Below, in pieces: positions 1 through 30,441 of a stretch of 30,441 nucleotides of DNA (position 1 is its first letter; the number at the start of each line of letters is the position of its first letter). A program made the position numbers and the translations under genes. Where the stretch lies: positions 1 through 30,441 of the forward strand of contig JBEQLE010000052.1 in assembly GCA_040326155.1 (NCBI GenBank), in the 5' to 3' direction. The notes under the pieces were generated by a model, which was given only the letters and a program-made list of their open reading frames with translations, did not search any database and was not told the DNA's origin. Origin of the DNA: Leptospirales bacterium (GTDB lineage: Bacteria > Spirochaetota > Leptospiria > Turneriellales > JAOUFE01).

Positions 1-231
1 GTGAGTATTTGCGACCAATACTTGCTTCACTTTATTTTGAATCAAATCAGTAAAAGCAAAAGTATTGGTGGAAGCTTCAACGACCACATAAGTTTCATGA
101 TCCAATAGGCTATAAAATCTTTCCAGATCTTCAGCAACAAGTTCAAAACGATACCTTTGTTTATTTCCTTCCTCATCCAAGAAGCAAATATTAAACCTGT
201 TCGAATGCAGGTCAATTCCGATAAATCTCAT
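1..231 (-). CDS. IS110-family transposase/recombinase, N-terminal 77 aa (runs off window)
   Basis: Manual minus-strand translation from ATG at 231: MRFIGIDLHSNRFNICFLDEEGNKQRYRFELVAEDLERFYSLLDHETYVVVEASTNTFAFTDLIQNKVKQVLVANTH. GIDLH (D7), VVEAS (E52) and VAN motifs fit the RuvC-like DEDD domain of IS110 enzymes. Strong AAGGAGG RBS upstream. Not in the ORF track. Confidence 0.92.
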   Translation of the reverse strand, partial: MRFIGIDLHSNRFNICFLDEEGNKQRYRFELVAEDLERFYSLLDHETYVVVEASTNTFAFTDLIQNKVKQVLVANTH

Positions 232-265
232 ATGTTCCTCCTTGATTTTTTAGATACATTTCATT

Positions 266-428
266 TTCATACGTCTATACGGGTATCGCCCGCCGACCAA
301 GGTCGGCGGGTGTCCCAAGAGTTTAATACGAACAGGCCGCTAATCGTTATTACGGGCTTATAATATCCCAGAGTCTGTGCAGCCTGATACTCTATGGTCA
401 GAGTATATTTGTCCTGAAACGTATCAAG
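266..428 (-). ncRNA. Putative IS110 bridge/seek RNA
   Basis: Minus strand folds into a 5' hairpin (387-406), loop domain A (stem 379-386/333-340, inner GGG/CCC) and loop domain B (stem 327-332/266-271, inner GC hairpin 281-316). Both domains share the scaffold ACTCT(T)GGGA...CCCGTAnnnACG. Confidence 0.7.
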
Positions 429-431
429 GAC

Positions 432-437
432 ATCATA
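432..437 (-). promoter_or_regulatory. Orphan -10 box (TATGAT) at IS left end
   Basis: TATGAT on the minus strand a few nt inside the predicted end, with no good -35 at 17-nt spacing (TTCGGC). Fits IS110 promoters that are completed at the circle junction. Confidence 0.5.
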
Positions 438-526
438 AAATCGTTATGTGAAGTGCCGAATTAGTAAAAGTCGATTATTCTGTTAGCAATGAAAATACAA
501 TCATTCAGTCCATCATGCAATAAAAG

Positions 527-1114
527 TCAAATTTCTTTGGGATAAAAATAACCTTTAATACACTCAGTATTTCTAACACAGATTTGTATATGATTTTTAT
601 CTCGGAATCCAGCATTAAGGTAAATTTCCTCTCCCTCAGTAAAAACTGATCTTACTGTGTCATATTCTTTAAGGCCACTTTCTAGGCGCATAGTATGTAA
701 ATTCTGTATTACTGCACAATCAAGATTTCTTTGTAATGGGATTTGATCAAGATGCAAAGGATCGGTGTTTTGCGGAAGTTCCGTTCCAAACTTATTATGT
801 ATATTAGCTAGGAAGTTATAAGATGCTTTTAGCTCGTCAACATACGACCTTTCCAAAAGGTTTAAACAAAAACCTAGATCGATTATTGCACCAATGACAC
901 CAATTTTCTTTTTTATTGTTTTACGTTTGAAATTTTCTTCAGCAAACTCTTTGGCTCTCAATGGATCATTTTCCCAAAAATAGATCCCGTTCCCAAGCCA
1001 GTCATATGCGTTTTCGCTGGGATTTAAATTTGATTTTTTATCAATAATATGTTTAACTGTGGTAATGTCAGTGCCGTGGTATCCTAGCACTAAAGATGGC
1101 TGTACAGTATTCAA
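527..1114 (-). CDS. Hypothetical protein, putative ADP-ribosyltransferase-fold toxin
   Basis: 195 aa with LGYHGT and DWLGNGIYFWE motifs resembling the H-Y-type ART/PARP-like catalytic core. Lies 7 nt downstream of a small partner gene. Confidence 0.6.
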   Translation of the reverse strand: MNTVQPSLVLGYHGTDITTVKHIIDKKSNLNPSENAYDWLGNGIYFWENDPLRAKEFAEENFKRKTIKKKIGVIGAIIDLGFCLNLLERSYVDELKASYNFLANIHNKFGTELPQNTDPLHLDQIPLQRNLDCAVIQNLHTMRLESGLKEYDTVRSVFTEGEEIYLNAGFRDKNHIQICVRNTECIKGYFYPKEI

Positions 1115-1121
1115 GATGATA

Positions 1122-1286
1122 TTACTTAAACTGCTTCTTCAGCGCACCATTTTTTGTATACATTCCAGTTTGATATAGAATGGCATTCGCATCTTGCTGT
1201 GTCATGGCTTTTTTCTGTTTGTCTGCATATGAAGCCAGCAAATCTATTTCTTTTTGTTTTTCCTTTTTATCTGATACTAACATCAT
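1122..1286 (-). CDS. Small 54-aa protein, putative antitoxin/partner
   Basis: ATG at 1286 preceded by GAGG RBS, a better start than 1382. Sequence MMLVSDKKEKQKEIDLLASYADKQKKAMTQQDANAILYQTGMYTKNGALKKQFK. Confidence 0.6.
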   Translation of the reverse strand: MMLVSDKKEKQKEIDLLASYADKQKKAMTQQDANAILYQTGMYTKNGALKKQFK

Positions 1287-1305
1287 TTCCTCTTCTGCTT
1301 CCAGT

Positions 1306-1343
1306 ATTATACTATGAAATCTTGCAATTGACCAAATTGTCAA
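1306..1343 (-). promoter_or_regulatory. Cassette-internal promoter with palindromic operator
   Basis: Perfect TATAAT (1311-1306) and a TTGAC-N6-GTCAA palindrome (1328-1343) over the -35 region. Confidence 0.5.
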
Positions 1344-1596
1344 CCACATTTTTGAATGTTTAACAAGATAAACTGCTCTCAAAAAAAGTATGGTATTACA
1401 TATTTTTTTTGAGAGTTGATGATTTATCAGGTAAATACTTAGAGAAAGTTATCTATTCGGCATTTCGCCTAACACTTCTTGTGCCAATTACCAAAAACCA
1501 CTGCATGTTTGCATAAACAAACCGCTAGATTCCATGAATTTGTATCCTTACTCTCCCCATTGAAAATTCAATATACCCAACTAATTTTCATATGGA

Positions 1597-1620
1597 GTAG
1601 GGCGGTCGCATTCCGAACTG
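1597..1620 (+). repeat. REP-like dispersed repeat (GTAGGGCGGTCGCATTCCGAAC)
   Basis: 1603-1619 is an exact 17-nt reverse complement of 13512-13528, and the repeat starts with a GTAG tetranucleotide. Confidence 0.55.
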
Positions 1621-1741
1621 TTTTCAGATAGAATAATATACCTTTACGCTTCGAAAATACCCCTCTCGTGGTCGGCCTGATTTTTCTTTTTCTTGTCGTC
1701 TGGTCTCAAGAAGGGGAAACTCCCGCAAGGTCGTTCGTTAA

Positions 1742-2188
1742 ATGGATATTGCAAAAAATAAAAAAGCGTATTTTCAGTATGAAATACTGGAGGAAGTGGA
1801 AGCTGGTATTGTCCTTGTGGGTAGTGAGGTGAAATCTCTGCGTTTAAAAAAAATCTCTTTGACGGAGTCTTACGCGGTATTCAAGCGCAATGAACTTTAT
1901 CTGTTGAATGCCAGAATTGAACCGTATACAAACAGTACCACATTTAACCATGACCCGGTGGCTTCTCGAAAGTTATTACTAAAGAAGAAAGAGCTTATGA
2001 GGCTCAAAGGAAAGCTGGCCGAAAAAGGGTGGGTTCTGGTGCCTTTGAAAATGTACTTTAAATATAATCGGTATGCAAAGGTCTTGCTGGGGCTCGGCAA
2101 GGGTAAGAAAATGTATGACAAAAGGGCTGTTATAAAAGAACGTGATCTAAAACGCGAAGCTTTAAGAGAATTAAAAGATTATAAGTAA
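1742..2188 (+). CDS. smpB: SsrA-binding protein SmpB
   Basis: NKKA..Y, EAGIVLVGSEVKSLR, RKLLL and GKGKKMYDKR motifs. Confidence 0.98.
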   Translation: MDIAKNKKAYFQYEILEEVEAGIVLVGSEVKSLRLKKISLTESYAVFKRNELYLLNARIEPYTNSTTFNHDPVASRKLLLKKKELMRLKGKLAEKGWVLVPLKMYFKYNRYAKVLLGLGKGKKMYDKRAVIKERDLKREALRELKDYK

Positions 2189-2256
2189 TTGCTGCGATTA
2201 TAGGACTCTGCGAGCGGAGCGGGGACTTTGTTTACCGGTTCGGTGCAATTTTTACT

Positions 2257-2274
2257 GGTGGGGAATTTCCGACC
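2257..2274 (+). repeat. Dispersed repeat GGTGGGGAATTTCCGACC
   Basis: 17/18 match to the reverse complement of 27766-27783 and similar to 27817-27834. Confidence 0.55.
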
Positions 2275-2432
2275 TAAAAAAGTCTAACAAAACTTCTCAA
2301 CTCCATTTCTCACATCTAATTTTTGGTCTAATTTCTAGAATAGCAGCGAAACCTGGTATTAAAGGTGGGTAATTTCTCATCAGCATTCACCAAATTGACT
2401 TTAATATTTCAGGTTATGGCCGACAATGAATT

Positions 2433-3230
2433 ATGGTACGCTCACTCTGGACATCCGCATCGGGAATGGTTTCCCAACAGTTTCAAATTGATACGATAGC
2501 GAACAACCTTGCTAACGTTAATACGACCGGTTTTAAGAAAAGTCGAGTCGATTTCGAAGATCTTGTATATCAACATCAGGTCTTGGCGGGAACACCTTCC
2601 ACGGCTGTTTCTGAAATTCCTACCGGGGTGAACGTAGGTCATGGTGTGCGTCCAGCGGCGACGCAGAAAATTTTCAGTACAGGGTCGCTTCAGGGTACTA
2701 CGAATAAATTTGACCTGGCAATTACCAACGCAGTTGGCTTTTTTAAAGTGAGAATGCCGGATGGTTCGTTTGGTTATACCCGAGATGGTTCTTTTAAACT
2801 CGATGGTAACCGGCAAGTCGTTACCAGTAACGGTTACCTGTTTGAGCCACAGATTATTTTACCAGATGGGGCTATAAAAGAAAGTTTCAATGTGACTGAA
2901 AATGGTGAAGTTTTTGTAAATATTGGGGCAGACCAGAATGCTACTTTAATTGGACAAATAGAAACGTATCGGTTTGTGAATCCCGCTGGTTTAAAACCCA
3001 TTGGAAAAAATCTGTTTCATGAGTCCGCTGCTTCGGGACCGGAAATGGCAGGTACTCCAGGGTTAGATGGTTATGGTTCGCTTATGCAGAGTTTTCTTGA
3101 AATGAGCAATGTGAACCTGGCCGAAGAGATGGTAAACATGATTGTCGCTCAAAGAGCTTATGAGTCGAATTCAAAAGCGATACAGACTTCCGATTCGATG
3201 CTGGCGACTGCTATACAACTTAAAAGGTAA
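2433..3230 (+). CDS. flgG: Flagellar basal-body distal rod protein FlgG
   Basis: ANNLANVNTTGFK, YTRDGSF and LEMSNVNLAEEMVNMIVAQRAYE motifs; 265 aa. Confidence 0.97.
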   Translation: MVRSLWTSASGMVSQQFQIDTIANNLANVNTTGFKKSRVDFEDLVYQHQVLAGTPSTAVSEIPTGVNVGHGVRPAATQKIFSTGSLQGTTNKFDLAITNAVGFFKVRMPDGSFGYTRDGSFKLDGNRQVVTSNGYLFEPQIILPDGAIKESFNVTENGEVFVNIGADQNATLIGQIETYRFVNPAGLKPIGKNLFHESAASGPEMAGTPGLDGYGSLMQSFLEMSNVNLAEEMVNMIVAQRAYESNSKAIQTSDSMLATAIQLKR

Positions 3231-3249
3231 TAAAAGCTAAATAATTAAA

Positions 3250-4206
3250 ATGGCAAAGTTTGTTAAAATACTTCTTTTTACTGTTTTCTTTGCGAGTACT
3301 TTTGCCTTAGTTTACGGTGATTCAAATAACGGGGTTGCCGTATTAAAAAAGAGGGCTTACATTCGGACGGACCATATTTGCCTGCAAGATCTGGTGACGA
3401 TTAAAGCCTCTTCAAAACATGATACACAAAGAGAGAACCCTTGCCTTATAGATACGCCTGTTAGTCCCATTTATCTTAGTTTAGATGATGTTCGCAACTA
3501 CTTTGAAGAGGAAGTTTCGGGATTCAAATGGGTAGGTAAAGGGGTACAGATTATTCCCGTAATGAAAATTGTAACTGACAGGGAAATTGAAGACGCCATT
3601 TTTGCCCGCCTTGCTACGAACCCAAGATTTATTGTTTCGGATTATCAGCTGTCGTTACAAGATGAATTGCGCTTACCTGTAAATACGTTTGCCGAATATT
3701 CATTGACTGGAAATTATCTTGAACCGGGTGGTAAATATATTATTGTAAAAACACGTTCAGTGGAACTCGGACGCATGAAAACCGTTCGTATTCGAGCTCT
3801 ACTTCGAAAGAAAATATCGGTCTATATAATAAATACAGAGAGTCTGGAAGTCGGGACGCGTATTAAAGCGGAACATGTAAAAGTTCTTGATTCTTACATC
3901 GATGATGAGTCCAAAATTCCATGTAAACAAAACCCCGTGGGGGGAAAATTGGTTCGAAATCTGAGCCGCGGTGATATGGTTCGCGATAAAGATATTAGAC
4001 TCGAAGCCGATGTGAAAAAAGGCGATCTCATTATATTACAATACGAATTAAAAAATATTCGAATTGATATAGAGACCATAGCGAAAGAGCCGGGTTATAT
4101 CGGTCGTAGTTTAAAATTGAAAACCGTTCAAGGTAATAAAGAAATTACAGCCGTCCTGATTTCAAACGACCGCGCTGTTATTAAGAAAATTGAAACACAT
4201 AAATAG
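3250..4206 (+). CDS. flgA: Flagellar P-ring formation chaperone FlgA
   Basis: Signal peptide, C-terminal SAF-like domain (VKKGDLI...AKEPGYIG), and position between flgG and flgH. Confidence 0.8.
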   Translation: MAKFVKILLFTVFFASTFALVYGDSNNGVAVLKKRAYIRTDHICLQDLVTIKASSKHDTQRENPCLIDTPVSPIYLSLDDVRNYFEEEVSGFKWVGKGVQIIPVMKIVTDREIEDAIFARLATNPRFIVSDYQLSLQDELRLPVNTFAEYSLTGNYLEPGGKYIIVKTRSVELGRMKTVRIRALLRKKISVYIINTESLEVGTRIKAEHVKVLDSYIDDESKIPCKQNPVGGKLVRNLSRGDMVRDKDIRLEADVKKGDLIILQYELKNIRIDIETIAKEPGYIGRSLKLKTVQGNKEITAVLISNDRAVIKKIETHK

Positions 4207-4215
4207 AATATAAAG

Positions 4216-4851
4216 ATGAAAAAGAAAATACTTATATTTGCACTTATTATTTCAGGCGAAGCGATTTTCGCCCAGGTTTCTTTGTACAATGGAGCCGACC
4301 CTTACCGTAAGCTGTATCAAAATGGAGATTTAGTTAAGGTTTCTATTTCGGAACTTCTTACCATTGAAGTGAAGAATGATTGGTCTGACACAACCGATAT
4401 GAAATTAAAACTTGTACCGGATCAAAAATATTTTGACTTTTTACAAGGCGCGGAGCAATCGCGCACAAGCGATAAAAAACAAAAAATTCGTAATACCATT
4501 AAAGAGAAATTTGAACTTAATATATTGGCCAGGGTACAAAGGCTCAACAACGATCTTCTGTCTGTGAGTGCGCAAAAAGATGTGACTCTGGATGGTCGCG
4601 TATCTATTATTCGAATTACGGGTATTACTCATCCCCGGTTTATTAAAGACTCGGTGGTTATGTCTGAGAATATTGCCCAGTTGGCAATTTTAATTACGGT
4701 AAGGCCTCCGGTTATTCGTTCCAATACCGTGACCACACTGGAAGCGGGTGAAACGGAAAACGAACCACCTTCGTTATCAAAAGCTCAGAAAGATCAAATA
4801 TTGTTGAATCATATACGAGAAATACTGGGCGCACTGGAACAACAAAATTAA
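4216..4851 (+). CDS. flgH: Flagellar L-ring protein FlgH-like
   Basis: GDLVKVSISE, ITGIT.P..I and V.SENIAQL motifs typical of FlgH; position before flgI. Confidence 0.75.
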   Translation: MKKKILIFALIISGEAIFAQVSLYNGADPYRKLYQNGDLVKVSISELLTIEVKNDWSDTTDMKLKLVPDQKYFDFLQGAEQSRTSDKKQKIRNTIKEKFELNILARVQRLNNDLLSVSAQKDVTLDGRVSIIRITGITHPRFIKDSVVMSENIAQLAILITVRPPVIRSNTVTTLEAGETENEPPSLSKAQKDQILLNHIREILGALEQQN

Positions 4852-4880
4852 AATATATACGAAATATATAAGAAATAGAT

Positions 4881-5945
4881 ATGAAAAATTATTCGATCTC
4901 ATTAAAAAATAACACATCTCGATTCGCTAGATTCACTACTATAGCGTTTTGTTTGTTCGTGTTTTCGTTTACGACATTTGGTATTGAGCTGAGTATTGGT
5001 GATGTGGTGAAAATTGCAACGCAACGGGAAAATCAGCTGTCGGGTTATGGGCTTGTTGTTGGTTTACCACAAACAGGGGACTCGCGCTCACCGCTTGCGA
5101 AAGAGGCGTTGGCTCGGCTACTTGAGTACCATGGAATTTATTCCAATGATGAAAAGTTTCAAGGGAAAAATATCGCTGTGGTGATGGTCACGGCAACTCT
5201 TACACCGAATGTACGCTCCGGCGATTATCTGGATGTCTGGGTTTCATCTATTGGTGATGCTAAATCACTGGAAGGTGGTTTTTTATTGCAAACTCCTTTA
5301 AAAGCGGGGGACAACCAGGTTTACGCGGTAGCACAAGCTTATCTACAAAAAAATAACGAAGAACGCGCTTCGCAAAGACGTAATAAAAAAAACACAGTTC
5401 GTATTATTAAAGGGGCACTTGTAGAAAAAACCTTAGCGCAACCCATTACCGACGGACAAAACAGAATACTATTAACCATGCGGCAATACGACATTCAAAA
5501 CGCAGGTGCCATTATAAATGTTATAAATGAGAAATTCCCCAATGCAGCGTCGTTGGACGATAGCGGGATAATTGCTGTTCAAGTCCCCACAGATAAAGCT
5601 GCGACTATTTTTCTGGCCGGTATTTTGGACATAAGAGTCAATATGAAAGCTTTAAATCGCGTGGTAATAGATCGAGAATCTGGAACCATCGTTATGGGAC
5701 AAAACGTAAAAATTTCAACCGTGGGCGTTACCAAAAATGGTATTTCCATAAAAATAACCAATAACAGTGAAAATTCATCGGACGACCGAGAAGAACGTTC
5801 GAGTGTGGTGCTCGAAGAAGCGGCAACCGTAGAAGATCTGGTCACCGCACTGAATTCTCTGGGGTTAAACACGAGAGATATAATAGATATTTTAGAAGCA
5901 ATACACGCGGCGGGCGCTTTGCATGCCGAGTTGGTTGTATTATAA
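4881..5945 (+). CDS. flgI: Flagellar P-ring protein FlgI
   Basis: RENQLSGYGLVVGLPQTGD, VSSIGDAKSLEGGFLLQTPL and AGALHAEL motifs. Confidence 0.97.
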   Translation: MKNYSISLKNNTSRFARFTTIAFCLFVFSFTTFGIELSIGDVVKIATQRENQLSGYGLVVGLPQTGDSRSPLAKEALARLLEYHGIYSNDEKFQGKNIAVVMVTATLTPNVRSGDYLDVWVSSIGDAKSLEGGFLLQTPLKAGDNQVYAVAQAYLQKNNEERASQRRNKKNTVRIIKGALVEKTLAQPITDGQNRILLTMRQYDIQNAGAIINVINEKFPNAASLDDSGIIAVQVPTDKAATIFLAGILDIRVNMKALNRVVIDRESGTIVMGQNVKISTVGVTKNGISIKITNNSENSSDDREERSSVVLEEAATVEDLVTALNSLGLNTRDIIDILEAIHAAGALHAELVVL

Positions 5946-5969
5946 TATTGCAATAGATAAGGAGCAAAT

Positions 5970-6449
5970 ATGGCTACAGGAATTGACCCATTACTTTACC
6001 GAGGCGACCAGTCGCAAATTTACAATAGAGCAGATAAACTACCGAATAAAAAAGATATTGAAAATCTTGGTAAAGAGTCTGTAGGGCAAAATGATTTCAA
6101 GAATTTGTTACAAGAAAAAATACTGGAAAAGAATGCTCCCGCCAATAATATAAATGTATCGTCATCTAACCTTCGACGAGGGTTAACGCGTGCTGATGTA
6201 CAAAGCCTTATTAAGAAAAATTCCAGCGCTAAAAAGCTGTACGAGGCTACGCTTGAGTTTGAATCTTACTTTGTAGAACAGATGTTTCGTGAAATGAAGA
6301 AAAATATCCCCAAAAACAAGTTGATTGATGGCGGCAGGGCCGAAGAAATATTCGGCGACATGCTTCTTTCTGAAAGGGTAAGAAATATGTCTCGCCAGAC
6401 TGAATTTGGCCTGGCTGAATCGATGTTTCAACAACTCCAGGGTCTGTAA
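5970..6449 (+). CDS. flgJ: Rod-binding protein (FlgJ-like, no muramidase domain)
   Basis: EFESYFVEQMFREMKK, GGRAEEIFGDML and FGLAESMFQQL motifs; AAGGAG RBS. Confidence 0.85.
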   Translation: MATGIDPLLYRGDQSQIYNRADKLPNKKDIENLGKESVGQNDFKNLLQEKILEKNAPANNINVSSSNLRRGLTRADVQSLIKKNSSAKKLYEATLEFESYFVEQMFREMKKNIPKNKLIDGGRAEEIFGDMLLSERVRNMSRQTEFGLAESMFQQLQGL

Positions 6450-6531
6450 TAGGGCCCTTCGTATTTTGCTTAGAAAGAGTCTCTTGCCTATAAAATAGTT
6501 GACAACAGGTACAAGGTATACATTTTATCAC

Positions 6532-6726
6532 ATGCCTAAGATTAAAACAAATAGATCAGCGATGAAGCGATTTAAATTGAAGCCCAGTGGAAAGATTAAA
6601 CGGGCGCAAGCTAACAAAAATCACATTTTAACCAAAAAAGCGTCAGGAAGAAAGTTAAAACTTCGCGGCGGAACATACGTAGATGACACTAACGCTGCTA
6701 ACGTGAAGCGCGCTCTTGGTCATTAA
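6532..6726 (+). CDS. rpmI: 50S ribosomal protein L35
   Basis: [15 protein letters not shown]...HILTKK. True start is ATG 6532, not 6499. Confidence 0.97.
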
Positions 6727-6743
6727 CATTGGAGTAATAAAAT

Positions 6744-7094
6744 ATGCGCTCAGTAAATGGAACTATACATAAAAATCGTAGAAAGAAAGTATTAAATCGA
6801 GCTAAAGGTTTTTTAGGCGGACGTAGTAAGTTATATCGTACTGCAAAAGACGCCATTATGAAATCGGGCCAATGGGCCTACCGCGACCGTAAGGTTAAAA
6901 AACGAGATTTCAGATCTCTGTGGATTATGCGAATTAACGCAGCTTGTCGAGCTGAAGGTCTTACCTATTCAAGATTTATAGCCGGATTGACGAAAACTAA
7001 AATCGAATTGAACCGAAAAAGTCTTTCGGAAATTGCTATTCATAACCCAGACGGTTTTAAAAAACTTTTAGAAATGGTGAAAGCCGCAATTTAA
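6744..7094 (+). CDS. rplT: 50S ribosomal protein L20
   Basis: AKGFLGGRS, AYRDRKVKKRDFRSLWIMRINAA and LNRKSLSEIA motifs. Confidence 0.98.
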   Translation: MRSVNGTIHKNRRKKVLNRAKGFLGGRSKLYRTAKDAIMKSGQWAYRDRKVKKRDFRSLWIMRINAACRAEGLTYSRFIAGLTKTKIELNRKSLSEIAIHNPDGFKKLLEMVKAAI

Positions 7095-7111
7095 CCCTTT
7101 TTTCACAACAA

Positions 7112-7149
7112 CAAAAAAAAACGCCGTTTTAAAACGGCGTTTTTTTTTG
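7112..7149. terminator. Bidirectional intrinsic terminator
   Basis: Perfect 38-bp palindrome C-A9-CGCCG-TTTTAAAA-CGGCG-T9-G between convergent genes. Confidence 0.85.
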
Positions 7150-7168
7150 CTGTAATATTAGATCCGGC

Positions 7169-8014
7169 TTATTTATCGATAATATCGATTGGAATAATTT
7201 CGGTTTTTGAATTAACACCTCTGTATTGCAACTCGATCTGGTACTGACCTGCTTCTACTTTAGAAAAATAGGCATAATCTTTTTTCATTGGATAGGTCGA
7301 AATAATTTTTCCATTTTCCTTTAAATTCATTGAGTTTGGTTTTTCAGGAAAATTCTGTAGTTTTACAGTCAACATTACCCGGTTGGTATGGTCTTTCATA
7401 ATATTATAGACAATTTTTTTCTGGTCTTCTAAGTTGACATAAAAGCACAACATATCGTTCGAAACTTGTTCGCCTGCAACATTCGAACGAATAGGTACAA
7501 GTTCGGCTTCACCGGTTAAAGTGAAAACATTGTCGAGATGGTTGCCAATAACCTGAACACCTTCTTTAATGCGAACTGCAATTCGATCTAGAAGATACTC
7601 TTTCGGTTTTTCTTTAGCGGCTTTATTTGCCACAGCAAAGTCGTTAAAATGAGCGGGAACAGGAACATGCTGATCAGAATTATAGGTTCCAACCATATAA
7701 ATTAAATCTTGAAAAAGCTTGAAGTAAGCGGGGTTTTCCAAATCAGCGTTGCTTTCCATGATTTTTTGTTTCGTATTCTCGTCGCCTTTAATATACTCAT
7801 CAGCAATTAAAGATACTTTTTCGAGCATCTCATCTTGCATTGTTTGATCGGGCAGATCGGTTTTCATTAGACTTAAACCGCCCTCCGTTTGCATTAATAC
7901 GGACTGGCAATCTGCACATTCTACTGCATGTTGCCTTGCAAACAGGTTCGTCTCCTGATCTAACATTTTTTCCAGTATTGGAAATTCGCATTCATTTTTA
8001 TCTGTAATAGACAT
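7169..8014 (-). CDS. Putative soluble zinc-binding (ZAS) anti-sigma factor
   Basis: N-terminal C...HAVECADC (HxxxCxxC) motif, no obvious TM helix, directly downstream of a sigma factor. Confidence 0.6.
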   Translation of the reverse strand: MSITDKNECEFPILEKMLDQETNLFARQHAVECADCQSVLMQTEGGLSLMKTDLPDQTMQDEMLEKVSLIADEYIKGDENTKQKIMESNADLENPAYFKLFQDLIYMVGTYNSDQHVPVPAHFNDFAVANKAAKEKPKEYLLDRIAVRIKEGVQVIGNHLDNVFTLTGEAELVPIRSNVAGEQVSNDMLCFYVNLEDQKKIVYNIMKDHTNRVMLTVKLQNFPEKPNSMNLKENGKIISTYPMKKDYAYFSKVEAGQYQIELQYRGVNSKTEIIPIDIIDK

Positions 8015-8104
8015 AAATTACCCCATATGGTTGTTTTTTGTTATACAATTTTAGACGGTACATATGCAATAATTCTAACATATTAATAATTAAATAATAA
8101 ATTT

Positions 8105-9061
8105 TTATTTAATAAAATCCTGTCCTAATTTTTCGACTACCCTTAATAATTGAACAGATAAAACACCTTCGCTACTACCAAGTAAGGGAACCAGTTTTTT
8201 ATACGGAACCCTGGTTGTAAGCATACTTTTTTCTTGATTTTTCAATAAATTCGAATGTTTTCTCTTCTTTTTACTTAATCGCCGAATAAAATCGATAGTT
8301 TCTGGCGGTATATCTTTATGATCGTAATCTTCATTCCAAATTTTTCTTTCTGCTTTAATTTCAGGATTATCAATAAAAAAACTATTAATACGATTTTCAA
8401 TTAGCGAAATTGCCTGGTAATTTGCTGTAAGTTTATCTTCGATGTCCCGAACTTCACTTGACTTTTTATGGCCAATTTCTTTCAGAGTCGATACAATCGA
8501 TAAGACGTTGTCTGCAGTTTTTCCTGATTTGTTAACAAGCCAATCGAGCTCTGTTTTTGTAATATCAAGATAATGGGCGTACGCAAGTTTCAATAAAATT
8601 CGATGACTGATTTTTAATTCATTTAAACCCGAGCGAAATTTATCCAGAAATTCCGTTTCGCCATCGTTGGTACCATGAGAATCAGGTATGGTTTCAAGCG
8701 AGTCAATTACATTGCCTTCAGAGTCCGTGCGCGCAAAAGATGTTGTGTAGATCTTATTTTTACGAGAACGTAAAAAATCAATGAGCATATTTCGTAAAAC
8801 AGAGAAAAACCATGTCGTGAATTTAGATTTATTGCGAAAACTTTTAATTTTCCTGCCGTCTCGCAGGTGTTCAAAAGCATATAAAAAATAATCACCAGCC
8901 TCATCATCGTCAAAATTATAATATCGAATTGAAAAATTGTAAATATCGTCTGAAAATATTTCAAAAAATCTTTCCAGTGGTTCGGTTTTTCCTTCTTGAA
9001 TTGCGGGTAGTAGATCCTGGGCAATTCCCTCTTTTTCAAGTAAATCTAAGTTTTTTGCCAT
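8105..9061 (-). CDS. ECF-type sigma-70 factor with insertion in region 4
   Basis: Region 2 (SKFTTWFFSVLRNMLIDFLR) and a C-terminal HTH (PYKKLVPLLGSSEGVLSVQLLR). Confidence 0.8.
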   Translation of the reverse strand: MAKNLDLLEKEGIAQDLLPAIQEGKTEPLERFFEIFSDDIYNFSIRYYNFDDDEAGDYFLYAFEHLRDGRKIKSFRNKSKFTTWFFSVLRNMLIDFLRSRKNKIYTTSFARTDSEGNVIDSLETIPDSHGTNDGETEFLDKFRSGLNELKISHRILLKLAYAHYLDITKTELDWLVNKSGKTADNVLSIVSTLKEIGHKKSSEVRDIEDKLTANYQAISLIENRINSFFIDNPEIKAERKIWNEDYDHKDIPPETIDFIRRLSKKKRKHSNLLKNQEKSMLTTRVPYKKLVPLLGSSEGVLSVQLLRVVEKLGQDFIK

Positions 9062-9062
9062 T

Positions 9063-10901
9063 TTATTCGACCGTTACTGATTTCGCCAGGTTTCTCGGTT
9101 TATCAACATTGCATCCCCGGTATAATGCAGTATAATACGCTATTAACTGCAAGGGAATAACTGCCAATATGGGAGATAACGATTCGCTGATTTTGGGAAT
9201 TTCAACGTAGTAATCGGAATGTTCCATAATTTCTGTATCACCTTCTGAAATAATAGAGATAATTTTTCCTTTACGAGCTTTTACTTCGAGTAGATTCGAT
9301 ATTACTTTATTACGTATTTCGCTTTGTGGGGCAATCACGATCACAGGCATATTTTCGGTAACCAGTGCAATGGGTCCGTGTTTAAACTCACCGGCGGCAT
9401 ACCCGGATGCATGTATGTAGGAGATCTCTTTTAATTTTAAAGCCCCTTCCAGCGCAGTAGGGTAGTTAAAGGTTCTACCTAAAAATACAGCGTCATGGTG
9501 AGGTTTTAAATATTCCGCAATTACTTTAATCGACTCGTCATTGTGTAATACCGATTCGATCATCTCCGGAATTTGTTGAATCTCTTTAATTAAAGAGTCT
9601 TGTTCTTCTTTTGAAACCACGCCTTTAATTTTTCCCAGATAAAGAGAAAAGAGGGCTAAGTTAACAAGTTCTGCAGTATAAGCCTTTGTCGAAGCTACGC
9701 CAATTTCGGGGCCGGCAAAAAGATGGATGGTTCCGTCTGATTCTCGTGCCATTGTCGATTTTGGATTATTTAAGAAGGAAATAACTTTTAGAAATTTTGA
9801 TTTTGCTTCATGAATTCCCGCAATTGTATCTGCGGTCTCGCCAGATTGAGAAATTCCAATAACAAGGGTATCACCGTCTATGACAGGGTTGCGATAGCGA
9901 AATTCAGAGGAGTAATCTGCATCGGTAAAAATTTTCCCGTAATGTTCGAAATAGTATTTTCCGACCAGTCCTGCAATTAACGAGGTTCCGCAAGCCTGAA
10001 TAATTATTCTACCAATGGACGCAAGGTATTCATTGTCAAAATTTAGTTCTTCGAATACAATTTCCCCGGAAGGCGAAATTCTGTTTTCTAAGATTGTTTT
10101 TATAACTTTGGGCTGTTCGAAAATTTCTTTCAGCATGTAATGTGGAAAATTTCCAATTTCATAATCTTCGTTATTAATATCTATTTTTTCAAATATTATT
10201 TCTTTAGGTTCGCCCGCCCAGGTTTTCAGCTCAATAGAGTTATTTTCCAGATAACCCCACTCTTCATCTAGAACATAATAAGCCTGTTGGGCAATGGGGA
10301 CAATCGCCGGAAGGTCTGAGGCTAGAAAAACCTCACCGGTTTCACTGTTTTTGGCAACAATTAACGGCGCCCCCGATTTGGCAAAAAAGATTTTGCCGGG
10401 TTCAAATTCGGTAATCATGGCAATGGAGAATTTTCCTTCCAGGTGGGTAATAGCATTTTTGAATGCCTGTTCAATATTTTTATTAATTGCGTATTCTGCT
10501 TCTATTAAATAGGGTATGACTTCTGTGTCGGTTTGTGACACAAATACTACCCCGGTTTTTCCAAGTTCTTTTCTCAGCGCCGAAAAATTTTCGATAATTC
10601 CATTGTGAACAACGGCAATATTACGATTCTGATTGGAGTGAGGGTGTGCATTTGCCTGGGTTGGCTCCCCGTGTGTTGCCCACCTGGTATGTCCGATACC
10701 TAAAGAGCCTTTTAAATGTGAATCGTTTAACTCATCTTCGAGTTCGGATATTTTTCCCGGTCTCTTGCGCACAACGAGTTCATCGCGGTCGATGAGAGCT
10801 ATGCCAGCGGAGTCATAACCACGGTATTCCAGTTTTTTGAGACCCACGATTAGAAAGGAGTCTACTGCTTTTGGGCCAATATACCCCACAATTCCGCACA
10901 T
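9063..10901 (-). CDS. glmS: Glutamine--fructose-6-phosphate aminotransferase
   Basis: MCGIVG, GHTRWATHG, SQSGETADT and PRNLAKSVTVE motifs. Confidence 0.99.
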   Translation of the reverse strand: MCGIVGYIGPKAVDSFLIVGLKKLEYRGYDSAGIALIDRDELVVRKRPGKISELEDELNDSHLKGSLGIGHTRWATHGEPTQANAHPHSNQNRNIAVVHNGIIENFSALRKELGKTGVVFVSQTDTEVIPYLIEAEYAINKNIEQAFKNAITHLEGKFSIAMITEFEPGKIFFAKSGAPLIVAKNSETGEVFLASDLPAIVPIAQQAYYVLDEEWGYLENNSIELKTWAGEPKEIIFEKIDINNEDYEIGNFPHYMLKEIFEQPKVIKTILENRISPSGEIVFEELNFDNEYLASIGRIIIQACGTSLIAGLVGKYYFEHYGKIFTDADYSSEFRYRNPVIDGDTLVIGISQSGETADTIAGIHEAKSKFLKVISFLNNPKSTMARESDGTIHLFAGPEIGVASTKAYTAELVNLALFSLYLGKIKGVVSKEEQDSLIKEIQQIPEMIESVLHNDESIKVIAEYLKPHHDAVFLGRTFNYPTALEGALKLKEISYIHASGYAAGEFKHGPIALVTENMPVIVIAPQSEIRNKVISNLLEVKARKGKIISIISEGDTEIMEHSDYYVEIPKISESLSPILAVIPLQLIAYYTALYRGCNVDKPRNLAKSVTVE

Positions 10902-10995
10902 ATAGTGCTTTTATTTAATACACAATCGCCTTGTCAAGGCTTTGAACGCAGGTTTGTTTGTTGACCCGAGCGAAACAACCTTAAGTATAAACATA

Positions 10996-12228
10996 ATGAC
11001 TGATTCTATCGATTCAAAAAAGTACAATACATGGCGAGACAAAATTGAAGAAACTAATAAAAAAATGAATATCGTTTTGCCTCTTAAAATGTTAAGGCAG
11101 CAAACCCATTTTATAGCCCCTGCTTCTAGATACCCTTTGCTGGAGAAAGCAGCTTTTTATGGATGCCAAAAAACCGAAGAACTCTTACAAAGGACCGGCC
11201 TTACGTTAAAAGAAGTTTTAGACACTATGCAAATTGACGAAAAAGTGGGAAGGGATATACTCGAAAATGATCCATTTGCGGGTTTAGTGCTTGTAGACGG
11301 AGAAGATGGCAACTCTCTCGATGAAAAAAGCATAATTGAGGGCAGAGAAAATGCAATTCAGATTTTTACCAGCCAGGGGTGGGGAAATTCGCTCCGATTT
11401 TACCGTCCCACTGGTCTTCTCGACATTGGAGACTGTTTCGATGATATAACAACGGTCTTATTTGGCGTCGCAACAAAGTGTAAAAACGAGTTTCCTGTCG
11501 ATGGAATTATATTGCCTAAACCAAATCATCCCGAAGAGTTACAGTGGTTGTGTGAACTACTGGGCGATATAGAGCAGAAAATCGGTTTAGCTGAAAATTC
11601 AATTCAAGTAGAGTTTTTAGCCGAATCAGCCTGGGCGATGCAAAACCTGAGTGAATTAGCCAAACAAAGTAGAAAACGCCTTGCCGGTATTATTTTTGGC
11701 AAAGCCGACTATGCCTCCGAGCTTGGTATCGAATCACTAAGCGATACACACCCGATGATACAAAATGCAAGATCGAACATTATAAATACAGCCGCCGCCT
11801 GGGGAGTTGTCAGCATTGATTCTATGACCTTTTCTTACCCTGTTGCAGACAAAAATAAAAGCCTTGAAGAAAACGGAAAAATTGTTTTGCAAAAACTGAT
11901 GCATGTTTTTAACGATACTTATGAAGCGGCGAAACTCGGTATGGACGGAAAGTGGGTAGGGCACCCCTTGCAACTCTTTGCGGCAAAACTGGCTTATCGA
12001 AAAGCGCAAGAATCCGTAGATACCTGGGTGGAACAAATAAAAGTGTATGAACAAAACTCACAGGGAGCAACGATGATTTCCGGTCAGATGGCAGATCGAG
12101 CGACGGACCGCCAGATGCGAGCCATGTTAAGAAAGGCTTTTGTCGTTGGGCTAATATCTGAACAAGACGCATTAAAATATAAAATTATTGAAGAGTCTGA
12201 ACTAAACGAATTAACAAATCACCGATAG
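10996..12228 (+). CDS. HpcH/HpaI aldolase / CitE (malyl-CoA lyase-like) family protein
   Basis: VDGEDG, GIILPK, GIIFGKADYASELG and GMDGKWVGHPLQ motifs. Likely start is ATG 10996. Confidence 0.8.
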   Translation: MTDSIDSKKYNTWRDKIEETNKKMNIVLPLKMLRQQTHFIAPASRYPLLEKAAFYGCQKTEELLQRTGLTLKEVLDTMQIDEKVGRDILENDPFAGLVLVDGEDGNSLDEKSIIEGRENAIQIFTSQGWGNSLRFYRPTGLLDIGDCFDDITTVLFGVATKCKNEFPVDGIILPKPNHPEELQWLCELLGDIEQKIGLAENSIQVEFLAESAWAMQNLSELAKQSRKRLAGIIFGKADYASELGIESLSDTHPMIQNARSNIINTAAAWGVVSIDSMTFSYPVADKNKSLEENGKIVLQKLMHVFNDTYEAAKLGMDGKWVGHPLQLFAAKLAYRKAQESVDTWVEQIKVYEQNSQGATMISGQMADRATDRQMRAMLRKAFVVGLISEQDALKYKIIEESELNELTNHR

Positions 12229-12239
12229 GAGTAAATTCT

Positions 12240-13073
12240 TTGATAGAACAATATATAAATACACCCGAGGGTAAACTCTTTGTTGCCAACTACCCCGGAA
12301 AACAAAAAAAAAATGTAGCTCTGGTTTTGCATGGATGGGGCGAAAATTCTAAATGGTATATTGACGTATCCAGAAAATTAAATAGTCTCGGTTGGTCTGT
12401 AGTTCTTCTCGACCTGCGAGGACATGGCCGTTCTTTTGGAAAAAGAGGTTTTATACACAACTGGGAAGAGTATGCGGTCGACCTTGAAGCGGGGCTACGT
12501 TATACACTTGCAGAATACACACAAGAAAAACTGTTTTTATTTGGCCAGTCGATGGGAGCTCTTGTAATTTTAAGATATTTACAAACGGTGGAAAAACACA
12601 CCCAGTTAGCCGGAGCAATATTAGCCAGCTTGCCCATTCACATTGACCTGAAATTTGGACGTATTGAAAGTTTTACAATGCGCTGTCTTAATTATATATA
12701 TCCTTCTCTGGGTATTAAATACAAATTGCCAAAAGATTTAATACGAAGTAATAAAAAAGTAGTATTAACCAGTAAGAGTAAACACTATGGACACAGAATT
12801 TTCACGCCAAGGTGGTTCGTTGAGTTCCATAAAAACATTGAACTTGCCAGAGTCACCGATTTCCCCGATCAGTTCCCCATATTGATTTTACATGGAGCCA
12901 ATGACTTGATGATCGATCTACAAGAGCTGAAAAGTATTGTCACACAACGTGGCGTGGTAGAAGAAAATATAATCAGCTACGAAAACATAGGCCATAAAAT
13001 ATTTCAAGAAAAAAAGAATAAAAAAGTCTACGTAGATATTTTGAACTGGCTTGCGAAGAATCAGGAAGTATAA
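12240..13073 (+). CDS. Alpha/beta hydrolase (lysophospholipase/monoglyceride lipase-like)
   Basis: LHGWGE, DLRGHGRS, GQSMG nucleophile motif, LHGAND and GH motifs; AGGAG RBS before TTG. Confidence 0.9.
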   Translation: MIEQYINTPEGKLFVANYPGKQKKNVALVLHGWGENSKWYIDVSRKLNSLGWSVVLLDLRGHGRSFGKRGFIHNWEEYAVDLEAGLRYTLAEYTQEKLFLFGQSMGALVILRYLQTVEKHTQLAGAILASLPIHIDLKFGRIESFTMRCLNYIYPSLGIKYKLPKDLIRSNKKVVLTSKSKHYGHRIFTPRWFVEFHKNIELARVTDFPDQFPILILHGANDLMIDLQELKSIVTQRGVVEENIISYENIGHKIFQEKKNKKVYVDILNWLAKNQEV

Positions 13074-13074
13074 T

Positions 13075-13272
13075 TTTTGTAAGGAAGGCAGGAAGGTAGA
13101 CAGGAAGGGCAGGAAAAGAAATAGATAAAGATAAATAGACAGGATTAACAGGATTGACATGTAAGAAATTAATGGAAAACTAAATTTCGAGATGTCATTT
13201 ATTCATAAAATTCTTTATAAATTGGCAAAAAATCATTTTTTAAAACCGGTCAATCCTGCCTTCCTTATAAAA
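13075..13272. repeat. MITE-like element with ~19-bp terminal inverted repeats
   Basis: TTTTGTAAGGAAGGCAGGA (13075-13093) vs TCCTGCCTTCCTTATAAAA (13254-13272), 18/19 match; related copy at 26691-26910. Confidence 0.65.
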
Positions 13273-13281
13273 CTTTCCTTA

Positions 13282-13444
13282 TTTTTTATAGCTAAGAAAA
13301 CGTAATATAAATGGCCGATCACCGGTCCCGCCTCTTAATCCTGTAAATCATGTCAATCCTGTCTAATTTTCTTTTCCCTCTTTTCCTGATTTTGTTTCTT
13401 CTTTTTTATGGCTAAGAAAACGTAATATAAATGGCCGACTACCG
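13282..13444 (+). repeat. 43-bp direct repeat, two copies 120 bp apart
   Basis: 13282-13324 vs 13402-13444, 40/43 identical. Confidence 0.8.
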
Positions 13445-13468
13445 AATGGGTTTTTTAGAAGTGTAAAG

Positions 13469-13534
13469 GTAGGGCCGCGATAAATCGCGCCCCCATACAG
13501 AATTGGTACATAGTTCGGAATGCGACCGGATTAC
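13469..13534. repeat. Convergent REP-like pair
   Basis: GTAGGG-CGCGAT/ATCGCG hairpin (13469-13498) facing an inverted copy of the 1597-1620 repeat (13512-13534). Confidence 0.55.
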
Positions 13535-13854
13535 AAATTTGTTTTCACGTTGAAATATTTACGAAGCCACAAACAAGCTTACGCTTTCGAAAAAAACTTA
13601 TCGGGCCACATTTGAGGTTAAAAACGCCGGGGCCGCAGAAGCCGTGGACAATAATTCCGAAACCAAATGGTTAAAGTGGGTTCCAACACTGACACGGCTA
13701 CTCTTCAAGGTGTACCTTTACTTTTGCCGCCCCAAAATATCTGGATCCCCGGAGTTATTTATGGTTCAAAATGCAATTGCCTCACGAGCAAAGCAGCGTA
13801 CCGACATTCAATACTTTTGGTAGGTATCAAATTGAACAGTAAAAAATGTTAAAT

Positions 13855-14721
13855 TTAAGCTGAAAGTTCAGCCATTGCTTTTTTGAAATCTTCATCGCCA
13901 GGAGGGCTACCGTGCCATTTGGGTTGATTTTCCATAAAACTGACACCTTTACCCAGCACTGTTTTAAATAAAACAATTTTCGGTTTTTGTTCTGTTTGCT
14001 CCAATGCCCAGTTAAAACCTTCGAGAGTAGAGTCGATGTTGTGACCATCAAACGTTTTGGCAAGCCAGCCGAAAGATTTGAATTTCGCTTCCAGATCTCC
14101 GAGTGACATCACTTGATCGGTTGTTCCGTCAATCTGAATGTTATTATAATCAACAAAGGCAATAATATTATCGAGGTTTCTATGAGCAATTGCCATAGCC
14201 GCTTCCCAGGTCATTCCTTCCTGGCACTCCCCATCGGAGATACAGACAAAGGTTTTTGAGGTAATCGATTGTTGTTTTAAACCAAGAGCTACGCCGCCAG
14301 CCTGAGAAAGTCCCTGACCTAAAGAGCCGCTGGAGTTTTCTATAATGGGTAAAAATTTGCGAGAAGGGTGCCCTTGTAGACGCGAACCAAGTTCTCTGAA
14401 AGTGGCAAGTTCCGCCTCGGGAAAAAACCCAACCTGGGCTAACGCTGAATACTGAACGGCGCAAACATGGCCGTTGCTCAATAAAAAACGATCACGGTTC
14501 ATATCTTCGGGGTTGTTGGTATCGTATTTTAAAAACTTTAAATACAAGGTAGCATAGATATCGGCCAGTCCCAATGCTCCACCAGGGTGCCCCGATTTTG
14601 CTTTGTGTACCATGGATACAATGTTTTTTCGTAGTTTATTTGCAAAATATTGAATATCATCATGATTTCGGTCGGCCTGATTTTTGGCCATAATCTCTTT
14701 TAAACGTTGGTCTTCACTCAC
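13855..14721 (-). CDS. Transketolase, N-terminal (TPP-binding) subunit
   Basis: SGHPGG, RDRFLLSNGH, LQGHP, GSLGQG and SDGECQEG motifs; 288 aa (split-type); GGAG RBS. Confidence 0.93.
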   Translation of the reverse strand: MSEDQRLKEIMAKNQADRNHDDIQYFANKLRKNIVSMVHKAKSGHPGGALGLADIYATLYLKFLKYDTNNPEDMNRDRFLLSNGHVCAVQYSALAQVGFFPEAELATFRELGSRLQGHPSRKFLPIIENSSGSLGQGLSQAGGVALGLKQQSITSKTFVCISDGECQEGMTWEAAMAIAHRNLDNIIAFVDYNNIQIDGTTDQVMSLGDLEAKFKSFGWLAKTFDGHNIDSTLEGFNWALEQTEQKPKIVLFKTVLGKGVSFMENQPKWHGSPPGDEDFKKAMAELSA

Positions 14722-14828
14722 TGGTTAACTCCCTGAATTTGGTACGGACAGAAAATCGGGTCAACACAAAAGGGCAATGAGAATTCGGATTATGATTGAC
14801 ATACAGTATGTAATTTCGATTTTTTTCT

Positions 14829-16649
14829 ATGCGATCTGACCAGATAAAAAAAGGGATGGAGAGGGCTCCGCACCGCTCCTTGTTAAAAGCTACGGGACTA
14901 AAAGACGAAGATTTCAATAAACCATTTGTGGCTATTGCGAATAGTTACATGGACTTTATTCCCGGACATGTTCATTTGGACACTGTGGGCGAACTTATTA
15001 AAGAAGAAGTCCGTAAGGCAGGCGGTGTTCCGTTTGTTTTTAATGTAATTGGTGTAGATGATGGAATTGCTATGGGCCATTCCGGTATGCTCTATTCTCT
15101 TCCTTCGAGGGAAATTATAGCCGATTCCATTGAGACGGTATTAAACGCTCACTGTTTTGACGCTATGATCGCCGTCCCGAACTGCGATAAAATTGTTCCC
15201 GGTATGATTATGGGCGCCTTGCGTGTCAATATACCTACCGTATTTGTTTCCGGTGGTCCAATGGAAGCGGGGAAAACCCCAAGTGGAGAAACCCTCGATT
15301 TAATCAGTGTTTTCGAAGGCGTTGGCGCCGTCAAAGAAGGCAAAATGGACGAAGCAACTTTAAAAGAGCGTGAAGATTATGCATGCCCTTCTTGTGGAAG
15401 TTGTTCTGGAATGTTTACAGCCAACTCCATGAATTGTTTATGCGAAGCTCTTGGAATTGCATTTCCCGGTAACGGAACAGTGTTGGCTACAAGTACTTAT
15501 AGAAGAGAATTATTTAAAAAAGCGGCCAACAGAGCCGTTGAAATGGCCAAAGAGAGCGAAGATGTAGAAGATTATAAACTTCTTCCTCGAAATATTATTA
15601 CACAAGATTCCCTGGAAAATGCAATGGTCCTGGATATGGCCATGGGTGGATCGACAAACACGGTTCTTCACTCGCTAGCCATTGGAATAGAAGCCAGCGC
15701 CGATTTCACCATGGAATCTATAAACAAATTAAGCGAAGTGACGCCGAATATCTGCAAAGTATCTCCCTCTTCAGATTACCATATTCAAGATGTTCATTTA
15801 AGCGGGGGAATTCATACCATACTTGGCGAGGTTCGCCGTGGAAAAAACGGTCTATTGAAAGAAAACATGATGACCATTACAGGTAAAACCATAGGCGAAA
15901 ATATTACAGATTTTGATATTCGCGATGAAAAGGCTACACAAGAAGCCATCGACATGAGTCTGGTAAAAGCCAGCAATGAACTTGGTCGTTCGGGGCTCAG
16001 CTACGAAGGCAAAATAAAACCCGAAGAGCGAAATAAAGAGACCCTGGGTTTTGACCCTCTCGATTGCATTCGCACCGTTGAAAAAGCGTATAATAGTTCC
16101 GGTGGTTTGAATATTTTATACGGGAATCTGGCACCTGACGGTTGTGTTGTTAAATCAGCCGGGGTTGACGCTGAAATGTTCATATTCGAAGGTAAAGCGA
16201 TTGTTTTTAACTCTCAAGATGAAGCCGTAGAAGGAATATTGTCAGGTAAAGTTCAAGCGGGTAACTTTGTTGTCATTCGCTACGAAGGACCACGCGGCGG
16301 ACCAGGAATGCAAGAAATGTTGGCGCCAACATCGTACATAATGGGCAGGGGACTCGGCGATAAAGTCGCGCTGGTCACCGACGGTAGATTTTCCGGCGGT
16401 ACACGAGGAGCATGTATTGGACATGTTTCACCCGAAGCAGCCGAAGGCGGACCCATCGCCTTTGTACAAAATGACGATATAATACGAATCGACTTAAACA
16501 AAAACACAATCGACTGGCAAATTACAGACGAAGAACTCGCCAAACGAAAAGCTGGGTGGAAAAACCAGGAAAAAAAAGTGGAACGTGGATTTTTAAGCAG
16601 ATATAGAAAACAGGTGAGTAACGCCGCCAGAGGCGCGGTACTAGACTAG
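14829..16649 (+). CDS. ilvD: Dihydroxy-acid dehydratase
   Basis: [36 protein letters not shown] and TDGRFSG motifs. Confidence 0.98.
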
Positions 16650-17512
16650 GAATTTTTATTCTTACCAATAACCACCAATAAAATTCCGCCTAAAACCAAA
16701 ATTGTAGATATAATAAACCTGAGATGGATAGATTCTGATATAAAAAGAAAACCGCCCAAAGCAGCAATAATGGGAACCGATAATTGAACAACTGCGGCAA
16801 GGGTTACGGTTAGATCTCTCAAGGCAAAATACCAAATGCTATAACCGATACCAGATGCAATTCCACCAGACATAATTGATAGAAGGATTCCTTTAGGGGA
16901 CATCGTGATATTGTTAAAAAACAGTAAACCAACCACACAAAGCATAGGAAGTGTTATACCAAAATTATATGTGGTATCTAATACCGGGTTATTTGAATTT
17001 TTTCCTAAAATTGTGTATATCCCCCAGGCAATTCCGGATATCATCATTAAAAGAAAACCAACAAAAGAAGGGCTGGAGATGGTAGGTAAAACTATGTATA
17101 TAAAACCAAGAAAAGCAATAAGGAGTCCCAGCCATTCCAGAAGGTGCAATCGATTCCCCTTCACTAAGGCTATTATTAACATTGTAATCTGAACGGAACC
17201 GAATAAGATTAAAGCTCCTGTTCCAGTATCTAATGTAATGTACGCCAATGAAAAAGTTAATGCATATACAAATAACATGACACCGGGGAAATAGTGCAGC
17301 TTTATTGGTCGTTTTTTAAAATTACCAGAAATAATTGCAATCAGCAAAAGAACAATAGCCCCTGAGAATAACCTCAAAATCGTAAAGCCCACGGGGTCAA
17401 TATTATCATTTTTTAATGCTAATCTACAAAATATTGAATTTGCTGCAAAAGCAATTAAGGCAAATATGGTAGCCAGAAATATTTTTACAGGTTGGGTTTT
17501 GTTTTTTTTCAA
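16646..17512 (-). CDS. DMT/EamA-family transporter
   Basis: About 10 hydrophobic helices; [13 protein letters not shown] and [10 protein letters not shown] motifs. Confidence 0.88.
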
Positions 17513-17665
17513 ATGTAATACCGGAATAAAAAGTCTGGCTTCATTGGAATATAAGATAATACTTACAGAAAAGCAATTTTTACTGGTTTAAACCAAGGGG
17601 GCGGTTTAGGGAGGTGGTTGAGCATTTAATAGTGGCTTTAAGTCAAAGATTTGTATAAAATAGTA

Positions 17666-17694
17666 TTGACGGAGTGTCCTGAAAAGGGGACACT
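17666..17694 (+). promoter_or_regulatory. TA promoter with operator palindrome
   Basis: TTGACG-17-GACACT, overlapped by AGTGTCC-N8-GGACACT (17673-17694). Confidence 0.6.
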
Positions 17695-17701
17695 AGAAGA
17701 A

Positions 17702-18040
17702 GTGGATACCGTTCTTTTTGATAAAAATGCAAGAAAAACAATTCAAGGGTTCCCAAAAGAGATCAAACTTGAATTTGGTCGTTTATTATTATCATTACAA
17801 AAGGGCGAGAAATTAACTATGCCTACCTCTAAACCAATGGATAATGTATTTAGAGGAATGGCAGAAATAAGAATGAAAGATGAATCTTGCAATTTTAGAA
17901 TATTTTATTATACGAGAGTACTCAGGAAAATAATAGTATTTCATGCTTTTAAAAAGAAAGGTCAAAAAACGGAATTGAAAGAAATAAAAACTGGGCAAAA
18001 AAGATTAAAAATAATATTGGAAACGACGGGGGAATTATGA
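17702..18040 (+). CDS. RelE/HigB-like (Gp49-type) toxin
   Basis: MPTSKPM..GMAEIR..NFRIFY..HAFKKKGQKT motifs. Probable start is GTG 17702 (ORF track uses 17651). Confidence 0.85.
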   Translation: MDTVLFDKNARKTIQGFPKEIKLEFGRLLLSLQKGEKLTMPTSKPMDNVFRGMAEIRMKDESCNFRIFYYTRVLRKIIVFHAFKKKGQKTELKEIKTGQKRLKIILETTGEL

Positions 18041-18345
18041 AAAGTACAGCGCCGGAAAAGCTAGAGGCTAGAAATGCAACAGAACTTGCTGAAATACTGG
18101 GTTTAGATGAGAACGATGCAGCAGAAATGGAATTTCGTGCTGATTTAAATATTGCAATTGTAAAAAAATTCAAAGAATCCGGTTTAACGCATTTGGAATT
18201 ATCTAAAATCGCCAAAGTTTCTAGAACCAGATTAACGGCTCTTTTGAATTACAATTGCCTTGGTTCGTCAACAGACTTTATGCTTAAAGTATTAAGTGCT
18301 TTAGGCTATAAAGCAGATCTTAAGATCAGTAAGATAGCATCATGA
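18037..18345 (+). CDS. XRE/HigA-like HTH antitoxin
   Basis: ATGA overlap with the toxin; HTH GLTHLELSKIAKVSRTRLTALL. Confidence 0.85.
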   Translation: MKSTAPEKLEARNATELAEILGLDENDAAEMEFRADLNIAIVKKFKESGLTHLELSKIAKVSRTRLTALLNYNCLGSSTDFMLKVLSALGYKADLKISKIAS

Positions 18346-18401
18346 TTTGCCGGGTTGGTGGTTCCGAAAATGGAAAATACATTCAAATGTAGAGTATTAT
18401 T

Positions 18402-19349
18402 TCAAAAATATCGCCAGATAACACCTAGAATTAAATTACCTTTTTCCAGTAACTCCTTCGGCGGTGGGCCGAAATTTTTTGCTCTTTTGAAAGCATCGAG
18501 CAGGGAACTGTTCAGTTCGTTATACCCGAGCGATTTGTATACCTTGGCGTCTACAAAGTTGCCTTTTGCGTCGATCATAAAAACAATCCAGACATCTTGT
18601 TCTGGAAAGGGAGTGTAGCTACTGGTTCCGGGAACATTTCTGGAGTACTCGAATCTTTCGCGAAATTGACCTCCGGGGGGGTACCAGTTGTACATTATTT
18701 TTCGGAACATATTTTGAAAATAGTCATAGTGTTCCATAAATGCGGTGGGAATTTGCGGTGCTCCATCTTTACTCCAGGAGAAGGCAAATTTATCTCGAAA
18801 GTTGTAATTTTCAGGGATGGTGGTAACAGTGGAATTACCCATTTTGCTGACACCTACGCCTTTACCTTGAATTTGATCTTCTTCAACAATTTGTACGTGA
18901 AAACGGGTGTCGGAAGTCAGGTTTACTCTTTCAGCTTCTTTAACGCTTAAAGTCTCAATTAACTTTTTACCGGAAGATTTATCTCGGTCGCCGGCTTTTG
19001 CAATTCTCAGTTTATCGTAATGGGTTTTCGCTTCAAAACCTTTTTCTTCTGTAAGCTTACCCGCCGCTTCCTGGTTTTTGGTTGATAAAAACCAGACGTC
19101 AGAATCGGCTTCTTTATCTTCCGATTTCTCGGTTTCGATTAATTTGCCGCCTTTTATTCTAGTGTCGTTGCTCGATTTATCGGAAATTAAATCTTTCACG
19201 ATCATTCTTGGTAACGTAGAAAAAATAATCGGGGTTAATATAATCCACGCAGCGGTAAAAATAGAAATTAGCCAGGTTTTTTCTGAAAAATTTAACCCTT
19301 CTGGGTTCACCACGTTATGTTTTTGCTTTTTTAAAGGGATGGTTTCCAT
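18402..19349 (-). CDS. TonB/TolA C-terminal-domain membrane-anchored protein
   Basis: Single N-terminal TM helix; C-terminal RKIMYNWYPP...FMIDAKGN...SLGY.ELN...FGPPP. Start could also be 19376. Confidence 0.65.
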   Translation of the reverse strand: METIPLKKQKHNVVNPEGLNFSEKTWLISIFTAAWIILTPIIFSTLPRMIVKDLISDKSSNDTRIKGGKLIETEKSEDKEADSDVWFLSTKNQEAAGKLTEEKGFEAKTHYDKLRIAKAGDRDKSSGKKLIETLSVKEAERVNLTSDTRFHVQIVEEDQIQGKGVGVSKMGNSTVTTIPENYNFRDKFAFSWSKDGAPQIPTAFMEHYDYFQNMFRKIMYNWYPPGGQFRERFEYSRNVPGTSSYTPFPEQDVWIVFMIDAKGNFVDAKVYKSLGYNELNSSLLDAFKRAKNFGPPPKELLEKGNLILGVIWRYF

Positions 19350-20080
19350 CTTTTTCTTTTCGCCAGGTTTTTCCACTCTTCATATTGAGATTTTTTTTCA
19401 GGGTCTTCTTCGAGTTTTAACAGTTTGTCTAAATACTCTATTGCCTGGTCTCGTTCTCCCAGTTTATATGAAATGACGGAAAGTTTCCACAAAGATTCCA
19501 CATCTTGCGGAGCTATTTCAATAATTTGATTATAGAGTTTTCTACTGTTTTTTAAACTTCGTGAATGTGTTATTTCAAACAGAGCGGCCTTTTTTAAAAG
19601 GTCAATATTTTCAGGGTAGAGTTCCAGAGCGCTGTCAAACGTTCTTTGAATTAGTGTGTATTTACGCAGGTCTGTATAGTTGTCAATAAGCAATAGATAA
19701 ATTGCGGGCTGGTCCACAGATTCTTTTATGGCACGTTTTAGAATTCCCACTGCTTCGGCCTGTTGGTTATAGAGTCGATACGATTTAGCGAGCGCCTCGT
19801 AGGCTCCCAGCTTATATTTTCCTTCCAATTCAGGCAAAGCGTTTAGCAACATATTTCGAGCCATATGAACTGTGCTTGGGTTCTTAAACATCAACAACCC
19901 TTTGCCATAAAGAGCCAGAGGAAAATCTTGACTTTGTTGCAAGGCTAAATCAAAGAAGTGATAAGCGCGCATGTCCTTACCTTGTTCAAGGTATTTAAAC
20001 CCCTCTAAAGAGTTTTTTTCGGCATTGCTACAGGAGTAGAATAGGGTAGTTATAATGAATAAATAGAATATTCGTTTCAT
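19331..20080 (-). CDS. Tetratricopeptide-repeat lipoprotein
   Basis: MKRIFYLFIITTLFYS-C lipobox (start 20080) followed by TPR-like helices. Confidence 0.75.
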   Translation of the reverse strand: MKRIFYLFIITTLFYSCSNAEKNSLEGFKYLEQGKDMRAYHFFDLALQQSQDFPLALYGKGLLMFKNPSTVHMARNMLLNALPELEGKYKLGAYEALAKSYRLYNQQAEAVGILKRAIKESVDQPAIYLLLIDNYTDLRKYTLIQRTFDSALELYPENIDLLKKAALFEITHSRSLKNSRKLYNQIIEIAPQDVESLWKLSVISYKLGERDQAIEYLDKLLKLEEDPEKKSQYEEWKNLAKRKRWKPSL

Positions 20081-20123
20081 ATTAATGGAGTGTCCTTTAT
20101 TTTCATTTTGCATCATTTTTTTA

Positions 20124-21044
20124 TCAGTTCGAACGAAATTGGTTTAGATCGGGCAATACTTTGGACATTTTAGAATCGGGGATAATTTGCCAATAAGGAT
20201 TTTGGTCCGAACGAACAATAATTAGAGTACTAGAAACCTTACGAAATTCAATTTTCTCGGTAACATTGCTTTTATAGGTAATTGTGATCAGACCAATGCG
20301 GGTACCGGTTTTTTTCTGATGATAAAAATTGCCGCCTTTAAGGTCTAAAAGTTCCTGAAAAAATCGGGTTGCTGTGGCTTGCGCATTAAAATTTTCATGT
20401 CCTTGTATAATATTCCATTTACCAGCTTGTCCGGTAAGGTCGTATTGAACCCTGCCTTTTGCTATATGGACTGTGGCAATATTTTCTACCGTAAAGTTCA
20501 CCAGTTTTTTGAATCGAAAATAGTCCCTGTTTTGGTTCCATTGTCCCTGTAAATTGGCATTCACCGAATACACCGTTGTCCCTTTTTCGAGTCTGACTAA
20601 ATTCGTACCTGCTGCGGTTCCCCGGTTTCCTATATAAAAAGAACTTTTTTTACCAGAGTAATTCAGTGTAATTTTTAGTCCATTGTCAGACAAACCAAAT
20701 TCAGCAAATCGATCTGCGTTATTGGTGATGTCGTAGAACTTTTTTAATTTTTCTAAATTGGTTAATATCTCATGAATTTTGGAACTGTCTGCCTGATAAT
20801 CTTGTTGTTCCTTTTCGCCGCGTATAAGCCATTTTGAATCGACTTTTTGTAATTGGTGAATTGAATTTCCGTTTTGGGATATTTCTATAGATTCCACATC
20901 AGCGGCGTTAAAATCTTCGAGCAGGTAGGCGGCAGACGCAAACGTTTTTTCAAAAATCCGTATTGGATCGTTTTTAAGAAAAGCAAATAAGAATAAAACG
21001 AGGGCAAGTACAGTAAGCCTGATATTTATATTTTTAAAATTCAT
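20124..21044 (-). CDS. DUF4340-like exported protein
   Basis: N-terminal TM/signal, ..EFGL..., FYIG and VY.V pattern; usual position after GldG-like genes. Confidence 0.7.
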   Translation of the reverse strand: MNFKNINIRLTVLALVLFLFAFLKNDPIRIFEKTFASAAYLLEDFNAADVESIEISQNGNSIHQLQKVDSKWLIRGEKEQQDYQADSSKIHEILTNLEKLKKFYDITNNADRFAEFGLSDNGLKITLNYSGKKSSFYIGNRGTAAGTNLVRLEKGTTVYSVNANLQGQWNQNRDYFRFKKLVNFTVENIATVHIAKGRVQYDLTGQAGKWNIIQGHENFNAQATATRFFQELLDLKGGNFYHQKKTGTRIGLITITYKSNVTEKIEFRKVSSTLIIVRSDQNPYWQIIPDSKMSKVLPDLNQFRSN

Positions 21045-21045
21045 A

Positions 21046-22776
21046 TCAGTTCCTCTCCTCCGTTTTATTTTTTCCGACAGTTTCTGCCGAGCCTTTCGGG
21101 TTTTCCAGTTCTTTTGGTTCTGTTGGTTCTATTGGCTCGGCAGAAATTTCGACAGTAGATGCATAAGGTATACTCTGCATTTTTTTTCTCCCTAATAATC
21201 GTAAAACTCCATAACCAATAATGGCAAAAAGTGGTAGAAAAAAGTTTACAATATTAAACAAAGACTTTTTCCACGGAAGAATTTGATGTAGTACCGGCAA
21301 AACGACTTTACGGCTACGAGCTTGCACCAACTCGTCGAGTCCACTCATAACATCGAGTGATGAAAGAAAAAAGTTTAAATTTAGTAAATGGCTAATTTGT
21401 ATAAATGCGTAGCTAAACATATAGGGTGTGCCCGTTACTACAATTTGAGCCGGAGCCTGGCTCTCTTTAATAATCGTTTTTTCAGAATTTTGGTAGGACT
21501 GGTTTTGCGCAAAAAAGCTTTTGAACTTTCCTTTAATATGCATTGCTATATTATACTTTCCTGTGTCAGGACGTGTGGGGTTAAGCAACTGAGCCTGCAC
21601 AACATTGGGGTCTATATTGATGTTGCCTTTTTGCAACCATGCATTGTCCGTCGTACTCGCAAGTTGTACCATCTCAAGTTCCATGGCTTTTTCTTTGTTA
21701 AAGCGGACTGGACTTACCCACGGAAAAATCACGTCTTTCATATTTTCGGTAATTACACTTGCAGTTGAAAGGCCGTCTTGTTTGACTCGTACCCACATTG
21801 GGTATTTCCATTGCCGACGATTATAAGAGTCGCTTCCCACTTCCATTGGAATAAAGTTTTCGGGTTCGAGTAGTAGCGCGGGTTCTATTTCGATTCCATA
21901 ATGAGCAAAGAAGGAGAGTAGGTCTGGGTCAACAGGTCTACTGACTCCTTTTTGAATATCAATTTGTATTCCTGCCATGGCAAGCAGTAGCTTTCCGCCT
22001 TTTAAAATGAACTGGTCTATGGTAAGTTTTTCCGCTTCGCTCAGTGACTCGGGTTGTATTATAATCAGGGTAGAAATATCATTGGGAAAATTTTCGCCAT
22101 TTACAGAAACTAGTTCTCCGTAAAAAGGTTCCAGGCTTTCGACAAGGGAGCCAAGCGCGATGTACGGGTTTTGTTGTTCAGATGTAGAAAACATAGTGTT
22201 CGCGGTCCATATTCCCACCTTGCGCAGACCAGGGTAAGCCATTTTGTAAATTCGCGCTGTAATATTATATTCAAGAACAGAACCGGAGGCGCTTATTATA
22301 TCGGGTATAATTTCAGTTTTATCTTCATACGAAAGCGCCAGTGAAAAATAGACACTACTAATCTGTTGTGTATTTCCACCCTGTGCTCCGATGGGGCGGG
22401 GGCGAATACCCAGACTTCTCGCCCTTTCTCTAATTTCCCCTTCTTGAGAGGGGTCGGAGCCAGAATCATTGTCGGGATTCAAAAACCGAAGTCGCACTTT
22501 ACCGGATGAACCTGCTGCGTACTCAGTTAGAAAGTCGCGAAGTTGTTTTACTGGTTGTATAAATTCATCAGGGTACTCTTCGGAGAAAAAAGCTTCTATG
22601 GTTATTTTGCCGGGCAGGTTTTCTAAAATTCCTTGTGTGGAATTTGTAATTTTAAAACGTCCCGAAGCTGAAAGATCGTACCGCCAGTTAAACCCGTAGC
22701 TTAACCAGTTTAAAGAGGCGAATATAAGCACGATTAAAATCGTTGTAACAAGTTTTGAGTTTTTGAATTTTTCCAT
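21046..22776 (-). CDS. GldG-like ABC transporter auxiliary component
   Basis: RYDLS..GRFK.T.ST..IL, IDQFILKGG and NLNFFLSSLD motifs; N- and C-terminal TM helices. Confidence 0.82.
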   Translation of the reverse strand: MEKFKNSKLVTTILIVLIFASLNWLSYGFNWRYDLSASGRFKITNSTQGILENLPGKITIEAFFSEEYPDEFIQPVKQLRDFLTEYAAGSSGKVRLRFLNPDNDSGSDPSQEGEIRERARSLGIRPRPIGAQGGNTQQISSVYFSLALSYEDKTEIIPDIISASGSVLEYNITARIYKMAYPGLRKVGIWTANTMFSTSEQQNPYIALGSLVESLEPFYGELVSVNGENFPNDISTLIIIQPESLSEAEKLTIDQFILKGGKLLLAMAGIQIDIQKGVSRPVDPDLLSFFAHYGIEIEPALLLEPENFIPMEVGSDSYNRRQWKYPMWVRVKQDGLSTASVITENMKDVIFPWVSPVRFNKEKAMELEMVQLASTTDNAWLQKGNINIDPNVVQAQLLNPTRPDTGKYNIAMHIKGKFKSFFAQNQSYQNSEKTIIKESQAPAQIVVTGTPYMFSYAFIQISHLLNLNFFLSSLDVMSGLDELVQARSRKVVLPVLHQILPWKKSLFNIVNFFLPLFAIIGYGVLRLLGRKKMQSIPYASTVEISAEPIEPTEPKELENPKGSAETVGKNKTEERN

Positions 22777-22784
22777 AGGGATTT

Positions 22785-23534
22785 TTATCTTCTTTTCTCA
22801 ATACTGCGATAATTTAAATACAGAAAAAGTGTACTAAAACTGATAAAATAAATAATATCTCGAAGGTCAAATATGCCTCTGGAAATCGATTCGAAGTGCC
22901 AACTTACAGACATGTAAGCGACAATCGCACTAAACGGTTTAATCAATTTTAGAAAATCAGCATATCCCATAATAAAAAGTAGGAAAAAAAGAGCACTGGC
23001 GAATAAGAATGCGACAATCTGATCTTGGGTAAGCCACGAGATAAAAAGTCCGAGTGCGGTATAGGTCGCAGCGAGAAGAAACACTCCAAGGTATCCACCT
23101 ATAATTAACATCCAGTCGGGTTCGCCGATCATTTCAATACTGAAGGGAATAAACAATGTTGTTACAAGAGCGATGGCAATAAACGAGAGGGCGGAAAAAT
23201 ATTTTCCTAAAATTAATTCCCAGGTGGAGTAGGGTAGCGTGAACAATATTTCTACAGTACCAGATTTTTTTTCCTCAGCCCAGAGTCGCATGGTTACCGC
23301 AGGTATAAAAAATAAAAACAATATACGTAGCCATGAAAAAAAAGTGTCCATGGTGGCCATATTCATTTCCCAGAATTTTCCGGGAAAAAAGAACATGAAA
23401 TTTATAGAAAGGCTGAAGATGCCTAAAAACACATAACCAATAGTGGTATTAAAGTAATTTTCAAACTCTCGGGAATAAATGTTTTTAATTTTACTCCAGG
23501 AGACTTCTTTTGTTTGTTTCTCGGCAACACTCAT
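22785..23534 (-). CDS. ABC-2 permease (GldF-like)
   Basis: PAVTMRLWAEEKKSGTVEILFTLP and HFESISRG motifs. Confidence 0.9.
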   Translation of the reverse strand: MSVAEKQTKEVSWSKIKNIYSREFENYFNTTIGYVFLGIFSLSINFMFFFPGKFWEMNMATMDTFFSWLRILFLFFIPAVTMRLWAEEKKSGTVEILFTLPYSTWELILGKYFSALSFIAIALVTTLFIPFSIEMIGEPDWMLIIGGYLGVFLLAATYTALGLFISWLTQDQIVAFLFASALFFLLFIMGYADFLKLIKPFSAIVAYMSVSWHFESISRGIFDLRDIIYFISFSTLFLYLNYRSIEKRR

Positions 23535-24466
23535 TTTTTGCCCCTGGTAAGATCTCTAAACACATCTTCGAGGGACTCTTTCTCGGCGTAAAGCTCTCTT
23601 AGAATCCACCCTTTTTCAACCGCTGCCCGGTAAACCCTCTCGCCGTGATGAGCCGGTGATTGCAATATAATAACTGTTTCTTGTTCGCTCGTTGAAATTA
23701 AACTCACTGTTTCGTGTGGTTCAGTAAAAATGTTTTTTAAAGTCTCGGCGCTTTCAGGATGGCTGCCTTTTATACGGACATGTATTTTGTATCCACCCCG
23801 ACTAAGTTCATTTAGTTTTTCCAGTGGCGAATCGAGTACAATTTCCCCATCTGAAATGATAATGGCTCTTTGCGCTATATTTTCAATTTCACTTAAAATA
23901 TGGGTACTTAAAATAATGGTTTTTTCTTTCGCCAGTTCTTTAATCAGGTTTTGAATTTCAATAATCTGATTCGGGTCTAGCCCAGAAGTGGGCTCATCTA
24001 ATATTAAAATAGAAGGGTTGTGCGTCAGCGTTGCCGCTAAACAGACACGTTGTTTATATCCTTTGGACAAATAGGAAATTGGCGCGTTAAAATATTTTCC
24101 AATGCCAGTGGCCTGCACAGCATAATCAATACCGGACGTTATTTCATTCGGTTCTAGTTCAAAAGAGCCGGCAATAAAAGACAGATAATCTGAAACCAGC
24201 ATGTCGTGGTACATAGCCCCGCTTTCTGGCAGATACCCAACTGTCTTTTTAATTTGTTTCAAGTTGTTATGTAGCGCAACACCATCGATTTCAATTTGTC
24301 CTTTGGTGGGCTTATAATACCCGGTTAGAAGTCGCATCGTCGTCGTTTTACCAGCGCCATTTGGTCCGAGAAGACCGACCAGCTCGCCTGGCTTTATTTC
24401 AAAACTCACATGTTTTAAAGCATCAACGGCCCCAAACGATTTACAAAGATTGCTCGCCTTTATCAC
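23531..24466 (-). CDS. ABC transporter ATP-binding protein (GldA-like)
   Basis: Walker A GPNGAGKTT, signature LSKGYKQR, Walker B ILILDEP. Probable start is GTG 24466. Confidence 0.93.
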   Translation of the reverse strand: MIKASNLCKSFGAVDALKHVSFEIKPGELVGLLGPNGAGKTTTMRLLTGYYKPTKGQIEIDGVALHNNLKQIKKTVGYLPESGAMYHDMLVSDYLSFIAGSFELEPNEITSGIDYAVQATGIGKYFNAPISYLSKGYKQRVCLAATLTHNPSILILDEPTSGLDPNQIIEIQNLIKELAKEKTIILSTHILSEIENIAQRAIIISDGEIVLDSPLEKLNELSRGGYKIHVRIKGSHPESAETLKNIFTEPHETVSLISTSEQETVIILQSPAHHGERVYRAAVEKGWILRELYAEKESLEDVFRDLTRGKK

Positions 24467-24675
24467 TTTCCAAAAAAAACCAACAATGAATCTGCCCGTC
24501 AACTGAATTTTAGTGCGCATGGACGCTTTATTAAAGAAGAGAATACATTAAAAAGGGGGCGAAGGTATGATGGTCCATCGGTTATAAACCCCAAACCCCC
24601 TTCCGCTTCGGCTATTTACGAACCGCCCGTTCGCGGCGGTTCAAAAATGATCCTGCGCTTAACCCCCTTTAGTGC

Positions 24676-24949
24676 ACAAAAAAATCCTTCGGTTTTTTTG
24701 TGTCGCTTCGTTCGATTGTAGTTTGAAGTTTTTTTCGTAAAAAAACGTGGTTTTTTTACGACCGCTTCGTGGTAATTCATTTACAAAAAAATCCTACGGT
24801 TTATCTGTGTCGCTTCGTTCGATTGTAGTTTGAAGTTTTTTTTGTAAACAAACGTGGTTTTTTTACGAGCGCTTCGTGGTAATTCATTTACAAAAAAATC
24901 CTACGGTTTATCTGTGTCGCTTCGTTCAATTATCGTTTGAAGTTTTTTT
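24676..24949. repeat. 107-bp tandem repeat (~2.5 copies) built of hairpins
   Basis: Copies start at 24676, 24783 and 24890. Each unit has two A/T-tract hairpins, each followed by CGCTTCGT. Confidence 0.9.
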
Positions 24950-25177
24950 GGTGAGAATTTACCCACCAACAGATATAGCCTTGTGTAATTCCTCAAGTTG
25001 AGCAGGGTATTACACCATCCGCAAGGGATACTCGTCTGATCGGGGTCAGAAAATATCGATCGGTGGGTAAAAACAGACCATGATTTTATGACTAATAGAT
25101 GGCCCCCTTTCAATTCTTTGTTGGGAAATTGTTTAAAAATCTGGTTGTCACAGGATTGCAAAAATGGACAAACGGTT

Positions 25178-26662
25178 ATGTCAAAGTATTATAAAAACCT
25201 GGGTGAATTTATTGCCTATTTAAAAAAGAGTGAAGATCTTATTGAAATTGAGGATGAGGTCGATCCGTTTCTGGAAGTAACTGAAATTTCGGACAGGGCG
25301 GTCAAAGATGGTAAAGAGGCGTTGTTATTTAATAACGTGAAAGGGGCGAAGTTTCCGCTCGTGATGAATCTGTTCGGGGCAAAGTCTCGCATGGAGGCGG
25401 GGCTCGGTGTAACCGATTTGAACGAGATTGGCGATCGCATTCGCAAGATGTTTAAACTGAAACCACCCAAGAGCTTTTCGGAAAAAATCGACCTTTTGCC
25501 AAAGCTAATGGAAGTTACAAAATTTCCCCCTAAAGTGGTTAAAAAAGGAGCTTCCCAGGAGGTTGTTACTGTTGGTGAGGATGTCAATCTGGACGAGATT
25601 CCGATTATTACCTGTTGGCCGAAAGACGCCGGTCCTTTTATTACGCTCCCTATGGTTATTACAAAAGACCCCGACGAGGGTAAGCACAACATCGGTATGT
25701 ACCGGATGCAAAAATATGATGCGAAGACGACGGGGATGCACTGGCACCTTCACAAGGGTGGGGCGAAACACTACCGTAGATACAAAGAGCTTGGTATAAA
25801 GAAGATGCCTGTGGCTGTTGCCATAGGGTGTGACCCTGCAAGCATGTATTCGGCGAGCGCTCCTTTGCCTCCAGAAATTGATGAGTTTTTGTTTGCGGGT
25901 TTTCTGCGTGGTAAAAATGTCGAGCTGCTGAAGGCCACGCAAAGTGATCTGCTGGTTCCTGCCGAGGCAGAATTTATTTTGGAGGGTTATGTCGACACCG
26001 AAGAAGAGTTGCGCACCGAAGGAATGTTTGGTGATCATACAGGTTTTTACTCCCTGGCTGATCTTTACCCGACTTTTCATGTAACCGCGATTACTCGAAA
26101 GAAGAATCCGGTTTACCCTGCGACAATTGTGGGTCGTCCTCCCATGGAAGATGCCTGGATGGCTTTTGCCACCGAAAGAATTTTTCTGGCCCTTACCCAG
26201 CTGTTAATTCCTGAAGTGAGCGATTTTCATCTGCCACCCGAAGGGACTTTTCATAACCTGGTTTTTGTCTCTATTAAAAAAGAGTATCCTGGTCAGGCTT
26301 ACAAAGTGATGCAGGCTCTCTGGGGTCTTGGCCTAATGTCTTTGACTAAAGTGATTGTTGTGGTCGACGATGTCATCGACGTGCAAAAACCCTACGACGC
26401 ATGGTGGTATACCCTGGCCAATATCGATCCCCAGCGCGACGTCATGTTCACCAAAGGCCCCACCGACGTACTTGACCACGCCTCCAGCGAATTCGCCTTC
26501 CATAGCAAAATGGGAATCGACGGCACCAAAAAAATGCCCGAAGAAGGCTTCAAGCGCGAGTGGCCCGATATTATAGAGATGGACGAAACGGTGAAGAAAC
26601 GTGTAGATGGAATATATGATGGTTTGATGAAAGACTCGAAGCGTGGGGGCGGGTTTCGGTAA
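25178..26662 (+). CDS. ubiD: UbiD-family (prFMN) decarboxylase, menaquinone-biosynthesis type
   Basis: NIGMYRMQ, EGMFGDHTGFY, GRPPMED, DVLDHAS and KMGIDGTKK motifs. Likely start is ATG 25178. Confidence 0.93.
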   Translation: MSKYYKNLGEFIAYLKKSEDLIEIEDEVDPFLEVTEISDRAVKDGKEALLFNNVKGAKFPLVMNLFGAKSRMEAGLGVTDLNEIGDRIRKMFKLKPPKSFSEKIDLLPKLMEVTKFPPKVVKKGASQEVVTVGEDVNLDEIPIITCWPKDAGPFITLPMVITKDPDEGKHNIGMYRMQKYDAKTTGMHWHLHKGGAKHYRRYKELGIKKMPVAVAIGCDPASMYSASAPLPPEIDEFLFAGFLRGKNVELLKATQSDLLVPAEAEFILEGYVDTEEELRTEGMFGDHTGFYSLADLYPTFHVTAITRKKNPVYPATIVGRPPMEDAWMAFATERIFLALTQLLIPEVSDFHLPPEGTFHNLVFVSIKKEYPGQAYKVMQALWGLGLMSLTKVIVVVDDVIDVQKPYDAWWYTLANIDPQRDVMFTKGPTDVLDHASSEFAFHSKMGIDGTKKMPEEGFKREWPDIIEMDETVKKRVDGIYDGLMKDSKRGGGFR

Positions 26663-26690
26663 ACTTTTGCGCTGTTTACAATAAAGAAAG

Positions 26691-26910
26691 ATTTTATAAG
26701 GAATACAGGAAGGGAGACAGGAATTGCAGGAAGGGAAAATGAAGAGGTGTCATGTTTTTTGATGGCAAATTATTTTGGACTAATATCGAACGGTTCAGCA
26801 TAAATAAAGAAGACCGATTTACAGGTTAAAAGATCTTGAATGAACTCAACACTTAGTCTTCTTGTCTTTTCTTTTCATGGCTTCCTTTCTTCCTGCTTTC
26901 CTTGTAAAAT
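26691..26910. repeat. MITE-like element, second family member
   Basis: ATTTTATAAGGAATACAGGAAG (26691-26712) vs CTTCCTGCTTTCCTTGTAAAAT (26889-26910), 19/22 match; left end resembles 13075-13115. Confidence 0.65.
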
Positions 26911-26929
26911 TCCCCTCTTCTCTTTCTAC

Positions 26930-27667
26930 CTAATGACTAAACAATAACGATACAACATACATAAGACCTACGCCCAGAAATACCATCGGTATGTTTGACT
27001 TGCGGTGGTTTTTGTGGGTTTCGGGAAGAAGATCAGACGCGCCTATGTATATAAACGAGCCGGCTGAAATCGCCAGGAAAACACCGAGAAGTTCCGGTGA
27101 GGTTTTTAGAAAAACGGAGAAAGCAAGAATTGCTCCTGCAGGGGTGGCCAGGGCGATTAAAGAACCAAGCAGGATGGTTTTTCTTTTCGGGTAATGGTCG
27201 TGCATGAGCATAGCCGTAATACTGACCCCGACGGGAAATTTGTGCAGTAAAACTCCGAAGGCTGCTGCAAACCCGATGGGGGCTGAAGCTTCAAAACCGA
27301 CCCCGATAATAAATCCATCCAAAAGAGAGTGAAACGCCATGCCAGTGAAGGCGACCGAACCCATTGTATGCACTTCGCAATCTTCTTCTTTGCAATGGTG
27401 AATTACAAGCACATGTTCCAGGGAGTAAAACCCCAATAAAGTGAAAAGAACTGCGGTAAGTGAAACCGGGGAGTGTTCCAGAGCTTCGGGTATTAAATGA
27501 AGAAAGGCAATCGTTAAAACAACTCCGGCTGAAAAACTGACAAAGTGAATCGAGTTTCGAGCAGTCCACTTTTTATTGAAAAGCATTAATGCTACTCCAG
27601 CCAGGGTTGAAAAGGCCGCAACGGCAGAGTAAAATATTGTATTTAGTAATTGAGATTCCCAGATCAT
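26930..27667 (-). CDS. ZIP-family metal transporter
   Basis: SFSAGV, HLIPEA, His-rich loop, FHSLLDG, LLHKFP and SDLLPE motifs. Confidence 0.92.
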   Translation of the reverse strand: MIWESQLLNTIFYSAVAAFSTLAGVALMLFNKKWTARNSIHFVSFSAGVVLTIAFLHLIPEALEHSPVSLTAVLFTLLGFYSLEHVLVIHHCKEEDCEVHTMGSVAFTGMAFHSLLDGFIIGVGFEASAPIGFAAAFGVLLHKFPVGVSITAMLMHDHYPKRKTILLGSLIALATPAGAILAFSVFLKTSPELLGVFLAISAGSFIYIGASDLLPETHKNHRKSNIPMVFLGVGLMYVVSLLFSH

Positions 27668-27765
27668 AATTTTGCTTTCGTCGGTTTAAAGTTGGCTCAG
27701 GTGGTATAACAAGGTAATGAATTGTAACGCTTTTGCCAATATATTTTAGAACATATTGAGATTTT

Positions 27766-27834
27766 GGTCGGAAATTCCCCATCTGGTTTACGCAGTTTCG
27801 CGGCTGTGTCGATGTCGGTGGGGATTTTCAGACC
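27766..27834. repeat. Inverted-repeat element (18-bp arms)
   Basis: 27766-27783 and 27817-27834 are 15/18 complementary; a third arm is at 2257-2274. Confidence 0.6.
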
Positions 27835-27925
27835 TATAACATCCCTTGTTCGAAAAACACCCCCCCCAAGAACTTAATATCTGAAAAAACATTGACAACA
27901 GGTGGACAACTCATGCCTTACAATT

Positions 27926-28435
27926 ATGCAAATCATCAACTATATTAAATCGGGTAGCGTACCGATTACAATTATTATTTCATTCTTTGCAGCTTTGGTT
28001 TTTACTGTAAATTGCGGAAAACCGGCTTCAGATGGGGAATCTACAAACAACAGCGGTTTTGTTTTTACCGACACCTGGATAACTAAGGTTTCAGATACAA
28101 GTGAAATTTCCGCTGCTTATTTTAAGGTTGAAAATGAAACCGAGTCGGATGATCTGTTTCTTGGTGCCACTTCTAAAGTTGCTGAATTCATTGAAATTCA
28201 TGAAATGTTGCAAGATAAAGATGTTACAGGAATGAGAATGCTCGACCAGGTTGAAGTTAAAGCAAATAATTCGATACAATTTACCCCCGGAGGACTTCAC
28301 CTGATGCTTATCGGTTTAACTTCACCAGTTAAAAAAGGCGATTCAATTACCCTTATTTTGAATTTTAAAAAAGCCGGGCCGCTGAAAGTAAACTTTACAG
28401 TAAAAGCTCCGCATGAATATTATGAAGAGGATTAA
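27926..28435 (+). CDS. Copper chaperone PCu(A)C lipoprotein
   Basis: SAAYFKVEN, EIHEM...M.M and PGGLHLML motifs; lipoprotein-like signal ending in C. Confidence 0.9.
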   Translation: MQIINYIKSGSVPITIIISFFAALVFTVNCGKPASDGESTNNSGFVFTDTWITKVSDTSEISAAYFKVENETESDDLFLGATSKVAEFIEIHEMLQDKDVTGMRMLDQVEVKANNSIQFTPGGLHLMLIGLTSPVKKGDSITLILNFKKAGPLKVNFTVKAPHEYYEED

Positions 28436-28438
28436 ACC

Positions 28439-29038
28439 ATGCATATAAAAAAAATCATTATTGTCTCCATACTATTTTCAACTTTATTTACAATCGCGTG
28501 CAAGCCGAAAAGCGTAGCTTTCGATATTTTACCAATTGGGGGAGATTTTACTCTCGTTGACCAAAATAACGAACCATTTACCCTCTCGAGTTTAAAAGGC
28601 AATATCGTTTTATTGTTTTTTGGTTATACGCATTGCCCAGACGCTTGCCCCATGACGATGGGTCTTTTAGGCAAAGCTTACGACGAACTCGGCGATGATG
28701 CCAAAAGCATTAAAACTGTTTTTATTACTGTTGACCCGGAAAGGGATAATATTGAAAACATGCAAGGTTATATCGAAGGTTTCAGTGAGACTTTCCCAGG
28801 GTTTAAACCCATAGGGCTTATCGGAACGGACGATCAAATTGATGAAGTCATAAAACTATTCGCAGGAATGAGAATGAAACGTACCGGAGTGTCTAAGTCC
28901 GGATATACTATGGATCATAATACTAGTGTATTTGTTATGGATTCAAAACAACAGGTACGGTACCTTTATAAGCCCGCAGACCGATTAAATAAACTGGTCA
29001 GTATTTTAGAGGCGATGTTGGCAGCCGAAGAAAATTAA
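28439..29038 (+). CDS. SCO1/SenC family copper protein
   Basis: FFGYTHCPDACP, ITVDPERD and YTMDH motifs. Confidence 0.95.
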   Translation: MHIKKIIIVSILFSTLFTIACKPKSVAFDILPIGGDFTLVDQNNEPFTLSSLKGNIVLLFFGYTHCPDACPMTMGLLGKAYDELGDDAKSIKTVFITVDPERDNIENMQGYIEGFSETFPGFKPIGLIGTDDQIDEVIKLFAGMRMKRTGVSKSGYTMDHNTSVFVMDSKQQVRYLYKPADRLNKLVSILEAMLAAEEN

Positions 29039-29044
29039 CTGGAA

Positions 29045-29422
29045 TTAACTGGTATAACCTTTGTTTTCGTGAATATCGGGCAGGGGACGGTCTTCGAGTG
29101 CATACCAGAAAAACAGGGCTACAATTTCAGGAACAACGGTGGTATGGTTGTTGTTTTCGCTGGCTAGTATCTTCCGAATTTCCTGGCGTACTTTAACGTT
29201 TCCCGTCAGGTCGAAAATAATGTCCAGAGAGTCACCCATTCGGGAGATCTCTTCAAGAGTGTGTATAGGTATTTCTTGCTCTTTTGCTCTTACAAGACCG
29301 GGAGTATAACCGACTTCCGCGACGGCAATAATTTCAAAGCCGGGTTTTTTATGTTCGAGAAGCGTTTTTAAAAAGGAACCGCCAATGATGCCGAGTCCTA
29401 CTAGAGCGATGTTAATAGCCAT
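29045..29422 (-). CDS. Stand-alone Rossmann-like (NAD(P)-binding) small protein
   Basis: IALVGLGIIG and DIIFDLTG motifs; about 125 aa; start at ATG 29422 or TTG 29434. Confidence 0.6.
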   Translation of the reverse strand: MAINIALVGLGIIGGSFLKTLLEHKKPGFEIIAVAEVGYTPGLVRAKEQEIPIHTLEEISRMGDSLDIIFDLTGNVKVRQEIRKILASENNNHTTVVPEIVALFFWYALEDRPLPDIHENKGYTS

Positions 29423-29626
29423 ATTTTCATCCAATTCATTTATTTTTTAAATTGCTTTATTTAAAAACAAACACTATAAAAGTATAGGCAAGTCAAGCAG
29501 GAAATTCTTTGGAGTTGATGTAATAAGGTAATAAATATCGATTTATATTATAGAAAATATGAATATTAGAATAAATCAATGAAAAGTGTATTGACAGGGT
29601 GTTTTTCCCGATTTCATTAACTTTAA

Positions 29627-29926
29627 ATGAAAGTTCAACAGATATCGGAAGAAAATCTAAATAGTGCCGTACAAGGTTTAAAAGCCATTGCGCACCCGGC
29701 TCGACTTAAAATATTATGTTTTTTGCAAGGAAAAGAAGCGACAGTGAATGAAATTGTTACCATGACTGGTATGTCTCAATCAGCTGTATCGCAGCATCTG
29801 GGTAAAATGAAAGCTTTTGGTGTCTTGATCGATCGCCGTGATGGAAATCGGGTATTTTACAGCCTTTCTGATACCGAATATGGCAACCTTGTTGACGCTC
29901 TTTGCACAATTTACGATAATAAATAA
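29627..29926 (+). CDS. ArsR/SmtB-family regulator (BigR/SqrR-like)
   Basis: LKAIAHPARLKILC, SQSAVSQHL and RRDGNRVFYSL motifs; second Cys near the C-terminus. Confidence 0.9.
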   Translation: MKVQQISEENLNSAVQGLKAIAHPARLKILCFLQGKEATVNEIVTMTGMSQSAVSQHLGKMKAFGVLIDRRDGNRVFYSLSDTEYGNLVDALCTIYDNK

Positions 29927-29933
29927 TATATGA

Positions 29934-30441
29934 ATGGTACATCTTTTTTCAAGTGGCGAACGAAGTGAGTTAATCAATAAAGCAAGTATCGCTGCTGCTC
30001 GTTTAAAACAAAAAAAAATTATTGCTCTATCTACCGATACAATTTACGGCCTGGCGGGAATTTTCGAACCTTCCGTAATTGCTAGAATTCATAAGGTAAA
30101 GAAAAGAGATCTGGCAAAACCTTTTATACTTGCTTTACCTGAAAATGAAAATTTTTTACAATTTATTGATGAAAGTAAACCAGATGCGCAAAGGCTTTAT
30201 TTCATAAAACAAAAAGTAGACCAGGGTTGGCCTGGTAAAATATCATTTATTTTTGCTAAAAACCCGAATTTGCCTTACCCACCGGGCGATACAATTGGTT
30301 TGCGAATACCTAAGAAAGAAGATAACCTGTTCTTTTATACGGTTTTGCAACAAACGGGTCCACTGGTTATTCCCTCTTTAAACAAGGCAGGTAGCGAACC
30401 CCTTTTTGAGCTGAAACAGATAGAAGAAACTTTTGGAGCTG
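29934..30441 (+). CDS. tsaC: L-threonylcarbamoyladenylate synthase (TsaC/Sua5), truncated by window end
   Basis: Manual translation from ATG 29934: ...IIALSTDTIYGL...KVKKRDLAKPF...WPGKISFIF...IGLRIP...PSLN. Not in the ORF track. Confidence 0.88.
   Translation, partial: MVHLFSSGERSELINKASIAAARLKQKKIIALSTDTIYGLAGIFEPSVIARIHKVKKRDLAKPFILALPENENFLQFIDESKPDAQRLYFIKQKVDQGWPGKISFIFAKNPNLPYPPGDTIGLRIPKKEDNLFFYTVLQQTGPLVIPSLNKAGSEPLFELKQIEETFGA

Follow-up and report, generated by a model that had tools for sequence, protein, structure and literature searches.

Left end of an IS110-family insertion sequence with a candidate bridge (seek) RNA upstream of the recombinase gene and its guides in the order known from IS1111-type elements

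The minus strand at 441..232 of the window, that is, of the whole 30,441-nucleotide stretch of DNA that was analysed, very probably forms the left end of an IS110-family insertion sequence, with a bridge (seek) RNA encoded directly upstream of the recombinase gene. The analysis supports the view that the first of two loops in this RNA (A) is target-binding and the second (B) donor-binding, as a first-pass annotation made from the letters alone had proposed, because the variable patches of A follow each element's own flanks and the 3' side of B is a nearly invariant copy of the right-end tip and the core. As far as sequence comparison reaches, the novelty is the combination of the IS1111 guide order with an upstream position of the RNA; the bridge-RNA mechanism and the order itself were each already known.

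The element is truncated by the start of the window's contig. The window holds the first 77 codons of the recombinase gene (1..231, minus strand, with the ATG at 231..229, from the list of open reading frames), and a ribosome-binding site AAGGAGG can be read 5 nt ahead of the ATG (237..243, minus strand), with which the GGAGG-like sites of relatives align. The right end and the C-terminal 86 codons lie on contig C114 of the same genome, and both terminal parts of the gene are open frames resembling full-length relatives. The left end measures about 210 nt (441..232), and on C114 the right end extends 32 nt past the stop codon; IS110 elements in the narrow, IS621-like sense are characterised by a long left end that contains the RNA and by a short right end. 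A second contig of the same genome, C161, is identical at 13953-14029 to positions 440..364 of the window and diverges beyond 440, which places the end of the element where the annotation had predicted it. The right end, expected to finish ...ATAG(ACG), reads ...CTCATAGA followed by CG on C114, and the distal flank continues as CG-AGTCTGT, with the CTGT that had been anticipated soon after the core.

The core dinucleotide CG (442..443, minus strand) is present at both junctions, CACATAA-CG-ATTT on the left and CATAGA-CG-AGTC on the right. Paralogous copies of the target repeat without an insertion (on C83, C58, C81 and C21) align gap-free to the joined flanks (LT+CG+RT), and on this ground the core is taken to be CG. 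An initial reading of the core as GA, a direct repeat at both junctions of two elements, was excluded by an alignment of 23 sequences and by these uninterrupted copies. The earlier claim of a shared core around ACG holds in substance; the core proper is CG, on which both loops and the junction agree. The left target flank (444..460, minus strand) includes the guide-matched ATAA (447..444) and forms the left edge of one copy of a repeat of about 105-120 nt, the rest of which follows the right end on C114; the window copy, judged by the agreement with its predicted guides, is inserted in a perfectly matching site at the edge of this small genomic repeat. The element's first four bases, ATTT (438..441, minus strand), are variable "right donor" positions, which would be read by the handshake of the target loop and by the 5' side of the donor loop. 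On C161, as a separate observation, ATAA is still matched at the left-end junction, but the CG core and the element's first base are absent, and this junction fits neither a GA nor a CG core. A CATCATAGA motif on C100, at one stage taken as a right end, was rejected, the motif being inside an IS110-family gene.

About 650 nt between base 1 of the window and base 1 of C114 are absent from all assembly contigs of at least 500 nt. Four sequencing runs gave only two short contigs at the locus (X3, covering 355-454 and then diverging, and X1, covering 446-693) and no joints, and there was no RNA run among the runs that contain the stretch. A DNA search for the element, covering one genome of the genus and 34 genomes of the order, gave no match outside the window's genome.

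The predicted RNA is about 135-150 nt long and is laid out, 5' to 3', as a hairpin (387..406), a target-binding loop (TBL) domain (domain A, 333..386) and a donor-binding loop (DBL) domain (domain B, 266..332), all on the minus strand. The outer stem of domain A pairs CAGGCUGC (386..379) with GCGGCCUG (340..333), and the inner stem pairs GGG (369..367) with CCC (356..354); between them lie the 5' loop strand ACAGACUCU (378..370) and the 3' loop strand GUAAUAACGAUUA (353..341). In domain B, the outer stem is formed by UUCGUA (332..327) and UAUGAA (271..266), and the GGG/CCC stem (316..314 with 283..281) has a G+C hairpin as its cap; the loop strands are UUAAACUCUU (326..317) and GUAUAGACG (280..272). 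The two tandem stem/internal-loop/stem domains described from the letters alone upstream of the ATG are recovered by folding: the 229-nt stretch reaches -67.2 kcal/mol (z = -3.96; none of 200 shuffles folds as well), and its minimum-energy structure consists of exactly these two domains and the 5' hairpin. Hairpins occur at the same place in the aligned left ends of relatives.

Comparative data point to conservation of this structure. RNAalifold, run on a MAFFT alignment of 16 left ends, returned 21 pairs, 13 of them with compensatory changes; 93.1% of the cells at these positions were paired, against 83.1% in shuffles (0/500 that high), and only 28-48% paired when the partners were displaced by 1-3 columns. 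A covariance model of homologous left ends (R1), a check that the annotation had suggested, matched 48 of 71 sources at E <= 0.01, in every case upstream of the recombinase gene and on the same strand. The other IS110-family genes of the window's genome (L003, L004 and L006) gave no match to the model. Rfam 15 had no match at E <= 10 in positions 1-2500 of the window and only chance microRNA/snoRNA matches elsewhere. The clade comprises about 40 loci, found in metagenome-assembled genomes labelled Spirochaetia, Brevinematales, Ignavibacteriaceae, Fibrobacteres and others.

The first hint of a guide function was the 9-mer ATAACGATT, which is present in loop A (350..342) and again across the target/element junction (447..439, minus strand), the latter boundary being backed by C161. 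It occurs three times in the 30,441-base window, with 0.52 occurrences expected and three reached in 3 of 100 shuffles; taken alone, the repeat is only suggestive of guiding. The covariation of stems and guides across the family shows that the pattern is not a coincidence. In the window copy, the TBL 3' side AUAA-CG-AUU equals the left flank, the core and the element's first 3 nt, and ACAGACUC on the TBL 5' side reads as G-AGTCTGT of the C114 right junction in reverse complement, which makes the match of the guides to their own site perfect (9/9 and 8/8). The DBL 3' loop equals the right-end tip AUAGA and the core CG, and the DBL 5' loop contains a 4-mer complementary to the element's first 4 nt. 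A complete paralogue in the same genome (C104:24696..23308), 49% identical over the N-terminus, obeys the same rules with guides of its own: CCUU-CG-AUU on the TBL 3' side repeats its left junction, and GCGAAACCC on the TBL 5' side corresponds to G-GGTTTCGC of its right junction in reverse complement.

Counted over non-redundant loci, the TBL 3' side agrees with positions -4..-1 of the left flank in 118 of 136 comparisons (shuffle mean 53.4), the reverse complement of the TBL 5' side with RT +1..+7 in 160 of 217 (68.9), and the TBL handshake with RD1-2 in 60 of 68 (44.0); none of 10,000 shuffles reached any of these values. For the DBL 5' 4-mer and the reverse complement of RD1-4 the count is 78/112 (shuffle mean 50.7; 0/2000 reach it). 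These figures bear out the earlier statement that the guide identical to the top strand lies on the 3' side, the reverse of the IS621 order. Cores of relatives are TG, AG or GG, and the core changes jointly in both loops and at the junction; 43 of 44 RNAs have the same core in both loops, one parse having been corrected by hand. The DBL 3' side is kept as AUAGA plus core across the 48 matches to the model. The agreement is not uniform. The right-flank guide is poorly matched at several natural insertions (2/7 at L010, L011 and L022; 3/7 at L014, L016 and L018), the first handshake position of the donor loop is weak (19 of 31 loci, 14.3 expected, 131/10,000 shuffles reaching it), and the second was not above chance in the shuffle test.

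Close to the left tip lies the sub-terminal inverted repeat TATGATG (431..437, minus strand), the counterpart of which at the right end is TCTCATA; the two are complementary at 5/7 positions in the window copy, at 5-7/7 across 30 loci, and the repeat reaches 9 bp in the C104 paralogue. The same segment supplies TATGAT (437..432, minus strand), the -10 box of a putative circle-junction promoter. A TTGAC-like -35 about 17 nt from TATGAT had been forecast, and joining the ends of the window element gives TTGACG-16 nt-TATGAT, with a 17-nt spacer in most relatives. Among the 30 loci, the -35 TTGAC is found in 24, the -10 TATGAT in 23 and a spacer of 16-17 nt in 23.

The 77-codon fragment scores 28.1 bits with NF033542 and 16.5 bits with PF01548, both below the cut-off because only a fragment of the gene was scored. 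Full-length relatives, 47-64% identical, carry PF01548 and PF02371, and the C104 paralogue reaches 174.4 bits (cut-off 140) with NF033542, "IS110 family RNA-guided transposase". Together with the covarying structured RNA beside the gene, the covariation of loop segments with both insertion-site flanks and the match of the second loop to the element's joined ends, this is what is expected of the IS110 family in the broad sense. Among PDB sequences the family profile reached IS621 and ISCro4, and a phmmer search of the PDB sequences with the C104 paralogue gave nothing at E <= 0.01. A tblastn search of plasmids returned 613 records, all below 60% identity; the best 40 of these are 19-43% identical and bear labels no more specific than "IS110 family transposase" or "transposase", so that such low identity and generic labels make the plasmid matches useless for sub-classification.

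The most serious competing interpretation concerns classification only: the clade may belong to the IS1111 family, as a branch whose non-coding region has moved upstream, with the same mechanism. We consider that there is a substantial chance, short of even, that this is correct. The complement of the top strand comes first in the RNA, as in the IS1111 guide order, and the elements have sub-terminal inverted repeats. With one core copy counted to the left, the left/right terminal extensions are 7/3 if the repeat is read as ATGAxx/xxTCAT (7 bp left and 3 bp right also if it is read as TCTCAT/ATGAGA) and 6/2 if the flanking T/A pair is counted into the repeat, the values for IS1111 being 7 (or 6)/3. 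The right-end tip ...CATAGA resembles that of IS4321 on R751, which has extensions of 7 and 3 and the tip ...CCATAGA, and a non-coding region upstream of the gene has been described for rare members of IS1111, ISMtsp17 among them (Siddiquee 2024, PMC11187229). On the other hand, the family profile scores IS4321 (32.9 bits, one alignment, profile positions 1-324) no better than IS621 (39.5 bits, two pieces), and the repeats, at 7-9 bp, are shorter than the 11-13 bp of IS1111, although longer than the 2-3 bp of IS621-like elements. The loops of the clade are simple internal loops, whereas many IS1111 RNAs have, by the description in Durrant 2024 (PMC11208160), multi-loop donor sites.

It seems improbable to us that, although the RNA gene is genuine, the window copy is a relic that no longer works, because its recombinase gene is broken or its copies have diverged. 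In favour of this reading, the assembly lacks the middle of the element, C161 carries an aberrant second left-end junction, and relics with decayed loops exist among the relatives (L020, L025 and L027). Nevertheless, the guides of the window copy match their own site without a mismatch and the terminal gene parts are open, and a gap of this kind is the usual outcome of assembling repeated elements.

It is scarcely credible that the RNA is an ordinary IS621-type bridge RNA, with which it shares the position upstream of the recombinase gene, the 5' hairpin and a TBL ahead of the DBL, and that the swapped guide sides are an artefact of a misplaced end or orientation: the ends are fixed by the second copy, the uninterrupted target paralogues and the sub-terminal repeats conserved at 30 loci, with these ends the counts above tie the 3' side to the left flank and the 5' side, as a complement, to the right flank, transcription of the opposite strand is excluded by the structure and the recombinase gene, and the account in Durrant 2024 (PMC11208160) gives the opposite sides for IS621. 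Equally implausible is the view that the recombinase mRNA has a structured 5' leader or attenuator here that guides nothing, the 9-mer being due to chance or to a target-site duplication; the 9-mer repeat is indeed only mildly improbable within the window, but the stems covary, the loop patches vary among relatives and follow their own flanks on both sides, and a duplication leaves unexplained both why the other flank is matched in reverse complement and why loop B matches the far end.

If the RNA acts as a bridge RNA, each loop would read both sides of the 2-nt core. The 5' strand of each loop is complementary to the top strand right of the core (in the TBL, to the core G and 7-8 nt of the right flank; in the DBL, to the element's first 4 nt), and the 3' strand has the sequence of the top strand up to and through the core (4-5 nt of left flank and CG in the TBL; the tip AUAGA and CG in the DBL). 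Two TBL 3' positions past the core match the element's first two bases and not the target, which corresponds in position and logic to a handshake guide. By analogy with IS621- and IS1111-type elements, the element would excise as a circle, the junction of which would create the TTGACG/TATGAT promoter and thereby drive expression of the RNA and the recombinase; a recombinase tetramer would then hold both loops, pair target and donor, and exchange strands at the core. Because the recombinase similarity to IS621 is only remote (39.5 bits), the structural mechanism of IS621 is transferred here by inference. The RNA-DNA geometry would be that of IS621 with both DNA sites turned by 180 degrees (a "flipped site"), and consequently the genes for RNA and recombinase would be inverted relative to the polarity of the recombination sites.

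To our knowledge, no guides other than bridge/seek RNAs determine both recombination partners, and these RNAs are under development as genome-writing tools. The clade shows that the RNA scaffold can stay unchanged when the guide layout is mirrored with respect to the genes. Its recombinases are compact (352-387 aa), its RNA measures about 135 nt and its xG core is flexible, and it constitutes a natural "reprogramming" series for guide rules, the handshake positions included. It also bears on the divergence of the IS110 and IS1111 branches. For the genome at hand, the element explains contig breaks in the assembly, and its ends can be annotated to the base.

Bridge RNAs with two guide loops have been known since 2024 (PMC11208160; PMC11208158). 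As far as the published descriptions go, IS621 resembles the clade in having a left-end RNA upstream of the recombinase gene with a 5' hairpin, a target loop and a donor loop, both simple internal loops; in a 2-nt core common to target and donor; in one loop strand that reads about 9 nt with the core, with two handshake positions after the core on the 3' strand; and in a DEDD/RuvC-plus-Tnp recombinase and a genomic repeat as target. In contrast to IS621, by the same descriptions, the 5' strand in the clade pairs to the right of the core, with the top strand, and the 3' strand to the left of it, with the bottom strand, the guide sides of IS621 being the opposite (Durrant 2024, PMC11208160); moreover, the core is CG here and xG clade-wide, the sub-terminal repeats are 7-9 bp and the protein similarity is remote. 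ISEc21 (IS110 type) has an upstream seekRNA needed for circle formation and insertion, in which, according to the account in PMC11187229, the top-strand match lies 3' of the bottom-strand match, opposite to the clade.

The guide order itself has precedent in the IS1111-type seekRNAs, in which the complement of the top strand comes first (Siddiquee 2024, PMC11187229), which moderates the proposal of a distinct subtype; the combination of this order with an upstream position is what is unusual. In the descriptions given there, the seekRNAs of ISEc11, ISPa11, ISKpn4 and ISPst6 place the top-strand complement 5' of the bottom-strand match, as the clade does, and IS1111-type elements share with it sub-terminal inverted repeats, short asymmetric terminal extensions and a circle-junction promoter, the last predicted in the clade. 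They differ in having an RNA downstream of the gene, repeats of 11-13 bp and a seekRNA of 70-100 nt (PMC11187229), whereas in the clade the RNA is upstream (48 of 48 model matches) with two IS621-like internal loops. ISMtsp17, to which the literature consulted devotes one sentence (PMC11187229), joins IS1111 features to an upstream non-coding region. The literature consulted contained no description of an upstream guide RNA with the IS1111 order; the large surveys (Durrant 2024; bioRxiv 10.64898/2026.10.21.760802) may include the clade in their figures or supplements. With the IS1111 guide order and an upstream RNA, the clade thus combines IS110-like placement with IS1111-like polarity and ends. 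Tentatively, and with more doubt than confidence, it might be regarded as a third architectural class of RNA-guided IS110-family elements or as a surviving intermediate in the IS1111/IS110 split. Were this true, the guide RNA gene would have switched element ends first and the flip in site polarity would have come later, gene orientation and site polarity would be independent modules, and the first strand to be exchanged, viewed in the direction of transcription, would be the opposite of that in IS621.

The first-pass annotation proposed two tandem stem-loop domains upstream of the IS110-family recombinase gene, and the minus strand from 447 to 232 reads as described. As read from the sequence, domain A, the predicted target-binding loop (TBL) of a bridge (seek) RNA, has an outer stem of 386..379 with 340..333, loops at 378..370 and 353..341, and an inner GGG/CCC stem. 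In domain B, the predicted donor-binding loop (DBL), the outer stem joins 332..327 with 271..266, the loops are 326..317 and 280..272, and the inner GGG/CCC stem closes on a G+C hairpin. At minimum energy, 460..232 folds into exactly these domains and a 5' hairpin (-67.2 kcal/mol, z = -3.96; none of 200 shuffles equals it). The 9-mer ATAACGATT, said to be shared by the target loop and the junction between target and element, is present at both 350..342 and 447..439. The window holds three copies of it where 0.52 would be expected, and a count of three is also found in 3 of 100 shuffles, so this single-copy observation is suggestive rather than conclusive. Elsewhere in the window, an A+T-rich palindrome (1358-1436) overlaps the 5' end of a minus-strand ORF (1122..1382), about 300 nt upstream of a plus-strand ORF starting at 1742; it gave chance-level matches to microRNA models (E 2.8-4.8) and may form a hairpin with a regulatory or terminator-like role.

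Both Pfam domains are present in relatives that share 47-64% identity with the N-terminal recombinase fragment, and scans with their alignment yielded 80 loci from the genome collection and 80 from the metagenome collection. The proposed stems are conserved by covariation: in a MAFFT alignment of 16 left ends, 13 of the 21 consensus pairs show compensatory changes, and 93.1% of cells in the consensus are paired compared with 83.1% in shuffles (0/500 reach the observed value), while sliding the partners by 1-3 columns leaves only 28-48% of cells paired. A covariance model built from this alignment had hits in 48 of the 71 sources searched (E <= 0.01), in every case on the strand of the recombinase gene and upstream of it. 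Matches extend to distant loci with listed tblastn identities as low as 30-33% (L028, L032, L107-L112), and no locus listed below 30% matches the RNA model. Four loci are probably relics with damaged RNAs: L018 (1226-1395), with an insertion of approximately 45 nt within the donor loop; L020 (1318-1456) and L025 (1321-1439), both without a recognisable target loop; and L027 (1304-1442), in which the TBL 3' side is scrambled.

The recombinase gene begins with the ATG at 231..229 and is truncated after 77 codons by the end of contig C119; the window starts at the first base of this contig, and the gene is therefore cut by the contig end. The left end of the element is marked by a second copy on contig C161 of the same genome, whose terminal 77 bases are identical to window 440..364 and which diverges past 440. 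A search of the genome for the right end, using the sequence predicted from the loops, returned a single match, at C114:291-303. C114:1-263 encodes the last 86 recombinase codons, similar to full-length relatives, and the stop is followed by 32 nt finishing ...CCCTTGACGTTCTCATAGA, then CG, then AGTCTGTAGAATAAG... Past the right end lies a repeat unit of about 105-120 nt, which is also found on C21, C81, C58 and C83. Uninterrupted copies, such as CGCATAACGAGAGTGTAG (C83) and CGCCTAACAAGTCTGTAG (C81), align without gaps to the window's left flank CACATAA followed by CG and AGTCTGTAG, which shows that C119 and C114 represent two sides of one insertion. The core, the dinucleotide common to target and donor, is CG, with one copy at each junction; a reading of it as GA was rejected. 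About 650 nt from the middle of the element, an estimate based on a 1,389-bp paralogue, are in no contig of the assembly.

The target repeat comprises window 444-460 together with C114:296-400, and its other copies are located at C83:~4514-4636, C58:~1071-1200, C81:~13077-13184 and C21:347-449. The insertion lies at its left edge; the repeat has 16-bp inverted termini (CTGTAGAATAAGTAAA...TTTACTTATTCTACAG), is present in the genome at least five times, and resembles a miniature inverted-repeat element. The second left-end junction (C161:13930-14029, where the contig stops after the match) retains ATAA in its flank, adjacent to the junction, and carries AT in place of the CG core and T in place of the A that begins the element; this junction could reflect insertion at an off-target or half-matched site, or a second copy that has diverged. 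Two short metagenome contigs, one matching window 355-454 (run X3; the left end with 11 nt of flank, diverging at 454) and one matching only the flank from 446 on (run X1; 446-693), hint weakly that the element or its target repeat is present elsewhere.

The relation of guides to junctions was analysed across the clade, with junctions placed without use of the variable guide positions. A left junction was defined by a TAT[GC]A motif preceded, at a distance of 4 nt, by the core found in the donor loop, and a right junction by ATAG[AC] plus the donor-loop core with TTGA no more than 22 nt ahead. The TBL 3' side was found in 44 of the 48 matches; after removal of six loci without the left motif, one with N in the flank and L027, whose TBL 3' side is decayed, and with L112 parsed again by hand, the left-side set held 36 loci (34 non-redundant). 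The right-side set, for which both the right junction and the 5' side of the TBL were needed, held 33 (31 non-redundant). Left-flank positions -4 to -1 agree with the TBL 3' side in 118 of 136 cases (shuffle mean 53.4), and the first two element bases agree with the two positions after the TBL core in 60 of 68 (44.0). On the right, positions +1 to +7 match the reverse complement of the TBL 5' side in 160 of 217 cases (68.9); none of 10,000 shuffles reached any of these three counts. The third position after the core is not above chance (6/34, shuffle mean 6.0). As for the donor loop, its 5' 4-mer, 3 nt before the inner stem, is complementary to the first four element bases in 78 of 112 cases (shuffle mean 50.7; 0/2000 reach), and its 3' side is nearly everywhere AUAGA plus core, the right end being ...CATAGA plus core. 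At the donor-loop handshake, the positions that follow the core on the 3' side, agreement is 19/31 at position 1 (shuffle mean 14.3; 131/10,000 shuffles reach) and 9/31 at position 2 (6.2; 1243/10,000). The core is identical in TBL and DBL in 43 of 44 RNAs after the correction of L112: CG in most loci, TG in L070 and L100, AG in L109-L112, and GG in L028, L032, L107 and L108, its invariant G lying opposite the last C of the TBL 5' side.

Some loci speak against this guide reading. The right-flank match is poor in L010, L011 and L022 (2/7) and in L014, L016 and L018 (3/7), and L014-L017, four identical copies on one chromosome record, reach only 3-5/7. The left flanks of these four copies all read xTAA-CG, which suggests that site choice is dominated by the left half and core or that the right half is tolerant. 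At L090 (~1900-2000), the right-end tip is duplicated in tandem: two copies of ...TTGACGTTCTCATAGACG lie 5 nt apart, a pattern that would fit a leftover second right end or the remnant of a junction.

The same genome contains a paralogue of the element that is complete at 1,389 bp (C104:24696..23308) and whose 371-aa recombinase is 49% identical over the N-terminus and scores 174.4 bits against NF033542, 'IS110 family RNA-guided transposase' (cut-off 140). Its RNA has the scaffold of the window's RNA and different patches, which correspond to its own junctions: the TBL 3' side CCUU-CG-AUU equals the left junction CCTT-CG-ATT, the right junction contains G-GGTTTCGC, of which the TBL 5' side GCGAAACCC is the reverse complement, and the DBL 3' side AAUAGA-CG agrees with the tip CATAGA-CG in 5 of 6 tip bases and the core. 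The target of this element (C104:23306-24698), GGGCCTT-CG-GGTTTCGC, is unrelated to that of the window's element; another left end of this type lies on a 736-nt contig (C67:1-60) beside a similar flank, GGGCTTT-CG. Further IS110-family recombinase genes or fragments are present at C100:34628-35737, C161:704-1162 and C97:6016-6264, and the RNA model matched none of the three other IS110-family loci of the genome that were scanned with it (L003, L004, L006). The C100 gene (369 aa) has a different start, HLGLDVHK, and may carry another guide-RNA type.

The termini of these elements are also related to each other. In 30 loci, left end TATGAxx and right end xxTCATA are complementary at 5-7 of 7 positions, with paired changes such as CATCATA with TATGATG and ACTCATA with TATGAGT. 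Joined in silico, the ends give TTGAC(N)-16/17 nt-TATGAT, the -35 being TTGAC in 24/30 loci, the -10 TATGAT in 23/30 and the spacer 16-17 nt in 23/30; a remote TATGAG subgroup has spacers of 19-21 nt. For the window's element, the predicted circle junction is TTGACG-16 nt-TATGAT, close to the TTGAC-like -35 about 17 nt from the -10 that the first-pass annotation anticipated. When the element is integrated, the RNA is preceded by no more than a weak promoter match supplied by the flank (TCGGCA-16 nt-TATGAT, 9/12).

In IS621, the handshake pair follows the core-pairing part of the 3' side and pairs with non-cognate DNA (Hiraizumi et al. 2024, PMC11208158). The 3' side of the clade's loops likewise carries flank, core and handshake in the same 5'-to-3' order; unlike in IS621, it is identical rather than complementary to the top strand, and the 5' side is complementary to it. 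The reversed guide order first noticed in the window holds across the junctions of the clade. If both DNA sites are turned by 180 degrees, the layout maps exactly onto that of IS621, and therefore the RNA-DNA geometry could equal that of IS621, the genes for RNA and recombinase then being inverted with respect to the polarity of the sites.

The guide order is that of IS1111 elements, which, according to Siddiquee et al. 2024 (PMC11187229), have sub-terminal repeats of 11-13 bp, extensions of 7 bp and 3 bp, and, with few exceptions, e.g., ISMtsp17, a non-coding region downstream of the gene. IS4321 on plasmid R751, used as the IS1111 reference, carries a repeat of 11 bp with extensions of 7 bp and 3 bp, and its tip is ...CCATAGA. 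The clade's repeats are shorter (7-9 bp); one reading of the repeat gives it extensions of 7 and 3 bp, another 6 and 2 bp; and, unlike in most IS1111 elements, its RNA is upstream of the gene with two simple loops. The clade's protein profile scores IS621 at 39.5 bits, ISCro4 at 35.9 bits and IS4321 at 32.9 bits; with scores so nearly equal, the protein is about equally remote from the IS110 and IS1111 reference types, and these scores assign it to neither branch. In the literature searched, which includes the 2026 review PMC13604230, no account was found of a guide RNA that combines an upstream position with the IS1111 order; the figures and supplements of surveys (Durrant 2024; 10.64898/2026.10.21.760802) may cover the clade. 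The latter, a 2026 survey preprint, reports 86 bridge-RNA covariance models, 'many' of them deviating from IS621, and the text compared does not describe this layout. Judged from sequence comparison, the predicted guide mechanism is one already known, and the clade, which has no name, brings together features presented as alternatives in the two founding papers.

Follow-up and report, generated by a model that had tools for sequence, protein, structure and literature searches.

The window analysed here (bases 1-30,441 of contig C119, from a genome, G000, that is 94.66% complete and assembled in 171 contigs) begins inside an element of the IS110 family, which runs on the minus strand from position 441 to the contig start. 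It is considered probable, at roughly 0.7, that this copy occupies a repeat of its host and not a demonstrable integron attC site, the insertion being RNA-guided and located at the CG of ACATAA-CG-AGTCTGT. For the window itself the event would thus be an ordinary one, in which an RNA-guided insertion sequence entered a repeat of the host and no integron was parasitised. The sequence-only reading of the same DNA had placed the element inside an attC site and had suggested a lineage parasitising cassette arrays; the former is not borne out, and the latter fails for this copy but seems to hold for relatives at the R' ends of real attC sites in two other genomes (G061 and G063).

Boundaries of the element and its insertion site

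The element, approximately 1.35 kb long, is represented by two assembled pieces—window 441..1, with the left end and the first 77 residues of the transposase, and C114:1-297, with its last 85 residues and the right end of 34 nt—between which approximately 200 residues from the middle of the transposase are unassembled. No single contig of G000 carries the rest of the element complete, and the far end was located by searching the contig tips with full-length transposases of relatives. The following features of the window are concerned:

1..231, minus strand: N-terminal 77 residues of an IS110-family transposase, cut at the contig start (PF01548 and identity to relatives)
232..441, minus strand: left end, non-coding, upstream of the transposase; presumed bridge/seek RNA gene (fold, C161 copy and family comparison)
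442..443, no strand: core CG of the left junction, the second CG being at C114:296-297 (CG at both junctions here, in the element on C104 and in relatives)
443..460, minus strand: the ACATAAC box of the sequence-only reading preceded by 11 bases, TTCGGCACTTCACATAAC; provides the left half-site of the insertion and is also the left arm of an inverted pair (inverted-repeat pattern)

On the minus strand, TTCGGCACTTCACATAAC (460..443) is followed by GA, then by TTTTATGATG..., by the non-coding stretch and by the transposase ATG at 231, the sequence outside the element ending ..TTCGGCACTTCACATAA-CG. The letters and the switch point were described correctly in the sequence-only reading, and the switch is a true boundary of the element, placed at 440/441 because the copy on C161 parts there—its last 77 bases, C161:13953-14029, match window 364-440 at 100%, the identity ending at 440/441—and because the left ends of all 16 relatives compared stand directly after CG and begin with N4-TATGA. 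By the same family comparison, window 443-442 is the core CG and the element starts with base 441.

Concerning the right end, C114:3-257 encodes residues resembling positions 277-361 of the related protein P0001 (70.6% identity, E 5.5e-39); the stop codon at C114:261-263 is followed by ..TTGACGTTCTCATAGACG, and the element terminates at C114:297, the right flank beginning with AGTCTGTAGAATAAG from base 298. The tip TTGACGTTCTCATAGACG is kept in the related element on C104 (..TTGACGTCATCATAGACG), and when 22 loci of relatives were scanned, 16 had its terminal bases CATAGACG. With 210 nt of non-coding sequence upstream and approximately 34 nt downstream of the transposase, the element has the IS110-type layout that had been proposed for it. 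The same core CG stands at both junctions (window 443-442 and C114:296-297) with no other target duplication, the junction on C161 excepted.

This second left junction (L002, C161:13940-14029) lies in unrelated-looking sequence, with the start codon (ATG) of a divergent gene 9 nt away, which counts against the attC interpretation of the sequence-only reading. It reads AATAA-AT-T where AATAA-CG-A would be expected, so that AT replaces the core CG and the first base of the element is missing. It has no right partner in the assembly, two left junctions thus standing against one right junction, and as a junction without CG it counts against the explanation preferred here, which does not account for it. 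The link between the window and C114 is itself inferred, as no read or contig spans the element and C114 could belong to the C161 copy. A sequencing run sharing 8% of the words yielded just fragments of a relative at <95% likeness, none of them across the junction, and thus speaks neither for nor against the link. The DNA of the element had no match in 60 related genomes; nor had the flank 441-1741 in 20 relatives, so that there is no empty site for comparison. G000 also contains a third, unrelated-looking IS110-family gene (L008/L012, C100:34613-35734; 374 aa), located between sequences resembling the 18-mer at 443..460 and GC-rich palindromes, and further IS110-family fragments on C97 and at C161:659-1288.

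Joining the flanks of the window and C114 gives ACATAA-CG-AGTCTGT or, in a longer version, ..CACTTCACATAA-CG-AGTCTGTAGAATAAG... Uninterrupted versions in the same register are present on C81 (..GCCTAAC-AA-GTCTGTAGAATAAG), C83 (..GCATAAC-GA-GAGTGTAGAATAAG) and C58. The site is the junction of a dispersed repeat, at which the end of a '..ACTTCAsATAAC' block meets a palindrome of 105 nt (stem of 16 bp) at its left arm, which is the right flank on C114. Four full copies of the palindrome and one partial copy are found in the genome, scattered singly on different contigs without clustering and without same-strand arrays. The full copies are followed by a second repeat module; the profile has 51 matches in total, approximately 40 of them on the second module alone. 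A perfect empty site ACATAA-CG-AGTCTGT was not found in G000. Among the 113 genomic sites with at most two mismatches to the central 13-mer, five continue with AGAATAA like the joined site, and near-matches to the 13-mer do not exceed base composition, with 5 at one mismatch vs. 7.1 expected.

The second module measures approximately 115 nt (..CTCAACAGATTTTAATCTGCTCAGGCG..TTTCGCATC..), as in L018 (C81:13160-13292), and often adjoins the starts of opposite-strand genes; the C104 element is inserted inside one copy of it, at CCTT-CG-GGTTTCGC. Rfam gave no match in window 1-2500 or in seven loci holding the repeats. The recombinase beside four repeats on C106 is XerD (356 bits vs. a cut-off of 329.6). 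A different dispersed repeat, with 14 more matches of 70-82% identity on 12 other contigs, occupies window 1595-1695, upstream of smpB.

The presumed guide RNA and the transposase

The 210-nt left end (441..232) folds with a minimum free energy of -66.2 kcal/mol (z -4.68), which none of 200 shuffled sequences equalled. The parts of interest are:

272..278, minus strand: AUAGACG of the second loop, identical to the right tip (..CATAGACG); strict pattern behind CCCG in 12 of 14 non-coding ends
333..386, minus strand: whole target loop, with the closing stem CAGGCUGC/GCGGCCUG, two guide strands and the inner hairpin UGGG..CCCG (fold; same architecture parsed in 14 of 15 distinct elements)
342..352, minus strand: 3' strand of the target loop, UAAUAACGAUU, in the same sense as the left flank (ACATAA), CG and the first element bases (4/6 left flank, CG, 2/2 element bases)
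371..378, minus strand: 5' strand of the target loop, ACAGACUC, reverse complement of the core G and the right flank AGTCTGT (7/7 to C114:298-304 in a fixed register)
432..437, minus strand: TATGAT, which resembles a -10 box and is the core of the subterminal inverted repeat (read from the sequence)

The loop of the upstream end matches both flanks, and it is in this sense that the RNA-guided character, already suspected in the sequence-only reading, is supported. The 5' strand complements the right flank throughout; the 3' strand reads like the left flank over ATAA-CG and then continues with the first two bases of the element, its match to the left flank being just 4/6, which counts against the preferred explanation. 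The complement of the top strand comes first in the RNA and the match to the bottom strand second. In the C104 element, the same loop carries wholly different letters that fit its own site, with 7/7 for the right flank, 5/6 for the left flank and 2/2 for the element bases (GCGAAACCC vs. the right flank GGTTTCGC; GCCUUCGAUU vs. the left flank GCCTT-CG-A). A further 12 relatives likewise combine this loop with flanks of their own, the letters of loop and flanks co-varying.

For the family comparison, 80 loci encoding relatives were fetched, and 17 insertions were scored in the fixed register, each flank pair against its own RNA and in 216 cross pairs, which are not independent, kin sharing guides:

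right flank, at least 6 of 7: own 6/17, cross 1/216
right flank, at least 5 of 7: own 10/17, cross 8/216
left flank, at least 5 of 6: own 5/17, cross 8/216
first two element bases, 2 of 2: own 16/17, cross 75/216

Four of the 17 insertions (L025, L027, L034 and one more) are at chance for the right guide, with at most 2/7. The fixed register was used instead of an exact-substring search of the flanks in the whole non-coding end, which was noisy, own and cross pairs being equal at 5-6 nt. It should be noted that the 5' strand of the second loop has no clear complementarity to the left tip of the element (5/7 by eye, and worse in the C104 and L028 elements).

The subterminal inverted repeat is 11 bp long in the C104 element and consists, by eye, of TATGA and scattered matches in the window element. 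Once the ends were joined through one CG, TATGAT would stand 16 nt from TTGACG (C114:280-285) and the two would form a predicted promoter; the corresponding spacing across the predicted circle junction is 17 nt in L028. The course of events may therefore be pictured as follows. An element of approximately 1.35 kb would have inserted at the CG of ACATAA-CG-AGTCTGT, the repeat junction, its target chosen most likely by an RNA that the 210-nt left end encodes; a second loop carries the right tip of the element itself. At CG, the target would recombine with a circular form of the element through strand exchange by the transposase, and the joined ends of this form—predicted to read ..CATAGA-CG-ATTTTATG—would also create the promoter.

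As regards the transposase, PF01548 is matched by the short 77-residue fragment with an E of 0.0075 and 16.5 bits vs. a cut-off of 29. The fragment shares 64% identity with P0001, the best of 13 full-length proteins carrying both family domains (DEDD N-terminal, PF02371 C-terminal), and 49% with the C104 and L028 transposases; taken together, the assembled fragments are 49-71% identical to full-length proteins with both domains. Only 77 and 85 residues being assembled, the region of the catalytic serine falls in the missing middle. Full-length relatives pass the model NF033542 ('IS110 family RNA-guided transposase') with 174 and 150 bits vs. a cut-off of 140. Elements of the L028 type are 49% identical to the window element over the N-terminal fragment and 60% over the C-terminal one. 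The L028 transposase, in turn, reaches at best 28.4% identity among 1009 matching records of plasmid-borne IS110-family members, which are generically named; this sets the lineage far apart from those members. In the alignment A1 of the clade, positions 262-271 of the C104 protein correspond to R--P-V--SN in 13 of 13 aligned transposases; the catalytic serine motif of the family is given in PMC11187229 as G--P----SG.

The site in comparison with integron attC sites

The defining features of attC were taken from passages of Cury et al. 2016 (PMC4889954). According to these, the pairing ends R'' (..AAC) and R' (GTT..) enclose an L box with extrahelical bases, unpaired central spacers and a variable terminal structure of 20-100 nt, and an attC is called where the genome has an integron integrase or where at least two sites are clustered on one strand (CALIN). 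The far flank on C114 rebuilds no such site, an outcome that the sequence-only reading had itself named as its refutation: the joined 382 nt contain, on both strands, 0 RYYYAAC and 0 GTTRRRY. In the DNA fold of the joined site, the box ACATAAC remains outside and unpaired, and the hairpin, which starts 2 nt after it, is a continuous stem of 16 bp plus 3 bp without bulged bases. For an R' partner, the best complement has 2-3 mismatches and none starts with GTT, so only one of the conserved triplets is present. The proposal that ACATAAC is an R'' box opening an attC hairpin is not confirmed; by the geometry of the relatives, it would be the complement of R' (GTTATGT, plus strand). The further claim that the element blocks excision of a cassette is left without basis here.

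An integron integrase (TIGR02249) was not detected in G000, its best score being 102.7 bits vs. a cut-off of 265, nor in any of the 61 genomes comprising G000 and 60 relatives drawn from its family, order and class; the positive controls G061 and G063 scored 387.6 and 399.6 bits. In G000, an integrase could be unassembled, given the 94.66% completeness and the 171 contigs. A covariance model (R1) was built from 12 attC sites of G061 and is narrow (effective sequence number 1.07), 150 of 1997 first-look candidates having been scored; with E<=10 it gave 0 matches in G000, 15 in G061 and 50 in G063, which is weak evidence owing to the narrowness of the model. It should also be pointed out that most of the real attC sites of G061 would fail the strict RYYYAAC/GTTRRRY pattern.

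To the right of the insertion, the window continues with the following features:

527..1114, minus strand: gene for a 195-residue protein between the 18-mers, DUF3990/PARP-like (PF00644 with E 0.0024, below the cut-off; PD-T4-9_A with E 4e-4)
1122..1382, minus strand: gene for an 86-residue protein, 7 nt upstream of the former (no family in Pfam, NCBIfam or PADLOC)
1456..1473, plus strand: inverted partner of the 18-mer, TTCGGCATTTCGCCTAAC (15/18 complementary to 443-460)

The two 18-mers point inward and bracket this unit of approximately 1 kb with its two minus-strand genes; their complementarity of 15/18 compares with 3-12/18 between the start and the end of 11 real cassettes of G061. The pattern has two matches in the window vs. 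0.20 expected, and 3 of 100 shuffles reach two, a figure that is generous because the pattern was written from these two copies. ACATAAC itself deviates from RYYYAAC at one position and, as a single 7-mer, is at chance level. Neither the logic of a cassette nor the insertion sequence explains the inward 18-mers. A Xer/dif-like site (..CATAA..TTATG..) was considered for them and dropped, the symmetry of the arms being weak. Sequences resembling the 18-mers (at most 2 mismatches) stand at 6 other places of the genome, several of them just before the starts of opposite-strand genes. The Atlas neighbours of the 195-residue protein include DUF3990 clusters, and no NCBIfam match was obtained; the two genes may function together in defence or as toxin and antitoxin. 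At C132:21139-21650 there is a partial paralogue. The smpB and flagellar genes begin 270 nt away.

G061 and G063, two Spirochaetia genomes with true integron integrases, do appear to harbour a branch of the clade that hits attC and has its non-coding end upstream. In G061 (loci L028-L031), the integrase at 1,046,544-1,047,479 is followed on its right by 13 attC sites of 107-116 nt within 45 kb, which show the plan R''-spacer-L''..L'-spacer-R' and a bulged G. Two of its four identical elements of 1349 bp lie inside this array, antisense to the cassettes, as ..GCTCAACTTGG-CG|element|CG-TTATGT.., the CG including the G of the R' box; the other two (L029 and L031) lie elsewhere, not at R1 matches. 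The single copy in G063 (L063) abuts an R1 match in the second attC cluster. Thus, R' ends of attC hold 3 of the 5 copies of related elements in the two genomes (L028, L030 and L063), a number nearer to one lineage than to three independent cases, since G061 and G063 share one attC family and one element type. The left guide of these attC-hitting relatives (UACUAACGAUU) differs from UAAUAACGAUU of the window at one base. Among further relatives, L026, L029, L032 and L033 have a canonical GTTRRRY at the junction, and L037 and L039 stand at the foot of long plain palindromes. The arrays of the one attC family extend over L111-L113 (G061:C1:1046544-1094871) and over G063:C1:931795-955938 and 2782136-2826364; in 7 of the 13 attC sites of G061, the R'' position is GTATCAA, not ..TAAC, behind an identical stretch of 36 nt.

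The left half-site CG|TTATGT of the window, identical letter for letter to that of the attC-hitting relatives, counts against the host-repeat reading and leads to the possibility, considered unlikely, that the site is a decayed or unusual attC. GTTATGT (443-449, plus strand) would then be the R' box, the C114 palindrome the L''-loop-L' body and the two-gene unit a former cassette in a genome that lost or never had an integrase, the element, ancestrally hitting R' ends of attC, having recognised the surviving half. Such a history would agree with the antisense position of the relatives at ..GG-CG|TTATGT of real attC sites, twice in G061, and beside the attC-model match in G063, with their left guide only one base off, with the canonical GTTRRRY at the junctions of the four relatives named above, with the block on C81, which reads GTTAGGC 10 nt before a gene start, and with a palindrome on C21 whose ends, GTTGAG..CTCAAC, resemble the G061 L boxes GTTGGAGC..GCTCAAC. 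However, the best R' partner at a distance of 45-150 nt differs at 3 positions here and at 2 on C81, C83 and C58, no AAC triplet lies outside the stem on the far side, and the 16-bp stem is continuous, without the extrahelical bases of the G061 sites. The five palindrome copies are single and on different contigs instead of forming same-strand arrays, the inward direction of both 18-mers is unlike a cassette, their complementarity exceeds that of every real cassette tested, and the integrase is missing from all 61 genomes of the lineage.

That the minus-strand genes form a cassette within an active integron, with ACATAAC as the R'' box of its attC and with the element splitting this attC and blocking excision, is hardly credible. 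The box does contain an AAC triplet, 77 nt beyond the stop codon that closes the 195-aa gene, and GTTAGGC is read on the minus strand upstream of the gene pair (1473..1467); yet the far flank offers no GTT-type partner, neither G000 nor its 60 relatives have an integrase, the nearby smpB and flagellar genes leave no array, and the attC-hitting relatives occupy the R' end and not the R'' end. It is also quite improbable that C114 is the right flank of the C161 copy, in which case the true right flank of the window copy would be unassembled and the reconstructed site wrong. Although there are two left junctions for one right junction and both contigs stop inside the element, the left end in the window carries the exact complement of the C114 flank (7/7), joining the window to C114 restores the register of the uninterrupted copies, and the C161 flank joined to C114 gives no such block. 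The insertion of the window copy into a junction of the host repeat remains the preferred reading.

The clade and its relation to described elements

Based on the results for all the relatives together, a broader reading can be put forward tentatively, at somewhat less than even odds. The elements would form an undescribed clade of the IS110 superfamily, characterised by the motif R--P-V--SN, the core CG, the right tip CATAGACG, subterminal repeats of 5-11 bp and an upstream guide RNA with the IS1111-type order of guides. Some members would be natural parasites of attC, which they would enter in antisense orientation relative to the cassettes, at the CG adjoining the G|TT crossover of the R' box, and the window copy would be a naturally re-aimed descendant that kept the attC-type left guide (..AUAACG) and had its right guide swapped for the foot of the host palindrome. 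If the re-aimed descent is true, it would mean a half-by-half reprogramming of a bridge RNA in nature. The pairs of loop and flanks from this element, the C104 element and 12 relatives constitute a small natural series of reprogramming. From the relatives in G061 and G063 it would appear that attC has been colonised by a lineage of insertion sequences with an upstream guide RNA, entering at the crossover point of the integrase; should this lineage be independent of the IS1111-attC group, attC targeting would have evolved at least twice in the superfamily. Full-text literature searching found no account of an attC-hitting lineage with an upstream guide RNA, which is not proof of absence.

The IS1111-attC group (ISKpn4, ISPst6 and ISPa25), described by Siddiquee et al. 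2024 (PMC11187229), shares with the present elements a transposase of the IS110 superfamily, a target-matching RNA from a long non-coding region and subterminal inverted repeats; as in IS1111-type RNAs, the complement of the top strand lies 5' of the match to the bottom strand. In that group, the non-coding region is downstream of the transposase, whereas it is upstream in the window element, and the motif is GL-P----S(T)G instead of R--P-V--SN. Members of the group stand in attC at a fixed place, which is true of the relatives L028, L030 and L063 but not of the window copy. Rare IS1111 relatives with an upstream non-coding region are also mentioned there (PMC11187229); one of them, ISMtsp17, would be a precedent for such a move.

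IS621 and the IS110 group (Durrant et al. 2024, PMC11208160) have in common with the window element an RNA from the left end, upstream of the recombinase, two internal loops for the target and the element's own ends, a core dinucleotide at both junctions covered by both guides, and a promoter split between the ends, which for the present element is predicted from the hexamers. They differ in that the core of IS621 is CT instead of CG and its subterminal repeats are of 2-3 bp vs. 11 bp in the C104 element (PMC11208160), and the transposases of the IS621 branch have 315-330 residues vs. approximately 365 here. The order of guides is opposite to that of both IS621 (PMC11208160) and the IS110-type ISEc21 (PMC11187229). 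An upstream RNA with the top-strand guide first thus differs from the experimentally studied IS621 and ISEc21 and bears on how general the rules of bridge RNAs are. Finally, the REP-targeting ISPa11 and ISPpu10 (PMC11187229; bioRxiv 10.64898/2026.03.19.712850), which use a host repeat family other than the present one, resemble the window element in that they insert at a fixed position of an intergenic host element that is repeated and may fold.
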